From: a virus
Virus record (IMG/VR): IMGVR_UViG_3300041955_000247
Span: 12,452 to 76,451 of that record
DNA: 64,000 nucleotides
Direction: 5' to 3' (one strand)
Shown: positions 1 through 64,000 of the stretch, one piece after another
Layout of the letters: each line of letters opens with the position of its first letter
Numbering within the stretch: the first letter of the stretch is position 1
Position numbers and translations under genes: made by a program
The notes under the pieces: generated by a model
What the model was told of the DNA's origin: nothing
Database searches by the model: none
Seen by the model: the letters and a program-made list of their open reading frames with translations, nothing else

Positions 1-2
1 CC

Positions 3-1892
3 ATGACGCCGGAACAGTTCCTTGCCAATCCGCAGGCACAGGAAGCCATTGCACGGACGAAACTTGGTCAATACGCCGCCCAATACGGCCCCGAGGGGGC
101 GTTGAAGGCATGGTTCGCCGGTCCCACCGGCATGAACAACCCGAACGCCAAGGATCAGCTAGGCACGACCGTTGCGTCATATGCTCAGCGTGGCATGGAC
201 AGCATGGCGGGCATGCCCAAAATAGCCATGGCAGGGCCTGGGCTGCCCACTGGGGCTATGGGGCCAAGCCCGGCCCCCGCAAGCGCACCAGCGGCCACCG
301 CTGCCCCGGCAGGGGGCATGCTAGGCGCAACGCCACCACCCGCAGGCGGTCAGGTGGCCCAGAACACCCAAGTGGCAGCCGGTCCGCAAGGAATCTCACC
401 TGCCGTGCCGCCGATGCCCAGCATGGGTGCACCCGCACAGGCCCCGGTTGACCCTAGTGGTCAGGTGCCCCCTGGGATGTTTGCTCAACGGCCAAGGATC
501 AGCCAGCAGCAGTATTATGCCATCATGTCGAACCCGATGGCTTCTGATGCGATGAAGCAAAACGCCACTGCTATTTGGCAAAGCCAAAACCAGCCGGTAT
601 CGTTCAAGAATGCTTACGGCACTGTTGTCATGAACCCGCGTACGGGTCAGCAGCAATTCATCGGCGATATTGTCGATATGCCGCTTACTACTCCCTATGG
701 GACGGTACCGAGGCGTTTTCAGTATCAGCAGGATGGAACACTCAAGCGCGTGCCAACCACTGGTTCCGCAGTCGCACCGGGTGGTGGCGGTCCATTAAAT
801 GCAGCACCACCTGCTCCAGGGGGTGGCCAACCGGCTGCGCCGCCAGGGCCGAGTGGGTCTTTGCCTCAGGCGATGCCAAAGTTTGCCATGGCGGGTACAG
901 GAACTATGAATGACGCGGGGATGCTAGGTGCCAACCCGCCTGCCAAACCCGGCGCAGTTCCTGCCGCGCCGATCAATATACCAGCAGGTACTGGAGCGCA
1001 GGCAAATCCCGCAGCGGCGGCCGCTGGGCCACCGCCTGCCACCCCGGCTGGGCCTCAGTTGGCTCAGGCCGCACCGGGCGCTGGCCCGCTTGACCCAGAA
1101 GACACGGCAGAAATCCGCGCCATGCAGAACCTTGGCTTGGATTACAAAGGCCGAGAATCCATGGCTGGTGAAGTCGGCAAAGGCGCTGCTGAATACCTGG
1201 GTAAAACACGTCAGCAAGCCTATGATGCTCTCAATGACGAGAAGAACCTGAACCTGTTGCAAGGTGTGATGAATTCGCCCAATTACACGCCGGGCCTCCT
1301 CTCACCGGTCACCAATTTCAAGAAGCGGTTGGAAGCCAGCATTGCCCAAACGTGGCCCGGTATGGCTCAGCAGTTAGGACTTGATCCTCATGCATCCAGT
1401 GCAAATGAGGTCGCTGAGAAGCTGACCAACGAACTTAACCTTGGATCACTCAGGCAGAAACTGGGCGGTTTGGGTCAGGTTCGCATCTTTGAGGGGCAGA
1501 TGGTCAAATCTGCATTTGCCAATATGGATAACTCAATTGCAGCCAACAAGGCTGTCCTTGCGTTGGCTCAAGCGGTCAATCAACGTGTTCAGGACGTGCA
1601 GAAGTATGTTGAAACGCTTCCTGGGCATTCGCAGGATATTGATATTCAGGACAAGGTGTACAATCATTTCCATAATTTGCCGATCATGTCCCCTGAGCAG
1701 GAAACTGAATTTGAAAAGCAAATTAAAACCGATTTGAACACACAAAAAGGTGCGGGTGCCCAAGGTGCTGCGGCTGGTAGTGGCCCTTTGACCGCAAAGC
1801 CCCCCGGAACACCGGGTGCCCCGACGGTACTGCCAACATTGCCCCCTGGGGCAACTGTTCGTCCGCGTGCACAGCCTGAGATTCCGCTTTAA
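3..1892 (+). CDS. Internal virion/ejection protein with lysozyme-like N-terminal segment (probably 5'-truncated)
   Basis: 629-aa Pro/Ala/Gly/Gln-rich ORF at window edge; N-terminal FLANPQAQEAIA...YGPEGALKAWFAGP resembles transglycosylase-like domains of phage ejection proteins; lies upstream of tail genes. Confidence 0.55.
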   Translation: MTPEQFLANPQAQEAIARTKLGQYAAQYGPEGALKAWFAGPTGMNNPNAKDQLGTTVASYAQRGMDSMAGMPKIAMAGPGLPTGAMGPSPAPASAPAATAAPAGGMLGATPPPAGGQVAQNTQVAAGPQGISPAVPPMPSMGAPAQAPVDPSGQVPPGMFAQRPRISQQQYYAIMSNPMASDAMKQNATAIWQSQNQPVSFKNAYGTVVMNPRTGQQQFIGDIVDMPLTTPYGTVPRRFQYQQDGTLKRVPTTGSAVAPGGGGPLNAAPPAPGGGQPAAPPGPSGSLPQAMPKFAMAGTGTMNDAGMLGANPPAKPGAVPAAPINIPAGTGAQANPAAAAAGPPPATPAGPQLAQAAPGAGPLDPEDTAEIRAMQNLGLDYKGRESMAGEVGKGAAEYLGKTRQQAYDALNDEKNLNLLQGVMNSPNYTPGLLSPVTNFKKRLEASIAQTWPGMAQQLGLDPHASSANEVAEKLTNELNLGSLRQKLGGLGQVRIFEGQMVKSAFANMDNSIAANKAVLALAQAVNQRVQDVQKYVETLPGHSQDIDIQDKVYNHFHNLPIMSPEQETEFEKQIKTDLNTQKGAGAQGAAAGSGPLTAKPPGTPGAPTVLPTLPPGATVRPRAQPEIPL

Positions 1893-3568
1893 TGGCTCAG
1901 CAGCAATACCAAGCTGGTGACATAGCGGACCTGCCTGGGGGCGGGACGGCGACGTTTGACGGTCAGAATTGGGTTGTCCAAGGGCAGGCCCCGGCTCAAG
2001 GCCCCGTGCCCTCAGCCGCAACGGCTATTGTACCCCCGAACAAGACTTATTCTGAAATGACACGGTTGCCTAAAGCAATCGGTGCCGGTGCTGTGCAGGG
2101 GGCAACAGAAGCTGCTGGGATGTTGGGTGATGTTCAAAGTTTGGGTAATGCAGCCATAAACCAATGGGCACCACAAGGCTCAGATATTGGAAATACCATT
2201 GCTGCTTTGAAACAGTCGCACGCACCTTTTCCGGCGATTAATTATGTACCGCTGCCAACATCTAAAGATGTACAAGGTGCGGTTCAGAAATTTACCGGGC
2301 CACCTTTTCAGCCCCAAACCCCGACTGAGAAGATTGCCTATGCCGGGGGTGAAGCTTTGCCGTTTGGATTGCTGGGCGGCGAAACAGCCCCACTAAGGGT
2401 GTTGTCAAATGTAGGACGTGCCGGGTTGTCGGGGGCTGCGTCCGAAGGTGCCGGTGAGGCTGCGCAAGGAACCGGGCTTGAAACACCAGCACGGGTGGCT
2501 GGTGGGCTTCTCACCTATGGGGCAACTGGAGCACCTTTCAGGTTTGCCATAACCCCGAATTCGGCAAGGTCAGGTGCAGCATCGGTACTTGAAAATGCCG
2601 GTGTACCTGGGGTAAGGGCATCTGATATTTCAGGGAACAGACTCACAGCCACGCTAGAAGGTGGAAGAACACCCGCTGATTTGGCTGATCCCATTACCAA
2701 TACTTTGCAGCAGCAGGGTGGCGTGCCACGGCTGCCTGGAGATTCCAGGCCATATCGCGAAATCTTAAATGACCGGCGAACACAGCTTGGTGGTGTGGCA
2801 AACCAGCTTGGTGCCCAGACATCAATTCCGGCGTCTGCGGTGCCCCCGCTACGTGCGCAGCTAAATGGTGTTGTGCAGCAGCACGCTCATAACTTTGCCG
2901 GGGCGGAACATCCCGAAGTTGCCCAGGCCCTCGACAGGTTTGACACTCATCTGACTGAGAATGCGTTGCAAGGTCGCCCTGGTTTGACCGGTCAGCAATA
3001 CCAGCGTCTCCATCAGGAATGGGGAACTTCTCCCATTTATGAAGTGCGGCAGATGTCTGGTATTTTAGATAATGCCATGGACCAGGCGCACCCCGGCGTA
3101 TGGCCGCAGTGGCGTCAAAATTTTGGTGATTTGACAGGCTTGGAAGCGGCACATGCCGCGCGGGCGGGTGATTTGGCTCCGATGGACCCTGCGCAGATCC
3201 TGAATAATCAGTATGCGGTAACCCCGATGTACCGAACTGCCGAAGCCGCAAAAACCATTCAAGGAAAGATACCACAACCATATAATGTAAACACCCCCGC
3301 TTTGGCTGCCACAACTGGTTTGCTTGGTGGCTTCGCCGGACATTACTACGGTGGTGTTGAACCCGGCGTTGAGGGGTTCCTAATGGGGGGTGCGGTGCCG
3401 GTAGCCGGGTCAATGCTTGGATCTACCGTTGGTGCTTTGGCTAGGGGTAAGGTGGGGCAGAACGTGCTTCGCAACATGGATCCGAGGATGGTCGCGGCTT
3501 TGCTGGCTCAGCAGGGTATTCGTCCTAAAGGTGCCCCCGCCGAGCAGCCGCAGGGCGCTGGTCAGTAA
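1892..3568 (+). CDS. Putative internal virion/DNA ejection protein
   Basis: 558-aa Ala/Gly-rich ORF coupled (TAATG) to the previous gene; hydrophobic glycine-rich C-terminus. Confidence 0.5.
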   Translation: MAQQQYQAGDIADLPGGGTATFDGQNWVVQGQAPAQGPVPSAATAIVPPNKTYSEMTRLPKAIGAGAVQGATEAAGMLGDVQSLGNAAINQWAPQGSDIGNTIAALKQSHAPFPAINYVPLPTSKDVQGAVQKFTGPPFQPQTPTEKIAYAGGEALPFGLLGGETAPLRVLSNVGRAGLSGAASEGAGEAAQGTGLETPARVAGGLLTYGATGAPFRFAITPNSARSGAASVLENAGVPGVRASDISGNRLTATLEGGRTPADLADPITNTLQQQGGVPRLPGDSRPYREILNDRRTQLGGVANQLGAQTSIPASAVPPLRAQLNGVVQQHAHNFAGAEHPEVAQALDRFDTHLTENALQGRPGLTGQQYQRLHQEWGTSPIYEVRQMSGILDNAMDQAHPGVWPQWRQNFGDLTGLEAAHAARAGDLAPMDPAQILNNQYAVTPMYRTAEAAKTIQGKIPQPYNVNTPALAATTGLLGGFAGHYYGGVEPGVEGFLMGGAVPVAGSMLGSTVGALARGKVGQNVLRNMDPRMVAALLAQQGIRPKGAPAEQPQGAGQ

Positions 3569-3715
3569 GTCAAAGACAAACGTGAGAACAACGGTTACTA
3601 TGTAGGCAACGAAGAGGGCACTCAAGTAGATCGCGAATACCGACGCGTCCGTGTGCAGGGCTACACAGTAGTTGACGACCAAGATAATCACGGCCAGTTG
3701 CAGGATGTACCACAT
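3410..3715 (-). CDS. Small membrane protein, antisense within virion module
   Basis: Two strongly hydrophobic N-terminal helices filling the 3569-3715 gap. Confidence 0.4.
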   Translation of the reverse strand: MWYILQLAVIILVVNYCVALHTDASVFAIYLSALFVAYIVTVVLTFVFDLLTSALRLLGGGTFRTNTLLSQQSRDHPRIHVAKHVLPHLTPSQSTNGRSKH

Positions 3716-3726
3716 AGGAGGCTAGT

Positions 3727-5181
3727 ATTCCTCGCAATAATTCAGGCACCTACTCGCTGCCGCAGGCCCCTTTCGTTCCGGGAACCGTCATTTCATCTGC
3801 GGCGGTGAACAGCGATTTTGCCGACATTGCAACGGCACTCACGGGTTCCGTGGCCTCCAACGGCGTGACGGCCATCACCGGGCAGCTTAAGAGCTCTGTC
3901 GTCAGCTCGCCAGCGTATTCCTCGAGTGCCGACGCCACCACTGGCTTTGGCAGTTCCACGGCTGGCGAAGCTGACATATGGGCCAGCGGCACGATCATTG
4001 TCCAAGTCACCAGTGCCGGGGCAACGGTTGATGGCAACGCCGCTGTTACCGGGAACTTGGTGGTTGACGGCAGTGTTACCGCTGCTTCGTTCAATTTCAG
4101 CGGTACGGGTGCCATTGAGATTCCGTCCGGTACCACGGCACAGCGCCCTGCTTCGCCTGCCCAAGGTGACATTCGCTACAATTCCACAAACGGCAATTTT
4201 GAAGGTTATGACGGTGCCGAATGGGACATAATGTCCCTGATCAACCAATCCTACACCCTGAGTGCGTCGGTCAGTGCTGGGCTTCTTACCGTCAACTTCC
4301 TTAATGCCCTGACCGGTGCTGCGCCTACGGCGGCCGATCCGGTTGCCATCACCTTTCGTGATCCTACCTTGACCACAGGTGATACGGTTGCGGGGCTGGT
4401 CACAGCAGCGCTCAGCATCAACACCAATGGCATCGGTGCCACGCTTGGTTCTCAAAACGGTGTGCCATTCAGGCTTTGGATTATTGCCTGTTACAATGGT
4501 GGCACACCGGTTCTGGCGCTCAGGAACTGCTCCACAGTCATTTCTGGTGTTGGTAATATTTATCGACTACCAGAATTTATCTTGCATAACACGTTTGCAA
4601 TTGGCAGCGCAGCCACAAGCCCCGGTGTATTCTACACGCCAAATGGTGTTGACCTAACCAATACACCAATAAAAATTCTTGGTTATGTGGAATATGCCAG
4701 CGGCCTGACTACCGCAGGCAATTATGCCAGCGGCCCAACTACAATTCAGTTATTTGGTCTTGGCATTCCTCGTCCCGGCGAAAGGGTACAACTCCAATCC
4801 GGCAAATCGACCACTTCAACATCCATCGGCACTGATACCCAGACATCCCTTTCGGCAGCAATTAGTCCGTCGTCCTCTGCCAATCCAATTTTTGCACAAG
4901 CTGACGTGAACTGGACATCGGGTGCGGCAAATGCCGAATTTGCCTCGGCACAATTAAGTCGTGGAACAAGCCCAACCTATTTTGGTAACAAAGCCGAAAC
5001 AGGAAGCAGTTTCATTAGCGGTGGTTCAACGTCTGTATCATCACCGCTTCGGGGCTTTGATTTGCCCGGCACTACATCTTCCACCACCTACTATGTCTAC
5101 ATGACAGTGGTAAACGGGGGTGCCACATTCAATAGCTATACTGCACCGCTTTATATGTATCTCGAAGAGATCATGGGCTGA
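3727..5181 (+). CDS. Tail fibre/virion structural protein (probable ATT start)
   Basis: AGGAGG RBS then ATT at 3727, in frame with the 3805 ORF; extension (M)PRNNSGTYSLPQAPFVPGTVISSAAVNSDFADIATALT aligns with N-terminus of next gene; PSGTTAQRP...GDIRYN...FEGYDG tail-fibre motif. Confidence 0.7.
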   Translation: MPRNNSGTYSLPQAPFVPGTVISSAAVNSDFADIATALTGSVASNGVTAITGQLKSSVVSSPAYSSSADATTGFGSSTAGEADIWASGTIIVQVTSAGATVDGNAAVTGNLVVDGSVTAASFNFSGTGAIEIPSGTTAQRPASPAQGDIRYNSTNGNFEGYDGAEWDIMSLINQSYTLSASVSAGLLTVNFLNALTGAAPTAADPVAITFRDPTLTTGDTVAGLVTAALSINTNGIGATLGSQNGVPFRLWIIACYNGGTPVLALRNCSTVISGVGNIYRLPEFILHNTFAIGSAATSPGVFYTPNGVDLTNTPIKILGYVEYASGLTTAGNYASGPTTIQLFGLGIPRPGERVQLQSGKSTTSTSIGTDTQTSLSAAISPSSSANPIFAQADVNWTSGAANAEFASAQLSRGTSPTYFGNKAETGSSFISGGSTSVSSPLRGFDLPGTTSSTTYYVYMTVVNGGATFNSYTAPLYMYLEEIMG

Positions 5182-5192
5182 GGACGCAAACG

Positions 5193-5633
5193 ATGCCTTT
5201 CAACCCATCGACCGGCGTTTATACTCCTCCGAACGGGGCAGAAAATGCCTTCCCCGGTGAAGTCATTGCGTCGGCCACGTGGAATGCCATTTTCACCGAC
5301 ATTAGCACGGCATTGACCCAACTAGGGCAGCAACAGATCACCTTCCTGCCGCGTAGCGTTACCGTACCGGGCAATATCAGCATCGCGACAACGGATCGTG
5401 TTGTCTTGATCCAAGCCAACGTGGGCACCATCACGCTGCCTGCCAGCGCTACCAAGCTTAATCCTGTTACAATTGTTGGCAATGCGTCGGGTATCTTTGG
5501 TACTCACAACGCATTGATTACGCCCAACGGCAGTGAGAAGATAGACGGCCTCAACAACATGACGTTGGCGAACGATTACCAGTCAATCACGCTGCTGCCT
5601 TTGGCTTCGGGCGGCTGGGTGGCTACGTCGTAG
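5193..5633 (+). CDS. Virion structural/tail-associated protein
   Basis: N-terminus homologous to the 3727 gene; ITLPAS...NGSEKIDG motif typical of tail-fibre modules. Confidence 0.6.
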   Translation: MPFNPSTGVYTPPNGAENAFPGEVIASATWNAIFTDISTALTQLGQQQITFLPRSVTVPGNISIATTDRVVLIQANVGTITLPASATKLNPVTIVGNASGIFGTHNALITPNGSEKIDGLNNMTLANDYQSITLLPLASGGWVATS

Positions 5634-5645
5634 GAAAATGAACCA

Positions 5646-7367
5646 ATGAAAAAACTTCTAGCTGCGTTGTTCTTGACGGCCCTGTGGGCAAGCCCGGCCT
5701 TTGCGCAATGCACTGGATTGGCACCTGCTTTTTCGGTGTGTGCTAACACTACGGGGGGTGAGGGTTTTCCTATTTCGCAGCAGCAATTGACTGTTGCCGG
5801 TCCAATCGTTGAATCGTCTGCACAATCAACGATCATATCTCAAGATACCGGCACGTCCTTTGCCATTTTTAGAGCCAATGGTGGTGGTAGTGCTAATGGT
5901 ACTTATTTTGGGCAAGAGGGCGCTTCCGGTGGCGCTTTGGTGGTGAATGATGGTGCTTACGATGGCGTGTTTACCAATCTTGGTGGCACTTCCACCCATG
6001 TAGTTCTTGGTGTGAATAGTGTCGCCACTTTATGGGGGTTCCACAGTGGTGGTGTCAGCATTGGTGCAAATAGCCCGACTGACCCCGGCGCAGGCTCTCT
6101 GACAACACAGAATAAGTTGTTTGTTGGAAACGTTCCAAGTTACAGCTTTGAGAATTTCAACGTGCACACAGGTACGAACGAGAACTTTGAAGTTCAACCA
6201 CACATCACTCTAAGTACGGGTATTCTGATTGGATCCGTCAATGACGCTGGTAATGCTAATGAAGGTCTGGAGATAGCTGCAACGAATGTTGATATTTCTG
6301 CCGGGGCTCTGGAACTGGGTCTTTCCGGGACCTCCGCTGGCACTATTACCTTCCAAAATGCAACAAGTGGTGGGATTGCCCTGACTGTGCCAACAGGCGC
6401 TCTAAATGGGATTACTCTTACGCTGCCTAATACGGCTGGCAATGATACTCTTGCTGTCATTGGTTCTGCTCAAACCTTCACGGCTGCACAAACTTTCACC
6501 AATGGCGACTTCCTGCTCAAAGGTTCGTCCTCTGGCGCAATGACGTTGGAAGCGCCTGCGGCAGCATCTACCTACGTGATGACGTTCCCCGCAGCTACGG
6601 ACACAGTAGCCGTATTGGGAACTGGTCAAACATTTAGTGCAGCCGAAACTTTCACCGGTCAAGACCTATTCAATCAGGCATCAACGATAACATCAGCTAC
6701 CGCTGCTGCCTTGGACGACATCCTTGTGAGCGCTGAAACGACAACCATTTCAGGGAACACCGGTTCACCGATAACTGCGCTGTCCAAAGTGCATTTGAAG
6801 CAGCCAACATTAACCGATTCGTCAACTGTCACGGTGACATCTGCTGCTACTTTGACGATTGACAACGCACCCGCACAGGCTGGGTCGGTAACCATCACAA
6901 ATCCATACGCTTTGTGGGTGGTAGCTGGCAAAACTCTATTGGCAGGCTCTTTGGTTAATAGCGGCATTGCCTCTACGGCTCAGGCTGACGTGGTTTGCAC
7001 CACGTCTGCGGGGTTGCTCTCATATCAAGTATCCGCCACGGGTTGTGCTTCGTCGTCAATCAGGTTCAAGCAGGATCTGCACCGGATCAGCGACGACAAG
7101 GCGTTTGACATTGTGATGCACCTGACGCCAAAATCGTACTACTACCGGCCTGAGACCAAGATGGGTGACGATATTCATTTTGGCTTTGTGGCTGAGGATG
7201 TGGAAAAAATAGACCCAAGCCTCATTACATATGAGGATGACGGCAGGCCCCACGCGGTCAAATACAATGAGTTGTGGCCGTTTGTCGTTGGTGCTATTCA
7301 AAAACTGAGAGCAGACAATGACAACCTGCGTGCAGAAGTGCAGCAACTGAGGAGTAAAATACGATGA
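5646..7367 (+). CDS. Tail fibre-like protein with C-terminal peptidase S74 intramolecular chaperone and N-terminal signal peptide
   Basis: C-terminal SSIRFKQDL...GFVAEDVE...VKYNEL...AIQKL plus coiled coil; N-terminal MKKLLAALFLTALWASPAFAQ; Thr/Ser/Gly-rich body. Confidence 0.7.
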   Translation: MKKLLAALFLTALWASPAFAQCTGLAPAFSVCANTTGGEGFPISQQQLTVAGPIVESSAQSTIISQDTGTSFAIFRANGGGSANGTYFGQEGASGGALVVNDGAYDGVFTNLGGTSTHVVLGVNSVATLWGFHSGGVSIGANSPTDPGAGSLTTQNKLFVGNVPSYSFENFNVHTGTNENFEVQPHITLSTGILIGSVNDAGNANEGLEIAATNVDISAGALELGLSGTSAGTITFQNATSGGIALTVPTGALNGITLTLPNTAGNDTLAVIGSAQTFTAAQTFTNGDFLLKGSSSGAMTLEAPAAASTYVMTFPAATDTVAVLGTGQTFSAAETFTGQDLFNQASTITSATAAALDDILVSAETTTISGNTGSPITALSKVHLKQPTLTDSSTVTVTSAATLTIDNAPAQAGSVTITNPYALWVVAGKTLLAGSLVNSGIASTAQADVVCTTSAGLLSYQVSATGCASSSIRFKQDLHRISDDKAFDIVMHLTPKSYYYRPETKMGDDIHFGFVAEDVEKIDPSLITYEDDGRPHAVKYNELWPFVVGAIQKLRADNDNLRAEVQQLRSKIR

Positions 7368-7597
7368 TGCGTTTGTTGGTTGGTACGGTGATGTTGACGT
7401 TCGTATCTGTAGCCTATGCCCAGCAACCCCCGCAACAATCCCCGATGGACGAGGCGCTGAGCGGGAAGCTCCAGGAAGAATACAATCAGAACATTCAACT
7501 GCGTGCCGCACTGATTGAGGCACGCAAGGAACTGGCGGCGTTGAAGGACAAAGAAGCCAAGGACGCCGACAAGAAACCCGATCCCAAGAAGCCATAG
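7364..7597 (+). CDS. Small secreted coiled-coil protein
   Basis: Signal peptide ending AYA, coiled coil, overlaps upstream stop. Confidence 0.55.
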   Translation: MMRLLVGTVMLTFVSVAYAQQPPQQSPMDEALSGKLQEEYNQNIQLRAALIEARKELAALKDKEAKDADKKPDPKKP

Positions 7598-7606
7598 GAG
7601 AGCGCC

Positions 7607-7819
7607 ATGAGAACCCTGATAGCTTTGGCTGTAGTCATTGCTTTGTCGGTGCCTGCTCAGGCTTCACACAAAAAACATCATCTTCACCCAATGATCGCCG
7701 GGTTGGGCATAGGCTTGATCTATATGCTCAGATACAGCAGGGCACATCACGAGGGGGACCAGTGGGGCCAAGGCAAGTTTTCTTCAAACGCACCCTGTTC
7801 AGAACAGGGCTGTCGATAG
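7607..7819 (+). CDS. Small secreted/membrane hypothetical protein
   Basis: AGGAG RBS, signal peptide ending AQA. Confidence 0.45.
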   Translation: MRTLIALAVVIALSVPAQASHKKHHLHPMIAGLGIGLIYMLRYSRAHHEGDQWGQGKFSSNAPCSEQGCR

Positions 7820-7893
7820 TGCTAATCTTTGCGGTGGTGAGCATCACCATTGCGGCACTGGCCTACTACGTGATCTTGTGAGGGTTGGTTCTC

Positions 7894-8733
7894 ATGCAGC
7901 ACCCCTTCGAACAACTGAAGCCAGAATACACGTCATTGCTGGCCCATATGCAGCCCACGCGGGCGACGCAGATCGATCTGACGGCAAAGACACTTATCAA
8001 GTACATTGACAACAAGGATTACAAGCCCGGCTGTGATGCCACGGGCGTTCCTCAAATTGTTGCGGCTGCTTCATTTGAGCGTGAGGCCTCCTCTAATTTC
8101 AAGCTGAACCCGGCCCAAGGCTGGCCGCTTAATTCACGATCAAGGGATGTGCCCTACAACGGGCCATTCACCAATTGGACCGCTGCGCAAATAGCCGCCT
8201 ACAAAATTGATGGCTTGGACAAAATAGGTGCCCCGAACTGGTCATGGGAACAAGCTTGCTATGAGGAGGAACTGTTCAACGGTTTTGGGTACCGGCAGTA
8301 CGGTGTGCACTCACCTTACCTGTGGGCAGGCACGAACAACTACATCAAGGGTAAATTCACGTCCGATCATGGCTATGATCCGAACGAGGTGGACACTCAG
8401 CTTGGGGTGATCCCCATCATGTACCACATTGTGCAGTTACGGCCTGATTTGGCGCTGCCAATGGCCTTCCCCGGCCTCATGGGGGCCACCCCCATTGTTG
8501 CACCGATGCCAGCACCCATTGGGCTGCATGATGCTGAAGCCCTGCAAACGGCCCTCAATAAACTGGGCGCTGACCCGCAACTTACCGTGGACGGCAACTA
8601 CGGTCGTATGACCAGGAACGCTGTGCGTGACTTCCAGGCCAACATGGGCATCACGGTAGATGGGCTTGCTGGCCCAGCGACGTGGTCCTGTATCACTGAG
8701 AAGTTGGCTGATCCGGCAGGGTTTACAACTTAA
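7894..8733 (+). CDS. Endolysin (lysozyme-like domain plus C-terminal peptidoglycan-binding domain)
   Basis: REASSNF, FNGFGY, SPYLWAGTNNY..GKF..D motifs; LQTALN...VDGNYG..T..AVRDFQ...VDGLAGPATW PG-binding repeat. Confidence 0.85.
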   Translation: MQHPFEQLKPEYTSLLAHMQPTRATQIDLTAKTLIKYIDNKDYKPGCDATGVPQIVAAASFEREASSNFKLNPAQGWPLNSRSRDVPYNGPFTNWTAAQIAAYKIDGLDKIGAPNWSWEQACYEEELFNGFGYRQYGVHSPYLWAGTNNYIKGKFTSDHGYDPNEVDTQLGVIPIMYHIVQLRPDLALPMAFPGLMGATPIVAPMPAPIGLHDAEALQTALNKLGADPQLTVDGNYGRMTRNAVRDFQANMGITVDGLAGPATWSCITEKLADPAGFTT

Positions 8734-8778
8734 GGCAAGCGGTTTAGGTTCTCATTCTCACGAAGGGGAGTAGTTTCA

Positions 8779-9015
8779 ATGAATTGGTCAGTCTTGGCAG
8801 GGCTGGTTAACTCCAGCAAGCTCGGTGGTTGGGTGCGCGCGGGTGCGGCTGCGGGCCTTGTATGGGTGGTCTCCCATTACTCACCGCTAGGTGACATTCT
8901 AACGCCTTCGGTGCAAACCGATATCGCTGGTCTTGCGGGCACACTTGTGGTGGGCATCTGGTCCCACTATGTGAAGCCTGCGGACGCAAAGACGACCGCA
9001 CCTCTCAGCTCTTAA
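8779..9015 (+). CDS. Putative holin
   Basis: 78 aa with two hydrophobic segments, directly after endolysin. Confidence 0.6.
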   Translation: MNWSVLAGLVNSSKLGGWVRAGAAAGLVWVVSHYSPLGDILTPSVQTDIAGLAGTLVVGIWSHYVKPADAKTTAPLSS

Positions 9016-9036
9016 CCTCAAACTGGAGAATGTACT

Positions 9037-9411
9037 ATGGGTGAAAACATCCTTGCGGCACTTGGCGGCTTGTCGGGCCTCCTGACCTCCGCCCCCAGCG
9101 TTGGTATCCCGATCCTCAATGCTATCGGCCAACATATGCAGGGCAACAGCAACACCAATGCCAGCCTCAGCAACCTGCTCAGTCAGATGCAGAGCAACCC
9201 CGGCAGTGCTGCTACCTACGCGGCGCTGATTGCGTCCCTGCCAAACGTCCCGGCAGGTGTCCTCACCGAGGTCGAAGGGGCCGTTGCCCTTGCCTCTAAC
9301 GTGACGGCTTACGTGCAAGCTATCGTTGCCGCCAAGCAAGCGCTGAATGAGGCCACTTCCAATAGCGGCATTGGTTCCATTCTTGCTGGCCTGACGGTAC
9401 CCGCCGCGTAA
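9037..9411 (+). CDS. Hypothetical protein (lysis region)
   Basis: GGAG RBS, Ala/Leu-rich ORF. Confidence 0.55.
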   Translation: MGENILAALGGLSGLLTSAPSVGIPILNAIGQHMQGNSNTNASLSNLLSQMQSNPGSAATYAALIASLPNVPAGVLTEVEGAVALASNVTAYVQAIVAAKQALNEATSNSGIGSILAGLTVPAA

Positions 9412-9719
9412 TGAATAGTATTCTGCTTCCCATCATTATGGCTCTGGTTGCAGGCCACCTGCCTGCGGCCGGGGCCATGATTGGGGCCATTACCGCGCAA
9501 CAGTGGCTAACCATAGCCACTTCTGCCGCACAGGACGCCCCCGACGTCATCAAGGCTTTCAATGCGCTGCCGGTGCCACAAAGCGGCGCTGAAATACTGC
9601 CGGAACTGGAAAAGGCGGTCATTACCGGGGTGGTCAGCGCAAGCTTGAAACAATGGCTTGCAGCCAACGCTCAGTTTGCCATCGAAGTGCAGGATCAATC
9701 GATCCGCAATCAAAGGTGA
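9411..9719 (+). CDS. Hypothetical membrane-associated protein
   Basis: Coupled TAATG start, hydrophobic N-terminus. Confidence 0.5.
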   Translation: MNSILLPIIMALVAGHLPAAGAMIGAITAQQWLTIATSAAQDAPDVIKAFNALPVPQSGAEILPELEKAVITGVVSASLKQWLAANAQFAIEVQDQSIRNQR

Positions 9720-9723
9720 CGCT

Positions 9724-10197
9724 GTGAAGATCAGGTTCGTGCAGGGCAACGAATTTGCATCAAAAATGATAATTGCGCAGGAGAAGACCTGCATGCCTTT
9801 TATCCCAAGCCACGTTGAGGCCGTCATGCCCGCCACTGGCATGTATGTCGGGGCACATTTCAAAGGCGGTGTACAGGCTAGGCCCCCAGGCTACGACAAG
9901 GATGTGACAACCCAAGAACTGATCCTTGAACTAGAAGCTACGCCAGCCCAAGACCTCATGTTCTACCAGTTTCTTGAGAAGCACATCGGTGAGCCTTACG
10001 ATTGGGAAGCAATCATTGGCTTTGTCATACCCGAACACGCTCACATTCAAAATCATGTGATCTGCTCTGCACTAATTGCATTGGCGCTGCGCGCCTGTAA
10101 TTGGTTCCCCTACCGGTTGGCGGCCCCAGCCCACTTGATAGACCCGCGAGATCTGCTACTAATGCTTAGTACGCGCATGCAAATCCCAGGAGTCTAG
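9724..10197 (+). CDS. Permuted papain-like (NlpC/P60, YiiX-type) amidase
   Basis: SHVEA, GEPYDW and ICSAL motifs in permuted His-before-Cys order; GTG start chosen. Confidence 0.65.
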   Translation: MKIRFVQGNEFASKMIIAQEKTCMPFIPSHVEAVMPATGMYVGAHFKGGVQARPPGYDKDVTTQELILELEATPAQDLMFYQFLEKHIGEPYDWEAIIGFVIPEHAHIQNHVICSALIALALRACNWFPYRLAAPAHLIDPRDLLLMLSTRMQIPGV

Positions 10198-10199
10198 CG

Positions 10200-10586
10200 A
10201 TGCTTAACCTTCTCTGGGGTAACAATTGGCGTAAATCATTGACTTCAATCATTTCGTTGGTTGCTGCTACGGCGGGTGCCGTGGTGGCAGTGCCACCGGC
10301 ATGGGAAGCCATGGGGCTGCCTGAAGTTGCCAGCAGGGTGTTTGTTGCTGGCAAGATTCAGGAAAAGATTGACCCGATGCTGCAAACGGAATCGAAGCTG
10401 CTCATTGCCCAGGCTCAGACCACAACCACCCTCAATCAAATTCTTTTGCAGCAGCTTCAATCGTCGCTTTATTCAGCGCAGAAGGATATGACGACAGCGC
10501 CGAGTCAAACCGTGCAGGCACGCATTGACGATCTCAACAGGCAAATACACGATTTGCAGACGTCTTCAGGCGGTGGTCGAAATTGA
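10200..10586 (+). CDS. Membrane-anchored coiled-coil protein (spanin-like)
   Basis: N-terminal TM helix, Gln-rich coiled coil, lysis module context. Confidence 0.45.
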   Translation: MLNLLWGNNWRKSLTSIISLVAATAGAVVAVPPAWEAMGLPEVASRVFVAGKIQEKIDPMLQTESKLLIAQAQTTTTLNQILLQQLQSSLYSAQKDMTTAPSQTVQARIDDLNRQIHDLQTSSGGGRN

Positions 10587-10717
10587 ATGACCCCAAAATT
10601 GGTGAGCGGTTGGGCACCGGCTTGGCAATCACGGTCATTGTCCTTATAATGCTGATTGCTTATATTGTGTGGGCACCGTGGTGAATTTCACGCTTTGGGT
10701 GTTGAGCATGATGTTAA

Positions 10718-10978
10718 ATGACCACAAGCACAAAAGATACATGGCAATTCTGGCTGATGATGGCCAGCCTTATTGGTGGCTTCGTCACCGGGGCAATTTG
10801 GCTTGGTTCGAACTCAAACCAGATTGCAGTTAATACCAAACGCATGGAAAGGATGGAAGTGTTCATGGATGAAGTCCGTGAACACGACGCAAACACGACT
10901 GCCCGCATGACACCTATTGAGCGGCGTCTTGATCAATTGGAAAATTGGCAGCAGGCGATGAAACGTGGCAGTCCTTGA
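10718..10978 (+). CDS. Membrane-anchored coiled-coil protein
   Basis: N-terminal TM helix then coiled coil. Confidence 0.5.
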   Translation: MTTSTKDTWQFWLMMASLIGGFVTGAIWLGSNSNQIAVNTKRMERMEVFMDEVREHDANTTARMTPIERRLDQLENWQQAMKRGSP

Positions 10979-11176
10979 TTGACATGCCCTCACTCAGTTT
11001 GTAGTTTCTCATGCTAACGGCAAACCACAGCACGGGGAATAGACCATGACTGCACTTGCCACCAACCCACTCCGCTTCGGCAAGCGTTGAGAGGGCCTTC
11101 GCCTTTCTGACAAACAGGAGCTACTCAGACTGCCTCAGGGCAGTTCTTTGCGTTGCGTGCAAACACGGAGGGAACT

Positions 11177-11956
11177 ATGAGAACAATAATTGCTTTGCTG
11201 CTTGCTGCCTTCATTTGCAGCCCGGCTTATGCCAGCCATCACCCGGAAGCTTTTCAGCCCGTGCTGGATGTAGCCGCCATACCGGCATACCAGCCTTTTG
11301 CCTCACAAACGGTCACCCATTGGCGTCACGTGGTCAGGCGTCAGGGGTACCACCACAGCTATGAAACGCACAGGCACCCCTTGCGCGGCCCAATGCGGGC
11401 ACCTGTGCGGTCAATCATACCGCATACACCCCCGGCTGACGTAGACAGCATTGAAGCCTCAGCCGCAGGGGCCGTTGTCGGGCTTGCTGAAGGCTTTGCT
11501 GACGGCATTGCCACTGCAATCAAAAGCCCAAGGGCCTGCGGCAACGATGGCCGTCATAATCTTGTGGATTGCAGGTCCGGGGCCTCAACGTCGGTTTCTG
11601 ATGCCATGTTGCCCCATGCCCAGTGCCTGTTGCGCTGGCTGGATGCGGTTGGCTACCCGGTCAGGGACATTGGGGGCTTTGGTGAGCGTAACAATCCCTC
11701 TGCACACCCCACCGGCAATGCGCTGGATGTCAACCAGCTAGGACGCAATGTAGTCAGTGTTCGGTTTCCAGCAGGTGTGACCCAAGCCGCTTCTGACTGC
11801 GGCTTGGTGCACGGCGCTATTTGGTCAAACCCGGATACCGGACATTTTGAGATGCCGAATAAGTATGGCTATGTAGGCTTTTGGCACCATTATGCCAGCC
11901 ATCATTACCGGCACTATGCCCACCACTATACCCGACGTCGTTATGCGGGGGTTTGA
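11177..11956 (+). CDS. Secreted M15-type (D-Ala-D-Ala/L-Ala-D-Glu) metallopeptidase-like protein
   Basis: GGAGGG RBS, signal peptide ending AYA, SAHPTGNALD (SxHxxGxAxD) and DTGHFE motifs, His-rich flanks. Confidence 0.65.
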   Translation: MRTIIALLLAAFICSPAYASHHPEAFQPVLDVAAIPAYQPFASQTVTHWRHVVRRQGYHHSYETHRHPLRGPMRAPVRSIIPHTPPADVDSIEASAAGAVVGLAEGFADGIATAIKSPRACGNDGRHNLVDCRSGASTSVSDAMLPHAQCLLRWLDAVGYPVRDIGGFGERNNPSAHPTGNALDVNQLGRNVVSVRFPAGVTQAASDCGLVHGAIWSNPDTGHFEMPNKYGYVGFWHHYASHHYRHYAHHYTRRRYAGV

Positions 11957-12038
11957 GGTTCTTTCTTTGCACCACCAAACCACGAAGTGTGTGGTGCCGC
12001 AGGGTCAGCCTTGATGCCAGAAGTATAACACACTAACC

Positions 12039-13598
12039 TCAATTTGGTTCAATATGTGATCCGGTGGCGTCTTTGACTATGGTAATGGTGCCCCGGTATG
12101 AGTAATCCAACAGGTTATGCTCAATGAGAAAGCTTCGCTTACCTTGATCCAGGGCACGCTGGTTGAGGGTTTCAGCCAAGTCAAACATGCCCTCTTGGCT
12201 CAGGTGCCTGCTGGGTTCGTCAAAGAACTCCATGGTGCTGCGCAACCCGGCGCGCTCCATGATCAGGTTGGCCAGCCCCAGGTCACCGGCCAGCCTGAGT
12301 CTTTGTGTGGCCCCACCCCCAAAGGCCTCCCACTTGACCGGCCCTGGCGCACCGGGCGCATGGACAAGCACCGTGAAGCCCTTGGTGATGCCCCCTGACT
12401 TGTTCTCACGTTCAACGTCCAGTTCTATGTGCCAATTCACAAGGCCCAAGGCGGTGAGGCTGTTATTGATCTCAAGTTCCAGTTGCCTCAGCGTTTCTTC
12501 CACAATGAACAGCCTCACCCGCTTGAAACCGCCCACCCAGTAGCTGACGGCGGTGTGGTCTTCATCAATGGTCTTAATTTCGTGTTCCAAGTGGGCAATC
12601 TTGTTCTTGGCCAGTTCCAATGCAGCCTTCTTTTGGGTGATTTGCTCGGCGTAGGGGTTTTGGCGGGGTGAGAAGTCATACCGCTTCAGTTCCCCCAGCA
12701 TGTTGTCCTTCTCACGTTCCAGCTTGCGAAGCTGCCTTTCAAAATCAGATTGATTATTCAGGAAAGCATTGAGTTCCTTGTCGGCCACCGGCTGCCCGCA
12801 GGTAGGGCACTTCTTGGCTCCACGCTCAGCGTTGGCCAATTTGACTTCCAAGTTCTTGAGAGCCTTTTGTGTGAAAGCTATTGAATCGGTAGTATTAGCC
12901 AGATATTCTTTTGCTGTGGCCGCTTCTTGTTTCAGGATTTTGATGCGTTGGCCTTCAGCCTCACCAAAGGTCTTGTTCTTGACCTTCAGGGCCTCAATGT
13001 CACCGTCAATGGTCTCAAGCTGGCCCTTGTGCCGGGCAATTTCACGCTCAGCGGTAATCTTGGCTTCCAGCAGTTCCTTGGCCAGCTTCGCGGCTTCCTC
13101 ACTTTTGTCCAGCCAGTAATCCAGTTCCATGATCTGTGAGAACAGCGTCAGCTTGTCGCCGGGTGACAAGTCAAAGAAGGCATCACCGAACTGCGGGATC
13201 ATCACCGCATACATGAAAGCCTGCGGGCCTATTCTGAGGGTCTTTTGTAGGGTCTCTTGGTCTACCGGCTGATTGTTCAGCCGCAGACTGTTGGGGCTTT
13301 GTGTGCGGGTGACGGTAATATCGTTGTTGCCTATAAGGGCATGCACGGTGACTGAGCAGCTTTTGGCATCCCAATTGATCACGTCACCGGCCTTGAGGCC
13401 CCGCGTCGTGCTTCCGTAAAAGCACCAGAATATTGCTTCTAGGAGGGTGGTTTTACCCGCGTCATTTGCGCCCAGACGCGGGTACACAAGGTTCTTGCCG
13501 GTAATGCCATAGAGGCCCGGCTTGGTGGGGAACTCAAAGCTGTGCTTGCCACGGAAGGATTTGAAATCCTCCAGTTCAACCTTGGTTATGTCAAACAC
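12039..13598 (-). CDS. SbcC/Rad50/gp46-like SMC ATPase
   Basis: Walker A GANDAGKTT, zinc hook CPTC, signature-like FGGG, Walker B FFDEP, long coiled coil. Confidence 0.9.
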   Translation of the reverse strand: MFDITKVELEDFKSFRGKHSFEFPTKPGLYGITGKNLVYPRLGANDAGKTTLLEAIFWCFYGSTTRGLKAGDVINWDAKSCSVTVHALIGNNDITVTRTQSPNSLRLNNQPVDQETLQKTLRIGPQAFMYAVMIPQFGDAFFDLSPGDKLTLFSQIMELDYWLDKSEEAAKLAKELLEAKITAEREIARHKGQLETIDGDIEALKVKNKTFGEAEGQRIKILKQEAATAKEYLANTTDSIAFTQKALKNLEVKLANAERGAKKCPTCGQPVADKELNAFLNNQSDFERQLRKLEREKDNMLGELKRYDFSPRQNPYAEQITQKKAALELAKNKIAHLEHEIKTIDEDHTAVSYWVGGFKRVRLFIVEETLRQLELEINNSLTALGLVNWHIELDVERENKSGGITKGFTVLVHAPGAPGPVKWEAFGGGATQRLRLAGDLGLANLIMERAGLRSTMEFFDEPSRHLSQEGMFDLAETLNQRALDQGKRSFLIEHNLLDYSYRGTITIVKDATGSHIEPN

Positions 13599-13606
13599 AA
13601 AGCACC

Positions 13607-13840
13607 TTAGGCATCAGTCAGGATTTTGGCTGCTTTGAGCAGTGCTGTGAAGAGAGAAATATCAGTCACAGGACGCCATCGGCTGCGGAAGAATACAACA
13701 TCATCGTAATCAACGCCAATACAACAACCACAGCTACTGAGTTCGCTCACCTTGTGGATTGAGCCAAGAGCGTAGGGAAAAGGTGTGCCGGTACCAGTAG
13801 GTGACGCGTCGATACATTCTACTTTTTGACCTATGTGCAT
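13607..13840 (-). CDS. Hypothetical protein
   Basis: Fills gap between sbcD-like and sbcC-like genes. Confidence 0.5.
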   Translation of the reverse strand: MHIGQKVECIDASPTGTGTPFPYALGSIHKVSELSSCGCCIGVDYDDVVFFRSRWRPVTDISLFTALLKAAKILTDA

Positions 13841-14823
13841 TTTAATAGTTCCTCACCCGCAGCCTTGATATTGCTTGCAACCCCTTCAGCCTTGCAGAAC
13901 GCAGCCAAGATATCTTTAGGTGTAGTAGCCACGGCTTCCTCAAGCTTGACCCGTTCACGCCGCGCCGTGGTTTTGATCTTCAGTTCTGCGCCGAATACTT
14001 CCAACTCACAATCACGGCAGGCAGCAAGTACCCGCTGCTTGATGGCTTGCCATTCCACCGCTTCCTCGCGCGCCATTTCAATGGTCAGCTTGACTTGATC
14101 GTGTGGCTTCAGTTCCTTGCTGTTCAATATATCATCAGCGTCACGAACGGTCAGTGAGAACTTGCGAGGGCAGTCAAAATGCAGGTCAATTTCACGGTCA
14201 CCCTTGAGCAGAAGCACCCTGGGGGTGAAATTGTCACCGAACCGGCAGTGATAGGGTGCCCCTACATAGGTCACAGGGCCGCAGCGCTGAGGCACATGCA
14301 CGTCCCCACTGTACACCCTCCCCGGCTTTAGTGCCTCAATGGGTGACGCGCTGAGGCCCGACAAAGTGGCACCTGTCTCAGCCCTCGAACCTGATATTGT
14401 CTGGTGAAGGGCTAGAAGCCGGGCTTTTTGGGGTAGTTGTTTGCAGGCTTCATCAAAAGTTCTTTGGTCACCACAGTGTGGGATGAAAGACACACCCAGT
14501 TCCTTGTTGTGGGTTGGGTTGACGATGAATGTGATTCCTTCAATGTGATTGAGGAACTTGAAATAGGGGCTGCTTGGGTCGGTACCATCGTGGTTCCCTC
14601 TAAGGATATAAACGGGCGGTTTCAGCCGCAAAAGTTCTTCAACAATACGGTTCACCAGCAGCGACGAATGGCGGTCCTTCCTCTCCGTAATGTCTCCTAG
14701 CAGAAGTGTTGCATCAACCGCGTGCTTTTCCTGCTGCTTTGCCAACCATCGAAATAAGCCAAAACGGTAGGCATCCCGTGGCTGGTCCGAACAATGTGTA
14801 TCGGTGGTAAAAAGCAGGTTCAT
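13831..14823 (-). CDS. SbcD/Mre11/gp47-like metallophosphoesterase nuclease
   Basis: DTH, GD, GNHD, HQ and GDVH phosphoesterase motifs; ATG at 14823 overlaps upstream stop. Confidence 0.88.
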   Translation of the reverse strand: MNLLFTTDTHCSDQPRDAYRFGLFRWLAKQQEKHAVDATLLLGDITERKDRHSSLLVNRIVEELLRLKPPVYILRGNHDGTDPSSPYFKFLNHIEGITFIVNPTHNKELGVSFIPHCGDQRTFDEACKQLPQKARLLALHQTISGSRAETGATLSGLSASPIEALKPGRVYSGDVHVPQRCGPVTYVGAPYHCRFGDNFTPRVLLLKGDREIDLHFDCPRKFSLTVRDADDILNSKELKPHDQVKLTIEMAREEAVEWQAIKQRVLAACRDCELEVFGAELKIKTTARRERVKLEEAVATTPKDILAAFCKAEGVASNIKAAGEELLKCT

Positions 14824-15290
14824 ACGCCCATCAACTTTTGCCAAACATTTGGTGCTTGGGCCGCCCCAGCGGGGGCTCCTGGGACATTCGTGAATGGTGA
14901 TTGCCATAACGCTCTCAACGCTTGCTTTTTAAATTCCGGGTCAACATACGGTGGGGGTTGCCATGTTGACCCCACGCCGTATTGGCCCACACCACCAAGT
15001 TTATAAAGGCACCGATCTGGCTCTTTTGGGTCAAGAACCTTGAGTGCACGTTTGTCGAACTTCTGCACGTGGCGCATCTTCACGAACTGCTGCTGGGCCA
15101 TGATCGCCTGGGAAGGCATCCCAAGGAACACACCTATTCGCATTGAGAACTTTGTGCCTAGCAATATGATATTGCCGGTTGGGTTCATTTCAAATGCCTC
15201 AAAGGGCAGATCACCCAGCAAATCAGTCAGGTAGTCGGTGATGGCATCATCTGACGTTTCGGGTTGTCTTAGTTTGGTGATTACGGTCAT
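14820..15290 (-). CDS. Hypothetical protein (paralogue of 15287-15679)
   Basis: Shared MR.G.F...P.Q......FVKMR and CLY...W.PP motifs. Confidence 0.65.
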   Translation of the reverse strand: MTVITKLRQPETSDDAITDYLTDLLGDLPFEAFEMNPTGNIILLGTKFSMRIGVFLGMPSQAIMAQQQFVKMRHVQKFDKRALKVLDPKEPDRCLYKLGGVGQYGVGSTWQPPPYVDPEFKKQALRALWQSPFTNVPGAPAGAAQAPNVWQKLMGV

Positions 15291-15679
15291 GGGCGTTTGC
15301 TCAGCTTCATGAGAAGTGCATTGTTCTTTAGAATAGTTTTGCTTAGTTCACCCGTGCGGTTTCGCAGGGTGGTTCTAATAATATCACCCCAATTTTCTGC
15401 AAAAGCACCAATAGGTGGACGCCATTGATAGGTGTTGGAAAGGCCCGCTGTATAAAGGCAGGCCCTGTTGTTGCTTGCGTCTAAAACATGGAGATCCTTT
15501 TTGTCATACCACGGGGCCAAACGCATCTTGACGAATTCACCATGTGTTTGGATCACCTGAGTGGGACGGTTCATGAATAGTCCAACACGCATGTAGAACC
15601 ATGTTCCACCGATGCGTAAGCGGCCAGTTTTTGTGGCTTCAAAATCCTCCCAGATGTGATCGTTCAAGTTCTCAATCAT
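15287..15679 (-). CDS. Hypothetical protein (paralogue of 14820-15290)
   Basis: ATGA coupling at both ends; shared motifs. Confidence 0.6.
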   Translation of the reverse strand: MIENLNDHIWEDFEATKTGRLRIGGTWFYMRVGLFMNRPTQVIQTHGEFVKMRLAPWYDKKDLHVLDASNNRACLYTAGLSNTYQWRPPIGAFAENWGDIIRTTLRNRTGELSKTILKNNALLMKLSKRP

Positions 15680-16179
15680 TTGGGCCTCACGGCAGTTTTC
15701 AAGAAGTTGTCGAACAGCATCACCCGCAGGCCCATTGATGGCACCCACAAGTGAAAATTCAGCTTGAGCAGGTTCTGGCCCTCGCGGCTGAGGCATACAA
15801 TAATAGGCTGCTGGTTCTGCTTGGCAATGAGCATGGGCAGCTTCTTGTAGTGCAGGGCTTGCTTGCGGGTTTCAAGCCAGAACTGCGCCAGCTTGCCGGT
15901 ACGCTTCAATAGGCCCACGAAGTTGAGATCACGATATGACTTGCACTCAATCAGGAAGGCATCGGTGAGTGGGGAACCGCTGGCGTGGATGCAGGAAATG
16001 TCACCGGCTTGGGCTGCTAGGCGCTTGCCTTTGCGGGAAGCTACCGTAGACCTGCCCCCCGACATGGCGCTGCGCCAGTACAGATCTTCATTTTTGCCCG
16101 CGCTCATCCACAGTGAAAGTGACGTGCAGACCTCACGCTCAAAGCTGGCCCCCTTAAATTTTCCGCCTCCTTTACGCAT
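15676..16179 (-). CDS. Holliday junction resolvase (PD-(D/E)XK)
   Basis: KGASFEREV...GDI...IECK; adjacent to recA. Confidence 0.75.
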   Translation of the reverse strand: MRKGGGKFKGASFEREVCTSLSLWMSAGKNEDLYWRSAMSGGRSTVASRKGKRLAAQAGDISCIHASGSPLTDAFLIECKSYRDLNFVGLLKRTGKLAQFWLETRKQALHYKKLPMLIAKQNQQPIIVCLSREGQNLLKLNFHLWVPSMGLRVMLFDNFLKTAVRPK

Positions 16180-17182
16180 ATTTTTTGCGGGTGGGGAGAA
16201 AGCTGACTTCGATCTCAGCCCAAATGCGCTTGACCACCTTGGACACCGATTCTTGCTCTTTTTGGTATTCCTCAGAACTCATATCACCTAGTTCTCCCAA
16301 ATATTCCTTGAAATCGCTTTGGTTGACTTCAATCTCTTTAAGCCTGCCAATTTCCTTGAGCCATTCAGCACAGGCTTCCACGTCCTCTACACCATAGCCA
16401 AATCTGAAGGTGAACCTAGCATCCCGGAATGGCAGCCCAATCTTGTTCTTCTTGGCTCTGGCTTTGATGTCTATGCCGTAGGGACGCTTGATCTTATTGA
16501 TTTCCTTTGTCAGCGTTTCAAGGTGAGATAACCACAAAAATTGGGAGGCATAGAAGTCGAGTGCATGACCGCCTGAGCGCTTGTGTTTCTCACCAAACAT
16601 TGCACCAATGTTGTCGCGTACCTGCGACACTACCATCAGATGGGCACGGCTTTGCTCAATTTTGTGCACCCTTGTCCTGAAGAACAGACCCAGTAGCTTG
16701 GCCTTGGCAGTCCCAAACGTACCTTTGCCAATGTCACGTTCCATTTCATCGGTATCTGATAGGGCATCAAGGCTGTCAACCACGTAGAAGCCGGGTGCAT
16801 CGTTTTTGACGCACCGGCTCAGGAAGCTGTCAAAATCATCCGCGAACTGTTCCACGGTCTGAATATGCTCCTTGCCAAAATCAATGTCCTCAATGGGCAT
16901 TCCCATAGCCTTGGCATATTGTTTATCAAAGGCCGCTTCAGTGTCACGGTAAGCTGCAATGCCCTTGGGGTACTTGCGCATGAAATTGACAACGGCCTCA
17001 GTAGCGAGGCCGGTTTTCGCAGTCGACTTATCCCCGATTATGTTGCTAATTCTCCCAAGAGGATAACCACCGCCCAGGACGCAATCAATCAGGGTGCACC
17101 CGCTACTGACAAACTCATAGTGAGTTTTTTCATCCGCGAAGTAGGATGACTTCTTTTCAACGACCCGTTCCCTTTTTGCCAT
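16172..17182 (-). CDS. recA: RecA/UvsX-like recombinase
   Basis: LGGGYPLGRI, GDKSTAKT, DTEAAFD, VVDSL, SQVR, GGHALDFYAS, KNK motifs. Confidence 0.9.
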   Translation of the reverse strand: MAKRERVVEKKSSYFADEKTHYEFVSSGCTLIDCVLGGGYPLGRISNIIGDKSTAKTGLATEAVVNFMRKYPKGIAAYRDTEAAFDKQYAKAMGMPIEDIDFGKEHIQTVEQFADDFDSFLSRCVKNDAPGFYVVDSLDALSDTDEMERDIGKGTFGTAKAKLLGLFFRTRVHKIEQSRAHLMVVSQVRDNIGAMFGEKHKRSGGHALDFYASQFLWLSHLETLTKEINKIKRPYGIDIKARAKKNKIGLPFRDARFTFRFGYGVEDVEACAEWLKEIGRLKEIEVNQSDFKEYLGELGDMSSEEYQKEQESVSKVVKRIWAEIEVSFLPTRKKYA

Positions 17183-17460
17183 CAGCCGAACCTCGGGGCT
17201 CTTTTAACTGCCTCAGCGTAATTGGCCTTGCAGGTGGCCAGGAAGCGTTCCTCAGTCATGCCTACGTCCACCGCCGTGGCCGCTGCCATGCTGGTCAGTG
17301 AGGCCACTGATACCCGGTAGAACTTGTGAAAGTCGGGGCTGTGCCTGTCACGGTGCTTGCCCCACACCTGCCACACGTCGGCGGTGAAAGCCTTGTGCAT
17401 GTCAAAGGCTTCGGCCGGTATGCTGGGTGGGTGATTGCTCTCAACATCGTCGTTTGGCAT
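17182..17460 (-). CDS. Hypothetical protein
   Basis: ORF coupled to recA start. Confidence 0.5.
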   Translation of the reverse strand: MPNDDVESNHPPSIPAEAFDMHKAFTADVWQVWGKHRDRHSPDFHKFYRVSVASLTSMAAATAVDVGMTEERFLATCKANYAEAVKRAPRFG

Positions 17461-17576
17461 TTTTCTCTTTTTCCCAGCGTTCGTAGGGCACACAGTCATT
17501 GAGTATTTCACTCAAAGGGCGACGGTCAACCCTTATAGGGTCAATGCCGCCGCGCCTGAGTGCCCCGGCCTGCCGT

Positions 17577-18590
17577 TCAGTCATCGTCATCGTCGGCGCT
17601 TTTGGAGCTGCTTTTACGGCGCTCCGCTAAACGCTCACGCAATGACTTCCTGGGGGCTTCACCATCAGCATCGTCGTCAGCGGCAGCCTTGCGCTTGGGC
17701 TTTTCATCCGGTTCGTCGTCATCGGCCTCTTCCTGTACCCGTGCACGGCGTGACGGCTTCTTGGGTTCGTCGTCACCCTCCGGTTCAGCACGGGCCTTGT
17801 GCTTTGGCTTTTCATCGACCTCGTCGTCATCATCAGCCACTTTGCGCTTGGGCTTCTCCTCATCCTCATCCTTGCCGCGTACCTGACCGTCAAACGCCGC
17901 GCTGATGGCGTCGGCATCATAGTATTGCAGGCAGTCAGGCACCGGGTTGTCCTTGACGAACCCAAGCCATTCATCCTGCACATCCTGATCCTCATGTAGC
18001 GGTGCGGCGTCCATCAGCTTCATGCGGCCACCGGGGTATTTGGTATTGAGGCCGCTGCCCTCCTTGTAGAAGCGCAGATCATGGCCTTCCTCAGGGTCAT
18101 CCGGGTACACCACTTCCTTGGTGTCCTCATCCAGGCACAAGTTGACAAAATCCTTGTCAACGCTGAACGGGATGTCCCAAAGCTGGGGGCCTTCGTCCTC
18201 ATCCAGCCGGTCAATCACCCAAACCAGCACGCGCTGACGCGGTGCCAATGCCTTGGCGGTGTCGTCGTCACCCTCGCGCTGAGCTTCCTTGCGGGCTGCG
18301 GCCAACGGGTCCTTGCCATACTCGCCCTCGGCATCCATTTTGCTCAGTGACAGGTAGGATTGGTTGTCGGCGCCAATGCCATAATTGACAAAAATGTCGT
18401 AGCCGTAGTGCTTGGGCTTTTCCCATGTGGCAGGCAGGATGCGCACCATGTTCTTGCCGTCACGCACCTTGTAGCGCTTGAATTCCTGCTTGATGTAGCT
18501 GTCAAAGCCACCGCCGCGCATATTGGCACGGGCCTTCACATCCTCACGGCTACGCTTCTGATAGTTAAAACTACGCTCACTCTTTGCCAT
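17577..18590 (-). CDS. Single-stranded DNA-binding protein (gp32-like)
   Basis: VRILP, DPEEGHDL..K.G.GLNTKY pattern, acidic C-terminus ADDDDD, next to recA. Confidence 0.7.
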   Translation of the reverse strand: MAKSERSFNYQKRSREDVKARANMRGGGFDSYIKQEFKRYKVRDGKNMVRILPATWEKPKHYGYDIFVNYGIGADNQSYLSLSKMDAEGEYGKDPLAAARKEAQREGDDDTAKALAPRQRVLVWVIDRLDEDEGPQLWDIPFSVDKDFVNLCLDEDTKEVVYPDDPEEGHDLRFYKEGSGLNTKYPGGRMKLMDAAPLHEDQDVQDEWLGFVKDNPVPDCLQYYDADAISAAFDGQVRGKDEDEEKPKRKVADDDDEVDEKPKHKARAEPEGDDEPKKPSRRARVQEEADDDEPDEKPKRKAAADDDADGEAPRKSLRERLAERRKSSSKSADDDDD

Positions 18591-18728
18591 TGCTGGCTCC
18601 TTTCAGTTTATCCACAAGTTCGTTGATGTAGCCACGTTTGGCCTTGAAATAGGTGCCAATGATGGCCTTGCACGTCAAGAACAGGATCAACGCGCCAATC
18701 AGCACGGGTGATAGGTAGTGCAGGAAAA

Positions 18729-19205
18729 TCATCGCCGTTCGCGTGCCTCAGCTATGCGTTGTCTACCCTTACTATACGTCGCGCGGTTGGTCTCACCCGT
18801 GCCGCGAACTGATGCTTCTTCAAAGTAGTTCGCGTTGTATAGGCCGCAAAGATCACGAATCATGAAGCCTCGTGACACAAAGGCTTCCTTGAGGGCCAGC
18901 AGCAGGTCGGCCTGCTTCTTGGCGTCAAGGTATTTGAGGGTGGCAATTTCATGTGTCTTATTTGACTGCACTTCGGTTTTGATCATGGCCTCGGTGTATT
19001 TGCTGTCACCGTAATCCATGCGAATCTTGTTATCCAGCTTGGCATCAACCGTGGCCAATTGCTCCTTGAGCATGTCGCGCTCGGCGGCAGCCTGTACAAA
19101 AGCTTCGCTGATTTGAAAGAGCAGCATGGGCTGCTCTTCCAGTTCTTGGTCCAGCGCGTGCTTGTCAATTTTCAAATACGCGCGGAATTCAGCAACATCA
19201 ACCAC
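18729..19205 (-). CDS. UvsY-like recombination mediator (coiled coil)
   Basis: Helical, LKID...YTEAMIK pattern, position next to SSB/RecA; start uncertain. Confidence 0.45.
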   Translation of the reverse strand: MVDVAEFRAYLKIDKHALDQELEEQPMLLFQISEAFVQAAAERDMLKEQLATVDAKLDNKIRMDYGDSKYTEAMIKTEVQSNKTHEIATLKYLDAKKQADLLLALKEAFVSRGFMIRDLCGLYNANYFEEASVRGTGETNRATYSKGRQRIAEARERR

Positions 19206-19524
19206 GGTTGTCGCCCAAGGCCCCTTCGATGCGGGTGGCTTGCTCACCAATGGCCCCAATGAGCATTGATTGCTCACGTGCGCGGCGCATGAGGCTCATG
19301 GTAAGACTGGCTGATGGTGCTTCCGGTTGCCCGGCTTTTTCAACGCCCTCAGGGCGTGACCCCAACAGGCGGTCGCCAAGGGTCGTAAGGTGCTGGAGAA
19401 TTTCGTAGAGTCTTTTGTTGTGTACGTCTAGTTCTGCCAGATGGCTCCCGATTGTAGTGTTAGTTGCACTGGCTTGGGCAAGCTGCTTGGCGTTGCTTGA
19501 GGCACCATATGTCGCTTCACTCAT
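19198..19524 (-). CDS. Hypothetical protein
   Basis: AGGA RBS, fills operon. Confidence 0.55.
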   Translation of the reverse strand: MSEATYGASSNAKQLAQASATNTTIGSHLAELDVHNKRLYEILQHLTTLGDRLLGSRPEGVEKAGQPEAPSASLTMSLMRRAREQSMLIGAIGEQATRIEGALGDNRG

Positions 19525-19526
19525 TC

Positions 19527-20483
19527 CTAACCTCCGTTTTGATCCAAGTTGAGCGCCATGCCAATGGACATCAGCAAGGGTCCCATCTTGTCGGATTGAT
19601 TATACGTCCGTGAGAACGCCTCAAGCAACCCAAGCAGTGGTGCGGCTTTGGCATCACCCTTGGTACCCATGAGAACCACATTCAGGTAGTTTACAACACC
19701 TATTCGCACGCTTTCGGCTTCAACGTCACCCATGGCCTTGACCAGCTTCATGGCCTCAGCCCAGGTGCGCCCGCGCTGACCCAAGAGGAACCTGCATAAA
19801 TCGATAACTTCCTTGGATTGGGCCGCGCTGCGCATGGCTGCGCGTGCCTCACCGGCTGTCTCACAATAGGAACAGGCTTCAAGGTAAACCAGCAGTTGAC
19901 GTGGTGATCCCCCACACTCTTCAATGATGGCTTCTGCCACGTCATTGCTGATATCTATATTCTCAGCGGCAATAACCCGATCCAACAATTCCAACAGGTC
20001 TTCCTCAATGACCGGCTTCAGGTCGTAGCGCAGGCATCTGGTTCGAACAGTTTTTGGTATTTTGTCCGGATTGGTGGAACACAGCATCCAGTAAACGTGG
20101 GCTGGCGGTTCCTCCATGGGCTTCAGCAGCACGTCCCAAGCTGACCCTGAGAGCCTGTGACATTCATCAAGGATGATGGCCTTTACGGGTGACTGACCAA
20201 TGGCACGGTACAGGCTGTGCTCTATGACTGTTCGCATGGCAGCCACACCGGTGTCGTCGGCAGCGGGGACTTCCTTGATATTGGCCACAGTACCTTGGGC
20301 ACCCGCAAAGGTATTAGCAAGAATGCGAGCCAATGTAGTCTTGCCAGTGCCTGAAGGGCCTGAGAATAGAAAGCTGTGGGCGCGGTTGTCCTTAATCACC
20401 CGTTTGAGTGATTTGACCACGGCTTCTTGACCAACCACTTCCTCAAATTTCGAGGGGCGATATTTCACATGAAGACTTGCCAT
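19527..20483 (-). CDS. dnaX: Clamp loader, DNA polymerase III gamma/tau-like
   Basis: KYRPSKFEEVVGQ, GPSGTGKTT, LDECH, LLKPMEEPP, TRC. Confidence 0.9.
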   Translation of the reverse strand: MASLHVKYRPSKFEEVVGQEAVVKSLKRVIKDNRAHSFLFSGPSGTGKTTLARILANTFAGAQGTVANIKEVPAADDTGVAAMRTVIEHSLYRAIGQSPVKAIILDECHRLSGSAWDVLLKPMEEPPAHVYWMLCSTNPDKIPKTVRTRCLRYDLKPVIEEDLLELLDRVIAAENIDISNDVAEAIIEECGGSPRQLLVYLEACSYCETAGEARAAMRSAAQSKEVIDLCRFLLGQRGRTWAEAMKLVKAMGDVEAESVRIGVVNYLNVVLMGTKGDAKAAPLLGLLEAFSRTYNQSDKMGPLLMSIGMALNLDQNGG

Positions 20484-21054
20484 GATTACCCTTAAGGCTG
20501 CGGATCAATTGCTCACGTAGGACAATGCCGGATGCTACAAACGGCCATCCTTTGTATTTCTCTTCAATCCATGATTTATAGCGTTCAATTGAGTGGTCAT
20601 AAGCATTTGCATGTGTCAGCGTGAACGTACCTTGCAGGAAGTCCCGTTCAAATGCTTGGGTGTATAGAAGTTGTGCACCATCAAAAGCTATTTGGCACAA
20701 TCCATAATCGAATTTGCTAATTAGATCAAATGGTGTTTGAACATCTTGAACGCCTATGATTTGCAGTGGCGGCTTGCCTTCCTCGGAGCGTTCAATCACA
20801 TAGTCTATCTGGTAGACAGGCGAAAATTGTTGATACTGTTTCTCGTGCCAAGCACCCCATCCTAGGGCTCTTTTGATCTTGTCTGTCATAAATAGGTTCT
20901 TTGACAGGATGAAAATATCAATGTCCTTGGGTTGTTTTGCACAGTACAAATCACGCAGACAACCCCCGGCTAGTACCGCCTCAAAGCCAGCCATGCGCAA
21001 GCACTCAACGTCAAGCAGCCATTGGTGTGGAAGCTTATTTGGGCGTAGGTGCAT
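20443..21054 (-). CDS. Nucleotidyltransferase (CCA/poly(A) polymerase head-like)
   Basis: AGGCLRD...PKDIDI and FDYGLCQ motifs. Confidence 0.7.
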   Translation of the reverse strand: MHLRPNKLPHQWLLDVECLRMAGFEAVLAGGCLRDLYCAKQPKDIDIFILSKNLFMTDKIKRALGWGAWHEKQYQQFSPVYQIDYVIERSEEGKPPLQIIGVQDVQTPFDLISKFDYGLCQIAFDGAQLLYTQAFERDFLQGTFTLTHANAYDHSIERYKSWIEEKYKGWPFVASGIVLREQLIRSLKGNHGKSSCEISPLEI

Positions 21055-21229
21055 CGGTGAAGTGCCTTTTGATGTTGCTAGGAAGTTCGTCAAAGGCTTC
21101 TTTGGTTTTGAAAAGGATGCCGTGCTGGGTGGCAATGTAGAAGTTATTGCATTTCATCAAGATTGCACACAGTTCCGGAGCGGTGATGTCGGGCTGCGGG
21201 GATAGGTATTTCTTATACACGTTATTTTT
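21035..21229 (-). CDS. Small hypothetical protein
   Basis: Frame from ORF track (PQPDITAPEL); start uncertain. Confidence 0.3.
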   Translation of the reverse strand, partial: KNNVYKKYLSPQPDITAPELCAILMKCNNFYIATQHGILFKTKEAFDELPSNIKRHFTDAPTPK

Positions 21230-21425
21230 GCCCCATTTCCTGTGCCGGGTCTTTTGGCAGGTCATCCAGCACGTCAATAGTCTCAAGGCTGATGGATTGT
21301 CCTTGCTCCCTGCCGACTAGCCGCCCTGCGGCATAGCGGGCATTTTCCTCTGAAAAGTAAGCTCCCAAACGGCTTTTTTGGTTGACAAGATTAACACCTA
21401 CAACGATGTAAAGCTTGTGTTTCAT
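21222..21425 (-). CDS. Small hypothetical protein
   Basis: ATGA-coupled to polymerase stop. Confidence 0.5.
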   Translation of the reverse strand: MKHKLYIVVGVNLVNQKSRLGAYFSEENARYAAGRLVGREQGQSISLETIDVLDDLPKDPAQEMGQK

Positions 21426-24106
21426 GATACGTCCTTGTGCGACCAGAATTTACCAATCTCTTCCATCCCGAACCAATGCTTGCCCACTGAGCATGAGACG
21501 GACAGGGGCACGTTGATGAAGTCATAGTCCGGTGTGAGCATGACTGAATATACGTCCTTGATTGTGGCTTCCAAGGTCTTGTCGTCATCAGGCACCATCA
21601 GGGTCAGGTCGTCATGAATATTTAGAATAGGGTGCAGGTACCATTTGCCTTCTTCTGCCGCCAGTTCGGACAGGGTGTTCATGGAACGGCACACGATGTC
21701 GCAGGCTACTGATTGAATGGGATCATTGATGGCCTGATTGCGCGTCATGGGGTAGTGACGCCTCCGCCCGGTGGGGCTTTGGACATAGCCCTTTTCCCAG
21801 TAGCCTTCCATTAGCTTATTCTGCCATTCGTAGAGGCCATGAAAGGTTCGCCAAAACTCACGCATCAGCTTGTCAATGATCTCAACCGGTATGCCCAAGT
21901 AGCCCGCAATGGAAGTGTTCTGCGCACCAAAAATGGCTGGGAATGTCAGCTTGTTCTTAATCTTTGATCTAAACTTCTTCATCACGTCTTTGTCAGTCAG
22001 GTACTTCTTGCCACCAATGATCTCAGGGTACAGGTGAGCGGTCTTTTGCGCCCACTCCATATGAATATCGTAATCCTCCCAAAGCGCCTTGATCAGCACC
22101 TTGTCCTTGGAACACATGGCGGCGGTGCAGCCCTCTAGCTGTCCGTAGTCAAAGGCCAGCAGCGTATAACCGTCAGGGGCTACTATTTGGTTCCTCACCC
22201 AGGCATCGTTGCGCTGGGGGAAGTTCTGCATGTTGGGATCATCACTGCTGGTGCGGCCGGTTTCAGCAAAGGTACAATTGAAATTGCAATGGATCAGCCC
22301 ATCGGGGTAGATCATTTTGCCTTTGCCAAGCTCCAGGCCGTCAACGTAGGTGGACAAAAGCTTGGCGCGGTTGCGGTACTGGATCACCAAATCAGCAAGT
22401 GGGTGGTCAATTTGGCTGAGGACATTTTTGTCAACTGAGAACTTGCCGGTTCGGTCATCGTCGAAGCGGCGCTTGCTGTCTGACGATTTGTTGAAATCAT
22501 GGGCTTCGTAGCCCTCACGCTCAACCTCGACTTCCGGCCGTTTCAGGTAATCCTTGAAGATCTCAAGAACCTGCCGGTCATTGGAAGCCGCGAACTCACC
22601 GTGATCCTTCACATAGGCTTTGACCACCTTCAGCCCGGCTATATCAGCCTCAATCTGCTTGATCTCAGGTTTCAGCTTGTTCTGGGCCTTTTTGACCTCT
22701 GCTTGATCTACCGGCACACCCAGGAACTGCATCATGGCCACGCTGGTTTGCCGTGGCAGAGCTTCCCGGTAGGCGTCATACAGGCCAAAGCGCTTGAGAA
22801 GCTTGGTCTGGTAGTGGTGCAGCCGCAGCGTGACCTTGGTGTCCACTGCATTGTAGATCAGTGTCTCAGCAAGATCGGATTTTGACATATCCTTCTTGTC
22901 AAGCTTGAACATCGACTTATAGGTAAAGCCAAAATGCTGCTTCAGCAGGAAGTCCAACGCCTGATAGGCGGCGCGACGATCACTCTCCTCGTTGCTGCGT
23001 GACTTGCCCCGGCGCTCATCCAGGAAGTGGGCCTCCATCTGGGTGCAGTGCCAGTTGTGGTGCTGAAGCACGTCACGGCCCAGGTACCAGATCATCCACT
23101 CAACTTCGAACGGTGCATTATGGGCTATTTTGGTCGTATTCGTAGTGAGGGCAGCTTTGAGAGCCGCTTTGAGGGCGGTTTTTTGCTTGACCGTCCAACC
23201 GGCCTTTGGGTGGTCGAGTGCAAAGCTGAAATTGACGCTGCCGAAGCTAAAGGCGGCAGACATGATCGCGGCATCGGGCTTATATGGCCGTAATCCTTTG
23301 GTTTCAATGTCAAAGGCTTTTTCTTTGGCTTTTCCGGCCTGTTCAAGTAGGTATTGCACTCGATCAAAGGAATGTGGCCCCTCAAAGGTTTCAACATTGG
23401 CCCTAAGTTCCTTTTCGTCATCTATTTGTGGTTCCTCAAGCCATTCTAGGGCATCAAACGCTTTGCGTATGTCCATCCTGAAGCAGTGACCCATCATTGA
23501 GTTGAGGGGCTTGCGCTTGTCACGTGCTATGTGCAGCAGGAACGACGGATGATAAGTTGGCATGAACCAGCAGGTGTGTTCGCCAAATTTGACGGCAAAG
23601 AACCTGCCGCGCATGCCCTTCAGGTCACCGCTGCCAAGCATGGCCTGCAACGGCACCGCGCCCAGACCTACGATCAGCCGTGGCTTGACTTCCTGAATGT
23701 ATTTCAGTCGGCGGGGCCTACAACACTCGATTTCAACCCAGGTGGGGGTTCGGTTTTTTGGTGGGTGGCAGTTCGCGACATTATCAAAGCTGCAAGGGCC
23801 ATGGCCGTCAGGTATGCACTCACGAAGAATAGCACCAGACGGACCGGTGAGCGGCTTTCCCGTATTTTCATCTTCATCCCTCTCAGGGGCTTCAGCCAAG
23901 AAGTAGATCTCACCCCCTTTGGCCAAGGTGGGGACCATGTAGGGGGTTTGAATACCCGGCTGCTTGTTCAAAGGGCATGCTTTGCAGCCAAGCCTAGCAA
24001 GCGCCTGAGCGCTGTGTTTTGCAGCCCCGCTAGGGGTATAGCCTGCTGATTTTGCCTTACCAGTGACCGCGCCACGGGCAGGCTGCTTGGTGAAGAAAAA
24101 ACTGAT
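21422..24106 (-). CDS. polA: Family A DNA polymerase with N-terminal uracil-DNA-glycosylase-like domain and 3'-5' exonuclease (SPO1-type architecture); probable ATC start
   Basis: CKAC, EAP..DE, TYHPS (UDG family 4); DIET, HNAPFE, YNAVD (exonuclease); TGRTSS.DPN.QN, DYGQLE, IHDD (polymerase); frame open to 24115 with ATC at 24106 after AGGGGG. Confidence 0.9.
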   Translation of the reverse strand: MSFFFTKQPARGAVTGKAKSAGYTPSGAAKHSAQALARLGCKACPLNKQPGIQTPYMVPTLAKGGEIYFLAEAPERDEDENTGKPLTGPSGAILRECIPDGHGPCSFDNVANCHPPKNRTPTWVEIECCRPRRLKYIQEVKPRLIVGLGAVPLQAMLGSGDLKGMRGRFFAVKFGEHTCWFMPTYHPSFLLHIARDKRKPLNSMMGHCFRMDIRKAFDALEWLEEPQIDDEKELRANVETFEGPHSFDRVQYLLEQAGKAKEKAFDIETKGLRPYKPDAAIMSAAFSFGSVNFSFALDHPKAGWTVKQKTALKAALKAALTTNTTKIAHNAPFEVEWMIWYLGRDVLQHHNWHCTQMEAHFLDERRGKSRSNEESDRRAAYQALDFLLKQHFGFTYKSMFKLDKKDMSKSDLAETLIYNAVDTKVTLRLHHYQTKLLKRFGLYDAYREALPRQTSVAMMQFLGVPVDQAEVKKAQNKLKPEIKQIEADIAGLKVVKAYVKDHGEFAASNDRQVLEIFKDYLKRPEVEVEREGYEAHDFNKSSDSKRRFDDDRTGKFSVDKNVLSQIDHPLADLVIQYRNRAKLLSTYVDGLELGKGKMIYPDGLIHCNFNCTFAETGRTSSDDPNMQNFPQRNDAWVRNQIVAPDGYTLLAFDYGQLEGCTAAMCSKDKVLIKALWEDYDIHMEWAQKTAHLYPEIIGGKKYLTDKDVMKKFRSKIKNKLTFPAIFGAQNTSIAGYLGIPVEIIDKLMREFWRTFHGLYEWQNKLMEGYWEKGYVQSPTGRRRHYPMTRNQAINDPIQSVACDIVCRSMNTLSELAAEEGKWYLHPILNIHDDLTLMVPDDDKTLEATIKDVYSVMLTPDYDFINVPLSVSCSVGKHWFGMEEIGKFWSHKDVS

Positions 24107-24115
24107 TTGAACCCC

Positions 24116-24532
24116 CTAAGCAGCCTTGGTTAGTGAGGCGTTGAATTCCTCAGGTGTCACGCCGTAAGGCATCAAGGTGAGGGCCAGTAACTTGGCATGG
24201 TTTTCGTTGTCGATGAAATATCCAATTTTGTACACAGTACTTATATGAACGCCAAATCTGCCGAGACGTTGCCGTATCTTGCAAATGAAAACATCTACCG
24301 AACCACGCCCAGGCTGGTCAACTTCCGGCCTTAACCCATAGAGGTACTGCCACAAAACTTCTTTGGTAAGAACCCTGTTTTTGTGCTTGATAAAAACAGC
24401 AAGCAGAAGAGCTGCCTTGGGTGGTAAGTGAAAAGGCCAATGGTGTGCAGTGATACTCAATTCACGATTGATGTTGTTTATGTAGAATTCTAGTTCTTCA
24501 ACGCGGGCGCGCAGGCGTTCAAGTTCGTCCAT
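24116..24532 (-). CDS. OmpR/PhoB-type winged-helix protein resembling the CtrA DNA-binding domain, no receiver domain
   Basis: LTKEVLWQYLYG...VDVFICKIRQRL...ISTVYKIGY. Confidence 0.75.
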   Translation of the reverse strand: MDELERLRARVEELEFYINNINRELSITAHHWPFHLPPKAALLLAVFIKHKNRVLTKEVLWQYLYGLRPEVDQPGRGSVDVFICKIRQRLGRFGVHISTVYKIGYFIDNENHAKLLALTLMPYGVTPEEFNASLTKAA

Positions 24533-24535
24533 GGC

Positions 24536-25573
24536 TCACCCCATGTTGCTGACGACCATGTACAGCTCTTCACCCTTGCGGTACACGGTGCAGCGCTCAA
24601 GTATAGCCATTTCGTCACAAAGGCCAATAGCCCGTTGCACCATGGTGGCGGAGACATTGGCGGTGACCTGTTCTTGCCCTTTGGGGTAGGGCAACACGTC
24701 CTTGATCAGCCCCATTTGGGCATCAGTGGTCAGCCGCAAGCCGTTGTCCACGTCAAGCACGGTTTTGGCGCTTTCAGGGTCAGCCACCACACGGGCGCGT
24801 GACAGGGCATGATCCAGCCCCTTGGGTACCGGCACAAAGCTGGGTTCACCCTTGACGGTTTTGGTAATCAGTTCTTCATAGTCAACCGGATCGGTAGCCT
24901 CAATCAGCCGGCCATAAATTTGGTAGCCGGTGGTTAAACTGGCATACACCCATTCCTCATTACAAAACAGGCTGCCAATTTCAGCCTTTGTCTCCCTGAA
25001 GATTTTAACCAAGGCTTCGCAGAACACGTTGGGCATCAGACATGAAATTGAATTCTTTGTCTTTGTAGTGAAGCGGGTGAGTGCATCACCGTCACAGGAA
25101 TACAGCGTCATGTACTTACCGTAGGGCTGAAGATTGACGCCAAGAAGTTTTGGCTGAGCCAGATCACGCGAACTGGTCATCAAACAGGCTTCCATTCCTT
25201 CAAGGAAGGATGCATCAATTGCCACGTCAGCAGCATCCTTGCCAAAACTGGGCTTTGTGAAGACAAAATCTTCCTTTGGGAAGTAAGGCAGCTTGAAACG
25301 TGATTTGCCGGTTTTGACTGAAAGCTCTTGCTTGCTCTCAAGCGTGAATTCCACTTCTTCAGCATGGCTATTCTTGAGCAGCCCCAAAAGCGTGCTGCCG
25401 TGCACCGCAAAGGCTTCAGCGGTTTTGCATGGGGCAATGATCCCAATGGTATCTGAATAGGCACTGACCGTTTTGGTATCAAAGCAATAGCAGCAAAAAA
25501 GGGGCACTAAATTGTTGGCCGCAAGGGCACCACCCACATATTCCAATATCGTTACTAGTTCTGCGCGCTTCAT
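24536..25573 (-). CDS. dnaN: Sliding clamp (DNA polymerase III beta-like)
   Basis: 345 aa; L.GV...YSCDG..L and YGRLIE..P.DYE patterns; clamp loader nearby. Confidence 0.7.
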
Positions 25574-25848
25574 GTGCGGTCTTCCCGTGTTACCATGGAC
25601 CCATATTGGTCAATCAGGATGGTCAACGCATTGTGCGCGTTCTTGGCCATCATCATAATACGTCCCAGTGAAAAGCGGAGATCCTCAAGGTCCTGTGCCC
25701 CGGCAATTTCATAGGTGGTTATTCGTGTATTGCAGTTCGCACATACCCGACGCCTGCGCACTGCTGGCTGCTCCTCAATATGGGCCGGGCGGCTGTCAAT
25801 GATCTTCATGCCAAAGCTGCATGCCGGGCATTTGAAGCTTTCAGACAT
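25570..25848 (-). CDS. NrdR-like zinc-ribbon protein without ATP cone
   Basis: CPAC...IIDSR...[15 protein letters not shown]. Confidence 0.7.
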
Positions 25849-25851
25849 TGG

Positions 25852-26814
25852 CTACTCCGGTGTCTTGAATATGAGCAGTCTTTCATGGATAGGAACCAGC
25901 TTCTTATTACGCCAGCTATTGGTAGAGCGGATCGCTGCTGATCCCCAGTTGCGGCTAAGTATAATATCTTGATAGAAAAGAAATCCAACCTCTTTGAAAT
26001 TCTCAATAGTGTGGCCGGGGAAATCGATCAACTCACCTTTTTTGTCACGAAAGTTTCCGACTACCATGCAAACAAAGCTGCCGGACTTCATTAGTTTTCG
26101 GTGAGCCAAAGCGGTAGAATACATTGCGAAGTTGAATTGTCCGTAGGTTCGAAGGTTGCTGAGGTCGTCGGGTCTGTCACTATACTTTTCAAGGTCGAAG
26201 TACGGCGGGCAAGACAAGGCAACATCAAATAGTCCAATTTCCTCCGCTTCCTGTAAATAGCGCCCATCACCACAGATATAACGCGCCCCTTCAAGGCTGA
26301 GTTCCTTGAGTACCCTGGTATTCTCATCTATTTGCTCCTGACGAATTTCGAAGCCCACATATTGATACCCCATAATAGTAGAGACAAGGCCGCGTGGGGG
26401 GCCACCCGCAAAAGCATCAAGTACCCGACCACCAGCATCACCACCATAACGCAACAAAATCCATTCAACCAAAGGAGCAGCGAAAACACTGTGTGTTCCA
26501 GTATAAGAGCTGTCATGATCTGCCCTCATGGTCTCTGAGCGCTCACCGTCATGGCCGGTTTCGCCGGTTAAGCGCCGCCAATCACGCACGCTGCGCTTGA
26601 TGATTTCATCCACGCGCCAGACCGAAGTGGTTGTCATGAACCACGATTTGCCCGCAGGTGGCCTTGTGTAGGCTTGCTGCGGGGTCAGCAGCAGCGGGCG
26701 TGACCGGTAAAGTGTCCTTCCCCCTGATTTAGTTTTGTAGAGCACTTTTGGGTGCCTGTTCCTTGGCTTTGTGATCCGCCTGCACCTTGGCCATGGTGGC
26801 AAGGAATGGCTCAA
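25852..26814 (-). CDS. DNA amino-methyltransferase (N4C/N6A); start uncertain
   Basis: LDAFAGG SAM-binding motif, SCPPY catalytic motif; annotated start overlaps upstream gene. Confidence 0.8.
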   Translation of the reverse strand: MSHSLPPWPRCRRITKPRNRHPKVLYKTKSGGRTLYRSRPLLLTPQQAYTRPPAGKSWFMTTTSVWRVDEIIKRSVRDWRRLTGETGHDGERSETMRADHDSSYTGTHSVFAAPLVEWILLRYGGDAGGRVLDAFAGGPPRGLVSTIMGYQYVGFEIRQEQIDENTRVLKELSLEGARYICGDGRYLQEAEEIGLFDVALSCPPYFDLEKYSDRPDDLSNLRTYGQFNFAMYSTALAHRKLMKSGSFVCMVVGNFRDKKGELIDFPGHTIENFKEVGFLFYQDIILSRNWGSAAIRSTNSWRNKKLVPIHERLLIFKTPE

Positions 26815-26992
26815 TCATGGAAGCCGGTATGAACACCGCTACCCGGTGAGTGGGCGGTTCCCCGGCCATCAATGACTGTTCCCCAAAGGTCAGGCGCAGC
26901 CCCATATTGCTCAAGTTGAATTCTATGTTGTTGCAGTAGGTAGCCTGCAACTTCATGATGGCCGCATTCTTGCTCTTGGTGTGGTCACTCAT
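26729..26992 (-). CDS. Hypothetical protein
   Basis: ATGA-coupled; YCN...LRLTFGE pattern. Confidence 0.55.
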   Translation of the reverse strand: MSDHTKSKNAAIMKLQATYCNNIEFNLSNMGLRLTFGEQSLMAGEPPTHRVAVFIPASMIEPFLATMAKVQADHKAKEQAPKSALQN

Positions 26993-27795
26993 TTCTTGCC
27001 CTTCTTGGCCAGATCCTCTTTATGGGTGATCTTGAAGATACCACCGGGGAAGCGCTCAACGTAGTGGCCCTTTCCCTCAAGTATTTTGAGGATATTGTAG
27101 AACCGGCCATCCAGCTTATCGCGTAGTTCAGCCGTGGTGCAACCCTTTTCATACATCATCACCGCGTCATGTGTCTTGGTGCCAATGTACAGCCCGTAGC
27201 GGTCCTTGGTGCCGGGTATTTCAGTGTAGTCACGCGCCTCGGTGGGACGCTTAGTGGTGCTGTTCACCTTGCCGGGGATTGACTTCCCGCCTGGGATTTT
27301 CAGCGGCTTCGGCGGTACTTCTTCAGCCGCAGCTTTTCCCTTGCTAGGTTTTTTGCTGCCAACCTTTCCTGCTTTAGCTGGAACTTTACCGGATCGGGCC
27401 TTTTTGCCCTGCGCTGCTTCCTCAGCCTCCGCGTCCGCTTCAGCCTCGGCGGCTTCGTCAGTTCCAGGATCATCCTCAGAGCTGTCACCGTCATCGGCCC
27501 CGGTGGTTTCTGTGTCGCCGTCTGTATCAGCCTCGTCACCACCTGCTTCGTCAGGTTCCTCACCTGTGTCCTGATCCGCATCTTCAAATTCCTCAATTTC
27601 AGTTTTGGCATTGAGTGCCTTGATGGCGGCTGAGACCCAGTTCGCAGCTTCGTTGCTCAGTTCGTCGAACTCAGCGTCGGTCATCTTGTTGGACAGCCGG
27701 GCCAACGCCGCCAAATGATCCTGACGGTCATCATAGCCGCTTTTGGGCGGTTTGAAGCCGCTGGCCTTGGTCAGTTCCTTCTCAATTTCACTCAT
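26989..27795 (-). CDS. Acidic/basic low-complexity protein with C-terminal putative winged helix
   Basis: AGGAG RBS; C-terminal domain similar to 44528-45169. Confidence 0.6.
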   Translation of the reverse strand: MSEIEKELTKASGFKPPKSGYDDRQDHLAALARLSNKMTDAEFDELSNEAANWVSAAIKALNAKTEIEEFEDADQDTGEEPDEAGGDEADTDGDTETTGADDGDSSEDDPGTDEAAEAEADAEAEEAAQGKKARSGKVPAKAGKVGSKKPSKGKAAAEEVPPKPLKIPGGKSIPGKVNSTTKRPTEARDYTEIPGTKDRYGLYIGTKTHDAVMMYEKGCTTAELRDKLDGRFYNILKILEGKGHYVERFPGGIFKITHKEDLAKKGKK

Positions 27796-27803
27796 GGTTG
27801 CTC

Positions 27804-28328
27804 CTAGTTGAACAGCAGGTCATAAAGGGCGTCTTTCAGGTCAAAAGTGTCTGACAAACCCAGAATACGTCTCAGCTTCATATTCAGGTTCTCAAGCGGT
27901 TGCAGTTCTTCATTCAGCGTCATGGCAATGGCCAATTTCAGTTCTTGAGGGGCTTCATTGAGCAGCGCACTCAGGTAACCCGCATTGGTGGTGTCGCCGG
28001 TCATATTGTAACAGTAGTTGTTGACGTCCTCAGGCAGCACCGTGTAGGCGTTCTTGCGCCGTGAAATATAGCTTGATTTGTCGTTGAGGAGGTTTGTGAG
28101 GCACTTTTTGAAAAGCCCCATGAATTTGGCAGGCTCAAGAACCCGTGGGTAGCGTTCTGTCAGCTTCCAAAATAACAGGTGGGCTTCCTGGAGCAGATCA
28201 TCCTGGCCGTGCAGCCGATCACACCGCCATAGTTCGTGTCTTATGAATGACGTTGCCCAGTTCTTGATTGGCCCTTCCCAAATTGGTTCGCAATTCAACT
28301 GTACGCGCACATGTGTTGCATGCGGCAT
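27804..28328 (-). CDS. Sigma-factor-like protein
   Basis: QDDLLQEA.L.F.K...Y......F...F...L.N...D, sigma70 region 2-like. Confidence 0.55.
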   Translation of the reverse strand: MPHATHVRVQLNCEPIWEGPIKNWATSFIRHELWRCDRLHGQDDLLQEAHLLFWKLTERYPRVLEPAKFMGLFKKCLTNLLNDKSSYISRRKNAYTVLPEDVNNYCYNMTGDTTNAGYLSALLNEAPQELKLAIAMTLNEELQPLENLNMKLRRILGLSDTFDLKDALYDLLFN

Positions 28329-28545
28329 TGTAAGCCCCGTTGCTGATGATGAAGAACCCTCAATGAATTGGTAAGGCTACAATGCCGCAAGACCACGAAG
28401 CAACAGGAATAAAATTACACTCCTATGCCTTCTTGCGATTACGAGCCTATTGCCTTGTAATAGGCATACCACGTTAGATAGGTTGCGCCTTGCGTGCCTG
28501 GGCCATGCGGTTCGATAAGAGTCAATTTGAGTTTCACGGCCGCTC

Positions 28546-28692
28546 CTATTCCTCGTTGAGGTATTTGAGAAGATCGTCCACGTTATCAAAGGAGGCTTCG
28601 GGCGGCGCTGCATCAGCCTCCATAATAGAACGCACGAAAGTGGGATCGTATCCATCCCACCAACATCGCAATCGAAACCAAAGATCGCGCAC
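28546..28692 (-). CDS. Cassette gene, 48 aa hypothetical (not in ORF track)
   Basis: GTG after AGGAG; MRDLWFRLRCWWDG...LNEE; stop inside junction motif. Confidence 0.55.
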   Translation of the reverse strand: MRDLWFRLRCWWDGYDPTFVRSIMEADAAPPEASFDNVDDLLKYLNEE

Positions 28693-28709
28693 GCCGGTCT
28701 CCTATATCT

Positions 28710-29129
28710 CTACGGGGTTGCTGGTAAAATCTGTTTGACGATCCATCTTCGCATTCGGGCAAATCGCTGCTCTGGCGTTTCTTTTATATTAAAACCAAAA
28801 TCATCGTCGTTTTCAAAAACGACTTCGCGAGCCATCGCCGATGCAATCCCAAACACCGCAGACACTTTATCGGCGTCCTCATAGTCGAGGCCGAGCATAT
28901 CAATGCCGCGAGCCTTGCCTACCGCGCCTATGGCACAGACAGCGCCAGTATCAGGTTCAACAAGTTCACCGGCAATCAGTTTCTTTTCCGGTAACGCATC
29001 GAGCGCCGCAAGCATTTCCTTTAGGAAGGCTTGACCACGCCGACCTTTGATCGCGCTGGCGACCGCACCACGGTAAAGGTAGCCAGAATTATCCTCACCA
29101 TAATCATCGCTGTAGCCGCTGCGGCTCAT
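28710..29129 (-). CDS. Cassette gene, phage hypothetical protein
   Basis: MSRSGYSDD...RGAVASAIKGRRGQAFL; bounded by motifs. Confidence 0.7.
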   Translation of the reverse strand: MSRSGYSDDYGEDNSGYLYRGAVASAIKGRRGQAFLKEMLAALDALPEKKLIAGELVEPDTGAVCAIGAVGKARGIDMLGLDYEDADKVSAVFGIASAMAREVVFENDDDFGFNIKETPEQRFARMRRWIVKQILPATP

Positions 29130-29138
29130 GCTGGCTTC

Positions 29139-29456
29139 CTAATTCTCTTGGCCTGATTGTTGAACAATCGGCGTCGTAGGCACGCTGCACATCCCCCCGC
29201 CGCCAGTATGCTTAACGAAGAACTCAAGATGATCTGGCGAGCCTTCATCAAACACAATATCAAAGCCACACTCCCACATGCCGTCGCGTATTCGAGGCTC
29301 GACAAACTTTTTGAAACGTCCCTTGCGACCGTTGCTTAGAGTAAACTCTGTGCCGAACGGCAATCGCGCCCATATTTCTCGGATGACTTCTGGCATTTCA
29401 CCGTATAGTCCCGGCAAGTGTTCATCGAGGAAGTCTTGTGCCTCGTCCCGATTCAT
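29139..29456 (-). CDS. Cassette gene, hypothetical
   Basis: ATG at 29456 after ATAGGAACCACC; stop in motif. Confidence 0.6.
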   Translation of the reverse strand: MNRDEAQDFLDEHLPGLYGEMPEVIREIWARLPFGTEFTLSNGRKGRFKKFVEPRIRDGMWECGFDIVFDEGSPDHLEFFVKHTGGGGMCSVPTTPIVQQSGQEN

Positions 29457-29496
29457 GGTGGTTCCTATCATGCTTATCCGGTTTAGACACACAGCC

Positions 29497-29778
29497 CTAC
29501 ATCTTGTGTTCGAGTTTTTGTCGAGCAATCGCGGCCTGATCTTCGGCAACAATCCGCGCGTAGTTTGCGGTTTTGGCTTCATCGTCCGCCTTGCGCCGGG
29601 CCGCAAAGCCATCAAGAGCGCGCTGGAACGCCTGCCTTGGCGTCAGCCCCTGCTTAAAAAGCGGATACCAGTGCGATGTGTAGATAGTGAACTCACCGCG
29701 CTCGTAGCCAAATTCGCCTTGAATTACGTCCTCGTCGAGGGTCTGAATCCATTTTCTAAATTGTTTGCTCTGGATCAT
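29497..29778 (-). CDS. Passenger gene, hypothetical
   Basis: GGGGAG RBS; inside TIR element. Confidence 0.6.
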   Translation of the reverse strand: MIQSKQFRKWIQTLDEDVIQGEFGYERGEFTIYTSHWYPLFKQGLTPRQAFQRALDGFAARRKADDEAKTANYARIVAEDQAAIARQKLEHKM

Positions 29779-29793
29779 GGTTTCTCTCCCCGA

Positions 29794-30048
29794 CTAGATG
29801 ATCATCCGCAGCGGGATTGCATCGACGGTCGGACGCGGGTCCGCTTGCCGTTTCAGATCGCGCTCGAACTCGGCCGTCAATTCGTCAATATCCGGGTCGG
29901 ATTTTGGAATTTCCGGTGCAATTCTCGTGATGAAGCACTGCACCGGAATGCCGCCATCGGTCTCGCCCTGCCAAACACGCGCCGGAACGTCCCGGCCGCC
30001 GACTACGAGCGTCACGATCTTGCTGGTGCTCTCGATTCTGATCTTCAT
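29794..30048 (-). CDS. Passenger gene, hypothetical
   Basis: GAGG RBS; VPARVWQGET..GIPV. Confidence 0.65.
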   Translation of the reverse strand: MKIRIESTSKIVTLVVGGRDVPARVWQGETDGGIPVQCFITRIAPEIPKSDPDIDELTAEFERDLKRQADPRPTVDAIPLRMII

Positions 30049-30110
30049 TTGCCGCCTCTATATCTAGTAGGTCTCAGCGTTTGTGTGTGGCAACCGGATA
30101 AGCATGGTTC

Positions 30111-30302
30111 CTATTTTGGCAAGCGTATTAACTTGCGTGCGTTGGGCAGCATATTGTTATCATAATAAAGCAGCCCGGTCATGCCGTCGTCCCATCTGAC
30201 GAGAACGCAATAGTCGTCAGCGCGCTCGACTACACCGTGAGATGTGGCGACCACAACATCGGGCTGCTCAACCCGATCACCGACCTTTAGATGCGCCTTC
30301 AT
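30111..30302 (-). CDS. Cassette gene, small SH3/KOW-like hypothetical
   Basis: MKAHLKVGDRV...VRWDDG; starts after AGGAG, stop in motif. Confidence 0.6.
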   Translation of the reverse strand: MKAHLKVGDRVEQPDVVVATSHGVVERADDYCVLVRWDDGMTGLLYYDNNMLPNARKLIRLPK

Positions 30303-30310
30303 GACCGCTC

Positions 30311-30517
30311 CTATTTTGCTAATGCCGTTCGCGGCGAAAGTTTCTGTTTGACGGCACTCCAACGCACACGCCGCCGCGACAGTTCATTCTCTATCATTTT
30401 TAGGTTGCCGTAGATAATATCAGTCGGCATTCCACAGTCGCGGCGGCGCTTGAAATAGATGTTGATACGCTCCTGCAAATGGAGCAATCGCTCCGTATCT
30501 ATTTCAGCCACGCGCAC
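30311..30517 (-). CDS. Cassette gene, hypothetical
   Basis: Bounded by motifs; ends LAK*. Confidence 0.5.
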   Translation of the reverse strand: MRVAEIDTERLLHLQERINIYFKRRRDCGMPTDIIYGNLKMIENELSRRRVRWSAVKQKLSPRTALAK

Positions 30518-30528
30518 GCGAAAAACTC

Positions 30529-30783
30529 CTATACCTTCAGGCTGATTGCATCCGAAAAGAAAGTCTCGGCTTTTGTTCGCAACCCAGTATGGTGATCCAT
30601 CATCTTAGCGCCGCTGATTTTGTATTCGGCAAATGCGGTTTTTACCTCCTGCTCAGAGAGGCCGAGTGCGCACTGAATATCGAACACAACGCACCGCAAG
30701 TGACCGAGGCGCCGCAGTGCGCGTAGGTATTCGTTGATAGCCGTAGCTATCTCTCTAGATGATGGCCGAGGAACGCTGGACAC
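30529..30783 (-). CDS. Cassette gene, hypothetical
   Basis: Bounded by motifs. Confidence 0.55.
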   Translation of the reverse strand: MSSVPRPSSREIATAINEYLRALRRLGHLRCVVFDIQCALGLSEQEVKTAFAEYKISGAKMMDHHTGLRTKAETFFSDAISLKV

Positions 30784-30864
30784 GTTTGGCTCCTATTTTG
30801 CTAATGCCGTTCGCGGTCATGCACCCAACGGCCCTTGCGATCATTTGTTCACGCAAGCAGTCTC

Positions 30865-31122
30865 CTATTTTGACTTTGGCGGTTTAGGCAAAGGCATCCA
30901 ATGTGTCATGCCCACCCAATTAGGTTCTTCATCGCCATCACATAAATGCCACTCGCAGAGACAGCTACACCAGAACATGACAACATAATCAGAACGGGGC
31001 TTATCGCCCTTGGCTGGCTTCCCGTATCCCAAACGGGGCTTATCGCCCTTGGCTGGCTTCCCGTATCCCAAAATGCTGCGTCCGTCTTTCGGCGCAGTTT
31101 TGATGGATTGCCACGCGCTCAT
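30865..31122 (-). CDS. Cassette gene, DUF551-like protein with internal duplication
   Basis: WQSIKTAPKDG...THWMPLP.PP. Confidence 0.75.
   Translation of the reverse strand: MSAWQSIKTAPKDGRSILGYGKPAKGDKPRLGYGKPAKGDKPRSDYVVMFWCSCLCEWHLCDGDEEPNWVGMTHWMPLPKPPKSK
30993..31070. repeat. Perfect 39-bp tandem duplication (2 copies)
   Basis: AACGGGGCTTATCGCCCTTGGCTGGCTTCCCGTATCCCA x2, encoding LGYGKPAKGDKPR. Confidence 0.95.
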
Positions 31123-31130
31123 GGCCGCTC

Positions 31131-31379
31131 CTATTCCTCGTCGGGCTTATTGACGACATTGTAACCAGCCGCGTTCGATTTGCCATCTTCGTGCATGAAC
31201 CAATACGCAGACATCAAGCCGCCTGTGGTGGACTCGTCAATGCCGAGGCGATGAATTTGACGAGTAGGAAAAGAGCCATCAGCGCGTGGTCCCCATTGCT
31301 TCCAGCCAGCGAAATTTGTCTCAACAAGAACACACGATTCACCGTTCTCAAACTGAATTGGCTTGTTCCAATCAATCAC
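31131..31379 (-). CDS. Cassette gene, hypothetical
   Basis: MIDWNKPIQ; bounded by motifs. Confidence 0.6.
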   Translation of the reverse strand: MIDWNKPIQFENGESCVLVETNFAGWKQWGPRADGSFPTRQIHRLGIDESTTGGLMSAYWFMHEDGKSNAAGYNVVNKPDEE

Positions 31380-31390
31380 GCTACCCGCTC

Positions 31391-31564
31391 CTATTTTGAC
31401 TTTGGTTTACCGTTGACAGCTTCTATTGCAAATCGCCGAAGGGCATCTGCTGGACAAGCCGTGGCTCGATGTATTCGCCTTAGCTCACGTTCGTAGTAGC
31501 GCGCAACGCGGCGAAATGCTTTCCAGTCCTTCGGTCCAAGTTCGACCCTCGATAATCGGGACAT
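31391..31564 (-). CDS. Cassette gene, 57 aa hypothetical (not in ORF track)
   Basis: MSRLSRVELG...KPKSK*; bounded by motifs. Confidence 0.5.
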   Translation of the reverse strand: MSRLSRVELGPKDWKAFRRVARYYERELRRIHRATACPADALRRFAIEAVNGKPKSK

Positions 31565-31573
31565 GCCGCACTC

Positions 31574-31762
31574 CTATTTTGCTAGTTCGATTTCAGCGAC
31601 GAGGCCAAGAAGGTCCCGCTCCATCGCGTCCAACTCTTTAAGCCGAGAGGCGATTTGTTTGCGCTCCGCGTCGATTTTGCCTAGGCGGCCATCCACGCAA
31701 TCGCATGACGCATAATGATGGTTCATCTTACCGCAGCTTTGGCACTTCCGGGGCAAACGCAC
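31574..31762 (-). CDS. Cassette gene, small Cys-rich protein
   Basis: CQSC...CDC; ends LAK*. Confidence 0.55.
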   Translation of the reverse strand: MRLPRKCQSCGKMNHHYASCDCVDGRLGKIDAERKQIASRLKELDAMERDLLGLVAEIELAK

Positions 31763-31770
31763 GGCCGCTC

Positions 31771-31983
31771 CTATTCCTTCATCGCCTGTTTGGCGTGTTG
31801 CTTACAGAACCTTTGATCCGGCCCATAGCCACGTCTGCGGCGGCACTGATGGAACAAATAAGACACTCCATCGGCAACCTCTGCAATGCAATCGCCCCAT
31901 CGCTCGGCGTGGCCGTTCGGGTTACCAGCCCATGCGCCATACCGGCGCTTGCCGTCTTTTCCGGGGTTGGGGACGAGAACCAC
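31771..31983 (-). CDS. Cassette gene, small Cys/His protein
   Basis: C..QC.R..G.GP...FCKQH. Confidence 0.6.
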   Translation of the reverse strand: MVLVPNPGKDGKRRYGAWAGNPNGHAERWGDCIAEVADGVSYLFHQCRRRRGYGPDQRFCKQHAKQAMKE

Positions 31984-31992
31984 ACGAGTCTC

Positions 31993-32610
31993 CTATATCT
32001 CTTTCCGCTTCCTGTCCGCCGCGCGCTTGCGCACGAATCGGCCTTTCCCGACCTGCTTCCAGTGGCCGTACACACTGGCGGTCGAAACCCCCAGCTTCTC
32101 GGCCACCTTGGGGCCGGTCATGCCGCCGTTTAGAAGCTCGCCCACGCGCTTAATTCTGTCGGGTGTCATGTACACTTTCGGCCCCCAACTCTTGTCCTTG
32201 CGGCGCGCTCGTAGCGCGGCAATGCCCGCAGAGGTTCGCTGCGCGATGATCTGGCGCTCGAACTCGGCAACAAGGCCTAAAACACCAAGCACAAGTTTCC
32301 CCGATACAGTCCCGAAGTCGAAGTTTTCTTGGAGCGAGCGAAAATACGCGCCTTTGGCGTAAATTGCGTCGAGGCGAGCGTAAAGCTGCCGCATAGACCG
32401 CGCCAGCCGGTCAAGCCGCCACACAACGAAAGTATCGCCTTCGCGTAAATCCTTGATGGCGTAATCCAGCGCCGGGCGCTTAGCGGATGCCCCGGATACC
32501 TTTTCAACGTGCAGATTGTCCGGCTTGACCCCCGCCGCCTTGAGGGCGTCGGTTTGCAGGTCAAGCGATTGATCTTCGGTCGAGACGCGGGCATAGCCGA
32601 CAAGTGCCAT
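31993..32610 (-). CDS. Serine recombinase (resolvase/invertase family, C-terminal HTH)
   Basis: GYARVST.DQ catalytic Ser, VVWRLDRLARS, AEFER..I..RT..G, C-terminal HTH VAEKLGVSTASVY. Confidence 0.95.
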   Translation of the reverse strand: MALVGYARVSTEDQSLDLQTDALKAAGVKPDNLHVEKVSGASAKRPALDYAIKDLREGDTFVVWRLDRLARSMRQLYARLDAIYAKGAYFRSLQENFDFGTVSGKLVLGVLGLVAEFERQIIAQRTSAGIAALRARRKDKSWGPKVYMTPDRIKRVGELLNGGMTGPKVAEKLGVSTASVYGHWKQVGKGRFVRKRAADRKRKEI

Positions 32611-32636
32611 TTCCTGTACCTAAGCAGATTGGCAGC

Positions 32637-32666
32637 ATACTATATGGGACTTGACAACCTGTCAAG
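32637..32666 (-). promoter_or_regulatory. Sigma70-type promoter for recombinase within palindrome CTTGACA-ACC-TGTCAAG (back-to-back -35 boxes)
   Basis: Minus strand TTGACA-17 nt-TAGTAT; plus-strand TTGACA at 32651 faces right arm. Confidence 0.6.
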
Positions 32667-32706
32667 ACCGTGATTTGATTAAAAGACAGAATGGAGATTC
32701 AGGCCG

Positions 32707-33003
32707 ATGCCATGCTATCAGCCCAATGGAACGCCACTGACTGACCGAGAGCGTGAAGTGTTGGTCATTCTGATGGAAGAATGCGCCGAGGTCATTCAGG
32801 CAGCGAGCAAGCTGATCCGGTTTGGCAAAGAGACCCGTCCCGATGATTTGCATTTGCCGAATAGCGAAGTTCTCGGCATCGAGATTGGCGATCTAAAATG
32901 TATGATTGACAATGTGTTGTTCGAGGGGATCATCAGCCAAGAACACTTGACGCTCGGCGCGAAACGCAAGCAAGCTCGGCTTGCTCAGTATATGCAGACG
33001 TAA
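32707..33003 (+). CDS. Cassette gene, MazG-like nucleotide pyrophosphohydrolase
   Basis: EECAEVIQAASK..RFG...EIGDL. Confidence 0.7.
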   Translation: MPCYQPNGTPLTDREREVLVILMEECAEVIQAASKLIRFGKETRPDDLHLPNSEVLGIEIGDLKCMIDNVLFEGIISQEHLTLGAKRKQARLAQYMQT

Positions 33004-33020
33004 ATTGAAGGAATAGGCCG

Positions 33021-33344
33021 ATGGTTCAGACGCGCGATTTTCCCACTGCCGTTATCGCATCAATTTCGACCGGCATATTGCTCTGTGACTTTGGCAAGAT
33101 GCAGGAAGCGGCCGAGTATCTCATGGGGCACCCGATCTGGACGCATCATTTCGCTGACAAAACTCTTACTTTGGAAATGAAACGAACGATTGCCGAGCAA
33201 TGTCCTGGTATGCCGATGGAGATTGATGGTGTGACGAAGGACAACTATCTGGAAAAACTAGCCGTCATCGAAGCTGAAATCGGCAAGACCGTTCGCATCC
33301 GTAAGGGCCGCGGCCTCACCGCGATGTTGCCGGCCGGTGGTTGA
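33021..33344 (+). CDS. Cassette gene, hypothetical
   Basis: ATG directly after AATAGGCCG. Confidence 0.65.
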   Translation: MVQTRDFPTAVIASISTGILLCDFGKMQEAAEYLMGHPIWTHHFADKTLTLEMKRTIAEQCPGMPMEIDGVTKDNYLEKLAVIEAEIGKTVRIRKGRGLTAMLPAGG

Positions 33345-33474
33345 GAACTGCGCCGTCGATGATTGTCGCAAGCGCGAATATATCGCGGAGATCGAGTTGC
33401 TTCGCGCGGAGATCGAGGCGCTTAAACTTGAAATCAAGATGTACGAACAGAGGTTTGCCGAGTTGGCAAAATAG
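33337..33474 (+). CDS. Cassette gene, 45 aa coiled coil (not in ORF track)
   Basis: GTG start; ends RFAELAK* inside repeat. Confidence 0.4.
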   Translation: MVENCAVDDCRKREYIAEIELLRAEIEALKLEIKMYEQRFAELAK

Positions 33475-33478
33475 GCCG

Positions 33479-33778
33479 ATGACAGCGGATTTGGGTAAAG
33501 AGGCGTTTTATGCGTCCTTGGCGATTATTGGCTTCGTTCTGGGAATGCTCGGCATTCATTGTCATCGATGGAACTCCTTACTACGAGTAGCCGCAATCTT
33601 TTTTGGCTTATTCCTCTGTGCCTTTGGCCTCGGTTCTACTTTGATCGTGCGTTCTGAGCGCGTCTCCGCCGCCCCCGGGATCATAATCGCCCTTTCGCCT
33701 TTGGCCCTGACCGATCCAAGGCTTTTGAAACCCATAGAAAACGGGAGGCTTACGAGGTTTGCCGAGTTGGCAAAATAG
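33479..33778 (+). CDS. Cassette gene, membrane protein
   Basis: ATG after AATAGGCCG, two TM helices, ends RFAELAK*. Confidence 0.55.
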   Translation: MTADLGKEAFYASLAIIGFVLGMLGIHCHRWNSLLRVAAIFFGLFLCAFGLGSTLIVRSERVSAAPGIIIALSPLALTDPRLLKPIENGRLTRFAELAK

Positions 33779-34093
33779 CCCGCTAATACGGAATTAACAT
33801 GGATCAACGCACACGAACACTGTTGCTCGCGATTTACGGCACCAAGGCTGCGGCTGGAGTAATTGTGTTAGCCGTGCTGCTTATCTATCACTTCTGGGGC
33901 TGATGGTGATGCGCGGAACGATAATCGTTGCCTCCGTTGTATTTGGGGGGGTCCTCGGTGGGCAACAGCAACCATTTGCGGCTGGGCTGTTCTTTGGTCC
34001 GGTCTGTTTGCCTGCTACGATTTGGCGCGTTAATGACAGATTAACAGGAACAAGGAATAGGCCGCTAATGCGTCGTTAGTCGGGATTTGCACG

Positions 34094-34381
34094 ATGATCG
34101 AAATGGTTCCTAGGCCCCACATCGTTCGCCGCACTTGTGGCGGTTACTTGGCCGTTGCATCAAAGCGAGCCCGGTTCCGAATTGGCGTCACGGCGGAAAC
34201 AGAGGCGGCGGCCGAACATAAGTTCTGGTTCACCTACGTCCGATGGTGCGAACTGGTCCCACTGGAAGCTGTCGGCGAGTGCACCCAATTAACAGCGCCT
34301 CATCTTCGTGGTGAGCGTGAGCCTATCGAGAGGTTGGCTTGGGGGTGCACTCACCAGCAGCGTCAAACAAAATCGGTCTAA
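34094..34381 (+). CDS. Cassette gene, hypothetical
   Basis: ORF between last two right-arm motifs. Confidence 0.45.
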   Translation: MIEMVPRPHIVRRTCGGYLAVASKRARFRIGVTAETEAAAEHKFWFTYVRWCELVPLEAVGECTQLTAPHLRGEREPIERLAWGCTHQQRQTKSV

Positions 34382-34413
34382 CACGGGGTTAGCAGAAACA
34401 AGGAATAGGCCGG

Positions 34414-35358
34414 TTATAATTGCAAGACTTGCTTTGCAGTAAGCAGGCCGGGGTCTTTCACCCCTGACGGCAACATAGCAATTTGCACATTGGCCCCCGG
34501 CAGGCTGTCGCAAAGGCTCAGCGCACTACCTAAAGCTTCGCTGTCAAACAGCACCCGCACCTTGTCATACTTTGGAATGAGCGCTTGCAGGGCAGCAAGT
34601 TGCCCCGCCGTGGGGTTAACCCCAAAAGTGCAGGTGGCCCGATGCCCATGTGGTGCCCCGTAGTAATCCACCTTGATGGCGTCAAACGGCCCCTCTGTCA
34701 CAAACAGCGTCTCACCGCCGTGACTGAGATCATGCTCATTGAACACCACGGTTTTGATAGCCGCCGACGAACTGAGATAGCGCGGTGCGTGAGTGGTAGG
34801 TTGAATGGCGCGGGCTGTCCAACCCGCCAGTTCGCCGTTGCTTTGCTGAATGGGTATGATGATCCGGTCCTTCCACCTGCCATGCTGGCAGCACAACAAG
34901 TCGTATTGCTCAATCAGGGTGCTAACATCATCAAAGCCCCTGCCCTCAAGGTACCGCCAAAAACGCCCTGTAAGCCCCGTGGGCTTGATTTGCCTAAATT
35001 CAGGGGGTAGCTGGCTGGGCAATTCATCACGCTGTACGGGCTGCGCTGAGCCACCCAGGGCCATTATGGCCTGCTCAAGGGTTTCAGGGTCGGCGGCGCT
35101 GTGCTGCCCCACAATCAACCGGGCTTGGCTGAATGAACAGCTCAGCAGGGCCGCCACAAGGCTGTAGGGCTTGCGCCCAGCGTGCTTGGCGTTGCGCCAG
35201 CAGCCAAAGGCGTCCTTGGTCAGTGAGATGGAAAGATGTTCGCTTGGATCATCAGGACCGCACCAGGGGCACTTTAGGGCAAGCTGGCCCTTTCGGACGT
35301 TAGGCCCACTGGTGACATAATCAATATGATTGGCTTCTAGGAACGCTACCCAGTCCAT
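34414..35358 (-). CDS. DNA primase (zinc finger plus TOPRIM)
   Basis: CPWC...H...CWR, RIIIP, EGPFD, D...PSGVKDPG. Confidence 0.85.
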   Translation of the reverse strand: MDWVAFLEANHIDYVTSGPNVRKGQLALKCPWCGPDDPSEHLSISLTKDAFGCWRNAKHAGRKPYSLVAALLSCSFSQARLIVGQHSAADPETLEQAIMALGGSAQPVQRDELPSQLPPEFRQIKPTGLTGRFWRYLEGRGFDDVSTLIEQYDLLCCQHGRWKDRIIIPIQQSNGELAGWTARAIQPTTHAPRYLSSSAAIKTVVFNEHDLSHGGETLFVTEGPFDAIKVDYYGAPHGHRATCTFGVNPTAGQLAALQALIPKYDKVRVLFDSEALGSALSLCDSLPGANVQIAMLPSGVKDPGLLTAKQVLQL

Positions 35359-35741
35359 CAGTATGGTATCTCGTTGACAGGTGCTACATCAAATTCAACA
35401 AAGCTGGTGCGTTGATTGGCCCGCTGTTCTTTCTTGGTAGCCCATTGGCAATTGTCCTTAAAGTAACCGAGATTGCCGTCTTTGCGGTCCAAAGTCATTT
35501 CCCTGCAAGGTCGCTCACCCATGTCCTCGAGGAAGTTCCTGAAGGCATCAGGCGAACCGCGCCGCCAGCGTTCGCAGACCTCAATGCCACGGCCACCATA
35601 CAAATGGTACCACTTGTGGGTGCTTTGATAGCAACGCGAATTCATGGATTCCCACGACAAGTAAGTGGGTGATTTCTTGACCTTCCATTTGCCTTTGATG
35701 TTGCGGGTGCGTGACGTGTGGCCGTGGCGCTTCCCTGTCAT
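35358..35741 (-). CDS. HNH-type endonuclease
   Basis: YGGRGIEVCERW, F..DMGERP, TLDR.D...Y..DNCQWAT..EQ..N. Confidence 0.85.
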   Translation of the reverse strand: MTGKRHGHTSRTRNIKGKWKVKKSPTYLSWESMNSRCYQSTHKWYHLYGGRGIEVCERWRRGSPDAFRNFLEDMGERPCREMTLDRKDGNLGYFKDNCQWATKKEQRANQRTSFVEFDVAPVNEIPY

Positions 35742-36286
35742 TTATAGGCCCTCATGGCATGATGGTTACAATACGTGTGGTCGGTCCATGCACCACAAAA
35801 GAAAAAGTCTTTGTCACCCACGTCTCCAACGGCCCATCGGCATGTGTGGCCGTTGAGTTGCAGCAGTGTAAGCCGCTGTTCCTGAGGAATGGCTTTATCG
35901 TATTCTGAGGGTTTGATATGAATGGGTTCGGTGGGGGTGCTGTCGGGTATGTCAACGGCAAGGGCGATACGGAGGCGTCGCTTCTTGGTGAAATGGGTGT
36001 AGGCTTGAATAACCTTTTGCGGATTGGGCTGAACTGGTCTGACTGTTGCACCTTTGGCCCGATGCCGGGGGCGGCCTCCTGGGCTGGCCTTGTTCTTGAA
36101 AATATGTAAACGGTGCATTTTGCCTATGACGGCATTACGGGTGGCAAACCCTAGTTTGTCGGCTATTGCACTGGCTGATAATCCAGCCGCTGCATATTCT
36201 CTAAGCTCAGCCTCTTTCTTTTTGTCCCATCCTGGGTTCTGGTTCTGTTTGTACTTTTGTTCGGACGGTGTATCCAAATATGTCAC
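35738..36286 (-). CDS. gcrA: GcrA-family cell-cycle regulator
   Basis: W......L......GLSAS.IA..LG..TRNAVIGK.HRL; LL.L...TCRW..GD....DF.FCG...YC..H...AY. Confidence 0.88.
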   Translation of the reverse strand: MTYLDTPSEQKYKQNQNPGWDKKKEAELREYAAAGLSASAIADKLGFATRNAVIGKMHRLHIFKNKASPGGRPRHRAKGATVRPVQPNPQKVIQAYTHFTKKRRLRIALAVDIPDSTPTEPIHIKPSEYDKAIPQEQRLTLLQLNGHTCRWAVGDVGDKDFFFCGAWTDHTYCNHHAMRAYK

Positions 36287-36297
36287 GTAACCCCTCC

Positions 36298-37848
36298 TCA
36301 GAGTTTGGTACGCCCAGCGATGATTGATTGTAGCAAGTTCTCACCAGCGAGGTTGCTGGCATGTAAAGCGAAATCTTTGGTTTGCCGGACCAGCAAATCA
36401 TAGATCAGTACCCGCTTTGACTGACCGGGACGCCATACCCGGCGCTCCGCTTGCTGGCGGTCAATGGGGTTGTCGGGCTGTTCGAAAAACACAAGATAGT
36501 TTGCGAACTGAAGATTGAGGCTTGATGAACCCGACCTGACATTGATCACCAGCACGCGCACGTTAGGGTCTGATTTGAATTTCTGCAACTGGCCAATGGG
36601 ATCACGTGATTTGCCCCATACCCGTGCGTGCTTGATTTTAAGCTCTGTGAGCCGGTCACTGATAAGCTGGTTGGTGTACACAAAATGGTGAAAGATAACC
36701 ATCTTGGAAGTGGAAGGCATGGACTCAATCAGGTCAACCAATGCTTCCAGCTTTGGGTTGTCTTCAAACTTGACCTGTAGCTTTTCGTTGTCCTCCCCAC
36801 GCAGCGTCATGAAGCCGGATGAGAGCTGCCTGAGTCTTAGGTAGCTGTTTTCGGCCTCTTTCAGCTTGCCACCCTTGATGGCCTCATAGAACTGCTTCAA
36901 GGCTGCCTTGCAGTATCCCTCGCTGTCCTTTGGTGCGGGCAGTGACTTCTTGACGTAAATCTTGGGTGGCATATCGTGCAGCTCGTCAATGCCATAATAG
37001 ATGGACCTGTTCTTCACCATGCGGTGCAGGTCAGGTTCGAGCTTTTTCTTGAATGTGAACTCGTAGCCGCCCCAGTAATTCGTGCCCTCTGAGTAGAACA
37101 CGGCCCTGAAGAACTCAACGGTGGTGCCCAGCGTTTCACCAAAATCAATCAGGTTGAACTGCGGTTGCAGCCCAATGGGGTCCTTGCCAAAGGGTGTCCC
37201 GGTGAGGCCAAAGGCCCATTCACACTGGGAACTGATGGCTTTGCACATGCGGTAGGTGAGTGACGAAGCAGATGAGCATTTGTGTATTTCGTCACACACC
37301 AGCATATCAAAACCGGCGAAGTATTCCTTCACCTGCTTGGCTGTGAGTTGCCATTTGTTCTTACCCTTGCGCTTGTCAAAGACGGTTTCAGTTACCATGG
37401 CGACCGCACTTTGGTAGCAGATCACGAACAGGTCACCAGGGGTTTGTAAGGCCGCTAGGTTCTCAGTAGATGAACCGAGGAGTGGCACTATGCGTAGATG
37501 AGGGGCCTTATCGGCAACTTCATCAATCCATGTCAGTACGCTGGTGATGTAGGGGACAAACACAATTGCCTTTGGGTTGTCCCCGCGCTGCTTCCTGTAG
37601 CTCAGCAGCATCAAAGATAAAGCCGTCTTGCCCCCACCCATGTCAATGTTAAACATGAAGCGTTTTATCTCAAGCATCAGTAGAAAACAAGCCGTTTGGT
37701 GTTCCCAAGGAATCAGCTTGCCAAACTCTGGCTTGGGTGTGAGACTGGCCAGTTCCTGATCTAGCTGTGGCTTGCGGTAGGCTTTCACAAAATCATAGTT
37801 TTGGAGCTTGCGCTCAAGGAACCGCTTGATGGCACGCTTGTTGATCAC
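36298..37848 (-). CDS. SNF2-family helicase
   Basis: DMGGGKT, DEIH, LTGTP, LNLQ, QAERRVWRPGQ. Confidence 0.88.
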   Translation of the reverse strand: MINKRAIKRFLERKLQNYDFVKAYRKPQLDQELASLTPKPEFGKLIPWEHQTACFLLMLEIKRFMFNIDMGGGKTALSLMLLSYRKQRGDNPKAIVFVPYITSVLTWIDEVADKAPHLRIVPLLGSSTENLAALQTPGDLFVICYQSAVAMVTETVFDKRKGKNKWQLTAKQVKEYFAGFDMLVCDEIHKCSSASSLTYRMCKAISSQCEWAFGLTGTPFGKDPIGLQPQFNLIDFGETLGTTVEFFRAVFYSEGTNYWGGYEFTFKKKLEPDLHRMVKNRSIYYGIDELHDMPPKIYVKKSLPAPKDSEGYCKAALKQFYEAIKGGKLKEAENSYLRLRQLSSGFMTLRGEDNEKLQVKFEDNPKLEALVDLIESMPSTSKMVIFHHFVYTNQLISDRLTELKIKHARVWGKSRDPIGQLQKFKSDPNVRVLVINVRSGSSSLNLQFANYLVFFEQPDNPIDRQQAERRVWRPGQSKRVLIYDLLVRQTKDFALHASNLAGENLLQSIIAGRTKL

Positions 37849-38219
37849 TTGAATTTCTGCTTCTGCACGTTCCAGCCAACCCGCACCAGCTTCTGCTCAA
37901 ACGCATAGGCGTGCAGGTAATTGTCAAACACAAAGAACGTCGGCAGGAAGCTGCGGTTGAAGAACTTCCTGTGGCACACGGTTTCACCTGTACTGTACAG
38001 CATTTGATCGCCCCTCATGGTCAGGTGGTTCTTGGGTTCCTTGAATTGCAGCAGCGTGTTCTTTTTGTCTATCTCTACTACAAACAGGTAGATGGGCTTT
38101 GTTGAGCTATTGACCAGCAGCGTGACACCTTCCCAGGTTTGCACGGCACCGGCAGGCAGTTCCCTGATGACCTGCGTAATGGTATCTTGCGGTTCCTCAG
38201 GCGGTGTCCACAGGGTCAC
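37845..38219 (-). CDS. Hypothetical protein (paralogue of upstream gene); start uncertain
   Basis: C-terminal F.NY.HAYA shared with 38197-38449. Confidence 0.5.
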   Translation of the reverse strand: MTLWTPPEEPQDTITQVIRELPAGAVQTWEGVTLLVNSSTKPIYLFVVEIDKKNTLLQFKEPKNHLTMRGDQMLYSTGETVCHRKFFNRSFLPTFFVFDNYLHAYAFEQKLVRVGWNVQKQKFK

Positions 38220-38449
38220 GGGCTTTGGCCTTGCATTTGAGACTGTAGGCGTAGGCGTGGAAGTAGTTGGAGAAACAGTATCCATCTTTGGCATCTGATT
38301 CGTATAAAAAATTGAACCAGCTCGTATCAGGGCAAACAAAGCGTTTTTGAAGGTATCCATCTGAAGCAAAGACAACATACCAGGGGCCTCGCATTGTACG
38401 GGCTTCAAGTATTGTTAACGTCCCTGGGGGACTAGGCTTCCTCTTCATC
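38197..38449 (-). CDS. Hypothetical protein
   Basis: FSNYFHAYAY motif. Confidence 0.45.
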
Positions 38450-39841
38450 GTCAAACCCATCTTGCGGTATGTTTTCGAAGTAGTTGCCAACCATCAGGGA
38501 ACTATCAACAACGAAAGTGCCCATGCCATACTGCTGGCTGATTACAATGCTTATCTTGTCCTGATCACTACGCCCTGCCGCTACGAACAGCCGGGCCAAG
38601 CCCAGCTTACGTTCCTGCGGGGTTTGGGTATAGGTGATGTTAGTGTCACTGTTAGCCACCGTGCCATAGGCTTCACCCACGTTTTCAGCGCCCACCTGCT
38701 TTGATTTGGCGGCAGCCCGGTGTGATTGGCTCACCACCGCTGCCGCTAGGTTACGCTTCACCGCAATGCCACGTATGTCCATAAACGCTTGGTCAAGGTC
38801 AAGTCTGATATTGGTGGGATCCAGCTTCATCAGACGCGGATAGTCAACAATCAGCAAATCAGGCGTGAACCGTTCGGTCTGCTCCAGGTTGTCCAAGTAG
38901 GCTTCCAAGTGCCTCACCGTCAGTGAGCCGGTAGGGAAGTCACGGATCACAATGTTCTCAAGCAGCCGGTCGGCATAGCGGTCAATGCGCCGCTCAAGCT
39001 TGCGCCTGATCTTAGGGTCGTCATAGCTCAACGAGGGCTGTACCCGCACGTCCTTGTAGCCGGTAATGCGGCCAAGTTTGTCCTTCTCAAACTTGGTGTT
39101 CCTGAAGGTCTCTTTGCGCTTTGAAATGGCGAACAGGCTTTGGTAGTACCGTTGAGCGCAGCGCTCACGCGACATTTCCAAGCTGATATGGCATATTTTC
39201 AGCCGGTGCAGCGCGGCCATTTTGGCAAGCTGGATGAGCATCCATGTCTTGCCTGACTTGGTATTGGCAATGAAATGCCACAGCTCCTTGCGCGTAGGGC
39301 CAAATGACCGTTTGTCCAATTCAGGAATGCCGGTGGGGAAGCTGTGCTCCTGCATGTCCAGGAAGGACAACGACTTCTTGTCGCTGAGCCTGATGCCGGG
39401 GTCAAAGACACTCAGCGTTTGAGTGTTGGCCTTGGCCATGAGGTTCGCGGCTTCCTCAAGTGATTCCTCGGTGTCCTTCAATAGTGCCTTGTTGAAATCA
39501 ACCGCTATGGCGCGCAATGATTGCCGCTTGACGTAAGTCTCCAACTGAGACATCACGTAGGGAATATTTATCGTAGATGAGGCATCATGGATGCTCGTAA
39601 TGGTATCTTCATACAGTTGGGCCTCGCGCCCAATCTTGCTGTCCAGCTTGTCGCTTAGAATATCAGCAATATGATCTTTGGGGGCCTTCTTGAACCTGTC
39701 AATGTAGTCGTAAATTCTACTACTGATTTGTCGATAATGGCCGCCGAAAAGCTCCAAGGGCACGGTGTTGCGAATGATGATTGCCTGCTCAGTGTGATAG
39801 GCAAGCAATACGATAATGTTCTCTTGAAGAATACCTAACAT
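38432..39841 (-). CDS. DnaB-like replicative helicase
   Basis: TGIPELD, ANTKSGKT, SLEM, IVDY, SQ..R. Confidence 0.85.
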   Translation of the reverse strand: MLGILQENIIVLLAYHTEQAIIIRNTVPLELFGGHYRQISSRIYDYIDRFKKAPKDHIADILSDKLDSKIGREAQLYEDTITSIHDASSTINIPYVMSQLETYVKRQSLRAIAVDFNKALLKDTEESLEEAANLMAKANTQTLSVFDPGIRLSDKKSLSFLDMQEHSFPTGIPELDKRSFGPTRKELWHFIANTKSGKTWMLIQLAKMAALHRLKICHISLEMSRERCAQRYYQSLFAISKRKETFRNTKFEKDKLGRITGYKDVRVQPSLSYDDPKIRRKLERRIDRYADRLLENIVIRDFPTGSLTVRHLEAYLDNLEQTERFTPDLLIVDYPRLMKLDPTNIRLDLDQAFMDIRGIAVKRNLAAAVVSQSHRAAAKSKQVGAENVGEAYGTVANSDTNITYTQTPQERKLGLARLFVAAGRSDQDKISIVISQQYGMGTFVVDSSLMVGNYFENIPQDGFDDEEEA

Positions 39842-40306
39842 TCACTTGCCGGTAACCCGTTGCAGTATGATGGCGCTTGCCCCACCCTCAATGTAGCCGG
39901 GGAAGGCTGCCTTGAAGACTTCTGGGCAGCGCTCCAAGTTGGTGCACACGCTGCCTGTTGAAATGGGCACTTTGCGTTCCTTCAAGTCATCAATCAGGCA
40001 ATCCAGCATCAGCGATAACATGCCGTTGTAGGTCACCCGGTTGTCGCAGGCTTGCGGGAACGCCTTGGCGACGAACTCAACCACGGCCGTTTCACCCCGC
40101 CTGTAGGCTTTATACGTCGCAGCAGGCAGGTTGCCCAAGCCCGTGCGCAGGCCAAGGGTGCGTTGAATTACGTCAAACAGGGGGGTAGCGGGGGCATCAT
40201 TTGGCGCTGCCACAGGGCCTAGCAGGGCCTCAGCCGCTGCCCTGATTTGGGCAAGGTCAGGCTTGCTTAGGGTTGGCAACGCTGCAATGATTTTGTCAGG
40301 TTTCAT
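39842..40306 (-). CDS. Hypothetical protein
   Basis: Directly upstream of helicase. Confidence 0.6.
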   Translation of the reverse strand: MKPDKIIAALPTLSKPDLAQIRAAAEALLGPVAAPNDAPATPLFDVIQRTLGLRTGLGNLPAATYKAYRRGETAVVEFVAKAFPQACDNRVTYNGMLSLMLDCLIDDLKERKVPISTGSVCTNLERCPEVFKAAFPGYIEGGASAIILQRVTGK

Positions 40307-40697
40307 CAGCGATCACCAGATCGGTCAGCTTCACATCACCCAACCGGCCATTGTTGAAATCACCGGGCAGCAAGACAAAGCCGCTGTGGCTGCCGCCGTC
40401 AAGCACGGCTTCAAACGTCCATGCGGGGTAGATGTTGGGAACCACGAACTTCATGGCCACCAGCATACCTTGAGAACAGACCGCAATGGCCTTGCGCCGC
40501 AGGAAGCACCCCATGCGGCCGGTAAATTCAGGGCCGCACCGTGACGCGCTGAAAGGGCGCTGCACCACCCATTCCCAGGTCTTGCCACGCAACAGGTTCC
40601 TGAGATCATCCAGGGTAAATTCTTGAGACACAGGAGGTTCGTAGAACTTGTGCGGGTAGCGGTATATGTCAGTCGTTTGTTTTAATGCAGTCATCAT
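40296..40697 (-). CDS. Hypothetical protein (paralogous family)
   Basis: GGAGGG RBS; TLDDLRNLLRGKTW. Confidence 0.55.
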   Translation of the reverse strand: MMTALKQTTDIYRYPHKFYEPPVSQEFTLDDLRNLLRGKTWEWVVQRPFSASRCGPEFTGRMGCFLRRKAIAVCSQGMLVAMKFVVPNIYPAWTFEAVLDGGSHSGFVLLPGDFNNGRLGDVKLTDLVIADET

Positions 40698-41100
40698 CCC
40701 CTCCAACCGGATCCATGATTGAGCACCAAGCTCGCAACAGGGCATTTGCACCATTGTTGAGCATATAACCCTTGTATTGATTGGTCTTTCTCTTGTAGAG
40801 CATATCTGCATCTACCAAGAAGTGGCCACCACCATTTAGGATTGGTTCAATCATTGACCTGATTGGGCACACGCAAGGGATGAACCGGATCATGGTGTTA
40901 CCTGCAAATACCCCAACTCCAGTTACCTTTAGAAAGAACCCATAACGGGCCTGGAAGTTGATCTTCCGGTAGCGAACAGTTTTTGGATGATCCGTGTATT
41001 TACTGACGAACTGAGACCATTTGAGTGATTTGGCCAGTTCTTGCAGTTCTTCAATTGAGTAGTTCTTGGTTTGCAAGTGTCTTGGGACAGTTTTGCTCAT
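40669..41100 (-). CDS. Hypothetical protein (paralogous family)
   Basis: AGGAAG RBS; SIEELQELAKSLKW. Confidence 0.55.
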   Translation of the reverse strand: MSKTVPRHLQTKNYSIEELQELAKSLKWSQFVSKYTDHPKTVRYRKINFQARYGFFLKVTGVGVFAGNTMIRFIPCVCPIRSMIEPILNGGGHFLVDADMLYKRKTNQYKGYMLNNGANALLRAWCSIMDPVGGDDDCIKTND

Positions 41101-41773
41101 AGGACAGCTTCCTATTGTTGGAAGTTCTACTGGAAGTTCTTAATTCCACTATAAATCCTATTCTTGAACCTGGGTTTGATCCCATTAAGGCACAGTACCC
41201 CCATGGGGAACAAAAACACTAAGATCAAATGTTCTTGTTCCACCATGGAGTTCTTGAACCTTGGGAATCACCCAATAAGGCTACTACGCAAGCTTTTTCA
41301 CTGCTGTTGCAGTGGTGTCAGAGGCCCCTGCGATCCGAACACCTCTAGGCGTGTCGACACTCCCACCCTGATCCGCCCTTTGTTCATTGGGTTCCAGCGG
41401 TGCCGTAAAGCGACTGACAAAACCCGATGCCCATTTGCCGTTTGGGGCAAGCCGCATGAGTGCGGTTGTCGTTGTGATGGCGGGGTGCAATGCTTGCTGA
41501 GTGCCGCGACAAACTGCCCGGTTCCCCGGTCGCCGGTCACCCCGGCTTCCACTGTTGGGGCTAGGTGTCTACCTAGCTTGAACCATGTGGGCTTGGCTGG
41601 GCTGGAAAACCGGGCTGGCTGATGTGGTTGACGGGTGGAGGGGTTCCTTGGTATAGAGGCCCCGCGCCGCGTCACGCTTTGGTTTCAGCCGTCAAGCCAA
41701 CCAAAGCCGACCCAGGTTCGGATGACACCGGCCTGGGTCCCGGCGTCTTTATAGGCCCCTGAAATTGTCCGCG

Positions 41774-42232
41774 TCAAGCTTCGTCATCAAACTGAAATGT
41801 TGGCACCACGAACTCATTGTACATTCTCGTTGAACGGATAAAATCTATCTCAATGCCTTTTTTGGCCAATGTCGTGGGCCTTATGACTTCCGGCTTATAT
41901 AGCAAAAGCGCTGCAAGCCCCGTCGTAGCCTCTTTGGCTACGTTGAGATTATTGATTGTCTCTTTGTAGGTAGAGGGAATTGGTTTCAACACCACCCATC
42001 GGGCATTGGCCGCGATGGCACAAGTGTAGCGCCCAAGATAGATACCAATGCCACAGGCAAACTTGACCCCGCCAATTGTCTGAACTCGTTCATTGCCCCA
42101 ATAGCCCCACTTCAAGCCGCGCAGCATGTCACGCAGTTCGTCCGTGGTGGGCGGCTGATGCTTAGGCGCACGCCTATCCTGCTGCCGCGCCTGAAACTCC
42201 TGCAATGAGCTACGCTGCTGCCACCTGCTCAT
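41774..42232 (-). CDS. Hypothetical protein (paralogous family)
   Basis: TTDELRDMLRGLKW. Confidence 0.55.
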   Translation of the reverse strand: MSRWQQRSSLQEFQARQQDRRAPKHQPPTTDELRDMLRGLKWGYWGNERVQTIGGVKFACGIGIYLGRYTCAIAANARWVVLKPIPSTYKETINNLNVAKEATTGLAALLLYKPEVIRPTTLAKKGIEIDFIRSTRMYNEFVVPTFQFDDEA

Positions 42233-42236
42233 GACA

Positions 42237-42728
42237 TCAGTGCACCAGGGTTGAGCGCATATCAGCCATAAGGTCAGCGGTGGGGCGCAGCACCGGCACC
42301 CGGTAGCGCTTATGGCAGCGCTTGTCAGCCGGGTAGCGGCCCTTTGGGTCAGGCAATACCACCTGCTGCACAAGGTAATCATTGGATTGAAAGAACTCGG
42401 TTGCCTGCAAGGTGTACTGGGTGCGGGCAATAGGAGTGGTATCCCATACCTGCAATTCATGAGTACCGCCAAGGCTTACCCGCTGGCCATTTGAGAAGCG
42501 TTTACCGGCTTCAATCATTTGCTCAGATAACGTATTGAGGATGGCCGTTGCGGCCTTTGGTTCAAAGTTGCCGATGATCAATAGTTCGGGCACCTCCCTG
42601 GCCGCGTTGCCAATGGTGTAATAGAAGCCCGGCTGCTTGCCGTCGGGCGCAATGGCAAGAACCTGCCTGCCGTGCTGTTGAATGGTTTGAGCTATCTTTA
42701 TATAAAACGGGTCGTTATGCTTGACCAT
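42237..42728 (-). CDS. DUF4262-like protein
   Basis: F.YTIG......PELLI.G; Q.VLPD..GRYP. Confidence 0.65.
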   Translation of the reverse strand: MVKHNDPFYIKIAQTIQQHGRQVLAIAPDGKQPGFYYTIGNAAREVPELLIIGNFEPKAATAILNTLSEQMIEAGKRFSNGQRVSLGGTHELQVWDTTPIARTQYTLQATEFFQSNDYLVQQVVLPDPKGRYPADKRCHKRYRVPVLRPTADLMADMRSTLVH

Positions 42729-42739
42729 TATCGGTTCCT

Positions 42740-42946
42740 TTACTGATTGATTCGTTGTAGTATGAAGTGTGCAAACTTCATACATTCTTCGGGTGAGTTG
42801 AAATCCTTTTCATCTACAGTAAGAACTGCACCTGTTGAACGGACACTGCTGGAAGCTGTAGGCCCGTAAATCAACCACGCAGGAGTAATGCAGTCATATC
42901 CTCCTACTTCATCATACTCAATGGTGTATTTTTCTTTGTCCATCAT
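42740..42946 (-). CDS. Hypothetical protein
   Basis: AAGGAA RBS. Confidence 0.5.
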   Translation of the reverse strand: MMDKEKYTIEYDEVGGYDCITPAWLIYGPTASSSVRSTGAVLTVDEKDFNSPEECMKFAHFILQRINQ

Positions 42947-43402
42947 CGGTTCCTTTACGGTTGAATAAGTTGGCTGCCTAATGGTGTTTCAGCGGCATGA
43001 ACCCACTGGCGCGCGATGGACACCGCGCCACCTGATAGGAGGACCGCAACACCACCTTGTCGCGCCTAGCTGGCCTGGGTCAATCATGGAACGCCCAAGC
43101 CCATTCACGCTCGCCCGTTGACAGCCACGGCTGCGGGAGGAAATGCCCTCCTTCAGGTCGTAGGTGTAAGGCTAATTCAAGCGGGTCACTTCCGCCAGCC
43201 TAAAGTTCGACCACCCTGAATTGCAGGTTTGGGTTCCAGTTCTCAATCCAGCGGTTGCGCAGGTGTTCAATTTCCTCCTGTGCCTTGTCACGGCAGGTGC
43301 CTTCATGCCCGTAAGGCAGATGAGGTATTTGCACGGTGTTGAGGATGCCCCATTCATCAATGGATGACTTGCGGGCTTGCAGTTGCAGGTGCGTTATGGT
43401 CT

Positions 43403-43717
43403 TCATGGTTTTCTCCTGTCTCCTTCTTGTAACCATTCAATTTTCATTGAGGGCATTTTCTTGACACGGCCGATCAAGTCCCAATGGTCCTTCACGTAGT
43501 TGTACGGCTGACGGCTTGCCCCAACGACATTGCCTTGGGCATCAACGTGGATAAACACCACACAGTTCCATGGGTGCCTGCCGTTGACCTTATCAACAAC
43601 ACCAACACAGATGCGGAAGTCCCTGAAGGCTGGTGCTCTGTTGTTTCCATACACATTACCCTCAAGGACTTCACCACCTCGTGTTGGGTAAATGCGTGGG
43701 TCAATCTTGACCTTCAT
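43403..43717 (-). CDS. Hypothetical protein
   Basis: Coupled in chain of early genes. Confidence 0.55.
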   Translation of the reverse strand: MKVKIDPRIYPTRGGEVLEGNVYGNNRAPAFRDFRICVGVVDKVNGRHPWNCVVFIHVDAQGNVVGASRQPYNYVKDHWDLIGRVKKMPSMKIEWLQEGDRRKP

Positions 43718-43941
43718 GGTTTTACTATCCTGTTGCGTTTATTCCAGTGGAGCATGGCTTCTCGCCGAGTAGCACGAGGTGCAAAGTGCCGATGCTCTTT
43801 GCTGCATTTTGGGTTTGAACATTCAATCTCAATTTCAGAGAAAAGGTAATCGTTTGTTGGCTTGAAATGTACATCAACCGAACGCAAGTGTGGTAATGAA
43901 CCGCAGAAGCGGCACTTTACTGGGTCAGGGATTACCTTCAT
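43714..43941 (-). CDS. Lar-like zinc-finger protein
   Basis: CRFCG...CSNPKC...A..HWN.R. Confidence 0.55.
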   Translation of the reverse strand: MKVIPDPVKCRFCGSLPHLRSVDVHFKPTNDYLFSEIEIECSNPKCSKEHRHFAPRATRREAMLHWNKRNRIVKP

Positions 43942-44180
43942 GGCTTCACCATTTCAACATAGGTGTCTGAGTTATCGTGAATTGCGTAGATAAGGACGGG
44001 TTTTGACTTGTCCTCTTTGAGGAGTAGATGAGCGTGGGCTCGCGCTTCCTTCAGCGTTTTGTGCTCCTGCCGCTCATACTTCCTCTGGATCATGCGGACC
44101 GTGGTGAAGAGCTGAGCGTTAGCGATGATCCAATCTTCACGCTCTTTGGCACTGGCGAAGTTGAGTGGTCTATTGGTCAT
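43938..44180 (-). CDS. Hypothetical protein
   Basis: ATGA-coupled. Confidence 0.55.
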   Translation of the reverse strand: MTNRPLNFASAKEREDWIIANAQLFTTVRMIQRKYERQEHKTLKEARAHAHLLLKEDKSKPVLIYAIHDNSDTYVEMVKP

Positions 44181-44394
44181 GATTTATCCGTTCCTGAGTT
44201 GTTCAGCATAGAAGTTCAGGGCGTCAACAATTAGATTACGTTCTGCCTCAGAAAGTCGCGGATGAATTTTGGGTGTGTTGGGGTATGTGTATCTAGTGCC
44301 TGCTTTCAGCGACTTCAATTTGGCAGCAAGGGCATCCATTTCTTTAGCTATTTCATCCCATGATTTTTCTTCCATAGTCCACTCCTTAGATATG

Positions 44395-44423
44395 AAAAGG
44401 GGCCGGAATTGCTTCCGACCCCC
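44395..44423 (-). terminator. Intrinsic terminator
   Basis: Minus strand AGGGGTCGGAA-GCAA-TTCCGGCCCCT followed by TTT. Confidence 0.6.
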
Positions 44424-44527
44424 TACGCAACGCAACGCTTACAAATTTCCCGCATGGCCCGACCTGCGGCCTTTTGTCCTTAGGTGGTCAGCCAGTTGAC
44501 AAGGGGCGCGGGCTCCCAGCCTGAAGC

Positions 44528-45169
44528 TTAGTCCTTGCCGTGGAGCTTGTAGCGGGTCACCATGCGGCCGGTGCTGGACTTGACTTCGGTCTTGTCCACC
44601 TTGTGGCCGTTGCCCTCAAGCTCCGTGAGCAGGTTGAACTGGACGGAGCCAAGCACTTCCTTGACCTCACCCAGTGTTGCGCCCTTGCCCTTGGCATACA
44701 TGGCGGCGGCCTTGGACTTGATGCTGTCCTTGCGGAAGCCAAAGGCGTCCAGCTTGGCCGGGTCACGCTGCCGTTCAGCCTTTTTGGCTTTGCCTTTTGC
44801 GGCCTTTGGCGTGGCGCTGGGTAGGGCCTTTTTGCCCTGGGCCTTCACAGCGGGTTTAGCTTTGCCGTTACCAGCGGCCTTTACAGGGGCTTTACGGGGC
44901 TTGGCAGCCTTGGGGGTTTTTGCGGGGGTCACCGGGGCCTCAGTGTCCTGGGCCTCAGTGGCTTCATCATCGTGCTTGGTCATTGGTGGTACCTCTTTCT
45001 CGCTGGTTACAGTTACAGTCTCACGCCGCAAGAAAGCTGGTATGCTGCCGTCCTCGGGTAGGGACGTATCAAGCGGCTTCTGATTTGGATCCTGTATGTG
45101 GCACACTCTAAGGTTGGCCGCAGTCAGCACCACTCGCTTGGATATAGGAGGGGCCAAAACGGCTGTCAA
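44528..45169 (-). CDS. Lys/Ala-rich (histone-like) protein with C-terminal putative winged helix
   Basis: PKAAKPRKAPVKAA tract; C-terminal domain similar to 26989-27795. Confidence 0.6.
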   Translation of the reverse strand: MTAVLAPPISKRVVLTAANLRVCHIQDPNQKPLDTSLPEDGSIPAFLRRETVTVTSEKEVPPMTKHDDEATEAQDTEAPVTPAKTPKAAKPRKAPVKAAGNGKAKPAVKAQGKKALPSATPKAAKGKAKKAERQRDPAKLDAFGFRKDSIKSKAAAMYAKGKGATLGEVKEVLGSVQFNLLTELEGNGHKVDKTEVKSSTGRMVTRYKLHGKD

Positions 45170-45187
45170 GAGATTATTTTCGTGAGT

Positions 45188-45577
45188 TTAGGATGAGGCA
45201 CCAAGCTTCAGAACGGTACCAACCAAACAATAGGACGCGGTACCCACGCGCCTGATCTTTTCAGCAGCAAGCAGCCGATGAAGGATGGGGCTTACGCTAT
45301 TGCCGCTGAAGCGGTGTTTCTCAAAGGCAGCTTCAATTTCCTTGACATGAAACACCCGTGGCTCCTTGCCTAAGGTTTGGAGCAACAGGTCTTCACCGCT
45401 GATGCCTTTGTTGCGCTTGTTGTCCACATAATGGAAGTCACGTGCGGTGGGCTTCTCAGCTTTGGCTTCCTCAGTAGGGGTCACGCTGACCAGCTTGGCA
45501 CTTCCAGCTATTGCACCCAGGATGGTGGGGAGTTCCTTTTCCCCAACATGCAGGGTAACGAGATACACGGTAGTCAT
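45188..45577 (-). CDS. Hypothetical DNA-binding protein
   Basis: GAGGAG RBS; C-terminal winged-helix-like segment. Confidence 0.5.
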   Translation of the reverse strand: MTTVYLVTLHVGEKELPTILGAIAGSAKLVSVTPTEEAKAEKPTARDFHYVDNKRNKGISGEDLLLQTLGKEPRVFHVKEIEAAFEKHRFSGNSVSPILHRLLAAEKIRRVGTASYCLVGTVLKLGASS

Positions 45578-45587
45578 GATTTGCTCC

Positions 45588-46835
45588 TCAGTAGTTGGGT
45601 GAATCGACGTGAACAATAGAACCGAAGCCGGGCTTGAATGTGAGGAGCCTAGCTTCAGTCGTATAAGCCCCCCACAGCACCGGGCATGGGGGTTCCTTAC
45701 CAAACGAACACGTTTCCATGTCGGTCAGGTACACAACGCAGGCAGCGTCAGGCACGTTCTTAGCCAGCCATTCAAAGCTGTTGTCGAAGTCAGTGCCGCC
45801 GCCGTCAGGACACTTGGCGGTGACTACATCGCCCGGTATGTATTCGTCAACCACCCGAACCTCAGTGTCGGCATACACCACCCACAGGTGATCGCATGTG
45901 CCGGTGTCCAACGCGCCTGCTACTTCGCTGACAAACGCCTTGATCATCTCAGGTGAAACCGAACCTGAGCAGTCAACGAACATGACCATTTCATGCAGCG
46001 CATCCGCCACATTGCCCGGCAGGATCAACCCGCTGTGAATGTAGCGCCGGTTAGGTCGCCTGAAGCTGTAATCGGTGGTCATGCTTTGGTCAATGAACTG
46101 GGCCGTCAAGTCACGCCATGACACTTTGGGGCGCTGCAACTGTGTTACAAGCCGCTCAAGGTAGCCGGGGGTTTGCCCCGCATTGTTGGCCCGTGCCACG
46201 CTCACAGCCATGCGCACGTTTGCTTGCCATTCATGCGCAACTTGCTCAGGGCTTAACTTGGCCCCGCCTTGGCCGTTGCCTTTACCGTCATTGTCAGGGT
46301 CACCGGGGCCACTACCTGCATCCAGCACGGCACCACAGCCGCCGATGTCCACGACAATATAGCCGCCACCACCGGGCTGCTTGGGCGGGTCGGGGATCTT
46401 TTCATAGATCTCCTCGGTACTCATGTCCTTGAACTGCGGATCATACAGGTGGAACTTCTCACCCTTCGAGTTCATGCACTCAGCCAGTGTCGCCGGTTTG
46501 TAGGGCAACTGGAAGGGCACCTTTTTGAGATCATCATTGATCCTGAAATCACCCGCCATGTTGAATTTGGTATGGTCGCGGTGACCCCGCCGTGAGAAGT
46601 GCGAGTACACGCAGTGCATGACTTCGTGAGCCATCACGCCCACAAGTTCCTCCTCACCACACTCAAGGACAAACTTGGGGTTAAAATATAGATTAACCCC
46701 ATCCACGCCGCACGTCGGCACCCGCTCAGTCTCAACCAAGTTGAGTTGCAGGCACAGGTGCCCAAAGAAAGGTTCTCTGACAATCATCTGCGTTCGTGCA
46801 CGCAGGATGGCCTGCTTGGCTTTGCTGTTAGGCAT
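45588..46835 (-). CDS. Metallopeptidase-vWA domain protein (DUF2201-type)
   Basis: HEVMH, MIDAS DCSGS, GGGTDF, YLTD. Confidence 0.85.
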   Translation of the reverse strand: MPNSKAKQAILRARTQMIVREPFFGHLCLQLNLVETERVPTCGVDGVNLYFNPKFVLECGEEELVGVMAHEVMHCVYSHFSRRGHRDHTKFNMAGDFRINDDLKKVPFQLPYKPATLAECMNSKGEKFHLYDPQFKDMSTEEIYEKIPDPPKQPGGGGYIVVDIGGCGAVLDAGSGPGDPDNDGKGNGQGGAKLSPEQVAHEWQANVRMAVSVARANNAGQTPGYLERLVTQLQRPKVSWRDLTAQFIDQSMTTDYSFRRPNRRYIHSGLILPGNVADALHEMVMFVDCSGSVSPEMIKAFVSEVAGALDTGTCDHLWVVYADTEVRVVDEYIPGDVVTAKCPDGGGTDFDNSFEWLAKNVPDAACVVYLTDMETCSFGKEPPCPVLWGAYTTEARLLTFKPGFGSIVHVDSPNY

Positions 46836-47028
46836 TGGTCAGTTCCTCCTTAAGCCAATCCAAGAGCAACTCAGCGCTTGGGAACACAAAGCGGTTTATG
46901 GTCCGGTCATTGCCTTGGACAACCGTGGACACTTTGACAAGCCAACCATTGTAGACTTCGTCAATGGTGAAGCGGTTCCAGTTGTCGTCAGTACGGGTTG
47001 GTTCGCGTGTTGCCATGATCTATCTCCT

Positions 47029-47373
47029 TCAGCGAGGTTCGAATGTTATCCTTTGGTCCTCGCTGTCCTTGGCATACTCAGCGTAGACCTTGGGGTTGCC
47101 TTCCTTCAGCGCCTTTTGATCCAGCCGCGTGGTGGGCACAATGGTCAGCTTTGCTTTCCATTGCTCCCCGTTCACGTAGCCTTCCTTGCCCTTGCACTTG
47201 GCCTTGATCTCATCCTTGACCATTTCATCAATGGTCTTGATATGCTTGCCCAACGTCCGGATGCGGGCACATACGTCGATGCGCTCCTCACGCTTCATGT
47301 CGGGAAGCCGCTTGACAAGGTCCTCCATGATCAGGGCCATGTCCTCAAGATCGGCTTTGGTCAGCTTTTGCAT
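47029..47373 (-). CDS. Hypothetical protein
   Basis: GGAG RBS; RLDQKALKE..P.VY. Confidence 0.55.
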   Translation of the reverse strand: MQKLTKADLEDMALIMEDLVKRLPDMKREERIDVCARIRTLGKHIKTIDEMVKDEIKAKCKGKEGYVNGEQWKAKLTIVPTTRLDQKALKEGNPKVYAEYAKDSEDQRITFEPR

Positions 47374-47550
47374 TAGATTAACTCCATATTGCCTTGTGTT
47401 ATTCTCAATACCCAATAGCCATCGGGCCTTTGGACCCATTGACCAAAGGATATACTCCGGCCTTCGTCATTTTCAACCTCGACAAAGCGCCCAGCTTCTG
47501 GCCCTGGTGGGCCGTCAAAAACGATGTCAACATACTTGTTCATGATACCC

Positions 47551-48555
47551 TCACAGGTGCAGGTCGTTGTTCTTGTTGGCCCACTCAAGCCACGCCTTGG
47601 TGTCGCACAGCGTGCTGTCTCGCTTGGTGGCGTCCAGTGCGGTGACGGTTTCAAAGTCACGGCCGAACTCACTGCGCTGCACGTATGAGACAATACCCGC
47701 AAAGTTCTGCCGCGTGGCGAACCTAGCCAGCATGGAACTCAGCGCATACTTGCTTGAGGGTTCCTTGGGAATGGGGGCCTTCTTGGGGTTGGCCAGGATC
47801 TCATCCAGTGACGGCAGGTTGAGGCCCTTCATGTAGACCTCGAACTCACCGGCCGCACCCTCACCCACAAGCCCGGCGACCAGCCGGAACCGCAGTGAGG
47901 CATCCGCATGCACGCATTTGGCAACACGCGCCCAGGCGCGCGGGGTAGGGAACGCCCGCAAGTCAGCGCCTTCCATGCTGTACAGCAGGGCAGGGCGGAA
48001 CCTGATGAAGCCGGGGATCAGCGGGTCAATGTCGTTGGCATTGCACCACTCAATGAAGGCTTCAGGGTCGCTACGCACATCCACGTGCGCGAACCTATTG
48101 GCAAGCGCAGTGGACATGGTGACCGCAGCGGCGCGGTCCTCACGCCGGTTGCCTGCCGCGCAACGGTAGCAGTTCTCACCCAGTTCGTGCGGCCCTGCCC
48201 TGCCGTTGAGGATCAACTGGTAAGCTGCCGACTGCATCACCCGGCTGATGTCGGCAATTTCATCAAACAAGATGATGCAGGGTTCCTTGCTGCCAACCTT
48301 GGGCATCCACGCCGGGCGGTTCCATTGGGTCACGCCATTGTTGATGGATTGCAAACCGAGAAGGTCCACGGGGTCCATGGTCGCAAGCCTGAGATCAATC
48401 AAGGCGCGTTTTGACTGCTTTGCAATCTGCTCCCAACACTCACTCTTTCCGACCCCTGGAGGGCCACTAAGCAGTACAGGGATGTTCTGCTGCATATAGA
48501 ATATGCACAGTTCCCGTGCACTTTTGATCGTTTCAGTAAGCTTGTTCTCAGCCAT
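47551..48555 (-). CDS. MoxR-like AAA+ ATPase
   Basis: GPPGVGKS, LFDEI, AAGNR, ALANRF, PTPRAW; upstream of vWA gene. Confidence 0.88.
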   Translation of the reverse strand: MAENKLTETIKSARELCIFYMQQNIPVLLSGPPGVGKSECWEQIAKQSKRALIDLRLATMDPVDLLGLQSINNGVTQWNRPAWMPKVGSKEPCIILFDEIADISRVMQSAAYQLILNGRAGPHELGENCYRCAAGNRREDRAAAVTMSTALANRFAHVDVRSDPEAFIEWCNANDIDPLIPGFIRFRPALLYSMEGADLRAFPTPRAWARVAKCVHADASLRFRLVAGLVGEGAAGEFEVYMKGLNLPSLDEILANPKKAPIPKEPSSKYALSSMLARFATRQNFAGIVSYVQRSEFGRDFETVTALDATKRDSTLCDTKAWLEWANKNNDLHL

Positions 48556-48590
48556 GATAGGCTCTCCTTTGGTTTGAGTAGATTAGCACA

Positions 48591-49457
48591 CTAAGCGAGA
48601 TACGCGCCAACTTTTCTTGCGAGCTTTTCAGCCTTGGTTGCGACTTGCTTTCTGACCTTGGCATCGCTGCGCAAGATCTCAGGGCTGTGTTGCACAAGAT
48701 CAGCCTTCAATTGCTTGGCCAGATCATCCAACCGCTTGTCGTCAGCTATATTCAACGACGGCAAGAGGTCAGCAAGCTGGGCGACGTTATACACAAGGCT
48801 GTCTCTGAATGTGCCTTCCTGACCTTCAGCACCCTCATAAGCATTGAGCCGCTCGGCCATCTTTCCGGTAACAGCCACCACCCGCTCAAATACGTCCTTG
48901 ACGGCGTTCTCAATGCGCTCCTGAGTTCGCCGTTCAATATCTTTCGTGATGGCTTTCAGGGTGTTGTCCGCAAGCTTGGTGCGGAAGTCACCTGCGTCCG
49001 GTATTGGTTTGATTTCTACGTCGACCACGTAGCGCTTCGCGACTTCACCGGCATCCGGGTAGTCAGCCTTGTTGAACATGGTGCCAAGCCGTGTCTTGGC
49101 CTCCTTGATATGTTCGTCAAAGCTGGCTGCGAACTCCTTGGCGGCTGCTTCCACGGCCAGCCGGTGAAGGCGCATCTGCTGCGTGTAGTGCATGTAGCCC
49201 TGTGCGCTGAGAATACGCGCGCTGTCGTCCCACGGTAAGGTCAGCAACTTGTGGGTTTGCCGCGTCACGGCAATCTTGCCCAGCACCTTGCGCAAGGCTT
49301 TTTTCGACACAAGCTGCTTGCTATACCTGCCTGAGTCCTTCAGGTCAGCGTTGTGGCTTTCAGCCGTTTCCTCAGTCACCTGACGGTCCACCGCTTGGCC
49401 CGACCACGCGCTGAGATGAAGGCTGCTCAACATTGCCCTATCTTGTAGCTTAACCAT
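48591..49457 (-). CDS. Helical protein associated with MoxR/vWA (DUF3150-like)
   Basis: TLPW...RIL, F...DYP pattern; context. Confidence 0.55.
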   Translation of the reverse strand: MVKLQDRAMLSSLHLSAWSGQAVDRQVTEETAESHNADLKDSGRYSKQLVSKKALRKVLGKIAVTRQTHKLLTLPWDDSARILSAQGYMHYTQQMRLHRLAVEAAAKEFAASFDEHIKEAKTRLGTMFNKADYPDAGEVAKRYVVDVEIKPIPDAGDFRTKLADNTLKAITKDIERRTQERIENAVKDVFERVVAVTGKMAERLNAYEGAEGQEGTFRDSLVYNVAQLADLLPSLNIADDKRLDDLAKQLKADLVQHSPEILRSDAKVRKQVATKAEKLARKVGAYLA

Positions 49458-49821
49458 GATAGTCTCTCCTTTGTTAACGAATCACGCTCCACCGCCTGAA
49501 GTCCGGAGCGTGCTGTTTTGCATCTTCAGGCGAAATTCTGAGGCCAATGCGCTTGTGTCTGTCGAACACTTCCAGTACCACCGACCCATCCTCATTGAAC
49601 ATGACGGCCAAGCCTTCACCTTGTAGCAACGTCTTTTCCTTGCTGCTGCCATATGTGCATGAGAAAGCGGTGCTTGGCGTTGCCTCAATTAGCTTCACAC
49701 GTTCACGCATTGTTTAGCCTTTGCTGCCCCTAGGGCGGTCATTGAATGGGGTTATGCCGCAGGGTGCCATGTAACGGCACCCACAAAAACGTCAATGGGC
49801 GGTCAATTATGAGGGTTTGGC

Positions 49822-50271
49822 CTATATGCAGTTGTCTATCAGCCACATGACCACGGCAGCTTGGTGCTTCTTAGCCACATGAACGCGGTACAATGCGCTG
49901 TCCGTACCGGCACCCTCAATCCAACTGAGACGCACCATTGGTTGTCCAACCAAGTGCCTAAATACTCGACTGCCTAAAGCAGTGCCAAAGACGCGCACGA
50001 CCTTCTTGACCCGAAGCATCAAGCTTTCAAACTCATCGTTTTCAAGGGAAAACTCAAGCTTTGAGATAATGGCTGCAACTGGCCGCGCAACTTTTCCCCT
50101 GAAAAGGCAGCTACGGACCCTTTCAACCGGGACGAACGGCAACAGGCCGGGATGCAGATGAGCATACCTTTGCTCACCGCTATGGGTCCTGACCTGATGG
50201 CAGATGATCTGCATTTCCTGGTGCGTGAGCCGGTCCAGAAATTGGGTCATCTTGGGTTCGTTGTTCTTCAT
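49822..50271 (-). CDS. Hypothetical protein
   Basis: ORF track, operon spacing. Confidence 0.5.
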   Translation of the reverse strand: MKNNEPKMTQFLDRLTHQEMQIICHQVRTHSGEQRYAHLHPGLLPFVPVERVRSCLFRGKVARPVAAIISKLEFSLENDEFESLMLRVKKVVRVFGTALGSRVFRHLVGQPMVRLSWIEGAGTDSALYRVHVAKKHQAAVVMWLIDNCI

Positions 50272-50274
50272 GAC

Positions 50275-50514
50275 TTACCCCGCATTGAAGCTGGCGCAGA
50301 TGACGCCTGCTTTCGTGCCTTTCTTTGCAGTTCCAATCAACTCAACCTTGACCTTATCAGGGCCGGAACACCACGCGCCGTATTGCTTTCCGAACTTTTC
50401 ATACTCAGAAGGCATCGTGTTCCTGGCCGCGTCTTCAGTTTCAGCGGCAACCACAGCGCTGTCGTAGGTGTCATAGCCGTTGTTTTCGTCTTGAGATATA
50501 AACCACAGCTTCAT
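50275..50514 (-). CDS. Hypothetical protein
   Basis: YDTYDSAVVAA...VICASFNAG; AGGAG RBS. Confidence 0.6.
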   Translation of the reverse strand: MKLWFISQDENNGYDTYDSAVVAAETEDAARNTMPSEYEKFGKQYGAWCSGPDKVKVELIGTAKKGTKAGVICASFNAG

Positions 50515-50577
50515 CACACAGCTCCTTTGCAAGTGTTCCCTGAAGCCCACCAGATGAGTGGTGGGCTCTAGTAACAC

Positions 50578-51087
50578 TCAGGCAGCTTCCTTCTTCAGCG
50601 CGTCGGCGTAGAAGTCGTCAAACGTGCCGTTGAAGATCAGGTTCTCACCGACTGGCCCGGTGTACTTGTTGTCCACCCACCAATTGCCGGTGAACGCCTT
50701 GACGTGCAGCTTGGTCTTGGCCTGCCACACTTCGTAACGGTACTCAATGTCGCTGCAATTCTTGCACGCGACAAGTGTAGGATCACCCTGCGGCATCATG
50801 CGGACACCGCCGCCGTTCCCGCCATGCTTCTTGTACTGACCATTGACGCCGTAGTCGGCCCACCACTCGAGCAGTTGTTCCTTGGTCTCAATCCAACTGC
50901 CCATTTTGCCAGCGGCGATGAACGCCGTGGCAAAGGCATCAGACTCATAGCGGGGCAACGGCCACGCGAACAGGTCCATGGCCATCTTGATGGTTCTTGC
51001 AGCACCAGACACATAACCGTCATGGTGTTTGTAGACGTTCCAGTCACCTTCGTTGCCTTTGAAAGTGTAGAGTGCACGTGTCGACAT
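50578..51087 (-). CDS. Phage early hypothetical protein
   Basis: MSTRA...VYKHHDGY...DIEYRY; AGGAG RBS. Confidence 0.7.
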   Translation of the reverse strand: MSTRALYTFKGNEGDWNVYKHHDGYVSGAARTIKMAMDLFAWPLPRYESDAFATAFIAAGKMGSWIETKEQLLEWWADYGVNGQYKKHGGNGGGVRMMPQGDPTLVACKNCSDIEYRYEVWQAKTKLHVKAFTGNWWVDNKYTGPVGENLIFNGTFDDFYADALKKEAA

Positions 51088-51148
51088 GATCGTAGCTCCT
51101 TTGTTGCTAGGGTTTCACCAAGATGCACGGTGTAGTTTCCTAGGTTTG

Positions 51149-51373
51149 TTAGTTGGCAAGTTCGAGTTTGATAATTTCGTTAGCTTCCTCAGCTAACACA
51201 CCCATTGAAGTAAGCAAATCGTACATGTAGTTTTGAGCATGGTTGTTTTTCAACCCTCTACGAAATTGTTCGAGTGCCTTTACTACTTGTTTGTGCTGCT
51301 CTTCTGTTAAGCGGTCTTCCCAATATTCAAGCATCTTCGTCATGGTGTGTTCCTTTTTGTAGTATGCGTTCAT
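51149..51373 (-). CDS. Hypothetical protein
   Basis: AGGAG RBS with ACTATCATG leader. Confidence 0.5.
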   Translation of the reverse strand: MNAYYKKEHTMTKMLEYWEDRLTEEQHKQVVKALEQFRRGLKNNHAQNYMYDLLTSMGVLAEEANEIIKLELAN

Positions 51374-52424
51374 GATAGTTCTCCTTGTTGAAAATTGACT
51401 AACAGGTGGGGCGCAGAACAAGCGCCGCCACCCAAATTCTTGGTATGTTCCAACTTCAAGCCTTGTTTGCCTGCCAATCAAAGCAATGCGGCGCGGCATT
51501 GGTCAAGGTGTATTCGTTGGTGAGTGTTCTTGTTCACCTTCAGCTATGGTCAGGGTCAACGGTTGCGGCACCAAAACGAGCACCCAAGTATGACGCGGGG
51601 AACGCCCGGTTCACCTTGTGGAAGGGTGACAATTTTACGTTTGGGCTGCTGAGAATTACGGTAAATGGTGCGGCTAGGAACCGTTGCCATGTGACCGGCA
51701 AACGCCATTGCGCGGCAGTGCAGCTTGGATCAGCTTATGGGCATACGATTAGCTTGGTTGCCCCGTGACGCAGCCAGCCAGATGCTTAAAAGCACCCGCC
51801 AAACCGCTCGCGCCTGTTGCAGCGCGGCCCTTTAGGGGGACGGGTATTTTGCCTTCCAATTGCTTGCCGCTTAATGACGCTAGAACCTAGGGCCGTTATC
51901 TACTTTATTGTAACCAATGGCCCAAGCGTACACCCGGTTATCGTTGCGTGACTTTTTACGTTCACGTTTTGCATGGTAGTGAACACGGCCAAGCAAAGCG
52001 TTCTCAGCGGGCAATTTAGGCCCGCTAAGCCGCTTCTTTGATTGACCGTATTGTGGTGCACGCATTGTCAGTTCATTCCGTCAAGTGCAGCGTGCGGGTT
52101 TGTGCCCGCTTGATTGGCAACGGTTGAGGTTTGCCCGTTATTGTTCATAGGCCGCGCTGTGCACTGGCGCGGCTCAGCTAGGGCGCTAGGCCCTATTGAA
52201 ACATGACCGGCCAAAACCCCAAACCAATGGGATTGCCTGCCATACAACGCGCATTGCACCACATTTCAAACGAATAAACCACGGCTAAATACGAGTTAAT
52301 TGGCCTCGCAAATTCAGCTTGAAAGTTCGGGCAAAGTTTGATTTGCTCACCATGTTGCCTACCGCTTCAACAGTAAGAGGAGGCCTTGTCAGTCGACACA
52401 TTGACCATCCCCAGACTTGGAGTG

Positions 52425-52455
52425 GAACCGGCAGTCCCCCAACTGCCGGTTCTTT
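52425..52455 (+). terminator. Perfect 11-bp hairpin, terminator-like
   Basis: GAACCGGCAGT-CCCCCA-ACTGCCGGTTC-TTT. Confidence 0.55.
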
Positions 52456-52558
52456 CATGTGGAGCAGATGAGAAATGCCCAGCGATCCGGTTCTGGCTCT
52501 TGTCATCGTCGTGATCGTGATCTACGCGATACTATGCAAAAAGCCATGATCCAGAGCC

Positions 52559-52771
52559 ATGCCCACCAAATCCTTGGATGATCTGCGTCTGGAGCTGAAG
52601 ATGTACGACGCGCTGCCGGTTGCGGTCAGGCAAATGATCCAGAACGCCGATGTGATCCCCGGCGACATAGTGGAAGCGACATTCAACGCCATGATCGCCA
52701 AGGGCTTCCCCGAGGATGCGGTGCTTGAGATCATGCGGCAACGCTTGACGTTCACCAAATTCAGTCGCTAA
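52559..52771 (+). CDS. Hypothetical protein
   Basis: YDALP..VR motif. Confidence 0.45.
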   Translation: MPTKSLDDLRLELKMYDALPVAVRQMIQNADVIPGDIVEATFNAMIAKGFPEDAVLEIMRQRLTFTKFSR

Positions 52772-52852
52772 TTTTCGTATTAAGTTCGGCTATAATTTGC
52801 TACCATTGCACAATGCCCATAATGGGGCAGCACTCAAACCTAGGGATGTGCT

Positions 52853-53095
52853 ATGCGGCTTGACCCCACATATTATCGCCACGTGACCTATCATGTGGTA
52901 GAAATCACCAAGCAGAACATTGACGCGCTGCTGGATGCTGGCCTTGTTGAGGTTCACATGAAGAACGGCAACTGGTGGAAAATCAGGCGCAATGGCCAAA
53001 CCAAGCGCTGGAAGCGTGATACCAACCGGATCAAAGTGCCGTTCAAGATGGGACTGTATGGCTATGGTGCCATCACCGAAACCGATTTTGTGTGA
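52853..53095 (+). CDS. Hypothetical protein
   Basis: RRNGQTKRWKRD..R..VP.K.GLY. Confidence 0.6.
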   Translation: MRLDPTYYRHVTYHVVEITKQNIDALLDAGLVEVHMKNGNWWKIRRNGQTKRWKRDTNRIKVPFKMGLYGYGAITETDFV

Positions 53096-53098
53096 ACC

Positions 53099-53743
53099 AT
53101 GTGGTATGACGTAAGGTACCGCGCGATCAGCTACCGGCAAATCCAGAGCGGTGTGAGCGAGCAAAATCACCGCCTGAGCTGGTGCAAGACACCGGCATCG
53201 TCCAAGGCTGAAGCTCTGGAAACATTTGGCAAGCACGGCTATTCCATCGCTACGGATGAAAAATGGGAAAGCTTGTTTGTGCGCGAACTCAAACACGAAT
53301 GGGACACGGGCGACAAAGGCTATTGGTACGACAAGTGGCGAACCGCAATGACTGCCATGCCGGTCAAGATCATGCAGCACAAGCATGAGAACTGGACGGT
53401 GGTGCCCAAGGGCAATACCAGATTACCGGAATTTATTGAGCGACGCGCCAAGGGCACCATGCAAATAGTCGAAGGCGTGATACTTGAGAAGTCGGTGTCC
53501 TACACCAGCCACGAATACGGCCGCGCCTCAGCACTAGGAATACTGCTTGGCTACATCACGTGGACAGGCAAAGACCACAAGAGGAAGCGTGCGAACTCAT
53601 GCGCCATGCTGGGACGTAAAATACCTGAGAGCAGCAGGCCCAGATCAGCACAGGCCAGGGAACTGCTGAGCAAGCTGGGAACCATGGATCAGGCCACGAT
53701 CAAGGCCATGCTGGATGAAAAGCGTAAGGCAATGAACCAATGA
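53099..53743 (+). CDS. Hypothetical protein (FIE..A.G family)
   Basis: PEFIERRAKG. Confidence 0.55.
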   Translation: MWYDVRYRAISYRQIQSGVSEQNHRLSWCKTPASSKAEALETFGKHGYSIATDEKWESLFVRELKHEWDTGDKGYWYDKWRTAMTAMPVKIMQHKHENWTVVPKGNTRLPEFIERRAKGTMQIVEGVILEKSVSYTSHEYGRASALGILLGYITWTGKDHKRKRANSCAMLGRKIPESSRPRSAQARELLSKLGTMDQATIKAMLDEKRKAMNQ

Positions 53744-53905
53744 AGAAGCGCAAGTTCTATGCAGCCATGACCCAGGATGGCGAGAAGTCCTTCTGGGAAG
53801 AATGCGACCAGAAGGATTTCAAGGTGTTTGAGTACATAGAAGCGCTGGCAAGGAAGACCGTGATCCAGATCAACGGGAAGCTTTACCGGTACAAGACTGA
53901 GAAGC

Positions 53906-54235
53906 ATGATGGATGAAGAACTCAAAGCCACGAACTATTGGTGGACGAACTCAGCGCTGGAAGCAGCCGCGAAGCTGATCCCACAAGATCATGCCAAGGA
54001 AGACCCGTGGGTCTGGAGGACGCTGGACCGCAAGGTGAGCGTGCCTGAATTTATTGAGGGGCGGGCCAGGGGCAGGATGCGGCTGTTCAATGGGGAAGTG
54101 CAGGAACACATTCAAATTAGCTGGCAGGAATACGAAGTAATCATGAGCGTGATGATGATGGAACGGATGAAGGCAGCCAATGATCTCATGGTTGATATGA
54201 TGAATGACAAACTGTACGGGGACGACAAGAAGTGA
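53906..54235 (+). CDS. Hypothetical protein (FIE..A.G family)
   Basis: PEFIEGRARG. Confidence 0.55.
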   Translation: MMDEELKATNYWWTNSALEAAAKLIPQDHAKEDPWVWRTLDRKVSVPEFIEGRARGRMRLFNGEVQEHIQISWQEYEVIMSVMMMERMKAANDLMVDMMNDKLYGDDKK

Positions 54236-54510
54236 AGAACCAGCCAAGCACGGTTGAGATCATCAGGTGTACGTTGAGGAACCTGCAAGGGGATTATTGT
54301 TTCATGCCGGGCGCGGCTGAGCGAATAGCGGATCAATTGGACAAGGATTGGTTTCAGCAGGATCAGTATGCGTTTGGCTGGGTAGATGAAGCGGAAAGAC
54401 TAATCAGTAGTGAAAAACTCACGCTGAAGAAGCTGGAAGAACACAATGTCACGATCAAGACACTAGTAGGGTGGCAAATGTGGATGCTATTCAGGGATGA
54501 AATGGTATGA
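54232..54510 (+). CDS. Hypothetical protein
   Basis: GTGA/ATGA coupling. Confidence 0.5.
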   Translation: MKNQPSTVEIIRCTLRNLQGDYCFMPGAAERIADQLDKDWFQQDQYAFGWVDEAERLISSEKLTLKKLEEHNVTIKTLVGWQMWMLFRDEMV

Positions 54511-54740
54511 AGAACCCTTTCAAGTACAACAAGGCCAGACAAACCTTGGAATCAATTGATCCCTGCAAACCCATCCCTGAATTTGTAGTCAGCGATGGAG
54601 CATACTGGACACCGCTCAAGGCTGAGATCAGCACGTTTCAATTCATTGAAGGCAATGCGCGGGGTCAATTGAAGATGATCAATGGGAAGGTGCATATCAA
54701 TGTGAAGGACTATATTGGCTATGGCGACTCCAAGCCTTAG
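54507..54740 (+). CDS. Hypothetical protein (FIE..A.G family)
   Basis: FQFIEGNARG. Confidence 0.55.
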   Translation: MKNPFKYNKARQTLESIDPCKPIPEFVVSDGAYWTPLKAEISTFQFIEGNARGQLKMINGKVHINVKDYIGYGDSKP

Positions 54741-54863
54741 TTGGAGGTTCGAGAGAAGCATCTTGGTGTCGAAGTGTCTTAAGACACTTTGGACACTGGG
54801 ATTAGCGGAGTGGTGGGTGGAATAGGGGGTAGAATCGTTGGGATGTGCTTGGATGTGGAGCTA

Positions 54864-55215
54864 GATGAGAACCCCCATGGAATCCCCCAGATGAATGTGG
54901 ACTGCGAAGACACTGGATGAGCTTATTCACGCTTGACAATGACTGTCCAGATTGATACCTTCGCAGTCGCTTAGACGATGCTAAGCAACGCCTTAGCGCC
55001 TACGTAGGCTGCTCCTTCCAGACACCGACGAACCTTGCGGATGAGCTTAAATGCTCCTGTCGATGAGCTTAGCTTGGTTCGTCGCATCTTCTGGACTCCG
55101 ACTCAGATGAGCTTGTCGTGATCCAGAAGTTGCAGATGAGCCTTTTGGATGAGCGGATGAGTTATCGGGAGGAAGCGCTATCGTCGCGAAGAAACGGACG
55201 ATGCAGCGCGATGAG
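54864..55215 (+). repeat. Dispersed GATGAG(CTT) direct repeats, 9 copies
   Basis: At 54864, 54916, 55040, 55062, 55106, 55135, 55148, 55156, 55210. Confidence 0.75.
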
Positions 55216-55509
55216 AAGATTAAAATCAATGAAATGAAAGCGTACCAGCCGCCCCCGCATTTGCGCGGGGGCAACCGGGCACAAAGTAGCATTTCACCAA
55301 GCTATCATTTTACCATACTGACAATGTGTGATGCCTGCCTTAGCTAAGGCTTTGATGCAATCACTTATGACAGTTTCAGCCTCAATGCCGGTATCATTTT
55401 GGGCACTCACTAGCAACTCAAGCATTGCTAATAGTAAGGCAGCCGGTATTGTAATCATGTTGCACCTATGAAAGCGGGGTCAGCATTGGCGCTGACCCCT
55501 GATTTGCCG

Positions 55510-56004
55510 TTAGGCGGTCATTTCAGCCTGTTGGCCTTCACTGACCGTAGGGGCCTCACTGGTAGGCGTTTCAACGGCCGCCGCTGGGGTAGCCTTTGAC
55601 CGTTTGGCCTTACCCTTGGCCTTGGCAACGGGTTTGTCACCCGTCACCTTTTCAGCGGCCTTTGCGCCATGCAGGTCAACAAATTGCTGACCCTTGGGCG
55701 CTAGCGTAATGACGTAAGCGCCGCTGACCGGCTCACGTGTGAAAAGCTTGGCCGCAATCAAGTCACGCATATGATTGAGTTGCGGCGTAGCCTTGCCGTC
55801 AAAAAGCGCGCTTGCCAGCTTGATTTGCTTGCCGCTCACGCCACCGTCACGCAACGCCATTGCCACGGCCATTGACTGTTTGCCGGGGCGGCCAAAAACG
55901 TGAGCAAGGGCAAGCTGCGCCTCAGTAGGCGCTTTGCCCAGGTCAGCCTTTGACCATGACTGCATGACGTTGGTGTAGTAACTGATGTGTTTCACTTGTG
56001 CCAT
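55510..56004 (-). CDS. Early hypothetical protein, Lys/Ala-rich tail
   Basis: ACTATCATG leader; followed by GGGGTCAGC/GCTGACCCC hairpin near 55476-55499. Confidence 0.6.
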   Translation of the reverse strand: MAQVKHISYYTNVMQSWSKADLGKAPTEAQLALAHVFGRPGKQSMAVAMALRDGGVSGKQIKLASALFDGKATPQLNHMRDLIAAKLFTREPVSGAYVITLAPKGQQFVDLHGAKAAEKVTGDKPVAKAKGKAKRSKATPAAAVETPTSEAPTVSEGQQAEMTA

Positions 56005-56262
56005 GATAGTTTCACCATTGGTTTGCAGCGTTGCACCATTGCCCCGCTGCCTCATACACCACAGGGCTAAGCCGCCGGGCGTACTTGCTGGCGCTTGATA
56101 TTGCCGCGCCAACAAATACACACTAGCACGGCATTGTATAAAACACAAGTGATTTATTCATGCGTGGTGAGCATACCCCTATGCGTTTTCGTTTGTAGTC
56201 AAGTGCGTTGAAACGTGCTAGGGTGGTGATGCTAACAAACACTCACACAAGGGCACAAAATC

Positions 56263-56481
56263 ATGGCAATCAAACCCATCACCATACCCGTACCCGTGCC
56301 GTGGCTGGTGACCACGCTCAAAACGCTGGCTGCCGTTGAAACCATGCTGGGTGAACTAGCTGAAATTCACAGTCACGCTGGCGGCATTGAATTGGGCACA
56401 ACCACCTTGACCAGCGGCGTGACTTGCGCCCTGCTTGATGCAGGCATTGACCCTGAAACCGGCTACCCCCTCACTAAGTGA
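56263..56481 (+). CDS. Hypothetical protein
   Basis: Divergent from the 56004 gene. Confidence 0.45.
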   Translation: MAIKPITIPVPVPWLVTTLKTLAAVETMLGELAEIHSHAGGIELGTTTLTSGVTCALLDAGIDPETGYPLTK

Positions 56482-56835
56482 TGGTTACCACGCCCCGCGC
56501 CAATGCGGGGCACCACCACACCGCGCCGACGACAGCGCGCGAACGACGAACCTACGACACAAGGACACAGACCCCCCGAAGCACGACACCGCCCCGTGGA
56601 CAGCGCGGCGCGATGAGATGAAAATGGTCACCCCCCATGCCATATGCGTTGCAAGACACCGCTGGATTGCTGAGCAATAAATTGACTTTCATATCGTTTA
56701 GACACTAGAACACCAGAACCCGTCCGCAATAGTGGGCAAAAATTCCAAAGTGTTATCGTTTAACTGGTTCCTAGCTTCTGCTGGACAATGATCTCAGGTT
56801 CTTGTAATTGATCCGCGAACTTGAGAGGTACCTCC

Positions 56836-57063
56836 ATGCCCAAGATCAATTACGTGGTCCTAGCCACCGTGAAAGCGGTGCATGAAGGCACTGAGGTCGT
56901 CGGCGTTGGCTTCTCAGGCGGCAAGGTCAGCTTTGCCCGCAAGTCCAGCGGCTGGTTCGTCAATTTTGAGCATTCTCACGAAGCCCTGTATTTAGGCGAA
57001 GAAAAGCCGGAATTGAATCCCGGTGATAAGGTCAAGATCACCTTTGAGCGTTTGGCTGCCTGA
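56836..57063 (+). CDS. Hypothetical protein
   Basis: GAGG RBS, ATG 56836. Confidence 0.55.
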   Translation: MPKINYVVLATVKAVHEGTEVVGVGFSGGKVSFARKSSGWFVNFEHSHEALYLGEEKPELNPGDKVKITFERLAA

Positions 57064-57267
57064 GACGTACTAGGCTTGCATGAGCAAGGTCTACTTTGCC
57101 TGGGTTCAGGTTGGTTCGCGGGTCAACCCCCAAAAATGGTATGGGGTTCCGGTATCCGGTTCCGGTTCGCTGAGGCAGGAACCCCTGTGGCTCAAGGAAC
57201 TTGATGCTCCTGAGGTCGATCTTGATCTTGACACCCTGAAAGCCAAATACCCGTTTGAAGGTGCAAA

Positions 57268-57546
57268 ATGAATGTCTCGGTTGAGATCACCTGTCCGGGT
57301 TGCCGGTTGGGCAGAACCCCCATGCTTCGCAGGCTGACCAAGCCCTATTATATCTACCATGGCGGTGAAGAAGCTTTCATGCTTTGTGAAAGTTATGATT
57401 CTGAACTCCGCTGGGTTGGCGATCCTTTTGGCTGGTATCAGTTCGCTTGGCTTCCCGTGCAATGCCGCAACGGCTACTGGCGCTGGTTGCGCTGGGTAGA
57501 ACGCCACGGCGACGGGACGTATTCACTTGGCAACAGGGCGCACTGA
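57268..57546 (+). CDS. Trp-rich hypothetical protein
   Basis: W..FAWLPV...G.WRWL.WVER. Confidence 0.5.
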   Translation: MNVSVEITCPGCRLGRTPMLRRLTKPYYIYHGGEEAFMLCESYDSELRWVGDPFGWYQFAWLPVQCRNGYWRWLRWVERHGDGTYSLGNRAH

Positions 57547-57849
57547 ATGAGCATTACCCGTATTATGCCTCATATGTACGTGTTCACGCCGTTTGGCGTG
57601 GCCGAGGCGCATTTCCTTGAGACACCGGAAGGCTTCGAAACCAACAGCGTGTGGACCTGCTTCCAGGTGGAGACCAAGGAATGCTGGCAATGGCCCACCC
57701 CCATGATCCGCATTTGTGAAAGTATCTCCGGCATGCGTGATGGTGAATATACGCCGTTCAACATCAACGATACCTACTTTGCGACCTTGCTTCCTCACAT
57801 TTTGCGGCATAAATGGTCGCCGTTCTATGATCGGGCAAAGAAGCAATGA
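57547..57849 (+). CDS. Hypothetical protein
   Basis: TPFG.A.A.FL...W.CF...T.ECW.W. Confidence 0.55.
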   Translation: MSITRIMPHMYVFTPFGVAEAHFLETPEGFETNSVWTCFQVETKECWQWPTPMIRICESISGMRDGEYTPFNINDTYFATLLPHILRHKWSPFYDRAKKQ

Positions 57850-58065
57850 TGTTCATGGTAGTCATAATTGGCTGGTGTGTGGCCGGAATTTCAAGTTGGC
57901 TTTGGCTGGCTTGGGACCCTCAGGCAATGACCTGGGGGCAGCTTGCTGGCTGCATCCTGCTTGGGGGTTTGAGTGGCCCTTTGGTCTGGATTATAATCGG
58001 CTTCAAGGTTTTTGTTGGCGCTGATTTCTGGAATAAACCAATATGCCCAACAAAGAGGAAATGAA

Positions 58066-58428
58066 ATGCCTTCACTTAGTGCAAAATACCTCGTGGTTCG
58101 CCGTGACGCCACCATTCCCAAGTGGCCTGCTTTTGTGCTGGGTGCGCGTGATCCCGCCGCACCTGCTGCCCTCAGGGCCTATGCCAAGGCAGCACGTGAA
58201 ATAGGCATGGAGGAGGAATACGTGCAGAACGTGATCTCCATGGCGGACGAATTTGAACAATACCGTGCCGCTGAGGGGGCCGGTGACCCTGATAATCCGC
58301 CGTTGCAGCGGTTTGACGATGCGGCGGTGATTGAGGTCATGCGCGGCGAACCCGGTTCAATCACGGTACACACGGATTCATTCAATGCTGTTAAGGGGTT
58401 TGACAGCAATGTGCGTCGCCGCCTGTGA
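58066..58428 (+). CDS. Hypothetical protein
   Basis: KYLV.RRD...FVLGARDP.AP.ALRAYA. Confidence 0.6.
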   Translation: MPSLSAKYLVVRRDATIPKWPAFVLGARDPAAPAALRAYAKAAREIGMEEEYVQNVISMADEFEQYRAAEGAGDPDNPPLQRFDDAAVIEVMRGEPGSITVHTDSFNAVKGFDSNVRRRL

Positions 58429-58886
58429 TGACTGACGAACAGGTGAAGGATGTTGTGGCGTTTGGTGGGTTGCTGTTCATTGCTGCTGGTATCTTGTGCG
58501 CTGGCATTCTGATTGGGTCAGGGTTGGGTGGCCCCACCTACCGGAACGTGTCATGGTCCGATCTTGATGATAAATCTTTGGACGCTGCCCCTTTGGAAGA
58601 GAAAATTCCAAGATTTGACGTGCTTGTTAGATTTGTCAGCCCAGAAGAACTAGCTACCGAATGTCAATCGATTGATGCACTTGGGTGCAGCCGAGCGCAA
58701 GTCAAACCTTGCACGGTGTGGCTACCGGCAGGGCGAACCATAATAGCCTACCCCAACATGGAAGATGCATTTTTGAAGCGGATAGATCAGGATCATGACG
58801 ATCTGTTTTTTCACGAAGTTTTGCACTGTCTGCATCCCAATTGGCATGCACCGTGGACAAAGCTGTACAATTTGCTGAGCCGGTGA
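58425..58886 (+). CDS. Membrane-anchored HEXXH metallopeptidase-like protein
   Basis: N-terminal TM helix; FHEVLHC. Confidence 0.5.
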   Translation: MMTDEQVKDVVAFGGLLFIAAGILCAGILIGSGLGGPTYRNVSWSDLDDKSLDAAPLEEKIPRFDVLVRFVSPEELATECQSIDALGCSRAQVKPCTVWLPAGRTIIAYPNMEDAFLKRIDQDHDDLFFHEVLHCLHPNWHAPWTKLYNLLSR

Positions 58887-59099
58887 TATTCATTCCACCT
58901 CCTGACAGGGGGTGTATGTGAGCAATTACCCAATCAATGTGCGCTTTAGCGACAGCTTCCACGGAATTGATAAAGGGCCATTCCTGCTTGAAATGGAACG
59001 GTTGGCACGCAGGATGCTGGGCGTGCGCGCCGAAGTGTTCATGGACACCATGCGGGATCAGAACAAGCCAAGGCAGAAGCTGACCAGGGACGACAAGAT

Positions 59100-60224
59100 A
59101 TGACCGCACATCTGCCTGATTTCACCAAGCAGCTAATCATCGATGGGACTAAGATCGGCTGGTACAAGGACCGCGTGGAAGCATGGAAGCGCGGTGAAAA
59201 GATAGCCCCGGTCACCATTGACTATGCCATGACGAGGGAGTGCCAGGCCTCCTGCCCGATATGTTACGCGATGCTCCAGGAGAACGAGCGCAAATATCAG
59301 ACCAAGGAGATTGTATTCAACTTTCTTGAGGACGCGGCTGAGATTGGCGTCAAGGGGGTTTCATTCATCAGTGACGGTGAGAGCACCGTGCACAAGAACT
59401 ACCTTGAGGCCGTAGAGCACGCCCATGGGCTGGGTTTGGGCACCGGGGCCAGCAGCAACGGGGTGGTGCTGAATAAACGCACCCTTGAGCGTCTATTGCC
59501 CTGCCTGACCTATTTGCGCTTTCACTTTGGGGGTGGGACCCGTGAAGGCTACGCCAAGGCCATGGGGCTTAACCCGGTGTGGTATGATCGGGTCATTCAG
59601 AACATCAAGGATGCAATGGCCATCAAACACCGCGACAACTTGCCAGTGAATATCAACGTCCAAATGGTGTGCCGACCCGAGGACAAGGAGGAAATTGTCC
59701 CACTTGCTAAGCTTTGCCGTGATGTTCTCCGGCCCGACTATTTTGTCATCAAACATACGGCAGACGATCTTGAGGGCAGCCTTGGGATCAACTATGCAAA
59801 GTACGCCGACTTGTTTGACAATTTCAAAGAGGCGGAGGCTTGCGCCGACGACACTTTCAGGGTGCAGGTGAAATGGTCGCGCTTTGAGCGTGATGGTCAG
59901 CGCGACTATGAACGCTGCTACGGCCCACCGTTCCTGTTGCAGGTGTCGGGCAGCGGCCTTGTGGCCCCGTGCGGGTTTCTTTTTAATGAACGATACAAGA
60001 AGTTTCATATCGGTAACATCTGCGATACGCGGTTCAAGGACATTTGGAACAGTGACCGATATTGGGAAGTGGTCAACTACTTGGCCTCCGACGAGTTCAA
60101 TGCCCAAATGTCATGCGGTCCGAATTGTCTCCAAACGAATACAAACTCTTGGCTCGACAAATTCATGAAGGGCACAGTAACCTTTGCTGACACGCCACAG
60201 CCACCGCACATGGAGTTCCTATGA
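59100..60224 (+). CDS. Radical SAM/SPASM-domain enzyme
   Basis: CQASCPIC (CX3CX2C); C-terminal C...G.V.PC...IGN......DIW. Confidence 0.88.
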   Translation: MTAHLPDFTKQLIIDGTKIGWYKDRVEAWKRGEKIAPVTIDYAMTRECQASCPICYAMLQENERKYQTKEIVFNFLEDAAEIGVKGVSFISDGESTVHKNYLEAVEHAHGLGLGTGASSNGVVLNKRTLERLLPCLTYLRFHFGGGTREGYAKAMGLNPVWYDRVIQNIKDAMAIKHRDNLPVNINVQMVCRPEDKEEIVPLAKLCRDVLRPDYFVIKHTADDLEGSLGINYAKYADLFDNFKEAEACADDTFRVQVKWSRFERDGQRDYERCYGPPFLLQVSGSGLVAPCGFLFNERYKKFHIGNICDTRFKDIWNSDRYWEVVNYLASDEFNAQMSCGPNCLQTNTNSWLDKFMKGTVTFADTPQPPHMEFL

Positions 60225-60387
60225 GTCCGGGTATGGTAACGCAAGCCGAACTGTACAGTTTGTTTGGGTACAAGATACCGGAAGCCGCGAAGCAGATCAT
60301 CGACGACGCCAGCGACTACCGCACCGCCGACGACATCAGGTCAGAACTCAGAAGCTTGGCCCTGCAAATTGAAGCGGCTGACCGTCA

Positions 60388-60987
60388 ATGAAAACCGAGT
60401 GGACGCCGGAAACGCTGCAAGCGTTCGAGCAGGACATTGCGGATACTTTCAATGCGGGCAAGATCAAGGCCCCCATTCACTTGTCAGGCGGCAATGAAAA
60501 AGCTCTCATAAATATCTTTGACAAAATACAGCCCAACGACTGGGTCGCAGGCACGTGGCGAAGTCACTACCACTGCCTCCTCAAAGGCGTGCCACCCGAT
60601 GAACTGAAGCAGGCCATTGTTGAAGGCCGTTCCATTGCCCTGTGCTTTCCTGAGCAACGTGTAATTTGCTCTGCCCTGGTGGCAGGCATCATACCGGTGG
60701 CCCTGGGGCTGGCATGGGCTGCAAAGCGCAGCGGTGAGGCTGAGCACGTTTGGTGCTTTTTGGGTGATATGGCGGCCTGCACGGGTTTGGCCAATGAGTG
60801 TGCCCGCTACGCCCGTGGGCACGGCCTGCCGCTGACCTTGGTGGTTGAGAACAATTTCAAGTCAGTGGCTACCGACACGCAAGCGTCATGGGGTGGCTAC
60901 CCCCGTGATTGGCTGGTTGATATCGAATATACCTACGAACTGAAATGGCCACATGTCGGAAGTGGTCGCTGGGTGCATATGCAATGA
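60388..60987 (+). CDS. TPP-dependent enzyme, E1-alpha-like subunit (short)
   Basis: HLSGGNE, TWRSH, GDMA...ENN TPP-binding motif. Confidence 0.85.
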   Translation: MKTEWTPETLQAFEQDIADTFNAGKIKAPIHLSGGNEKALINIFDKIQPNDWVAGTWRSHYHCLLKGVPPDELKQAIVEGRSIALCFPEQRVICSALVAGIIPVALGLAWAAKRSGEAEHVWCFLGDMAACTGLANECARYARGHGLPLTLVVENNFKSVATDTQASWGGYPRDWLVDIEYTYELKWPHVGSGRWVHMQ

Positions 60988-61256
60988 AAATGATAAGTGA
61001 CGATGAGTTTGAATTGTCAACAGGCAAAAAGATTTATGCTTATCGATTGATGCTAAGCATTGGCCGTGATGATAAGGCTGTGTCGGGTTTTGCATTTGGT
61101 TATGGCGCTGATGGTGATATCCCTTTGGATGGTCATAATTGGGTAGATAATTCAGACTATTTCACGTGCGAGGAGCAGATCGAAGTGGCTGAGTACGCTG
61201 CTCTTATGTGGGCTAAATATCTAACCAAATTGAAGAAGGATTTGGTTTGTCGATGA
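60984..61256 (+). CDS. Hypothetical protein inserted between E1 subunits
   Basis: ATGA coupling on both sides. Confidence 0.5.
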   Translation: MKMISDDEFELSTGKKIYAYRLMLSIGRDDKAVSGFAFGYGADGDIPLDGHNWVDNSDYFTCEEQIEVAEYAALMWAKYLTKLKKDLVCR

Positions 61257-61816
61257 ATGTAGCAGTTGAAGCACCCACCTATCACGACGAACTATGCCGG
61301 GCCATGACGTGGCTTGGTCAGCAGAACAACACGGTATTCATTGGCCAGGGTGTTGGCGTGCCGGGTACGGCCATGAGTGACTCGCTGAAAGGCGTGCCGC
61401 TTGAGAAGCGCATTGAGTTCCCGGTAGCTGAGGAAATGCAGGTGGGTATGTGTGTGGGCATGAGCCTCAAAGGCTATGTGCCAATTTGCATTATACCGCG
61501 CTGGAACTTTGCTTTACGGGCGGCCGATCAGATCATCAATCACTTGGACCGCTTGCCGTTATATTCAGCCGGTGGCTACAAGCCCAAGGTCATCATCCGG
61601 GTCGCGGTGCCCAGCACAGCACCGTTCAATCCAGGCCCGCAGCATGATGCTGATTTTACCGATATGTTTGAGGGGGAGCTTCGGTCAATTGGGGTGTTCA
61701 GGCTTTCAACTCAGGCATCAATAGACACGTGTTACAGGTATGCCTACGAGAGAATGTTTGGTACTATCCTTGTTGAATACACCGACCAATACCGAAATGC
61801 CCGTGGCAGCAAGTAA
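61253..61816 (+). CDS. TPP-dependent enzyme, E1-beta/transketolase pyrimidine-binding subunit (no C-terminal domain)
   Basis: FIGQ, EFPVAE..Q.G...G....G..P, F.LRA.DQI.N, GPQH. Confidence 0.85.
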   Translation: MNVAVEAPTYHDELCRAMTWLGQQNNTVFIGQGVGVPGTAMSDSLKGVPLEKRIEFPVAEEMQVGMCVGMSLKGYVPICIIPRWNFALRAADQIINHLDRLPLYSAGGYKPKVIIRVAVPSTAPFNPGPQHDADFTDMFEGELRSIGVFRLSTQASIDTCYRYAYERMFGTILVEYTDQYRNARGSK

Positions 61817-61825
61817 GGGTACCAC

Positions 61826-62980
61826 ATGCGTTTTGTGTTCACGCCTGCCGTTGATTCCCCCTATGACAAACGATTGATCTCAGGGCTTGCCGGTGAAATA
61901 GCCAAGGCAGGCCACGAGGTCAGGCTGCTCTCACTCAGTGAATACACCCGCGACAATTTGGGCAATGCTGACATTGCTTTTGACGTGAACCACGCGCGCC
62001 CCGGCTGGTTGCCCTCACACGTCAGGCACATTGCGTGGGTGCAGGATTTCATTCCCAGCGTTTACCTGCACTACGGTGAGCGCAAGAAGCCCGGTGACGT
62101 GGTCTATGTGTTGACAAACCCCGATGCGCAGGGGGTGGAAGCCAAATATGTGGACGGCGCGTTGCTGACCGGCGTTGATCCAATCTTATTGAACACCCCG
62201 CCAATGGAACGAACTATTGATGTTTCACTGTGCGGCTACATTCCACCACCTTTGGGCACTATTGATTTTGACCACATACCCCAGTGGCCTGAGAAGCGCG
62301 GCTTTGGCCAGTTTTGCCATGAGGAAATAGACAAGCTTTACAAACCGCTGTGCGGTGACCTGCGCTGCATTGAGAACTACAGGAAGCTGCACGATATGTA
62401 TCTGCAAAAGATGGACGGATTATATACCGAACAGGCCATAGTGACCGCATGGCAACAGGTCATTGTGAGTGTGGGGCATTGGGTTATGGATCACCCACGG
62501 CGGCTGGACCGTAGTGCGTTGGCCAAAATGGCGCTAAAGGTGTCAGGCAACTGTCTTTTCATGGGGCATAACTGGAATCTTTACGGAGAATTTGGTTCCA
62601 AATCACTGCCACATACAGATAATAACCAGGAATTGCTGCGAACCTACCAAAAATCACGGATAAACCTGCATACGAACTCGGATGGCTATGGGCCACACTC
62701 ACGTGTGCTTGAATCCATGGCTGTAGGTGGCTTCATCATGACCCATACGGTGAAATACCCCGAAAAAGGTGGCTGCATGCGGGATCATTTCACACCGGAA
62801 GTGCATTTTGGCGAGTTTACACCCGAAACTTTTGAGGAACGGGCCAAGTTCTGGCTGGAAAATATACATGCGCGTGAGTGGGCTAACCTTGAGTGTCGGG
62901 GTCTTATAGAATCACGGCACTTGTGGCGTCACAGGGCTGCACAACTGCTGAAAGATTTGGGGCTGCCCAACAATGCTTGA
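61826..62980 (+). CDS. Glycosyltransferase (CgeB/GT-B-like C-terminus)
   Basis: YQKSRINL......SRVLESMAVGGF, HLW.HRA. Confidence 0.7.
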   Translation: MRFVFTPAVDSPYDKRLISGLAGEIAKAGHEVRLLSLSEYTRDNLGNADIAFDVNHARPGWLPSHVRHIAWVQDFIPSVYLHYGERKKPGDVVYVLTNPDAQGVEAKYVDGALLTGVDPILLNTPPMERTIDVSLCGYIPPPLGTIDFDHIPQWPEKRGFGQFCHEEIDKLYKPLCGDLRCIENYRKLHDMYLQKMDGLYTEQAIVTAWQQVIVSVGHWVMDHPRRLDRSALAKMALKVSGNCLFMGHNWNLYGEFGSKSLPHTDNNQELLRTYQKSRINLHTNSDGYGPHSRVLESMAVGGFIMTHTVKYPEKGGCMRDHFTPEVHFGEFTPETFEERAKFWLENIHAREWANLECRGLIESRHLWRHRAAQLLKDLGLPNNA

Positions 62981-63695
62981 GCTTCCAGGCGTGACATTGG
63001 TGATCCGTGACGTGCTTTGTCATGATTTGGCGCGTATGGCACTTCTTGATACGTTGAAATTGGTCAAACCGGAACACACAATTATCTTTTCTAATAAGCA
63101 TCTCAATATTCCCAATGTACAATGGGTAAAAGTGCCCAGTTGGCCTACACTTCTTGAACACTGCACCTACTTTTGGTACGAAATGCCCGCTTATATTCCT
63201 ACCCCCATGGTGCTGAGCATTGAATGGGACGGCTGGGTCATAGATACGGAACAATGGTCACCTGAATTTATGGAATACGACTTTGTTGGTGCTCCGTGGT
63301 GGTACAATGACCCGTTGAATGTGGGCAACGGCCTTGGCTTGCGGTCAAAACGTCTCATGGAGTTCCTGATTAAGCACAAGGAACTGCTGCCCGTGAAGGC
63401 TAAAGAGGATGAAGTTCTATGTCGGGTGTACCGTCCAATACTGGAAATGCACGGCTTCAAATGGCCCAGCGAGCAGTTGGCTTCCCAGTTCTCATTTGAG
63501 TGCACAAGGCCAAGTAGGGATTCAAAGCATTTCATGTTTCATGACAGCTTCAACTTCCCCGCAGTATTGAGCGGTGAGGCATTGGAGCAGCGGGTCAGGC
63601 TGATGCGTGAGAACCCCTACATCAGGAACAGCCAGAAGCTCCGCGAACTGGAGCAGGGCCGCAAGGCCATGATCCTTGACCGTTTGTCTTCCTAG
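62973..63695 (+). CDS. DUF5672-type glycosyltransferase-like protein
   Basis: WDG, F.EYD.VGAPW, VGNG...RSK, ED, A..FS.E, FH. Confidence 0.75.
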   Translation: MLELPGVTLVIRDVLCHDLARMALLDTLKLVKPEHTIIFSNKHLNIPNVQWVKVPSWPTLLEHCTYFWYEMPAYIPTPMVLSIEWDGWVIDTEQWSPEFMEYDFVGAPWWYNDPLNVGNGLGLRSKRLMEFLIKHKELLPVKAKEDEVLCRVYRPILEMHGFKWPSEQLASQFSFECTRPSRDSKHFMFHDSFNFPAVLSGEALEQRVRLMRENPYIRNSQKLRELEQGRKAMILDRLSS

Positions 63696-63773
63696 CCTTG
63701 ACAGAACCACCCAAGTAAAATAATCATCTGGCGTGTCTATTCCACGCGCCGGGGTGCAAAAGTGAGTTCTGTA

Positions 63774-64000
63774 ATGCCAAGCGAAGTTGAGACGGCCCCT
63801 TCAAACGGGGCCGCTGCCCTTCCGTCCCAAGGGTCGATAAAATGGTTCAATGCCGATAAAGGCTACGGTTTCATTGAATACCCGGATGGTGCTTCAGATA
63901 TTTTTGTTCACGTCAAGGAACTTCGCAAGTCAGGCATTGTGGCTCTCAACGATGGCACCGCAGTCAGTTTCACGGCGGTCAAAGGCCCCAAGGGGCTGTA
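63774..64000 (+). CDS. cspA: Cold-shock domain protein (3'-truncated by window)
   Basis: KWFNADKGYGFI (RNP1) and DIFVH (RNP2); TTGACA at 63698 upstream. Confidence 0.9.
   Translation, partial: MPSEVETAPSNGAAALPSQGSIKWFNADKGYGFIEYPDGASDIFVHVKELRKSGIVALNDGTAVSFTAVKGPKGL

Follow-up and report, generated by a model that had tools for sequence, protein, structure and literature searches.

How are the tiny genes of a phage accessory region bounded and exchanged, and what part does a serine recombinase at their centre play? The question is raised by an environmental phage with a 76-kb genome. The window analysed here (the whole stretch, 64,000 nt) holds an optional island of ~6 kb, in which ~23 tiny genes are arranged in two arms around a small serine recombinase gene (Table 1). 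The preliminary description had read this locus as an integron-like platform on which the recombinase adds or shuffles cassettes.

Table 1. Features of the island and its flanks (window coordinates; all gene calls are from our own crude caller).
Feature	Position	Strand	Remarks
Sigma-like gene	27804..28328	-	Label from the preliminary description; PHROG 35491, function unknown; backbone flank
Ancestral primase-to-sigma-like spacer	28329..28409	-	Now parted from the primase by the island
Terminal left-arm motif	28410..28426	-	ATAGGAG (28420-28426) then TGTAATTTTA; no ORF behind; left boundary of island
Left (recombinase-side) arm	28420..31996	-	Junctions RRA-ATAGGAG-N5-8-RTG
L32	28439-28537	-	Left-arm cassette
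L48	28546-28692	-	Left-arm cassette
L139	28710-29129	-	Left-arm cassette; PHROG 25637 match
L105	29139-29456	-	Left-arm cassette
Non-autonomous IS1595-family element, 638 bp	29461..30114 incl. duplication	-	Inserted into one left-arm junction
L93	29497-29778	-	Passenger ORF of IS1595-type element
L84a	29794-30048	-	Passenger ORF of IS1595-type element
L66	30111-30302	-	Left-arm cassette
L68	30311-30517	-	Left-arm cassette
L84b	30529-30783	-	Left-arm cassette
ORF-less remnant	30797-30861	-	Between L85 and L84b
L85	30865-31122	-	Left-arm cassette; DUF551 match
L82	31131-31379	-	Left-arm cassette
L57	31391-31564	-	Left-arm cassette
L62	31574-31762	-	Left-arm cassette
L70	31771-31983	-	Left-arm cassette
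Small serine recombinase, 205 aa	31993..32610	-	Gin/resolvase type; first gene of leftward operon
Central divergent control region	32611..32706	.	Palindrome CTTGACAACCTGTCAAG at 32650-32666
Right (divergent) arm	32707..34412	+	Junctions (AAGGA or CAAA)ATAGGCCG(ATG)
R98	32707-33003	+	Right-arm cassette; MazG-like NTP pyrophosphohydrolase
R107	33021-33344	+	Right-arm cassette; DUF7736
R45	33337-33474	+	Right-arm cassette
R99	33479-33778	+	Right-arm cassette; membrane protein
R34	33799-33903	+	Right-arm cassette
R58	33903-34079	+	Right-arm cassette
R95	34094-34381	+	Right-arm cassette
Terminal right-arm motif ATAGGCCG	34405..34412	+	No gene behind; just before primase stop
Primase	34414..35358	-	Weak DNAG_N match; backbone flank; 65-70% identical to primases of island-free relatives
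28-nt repeat	30307-30334 / 30789-30816	-	Exact junction pair bracketing L84b + L68
25-nt repeat	33450-33474 / 33754-33778		Exact junction pair bracketing R99
19-nt repeat	28538-28556 / 31123-31141		Exact junction pair
19-nt repeat	28535-28553 / 31760-31778		Exact junction pair
18-nt repeat	30862-30879 / 31388-31405		Exact junction pair

The island, its flanks and its central region

As shown in Table 1, the island lies directly after the primase stop codon (TTA at 34414-34416, + strand), and its right arm converges on the primase. The ORFs had been described as pointing away from the recombinase. The left arm has the recombinase as its first gene and runs in the same direction; only the right arm diverges from it. 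Spacers between island genes are only 8-17 nt, and no left-arm cassette other than L85 and L139 matched a family. From 28409 leftward the sequence (TTCCTGTTGC...) corresponds to the spacer between primase and sigma-like gene in L055, a relative that lacks the island; this ancestral spacer was called by eye from an alignment with L055 and L012. The predicted adjacency of primase and sigma-like gene in related phages was indeed found in L012/L056, L054 and L055, and a complete 95-kb relative genome contained no recombinase. Because these closer relatives do without it, the island is an acquired and dispensable block of accessory genes, that is, a hyperplastic region. Elsewhere the genome encodes a UvsX-like recombinase, an SbcCD-like nuclease, a RusA-like resolvase, SSB, a polymerase and a clamp, and a GcrA-like gene hints at an alphaproteobacterial host.

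The recombinase matches Pfam Resolvase (2.9e-38, plus a weak HTH_7 match) and PHROG 125 DNA invertase (8.8e-56). Among PDB entries it matches Mu Gin (3.3e-33) and gamma-delta resolvase (4e-26) best, and its translation contains the catalytic serine motif YARVST. It resembles the Gin/Hin invertases and the gamma-delta/Tn3 resolvases in fold and catalytic motif, has a C-terminal HTH region, and adjoins a conserved regulatory region as resolvase genes adjoin res. Unlike in those systems, no paired 26-28-bp recombinase sites were found in the genome, no paired gix-/hix-like inverted sites or three-subsite res were found, and neither an invertible segment nor a cointegrate context was evident around the recombinase. 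The central palindrome CTTGACAACCTGTCAAG occurs once in the genome and can be read as the overlapping, face-to-face -35 boxes of a putative divergent promoter pair. The predicted leftward promoter, TTGACA-17-TAGTAT, runs from 32665 to 32637 and scored 10/12 in the promoter scan. TTGACA-N3(-9)-TGTCAA and a third TGACAA box are kept 5′ of the recombinase in L002-L006, L009, L013 and L014.

The IS1595-type element ends in inverted repeats of 25 nt (29469-29493 and 30082-30106, 22/25 matching) and is flanked by a target duplication of 8 bp, GTTCCTAT (29461-29468 and 30107-30114). Both traits are common to IS1595 insertion sequences and their non-autonomous derivatives; the element differs in carrying two small passenger ORFs in place of a transposase and in lying inside a phage accessory island. 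In L005 the same end sequence adjoins an IS1595 DDE transposase (Pfam, 3.5e-31), and L013 also carries it. In four other metagenomes, depth peaked at the element ends, with many different flanks.

The junction motif

The pentamer given for each coordinate in the preliminary description was present there, although not every copy is a junction. The copy at 28446 lies inside an ORF, those at 28422 and 34405 mark the ends of the arms, beyond which there is no gene, and 30864 to 30792 encloses a 72-nt remnant without an ORF. The copies at 29464 and 30110 count as one original junction, because both lie in the target duplication of the IS1595-type element. ATAGGAG occurs 17 times in the window on both strands, compared with 3.08 ± 1.65 in shuffles (0/100 reached 17), and all 12 minus-strand copies fall within 28420-31996. 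Such junctions are rare in the backbone; further arrays of small genes in this phage, at 52-61 kb, are built on TGA and ATGA overlaps.

The ATAGG motif joins a TAG stop to the Shine-Dalgarno sequence of the next gene. On the left arm, where it had been proposed to supply both, TAG ends 15 of the 16 genes including the recombinase, against 23/122 outside the island (Fisher p = 4.7e-9), and AGGAG stands 5-8 nt before every start codon (style uAGGAG-N5-8-start). The recombinase stop lies in such a site (31990-31996), as had been noted. On the right arm, whose style is AAGGAAuAGGCCG-ATG, the motif supplies a stop at 33471 and 33775 only; the copies at 32699 and 33013 merely precede starts, and that at 34057 is vestigial. 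Across 11 islands, with 94 junctions from recombinase arms and 51 from divergent arms, conservation extends only from about -3 to +5 around the TAG, and the ~9-nt core has no dyad symmetry. In many arm junctions the motif is absent and the stop is TGA or TAA. In the TGAatATAGAGGAG class, TAG is still present in the motif although the real stop lies upstream.

Exchange at the junctions

All five of the longest exact repeats of the genome (28, 25, 19, 19 and 18 nt) are island junctions. L009 and L001 have comparable pairs (of 72 and 30 nt, respectively), and these extended repeats run variable distances into one or other neighbouring ORF. The recombinase (57-86% aa identity) recurs in about 10 related islands of uncultured phages, together with the palindromic divergent promoter and the two junction styles; both styles and the central palindrome are present in L001-L003, L005, L006, L009, L013 and L014. 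Across these islands, sharing at the DNA level is limited to the recombinase, and almost no cassette families are in common. The expectation that recombinase homologues would lie in two-armed arrays with the same motifs and different gene sets was thus borne out. In other metagenomes, depth peaked at the recombinase, with several contigs per sample.

L002 and L009 share a block that spans junction to junction, with one 51-aa ORF 97% identical while their recombinase genes are only 71% identical (DNA). Sister contig L057 carries a copy of cassette L139 with 99.3% identity, but between other neighbours on both sides. L057 matches the primase as far as 34410 and diverges beyond; its ATAGGAG array begins right after the primase, and no recombinase was found within 1.3 kb before the shared cassette. 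In four other metagenomes, contig loose ends fall at 31990, 30862, 34064/5 and 34412 (the last in run X2), and the R95 ORF is replaced. Near-identical DNA elsewhere therefore stops exactly at junctions, which shows, by sequence comparison, gene-by-gene swapping there. The crossover positions vary from 0 to 5 nt after the TAG.

Known systems and competing explanations

That no comparable layout had been described was an overstatement, since two phage systems are close precedents. The promoter-early stem-loops (PeSLs) of T4-type phage hyperplastic regions (Arbiol et al. 2010, PMC2839356; Comeau et al. 2014, PMC4122927) likewise place a short regulatory repeat at the borders of small non-essential genes, and insertions, deletions and replacements between close relatives end at the repeat; T4-like recombination genes are present in this phage too. 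The repeat pairs around one or two island genes resemble mini-circle products, although mini-circles themselves were not observed here. In contrast to the promoter and terminator hairpin of a PeSL, the island repeat is a 9-28-nt stop plus Shine-Dalgarno sequence, the promoterless genes form two operons, and there are two arm-specific repeat versions and a central conserved serine recombinase.

The other precedent is the start-associated sequence (SAS), GGGATAGGAGCCC, of Cluster K mycobacteriophages (Pope et al. 2011, PMC3203893). It has the same asymmetric ATAGGAG(C) core at its centre, in one orientation relative to transcription and 3-7 bp before starts, serves non-structural genes only, is rare elsewhere in the genome and may include the upstream stop. 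The island motif lacks the GGG and CCC flanks and the inverted repeats of the extended SAS, and at most junctions its TAG does end the upstream gene; gene swapping at SAS is not reported in the part of that paper covered here. The island phages are unrelated to Cluster K and come from environmental samples.

We lean towards junction-mediated modular shuffling of the acquired island by the phage's own UvsX/SbcCD-type recombination, much as at PeSLs. In this reading the island combines a Gin/resolvase-type recombinase, palindromic overlapping divergent promoters and two promoterless polycistronic operons of tiny genes, with ATAGG as operon punctuation. As the motif joins a stop to the next ribosome-binding site, its primary role, judged from position and spacing, would be termination and translational re-initiation. 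Co-infecting relatives would recombine, and because the 9-28-nt junctions are the only repeated island DNA and spacers measure 8-17 nt, crossovers would resolve at junctions, so that whole genes are exchanged, added or deleted. General or microhomology recombination by the UvsX-like, SbcCD-like and RusA-like proteins would be responsible, as for T4-type PeSLs, and the two junction styles would confine exchange to homologous arms. The recombinase, the conserved hub of these islands, is less likely to act at every junction than at the level of the island, where it may serve mobility, maintenance or, at the central palindrome, autoregulation. Some observations count against this account: the TAG retained in the TGAatATAGAGGAG class argues that pure termination is insufficient, and arm-specific styles kept across very different phages are not predicted by a translation-only reading. 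Moreover, since the recombinase alone is kept and depth peaks there, the hub needs an island-tied function, for which cassette turnover is a candidate.

Integrons consist of the IntI tyrosine recombinase, attI, attC and the promoter Pc. The island shares with them promoterless single-gene cassettes expressed from a promoter beside the recombinase gene, and a hypervariable content bounded by a repeated sequence. However, its recombinase is serine-type, it has no attC hairpins, its motif belongs to the array rather than to the cassette, and it is two-armed and phage-borne. The preliminary description was right about a discrete, dispensable island with variable, motif-bounded arms; its serine-type integron analogue, in which the recombinase excises, inserts and shuffles cassettes at ATAGG, we regard as improbable. 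Known small serine recombinases such as Gin, Hin and gamma-delta resolvase use 26-34-bp dyad sites, whereas the ~9-nt core has no second half-site and coincides with a stop codon plus ribosome-binding site; neither the crossover points nor the lengths of the repeats are constant. In L004 the recombinase stands without arms, arrays of the ATAGGAG-start type occur in unrelated phages without a recombinase homologue in the fetched loci, and L057 has its array immediately after the primase. The motif is missing from many junctions. It is also missing from L139 homologues in 16 other phages, so it does not travel with the gene as attC does. What speaks for such a role is that the recombinase, with its own stop in a junction, is the sole conserved gene and hub of all two-armed arrays. 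In all islands ATAGG is followed by AG on one arm and by CC on the other, and this dinucleotide could be a crossover overlap separating the arms. An ORF-less motif copy ends each arm, the two forming an imperfect terminal inverted repeat, CCTATnCCTTnTT. The 18-72-nt identical junction pairs around one or two cassettes are as expected of reinserted circles, which could arise by either mechanism. Breakpoints do lie at motifs, but spacers of 8-17 nt force gene-boundary crossovers onto them, so this coincidence says little on mechanism.

It is rather unlikely that the junctions serve translation only while the recombinase integrates and excises the whole island, as in a small-serine-recombinase integrative element. 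Island presence differs among relatives, with the ancestral spacer retained beyond the island; each flank carries TAA, and the two ends are imperfect inverted repeats of each other over 17 nt (12/17 matching). One phage has a recombinase with 85% identity but SNF2 and DnaB homologues with only 32-36%, and complete phage genomes of 56, 73 and 103 kb contain islands. Yet L057, L052 and L053 hold different content at the same locus, which argues for a recombination hotspot rather than one insertion event. The ends of the L002 island are ordinary terminators that show no motif-like inverted repeats, a search for empty-versus-filled pairs gave none among the other islands, and the candidate sites have no second copy in the genome. 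Equally doubtful as the integron analogue is that the motif is a binding or cleavage site of a putative trans-acting mRNA regulator, with gene swapping a by-product. T4 RegB, which cleaves at GGAG, would be a model beside SAS. The likeness to SAS, the conservation of TAG and the preceding A-rich bases beyond the needs of 16S pairing or termination, and junction styles specific to the island within the genome are consistent with such a regulator. On the other hand, no candidate trans-acting factor was identified, the motif holds little information beyond stop and Shine-Dalgarno, and SAS itself has no assigned function.

Beside known junction shuffling, the new features of this island are the recombinase hub and the arm-specific junction styles.

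Recombinase, central control region and related islands

The small serine recombinase at the centre of the island matched the PHROG family 'DNA invertase' (8.8e-56), and its best PDB match was Mu Gin (3.3e-33), followed by gamma-delta resolvase. The catalytic serine motif Y-x-R-V-S-T (YARVST) was visible in the translation in MALVGYARVSTEDQ, with RLDRLAR later in the protein. A putative C-terminal HTH matched HTH_7 below the Pfam cut-off (E = 0.0019), and the Gin alignment spans residues 3-181. Coordinates of the features are collected in the table.

Features of the island and its surroundings
Feature	Position	Strand	Remarks
Small transcription-regulator-like protein	24116-24532		Close to island
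DNA methyltransferase	25852-26814		Close to island
Left arm	28420-31996	-	Recombinase side
Non-autonomous IS1595-family element, 638 bp	29461-30114		In left-arm junction; 25-nt terminal inverted repeats, 22/25 matching
ORF L85	30865-31122		Left-arm cassette
39-bp tandem repeat	30954-31070		In L85; encodes LGYGKPAKGDKPR twice
Small serine recombinase	31993-32610	-	Pfam Resolvase PF00239, 2.9e-38, residues 4-136
Right arm	32707-34412	+	Divergent
Near-palindromic box CTAACACGGGGTTAG	34378-34392		Between last right-arm ORF and primase
GcrA-like protein	35738-36286		Pfam 4.7e-28; close to island
Perfect 18-bp palindrome AAGTGTCTTAAGACACTT	54772-54789		In other small-gene region

Upstream of the recombinase lies the palindrome CTTGACAACCTGTCAAG, which is unique in the genome and, from its base sequence, reads as two putative overlapping, face-to-face -35 boxes. 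The predicted leftward promoter, TTGACA-17-TAGTAT, is strong and sigma-70-like and scored 10/12; a rightward promoter is inferred. Promoter-like and terminator-like sites were not above chance in the arms. The leftward operon has the recombinase as its first gene and contains ~14 tiny ORFs. The rightward operon has seven ORFs, a MazG-like pyrophosphohydrolase first, then a DUF7736 protein and more tiny ORFs, some hydrophobic-looking, and converges on the primase.

Recombinase homologues 57-86% identical were found in nine IMG/VR loci and two MAG contigs. In the recombinase-bearing loci the recombinase gene was essentially the sole DNA segment shared with the window; tBLASTN with all window cassettes found none of them there, and an all-against-all comparison of 287 arm ORFs gave only a handful of shared families. 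The layouts of L001, L002, L003, L005, L006, L009, L013 and L014 bore out the expectation that homologues would be flanked by the same motifs and different genes. In these eight islands TAGGAG-type junctions lay downstream of the recombinase and AAGGAATAGGCCS-type junctions in the divergent arm, and the central region carried a TTGACA-N3(-9)-TGTCAA palindrome with a third TGACAA box. These three conserved TTGACA/TGTCAA boxes are spaced unlike res and coincide with the -35 boxes. The recombinase is the one gene kept by every island, and the complete host genomes of three islands (56, 73 and 103 kb) have one recombinase each. Locus L004 (78% identical) carries both recombinase and palindrome but lacks motif arms. 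In L009 a 72-nt element occurs twice, directly after the recombinase stop (8609-8680) and 594 nt on (9203-9274); it contains a CCCCACCGG...CCGGTGGGG hairpin between two SD-like motifs, and may be either a structured element lying between genes or a miniature mobile one.

Junction motif and gene exchange

Every pentamer listed in the preliminary description was present at its position. ATAGGAG occurred in 17 copies, against 3.08 +/- 1.65 in dinucleotide-preserving shuffles, and all 12 of the 12 minus-strand copies lay within 28420-31996. With genes called by our own simple codon-usage gene caller, TAG was the stop of 15/16 left-arm genes versus 23/122 of those beyond the island (Fisher p = 4.7e-9); TGA and ATGA overlaps prevail in the genome's remaining small-gene arrays. 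The shuffle counts and the stop-codon statistics rule out chance or base composition as the origin of the motif. No tRNA genes were found with ARAGORN, and there is thus no sign of TAG suppression.

AGGAG lies 5-8 nt ahead of every left-arm start. The left junctions have the form RRA-ATAGGAG-N5-8-RTG and the right junctions the form (AAGGA or CAAA)ATAGGCCG(ATG), with intergenic spacers of 8-17 nt. In content and spacing the motif corresponds to a stop codon joined directly to a ribosome-binding site. Each of the three stops can take this position, TGAGGAG and TAAGGAG also being seen in islands; across islands TAG ends 57/94 recombinase-arm and 33/51 divergent-arm genes. Information content is near zero beyond about -3 to +5 around TAG (~9 nt conserved, no dyad). 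TAG is retained even where the true stop lies upstream, as in TGAatATAGAGG(AG/CC), and the junction styles are arm-specific and conserved across very different phages. Several proposed junctions had to be redrawn: 28446 falls within an ORF, 29464 and 30110 are two halves of one junction split by the inserted element, 30864-30792 encloses a 72-nt remnant without an ORF, and the terminal copies at 28422 and 34405 are followed by no gene. The proposal that right-arm motifs supply stops held at 33471 and 33775 only, and failed at the remaining right-arm sites.

Three independent lines showed gene exchange at the junctions: cassettes were gained, lost or exchanged with the repeated motif as the boundary. 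Loci L002 and L009 share one 51-aa ORF that is 97% identical at the nucleotide level, versus 71% for their recombinase genes at the DNA level; the block in common extends from immediately behind the upstream 7-mer as far as TAG. The block of cassette L139, shared by the window and the sister contig L057, begins right after TTAGGAA/ATAGGAG and ends ...ATAGGAG. Assembled contigs, not raw reads, of four other metagenomes (soil, freshwater, lake) were compared with 25-38 kb, a comparison to which rare variants and circles are invisible. Loose ends fell at 31990, 30862, 34064/5 and 34412, and joints swapped exactly the R95 ORF (34096 to 34378). Summed contig depth was 26-40x over the recombinase region, with several contigs per sample, and 1-10x over the arms; island stretches with little or no contig cover were not counted as absence. 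From the joints and the difference in depth it follows that many islands coexist, with recombinases at least 90% nt identical and other arms. The five longest exact repeats genome-wide (28, 25, 19, 19 and 18 nt) are all at island junctions. Within ORF L85, contigs from two other metagenomes had one copy fewer of the tandem repeat (joint 30993 to 31033).

The IS1595-type element in the left arm has an 8-bp target duplication, ATAGGAAC, and two passenger ORFs. A transposase in L005 (PF12762, 3.5e-31) adjoins the same end sequence, which is also found in L013. The ends are multi-copy in the four other metagenomes, with many different flanks and interiors.

Acquisition of the island and its phage setting

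In relatives L012/L056, L054 and L055, whose primases are 65-70% identical to that of the window, the primase adjoins the sigma-like gene with a gap within ~90 bp, as had been predicted, and the complete 95-kb genome behind L012 lacks a recombinase homologue. The L055 spacer located after the primase stop, TTCCTGTTGC..., was found in the window from 28409 leftwards, past the last left-arm motif. Thus 6 kb now separates the primase stop from the spacer that once followed it, which makes the island an acquired one. Rather than recording a single insertion, the locus acts as a hotspot. Sister contig L057, with a primase 96% nt identical, runs on after the same ...TTATAACCGG into four other small genes co-directional with the primase and joined by ATAGGAG junctions, then into cassette L139 (99.3% identity) and a different gene. 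L052 and L053 have yet other continuations after the primase. On the side opposite to the window's island, variable small-gene arrays lie between a 127-aa gene and the primase (L055:1263-9999, ~26 ORFs; L012:7365-9987), with TGA-type junctions and no recombinase. Both sides of the primase are hyperplastic in this phage group.

Each island arm ends in an ORF-less motif copy; together the two copies form an imperfect terminal inverted repeat, flanked by TAA at either end. Transposon-like terminal repeats were rejected as a general island feature because L002 ends in ordinary terminators. The box CTAACACGGGGTTAG also occurs in L052 and L053, in reverse orientation and right where the primase ORF ends, and a loose end of the metagenome run X2 also carries ACACGGGGTTAG. 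As a recombinase site CTAACACGGGGTTAG was set aside, being single-copy in the window and present among the loci only in L051-L053.

The virus record is a single record of 76,451 bp, of which the window covers 64 kb. Megablast with 26-38 kb as query matched none of 50,697 deposited phage genomes, and no relatives of the sigma-like protein were found in IMG/VR. The phage encodes a DNA polymerase, sliding clamp, clamp loader, SSB-like protein, UvsX-like recombinase, SbcC/SbcD-like nuclease and RusA-like resolvase, together with a DnaB-like helicase, a primase, an N6/N4 methyltransferase and a GcrA-like protein; a 516-aa gene is labelled SNF2-like from its sequence. This gene set indicates T4-style recombination functions. 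Among 20 proteins scanned no SSAP (Erf, RecT, Sak) was found, the recombinase present being UvsX-like. The GcrA-like gene hints at an alphaproteobacterial host, and the GcrA-like, methyltransferase and regulator-like proteins close to the island fit interference in the alphaproteobacterial cell cycle. In L012 (12518-14605) and L056 the homologue of the window methyltransferase is in two tBLASTN pieces ~1.1 kb apart, which suggests an inserted intron, intein or homing element.

Known systems and the agent of exchange

The island is not an integron, because its recombinase is of the Resolvase/Gin type rather than an IntI-type tyrosine recombinase, and attC hairpins are not found: the spacers are 8-17 nt, the core is ~9 nt without a dyad, and homologues of L139 occur without the motif. 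It also differs from Gin/Hin invertase systems, since paired inverted 26-bp dyad sites around an invertible segment were not found; the genome has no AAACC-NN-GGTTT-type site, no pair among its nine 26-bp near-palindromes, and no long inverted repeats besides IS ends. Passages of the PeSL report describe repeats at gene boundaries in T4-type phages that mediate modular shuffling and form mini-circles (PMC2839356). Here, too, a repeated gene-boundary motif bounds indels and replacements between relatives in a hyperplastic region. The PeSL motif is a sigma-70 promoter with a stem-loop terminator, whereas here it is a stop plus SD, with no promoter or terminator excess in the arms. By analogy, the island system would work like PeSL shuffling with a translational junction replacing the transcriptional one. 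The motif itself resembles the SAS of Cluster K mycobacteriophages, described in passages of its report as oriented, 3-7 bp before starts of non-structural genes, and sometimes holding the upstream stop (PMC3203893). Both are asymmetric AGGAG repeats 3-8 nt before starts, in one orientation, and at non-structural genes only. The ATAGGAG(C) core is identical to the centre of the SAS consensus GGGATAGGAGCCC, but only this core is shared: the full 13-bp consensus and the 17-bp inverted repeats (ESAS) are lacking, and there is no conservation further upstream. What is new is a two-armed island family whose organising centre is a conserved Gin-like recombinase with a palindromic divergent promoter, its two arm-specific junction styles, and its spread through diverse wetland, soil and freshwater phages.

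The preliminary description held that the serine recombinase uses the ATAGG sites as in an integron. Its exchange bounded by motifs stands; recombination by this enzyme at those sites is not supported, and that it acts on the junctions at all is improbable. Gin, Hin and resolvases use 26-34-bp dyad sites, but no such paired sites occur anywhere in the genome, and the conserved core lacks the length and the symmetry of such a site. Crossovers vary from directly after TAG to 5 nt later. Identical junction pairs reach variably into the ORF upstream (window), into the ORF downstream (30 nt, L001) or across the 72-nt hairpin element (L009), a variability that marks exchange driven by homology rather than recombination at a fixed site. 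Recombinase and arrays also occur apart, in L004 and L057. On the other side stand the retention of the recombinase in every island, the conservation of arm-specific styles in very different phages, the TAG kept even with a true stop upstream, and the ORF-less motif copies that end both arms as an imperfect terminal inverted repeat. We therefore consider it quite doubtful that the Gin-like recombinase captures or shuffles cassettes at a half-site-like RRAATAGG with an arm-specific overlap dinucleotide, AG or CC. Equally doubtful is the corresponding reading of the island as a two-armed equivalent of the integron, based on a serine recombinase and spread across a diversity of environmental phages that carry it. 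A role of the recombinase in the mobility of the island as a whole is unlikely; the same unexplained points (hub gene, arm styles, kept TAG, terminal inverted repeat) speak for it.

Swapping would instead be facilitated but general, through the UvsX-, SbcCD- and RusA-like functions, the same toolkit as in PeSL-bearing T4-type phages. With spacers of 8-17 nt any viable gene-boundary crossover lands on the motif, so this coincidence alone does not discriminate between mechanisms. Homologues of L139 in 16 other phages lie in TGA-type arrays with no motif; thus, in contrast to attC, the motif goes with the array rather than with the gene. A scan of IMG/VR for triple ATAGGAG, with fixed spacing and low sensitivity, gave 80 loci, 0 with a recombinase homologue; known relatives were not recovered, and many matches were tandem repeats. 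Several unrelated phages in the scan had ATAGGAG-N5-8-ATG arrays, which shows only that arrays can exist without the recombinase.

Phage accessory genes with roles such as host takeover and anti-defence show very rapid turnover, by routes that are only partially known. The island family is a clean natural example of gene-by-gene exchange at a 9-nt stop-plus-ribosome-site "adaptor", of which two versions stay separate on two operons. Its conserved hub of recombinase and palindromic promoter makes the family easy to find in metagenomes, and makes the question of the agent testable with one protein and one short site. Should general recombination be responsible for the swapping, the PeSL principle would also cover a minimal translational signal, in phages unrelated to T4. 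Were it the recombinase, the islands would represent a novel type of gene-capture system that might serve as a tool.

Follow-up and report, generated by a model that had tools for sequence, protein, structure and literature searches.

Translational joints between small genes mark places of gene exchange in a candidate hypervariable region of an uncultured phage

Between a DNA primase gene and a gene for a 174-aa protein, the window analyzed here (64,000 nucleotides of viral DNA) carries about 6 kb of small genes arranged in two divergent arms (Table 1). We regard this block, with moderate confidence, as accessory and hypervariable DNA in the genome of an uncultured phage. The phage probably has an alphaproteobacterial host, because a GcrA gene adjoins the block. 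An earlier sequence-only reading had taken the block to be extra DNA, and this is borne out by the cassette-free relatives L004/L031, L029, and L030, in which the primase directly precedes the homologue of the 174-aa gene. On the minus strand of the window, the primase stop TAA is followed by CCGG and then by the block. The motif ATTCCTGTTGC on the opposite flank (28409-28399) lies directly 3' of the primase stop in L030, and at this left edge a contig from metagenome X2 that spans the flank stops at 28416. Two distinct components may well make up the block, namely, a minus-strand array of tiny genes and an accessory module that bears a recombinase gene.

Table 1. Features of the block and its flanking genes (window coordinates)
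Feature	Position	Strand	Basis or remark
174-aa flanking phage gene	27804..28328	-	phrog_35491; 46% identical to L004:11020-11550
Outermost ATAGGAG copy, no gene behind; left edge of the variable region	28420..28426	-	
Array of about 15 tiny genes	28420..31989	-	ATAGGAG, 4-8 nt, then ATG/GTG
Non-autonomous IS1595-family derivative with flanking target duplication	29461..30114	.	
Perfect 39-nt tandem duplication in 85-aa DUF551-like gene	30993..31070	.	DUF551 match
First TAGGAG joint, containing the recombinase stop codon	31990..31996	-	
Small serine recombinase, 205 aa	31993..32610	-	
Divergent promoter region, back-to-back -35 hexamers	32611..32706	.	
Plus-strand GGCC-type arm of small genes	32707..34381	+	ORFs, family matches, joints
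MazG-like 98-aa gene	32707-33003	+	
DUF7736 gene	33021-33344	+	
45-aa gene	33337-33474	+	
99-aa membrane protein gene	33479-33778	+	
Small ORFs	33800-34079	+	
95-aa gene	34094-34381	+	
GGCC-type joints within the arm	33013, 33471, 33772, 34057	+	
Outermost GGCC-type joint copy ATAGGCCGG, no gene behind; right-hand boundary of the probable insertion	34405..34413	+	
DNA primase, flanking phage gene	34414..35358	-	phrog_47 E=4.9e-30; relatives 65-98% identical

The minus-strand arm is built on the repeat ATAGGAG, a compact translational joint that merges the stop codon TAG with the Shine-Dalgarno sequence GGAG ahead of the next start codon. The repeated motifs that had been described in both arms from sequence alone were confirmed: CTCCTAT occurs 17 times on both strands of the window against 3.2 +/- 2.0 in shuffles, and all 12 plus-strand copies fall inside 28420-31996. 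Joints of the stop-GGAG style are found elsewhere in the same phage; 12 of the approximately 15 joints in the block read ATAGGAG, and the remaining minus-strand matches in the window comprise 3 TAGGAG versus 11 TGA/TAA-GGAG. The array, the products of which mostly lack a known family in family searches, is co-directional with the primase and the 174-aa gene (28.4-32.0 kb) and could quite plausibly be part of the phage's own primase-direction operon. It is an ordinary TAGGAG array of a kind common in recombinase-less phages, as 22 of 23 viral contigs with matches to the pattern carry no recombinase in the DNA examined and several of these hold clusters of 5 to 8 co-oriented copies. The tandem duplication in the DUF551-like gene is missing in the X2 and X3 contigs.

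Within the array lies a passenger with a history of its own. The IS1595-family derivative (29469-30106) is 638 bp long, has 25-nt terminal inverted repeats, and landed exactly inside a gene joint. Like other insertion sequences of this family and their non-autonomous derivatives, it combines terminal inverted repeats with an 8-bp target duplication; an autonomous copy at L016:11414-13146 shares its ends and has an 8-bp duplication together with a DDE_Tnp_IS1595 transposase (PF12762/PF12760), whereas in the window copy a transposase is missing and two small passenger genes are present. Many contigs with differing flanks, from four metagenomes, end exactly at 29468/29469 and 30106. This element bears on the sites with T in first position that had been counted among the left-arm motifs: the TTCCTAT copies do exist, at 29462 and 30108, but they are the two copies of the target duplication GTTCCTAT and therefore count as one original site.

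The plus-strand arm uses a second type of joint, GGAATAGGCC, which is composed of GGA-A-TAG-GCC and is followed after 1 to 5 nt by ATG. The motif ATAGGCCG occurs six times versus 1.3 expected, with four copies at 33013, 33471, 34057, and 34405 (within 33013-34412), and a fifth right-arm copy at 33772 reads ATAGCCCG. Four complete phage genomes contain 14 matches to the GGCC-type joint, every one of them within the operon that diverges from the recombinase gene, and the joint is enriched in 16 to 19 loci of the recombinase clade, down to about 50% identity, with no such enrichment beside 27 more distant resolvases. In a comparison of about 19 phage loci, this joint type is confined to the operon divergent from this recombinase clade, a link that is new here, while the cargo of these arms is unrelated from locus to locus. 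Three family members (L015, L017, and L081) have almost no GGCC-type array. Single plus-strand cassettes in the window are flanked by direct repeats of 25 to 29 nt (D5 and D9), and the source sample contains coexisting cassette variants in this arm.

Information content around the joints is limited to positions -5 to +6 relative to TAG, with the start codon 1 to 9 nt after the motif. It could therefore be argued that the motifs are translation signals only, with no role in recombination, and that breakpoints fall there for want of other intergenic DNA. The fixed spacing to start codons, the TGA and TAA variants, and the wide distribution of TAGGAG arrays are in keeping with this idea, as are the related AGG-type ribosome-binding sites of the recombinase gene and the first divergent-arm gene, neither of which has an upstream ORF. 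We nevertheless consider it unlikely, given that unrelated cassettes share identical tails of 17 to 29 nt, that the joints within the block are homogenized compared with those elsewhere in the window, and that only one operon uses the GGCC type. In addition, orphan copies with no gene behind them, at 28420, 34057, and 34405 in the window and at 3864 in L016, are not explained by translation.

The recombinase has an N-terminal catalytic domain (PF00239, E=2.9e-38) and a C-terminal helix-turn-helix (weak HTH_7 match), is related to phrog_125 "DNA invertase" (E=8.8e-56), and has Gin invertase as its best solved relative (E=3e-33). Residues R8, S10, D67, R68, and R71 do not vary among 29 homologues. 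Its gene is the sole conserved gene of the modules, and nucleotide homology between these is bounded by its stop codon on one side and by a point about 100 nt ahead of its start on the other. The syntenic relative G001, whose genome is complete, lacks the gene, unrelated phage backbones carry it, and in cultured phages no family member exceeds 44% identity. As the gene is almost never found in bacterial genomes, an identity as prophage integrase was rejected. The recombinase stop abuts GGAG in eight of nine family loci, and over the nine loci GGAG is constant at this joint while the stop varies (TAGGAG, TGAGGAG, and TAAGGAG). Upstream of the gene, -35 hexamers stand back to back (TTGACA at 32651-32656 and TGTCAA at 32660-32665), the best sigma-70-like match being TTGACA-17-TAGTAT on the minus strand, and the layout TTGAC(A/T)-17-TAnnnn is shared with about 15 family loci. 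The palindrome in this region, with its odd center and variable spacing, is more readily read as two -35 boxes than as a crossover site.

The affinity of the enzyme to Gin and Hin, together with the mutually inverted AATAGG cores of the two arms, might bring to mind a shufflon-like or Min-like multiple-inversion switch. As the sites are inversely oriented, the enzyme would flip the center between any left-arm and any right-arm site and so re-pair distal cassettes with the two promoters. We find such a switch very improbable, since flips would mix joint types, whereas the arms of 19 loci are nearly pure (50:6 versus 5:44), no strand change occurs at any joint listed among the contigs of four metagenomes, and neither 26-bp dyad sites, gix/hix-like sites, nor an invertible segment were found.

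Additional insight is gained when the window is compared with L032, a phage about 96-99% identical to it. In that phage, CCGGAG comes after the primase stop and serves as the ribosome-binding site for co-directional genes; the two sequences part exactly behind TAACCGG (window 34409/34410). Within the 2.3 kb examined, L032 has a TAGGAG array but neither the recombinase nor the plus-strand arm. With a left arm of the common TAGGAG type and a divergence that falls at TAACCGG, the true insertion is probably only the recombinase and the plus-strand arm (about 31990-34412), with the first TAGGAG joint as its probable left-hand boundary, and this module occupies what is the CCGGAG ribosome-binding site in the sister phage. 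Contigs agree with these limits: an X2 contig diverges exactly at 31990, an X2 contig diverges after 34412, and one from X4 begins at 34408. The 139-aa gene of the array (28710-29129) matches L032 at 99%, with similarity breaking at the joint on either side, and all three breakpoints between the window and L032 lie inside joints. Breakpoints on motifs are at 28699, about 29146, and 31990, with contig ends at 28416 and 34408 and a loose end after 34412. At joints of both types, genes are exchanged between phages, acquired, and lost.

The sequence-only reading had gone further and proposed an element delimited by the outermost pair of sites (28420/34405), excised by crossing over at a shared CC. 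It is partly supported. The formal products were correctly derived (...ATAGG-CC-TAT... and ...ACT-CC-GGTTATAA, the latter giving TAA CCGGAG on the minus strand), and the CTCCGGTTATAATTG half of the predicted empty site is matched in L032. The outermost-pair unit itself does not hold, as its left arm is a generic array, such as is present in L032 without a recombinase in the 2.3 kb covered. The palindromic circle junction ATAGGCCTAT is an arithmetic consequence of both arms carrying outward-pointing AATAGG; no locus has such a site, and no circle or junction sequence was seen in the contigs and loci searched.

A narrower role for the enzyme is conceivable, and we view it as a tentative alternative. 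The recombinase and plus-strand arm might form a mobile unit with IS607-like logic, smaller than the one first proposed, that moves through a circle and enters a GG/CC overlap within GGAG ribosome-binding sites; additionally or alternatively, the locus might be an integron-like platform in which promoter-less cassettes are inserted and excised at a TAGG|CC core, the dinucleotide after TAGG (AG versus CC) keeping the arms orthogonal. Such mobility would account for the exclusive link between GGCC-type arrays and recombinase clade despite wholly replaced cargo, for the phylogenetic distribution and sharp homology limits of the recombinase gene, and for the orphan terminal joints. The catalytic residues of the enzyme are invariant, no other substrate is visible, and its gene is divergent from the array, as in integrons. 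The breakpoint with L032 is exactly TAACC-GG|, and GG stands at both ends of the 2.4-kb unit, as for IS607 (PMC4058570). Against this, the conserved core of about 11 nt lacks symmetry, and all of it can be read as ribosome-binding site plus stop codon. Well-studied small serine recombinases cross over where two half-sites, inverted relative to each other, flank a central dinucleotide (PMC4058570), and no dyad-symmetric, inverted-repeat full site is present in any locus; the supposed CC overlap is displaced by one base from the dyad axis of ATAGG|CCTAT, and a centered GC overlap would not fit the left-arm sites (TC). Joint-precise swaps also occur in recombinase-less TAGGAG arrays, the long flanking repeats suggest homology-driven events, three family members almost lack the array, and the domain order is resolvase-like.

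We favor, with the weight evenly balanced for the explanation as a whole, a two-component region in which joints are both translational signals and swap points for passive recombination. The accessory module would consist of a Gin/resolvase-type recombinase, a divergent promoter pair, and the plus-strand operon. As genes abut, viable phages would arise only from exchange at joints, which are the sole sequence common to unrelated genes and are often extended by the identical tails. We take short-homology or illegitimate recombination followed by selection to be the most likely mechanism of swapping. Identical repeats that end at joints flank single window cassettes (28, 25, 18, and 29 nt) and recur in L020 and L018, a sequence signature that points to homology-driven exchange. 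Also in favor, L013 and L020 share a cassette at 97% identity, from 3 nt after one TAG to the next TAG, while their recombinase genes are only about 71% identical in nucleotide sequence. Some observations count against this explanation. At the 5' edge of the L013/L020 cassette the contexts have only 4 to 6 nt in common, a very short stretch for homologous recombination. A search of the 76%-complete record for annealing proteins of the ERF, RecT, or Rad52 type gave none. The GGCC-type joint does not represent a translation style in general use, and its exclusive link with the recombinase is not well explained by a purely passive model.

Comparison with known systems places these features in context. 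Gin/Hin/Cin invertases and gamma-delta/Tn3 resolvases are the closest sequence relatives of the enzyme and share its two-domain build and catalytic residues, although the invertases act on 26-bp gix/hix-like dyad sites and an invertible segment that have no counterpart here. Integrons comprise the tyrosine recombinase IntI, attI, the promoter Pc, and promoter-less cassettes bounded by attC. The locus resembles them in its conserved recombinase gene divergent from an array of short, promoter-less, unrelated cassettes of mostly unknown function, in expression from a promoter beside that gene, and in precise-ended exchange between platforms; it differs in having a serine recombinase with putative catalysis at joints, no consistent folded attC-like hairpin, a joint that doubles as ribosome-binding site at the 5' side of each gene, and a location in phages. 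IS607-family elements encode a serine recombinase, are proposed to pass through a circular intermediate, use GG as the overlap dinucleotide, and have minimal specificity for their targets (Boocock & Rice 2013, PMC4058570). The unit here likewise pairs a serine recombinase with GG on both sides, inside GGAG, but IS607 TnpA has the inverted order with an N-terminal DNA-binding domain, and the unit here has no TnpB, identified subterminal repeat arrays, or observed circle.

The joint-swapping logic itself appears, by analogy, to match that described for the promoter-early stem-loop (PeSL) regulatory cassettes that T4-type phages carry in their hyperplastic regions (Arbiol et al. 2010, PMC2839356; PMC4122927), where direct repeats are able to loop out mini-circles. 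The PeSL repeat is a promoter/terminator of 50 to 60 nt, whereas the repeat here is a translational joint of about 11 nt with optional 17- to 29-nt tails, and here two joint types are kept apart on divergent operons, one of them tied to a recombinase clade. In both systems, small non-essential genes are separated by short regulatory sequences that recur, single genes are bracketed by direct repeats, and near-identical phages differ by insertions, deletions, and replacements located at the repeats. In L020, a stem-loop even accompanies the joint repeat.

The window belongs to a 76-kb IMG/VR virus record, in which 6 kb of small genes lie between the primase and a 174-aa gene. Close to the GcrA-like gene are genes resembling a DNA methylase and a beta clamp, and these three genes together suggest that the phage has an alphaproteobacterial host. 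A recombinase 62% identical to that of the window is carried on a Hyphomicrobium MAG contig, and megablast with the 11-kb region returned no match among GenBank phages. The 127-aa gene adjoining the primase (35358-35741) is without a Pfam family, has look-alikes at non-syntenic positions in two other viral loci (L004:7223-7384 and 15100-15348; L020:2696-2977), and may be a small mobile gene. In the window, a methyltransferase-like gene (25852-26814) matches L004:12518-14605 in two pieces about 1.1 kb apart, within a single 679-aa ORF; an intein or inserted domain on the L004 side could account for the split.

Features of the small-gene block, its surroundings, and the repeats and elements compared with it
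Feature	Position	Strand	Remarks
DnaB-like helicase, SNF2 helicase, GcrA-like regulator	around block	minus	replication genes
GcrA-like cell-cycle regulator	35738-36286 and neighbours		PF07750, E=4.7e-28
Primase	34414-35358	minus	flanks block
174-aa gene	27804-28328	minus	other flank of block
About 15 small genes	28.4-32.0 kb	minus	headed by serine recombinase
Small serine recombinase, 205 aa	31993-32610	minus	PF00239 (E=2.9e-38) and C-terminal HTH
96-bp region with back-to-back -35 hexamers	between the two small-gene sets		
About 7 small genes	32707-34381	plus	
Cassette-flanking repeats, window	30307/30789; 30862/31388; 33450/33754; 34041/34389		28 nt; 18 nt; 25 nt; 29 nt at 86%
Identical 25-nt repeats around single cassettes	L020:7647-7678 and 8241-8272; L018:13747-13778 and 13971-14002		end in ATAGGAG
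IS1595-family derivative	29469-30106 (with duplication 29461-30114)		25-nt terminal inverted repeats; inserted in gene joint
Autonomous relative of this element	L016:11414-13146		same ends, 8-bp duplication, IS1595-type transposase (PF12762 E=3.5e-31, PF12760)

In viral loci whose primases are 65-70% identical to that of the window (L004/L031, L029, and L030), the homologue of the 174-aa gene comes immediately after the primase, and relative to these more distant relatives the block is an insertion. The complete 95-kb genome behind L004 contains no resolvase-family gene. The most telling comparison is with a 2.3-kb metagenome contig from a near-identical sister phage (L032), which has a primase end 96-98% identical to that of the window. 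In L032, CCGGAG comes right after the primase stop, then ATTAAA, ATG, and small genes running in the same direction, all with AAATAGGAG in front of them, and the 2.3 kb contain neither the recombinase nor the plus-strand arm. The two sequences are identical through TAACCGG, after which the window continues with CCTATT..., which is the outermost right-arm joint in reverse complement, and L032 with AGATTA... They rejoin at a 139-aa gene (28710-29129), 99% identical, where similarity starts inside the upstream joint and stops right after the downstream ATAGGAG.

The sequence-only reading took the outermost motif pair, 28420 and 34405, as the ends of an element inserted into a GGAG ribosome-binding site. 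The target and the boundary hold, as L032 carries CCGGAG where the window diverges after TAACCGG, and the half-site CTCCGGTTATAATTG predicted for the empty site is found in nature, in L032. The outermost pair is not established as the unit. The comparison with L032 identifies the left arm as the phage's own kind of gene string, and the extra unit is most likely the recombinase with the plus-strand arm, about 31990-34412. Breaks in metagenome contigs agree with these seams: a contig of set X2 departs from the window at precisely 31990, one contig stops at 28416, another begins at 34408, and a loose end follows 34412. The originally predicted empty site, relaxed to both flanks with a gap of 0-30 nt, had no match in viral contigs, and a second empty site sought in relatives of the L014 backbone matched only the L014 record itself.

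The motif counts behind that reading were confirmed: CTCCTAT is present in 17 copies against 3.2 expected, with 12 of 12 plus-strand copies within 28420-31996, and ATAGGCCG has six copies, four of them at 33013-34412. In gene orientation, all left-arm copies read (A)ATAGGAG, then 4-8 nt, then ATG or GTG, with the TAG usually being the stop of the preceding gene, and right-arm copies read GGAATAGGCC, then 1-5 nt, then ATG. The position of the stop codon and the fixed distance to start codons define these copies as gene joints; three copies (28420, 34057, and 34405) have no gene behind them. In the AG-type joint of the left arm, a stop codon is fused to a Shine-Dalgarno sequence, and in the GGCC-type joint of the right arm, a Shine-Dalgarno sequence (GGA) sits in the last codons, with the stop next and a GCC spacer between it and the start codon. 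In logos of 70 AG-type and 71 GGCC-type joints, information is confined to positions -5 to +6 around TAG, about 11 nt, and a second core is absent. The stop codon at the recombinase end varies (TAG, TGA, TAA) with GGAG constant, in the divergent arm an ordinary GGAG/GGGAG site and the same GC-rich spacer usually precede the first gene, and the recombinase leader often has ATAGGG 6-8 nt upstream of ATG. All of this fits translation signals. No promoter-like matches were found at joints, and stop-plus-GGAG joints are present elsewhere in the same phage too.

Unrelated small proteins (30311-30517, 31574-31762, 33337-33474, and 33479-33778) share the C terminus ..LAK, with ..KSK and ..EE/KE found elsewhere, because the conserved joint tail extends into the last codons; two ELAK tails differ by synonymous changes only. 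A 14-nt string, CTAACACGGGGTTA, at 34378-34391 (plus strand) in the tail of the last plus-strand cassette equals primase 3' ends in two 67-70% identical relatives (L027:2829 and L028:2166), and a similar string recurs in an X2 contig just past 34412. A 16-mer of the left-arm joint gave seven matches in viral contigs, which is at chance level and without arrays. A "Russian-doll" pairing of site sub-families was discarded, as only two to three families, in the order C, A on both sides, are too little to exceed chance.

The pair of TTCCTAT "sites" represents a single joint that was duplicated, namely as the 8-bp target duplication GTTCCTAT of a 638-bp IS1595-family derivative with passenger genes of 93 aa (DUF5419-like) and 84 aa. 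The inverted repeats, 8-bp duplication, and DDE_Tnp_IS1595 transposase of the family are all found, the transposase only in the L016 copy, and the window copy is therefore non-autonomous. The element ends are multi-copy: in four metagenomes, many contigs with differing flanks end exactly at both. A perfect 39-nt tandem duplication at 30993-31070 lies within an 85-aa DUF551-like gene, and one copy is missing in contigs from two other metagenomes.

In the N-terminal catalytic domain of the recombinase, the nucleophile Ser10 and Arg8, Asp67, Arg68, and Arg71 are invariant in 29 homologues, and its C-terminal helix-turn-helix matches HTH_7 at residues 150-181 (E=0.0019, under the curated cut-off). 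With a catalytic domain, an HTH, and a length within about 180-210 aa, it is a bona fide small serine recombinase. Metagenomes hold thousands of close homologues (>5000 proteins in the clade), and recombinases 86-92% identical to that of the window occur on long contigs. Cultured phages have no close homologue (best identity 44%), and among 185,579 species genomes only two MAG contigs carry one, which rules out a role as prophage integrase.

The comparison covered 19 viral loci whose recombinases are 50-86% identical. None of them has a cargo gene in common with the window, homology at nucleotide level extends no further than the recombinase ORF and up to 100 nt of promoter, and the backbones are unrelated; in two complete genomes the module is situated near a genome end. 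Downstream of the recombinase, these loci carry TAGGAG in the same orientation as the gene (50 forward, 2 reverse); the divergent operon holds TAG(G/C)CC, 44 times in arm orientation and 8 times the other way, and the cross-combinations number 6 and 5; more distant resolvases (≤48% identity, 27 loci) have background counts only. All 14 matches to A(A/T)TAG(G/C)CC-N1-6-ATG in four complete genomes fall in the operon divergent from the recombinase, and a recombinase-free relative has two scattered matches. Viral contigs commonly carry TAGGAG arrays with no recombinase within the sequence retrieved. On this distribution with and without the recombinase, the GGCC-type joint is module-specific and the AG-type joint generic. 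The conserved TTGACA...TGTCAA palindrome upstream of the recombinase has an odd or variable spacer, and its halves lie exactly 17 nt from -10-like hexamers; it therefore reads as two divergent -35 boxes, and a hix- or res-type site was rejected as the leading reading on account of the odd centre and variable spacing.

That joints serve as translation signals and nothing else is improbable. Breakpoints lie at joints in every resolvable case. All three breakpoints between the window and L032 are in joints. Two viral loci with recombinase genes about 71% identical (L013 and L020) have in common a 235-nt cassette, 97% identical, over a stretch from 3 nt past one TAG up to the next TAG; in the partly similar case of L085 and L086, identity extends 16 nt beyond the stop. 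Often, single cassettes lie between long identical repeats that end at a joint, and the L020 repeat follows or includes a 9-bp stem-loop. Homologous exchange or looping-out leaves such repeats, as for the PeSL repeats of T4-type phages (PMC2839356). As the genes abut, any viable exchange must fall in a joint, and the apparent precision of the breakpoints is therefore partly forced. We put about even confidence in passive shuffling guided by these seams, with the recombinase's own role left aside. ERF, RecT, and Rad52 were not found in the record, which is 76% complete. Contig joints from 32706 to 33453, from 32706 to 34388, and from 34065/34096 to 3438x, with sides of only 20-35 nt and inserts not resolved, are signs of cassette polymorphism only.

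Movement of the module and/or its cassettes driven by the recombinase is a lesser but still substantial possibility. A circle joining 34405-34412 to 31990-31996 is then predicted to contain GGAATAGGCCTATATC, and the module-free form to read primase-TAACCGGAG-next gene. The exclusive, clade-wide link of the GGCC-type array with the recombinase argues for such movement, as do the intact active site and the existence of orphan joints, whereas arrays without the enzyme also swap precisely at joints and long repeats favour homology-driven exchange. The 2.4-kb unit has GG on either side and lies in a GGAG target, which recalls IS607 (PMC4058570), but the core is short and asymmetric, and a dyad full site is absent from all loci. 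A CC overlap lies one base off the axis of ATAGG/CCTAT, and a centred GC overlap mismatches the left-arm TC, which counts against recombinase action; neither the palindrome argument of the sequence-only reading nor a role for the enzyme is established. No circle junction was found by sequence search of the loci or in assembled contigs. The contigs of four runs, none of which joins 284xx to 344xx and among whose listed joints none changes strand, are Logan contigs, from which rare variants are dropped, and are hence uninformative on circles. Tentatively, an uncultured-phage-only clade of small, resolvase-order serine recombinases may run a cassette platform, a divergently transcribed array of mini-genes lacking promoters of their own, with TAGG/CC joints as half-site-type crossover points; the platform as a whole would hop from phage to phage into GGAG sites via a GG/CC overlap. 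It could be speculated, with the same reserve, that this platform would be a functional serine-recombinase counterpart of the integron in viruses.

Turnover of anti-defence and host-takeover genes takes place in the accessory-gene regions of phages, and clean exchange of single genes is understood for few phage groups only. The region shows translation joints doubling as seams of gene exchange, one seam type being inherited with a conserved, catalytically intact recombinase, of a clade abundant in phages, across unrelated phage backbones. Should the enzyme prove to act on the seams, the system would represent a new class of gene capture and might provide a tool directed at very short sites; otherwise, the region still offers a clean natural case of mosaicism guided by seams.

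Compared with known systems, the recombinase appears to have none of the sites of invertase, resolvase, or IS607 systems. Its closest solved relative is Gin (alignment over residues 3-181). Gin/Hin invertases need a pair of 26-bp dyad crossover sites, inverted relative to each other, on either side of an invertible segment close to the gene. Here, AAACCNNGGTTT-like sites do not exceed chance, no TAGGCCTA-type full site was found, and the window has no inverted repeats suited to inversion apart from the IS ends; an inversion switch is very unlikely, the lack of gix/hix-like sites and of an invertible segment also leaving recombinase-driven movement without a competing substrate. Resolvases act at a multi-subsite res region upstream, with dyads around a 2-bp centre; upstream of the gene in the window lies the promoter palindrome described above. 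In the IS607 transposase, the DNA-binding domain is N-terminal and the catalytic domain C-terminal (PMC4058570); the window enzyme has the opposite order, which also speaks against recombinase-driven movement of the IS607 kind. An IS607 element joins its target through a GG overlap and has a circular intermediate. At 31990-34412, GG flanks the unit at both ends, and L032 reads GGAG in the corresponding place; GG is, however, part of every ribosome-binding site. The integron enzyme IntI is a tyrosine recombinase, and the 76-kb record has no PF00589 match; unlike at attC sites, joint conservation is short and single-cored, and only some sequences upstream of joints, read by eye from joint lists, could form a hairpin. 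To our knowledge, a module-specific second joint type with a fixed tie to an uncultured-phage recombinase clade has not been described in the literature. As in PeSL-mediated shuffling, near-identical phages differ by indels and replacements located at repeated intergenic cassettes, and the L020 stem-loop repeat resembles the PeSL cassettes of T4-type phages; a PeSL repeat is, however, a sigma-70 promoter with a terminator stem-loop, and the joints here are stop, Shine-Dalgarno, and spacer. The region is a member of neither system, working most like the PeSL-mediated modular shuffling of T4-type phages and being laid out most like an integron.
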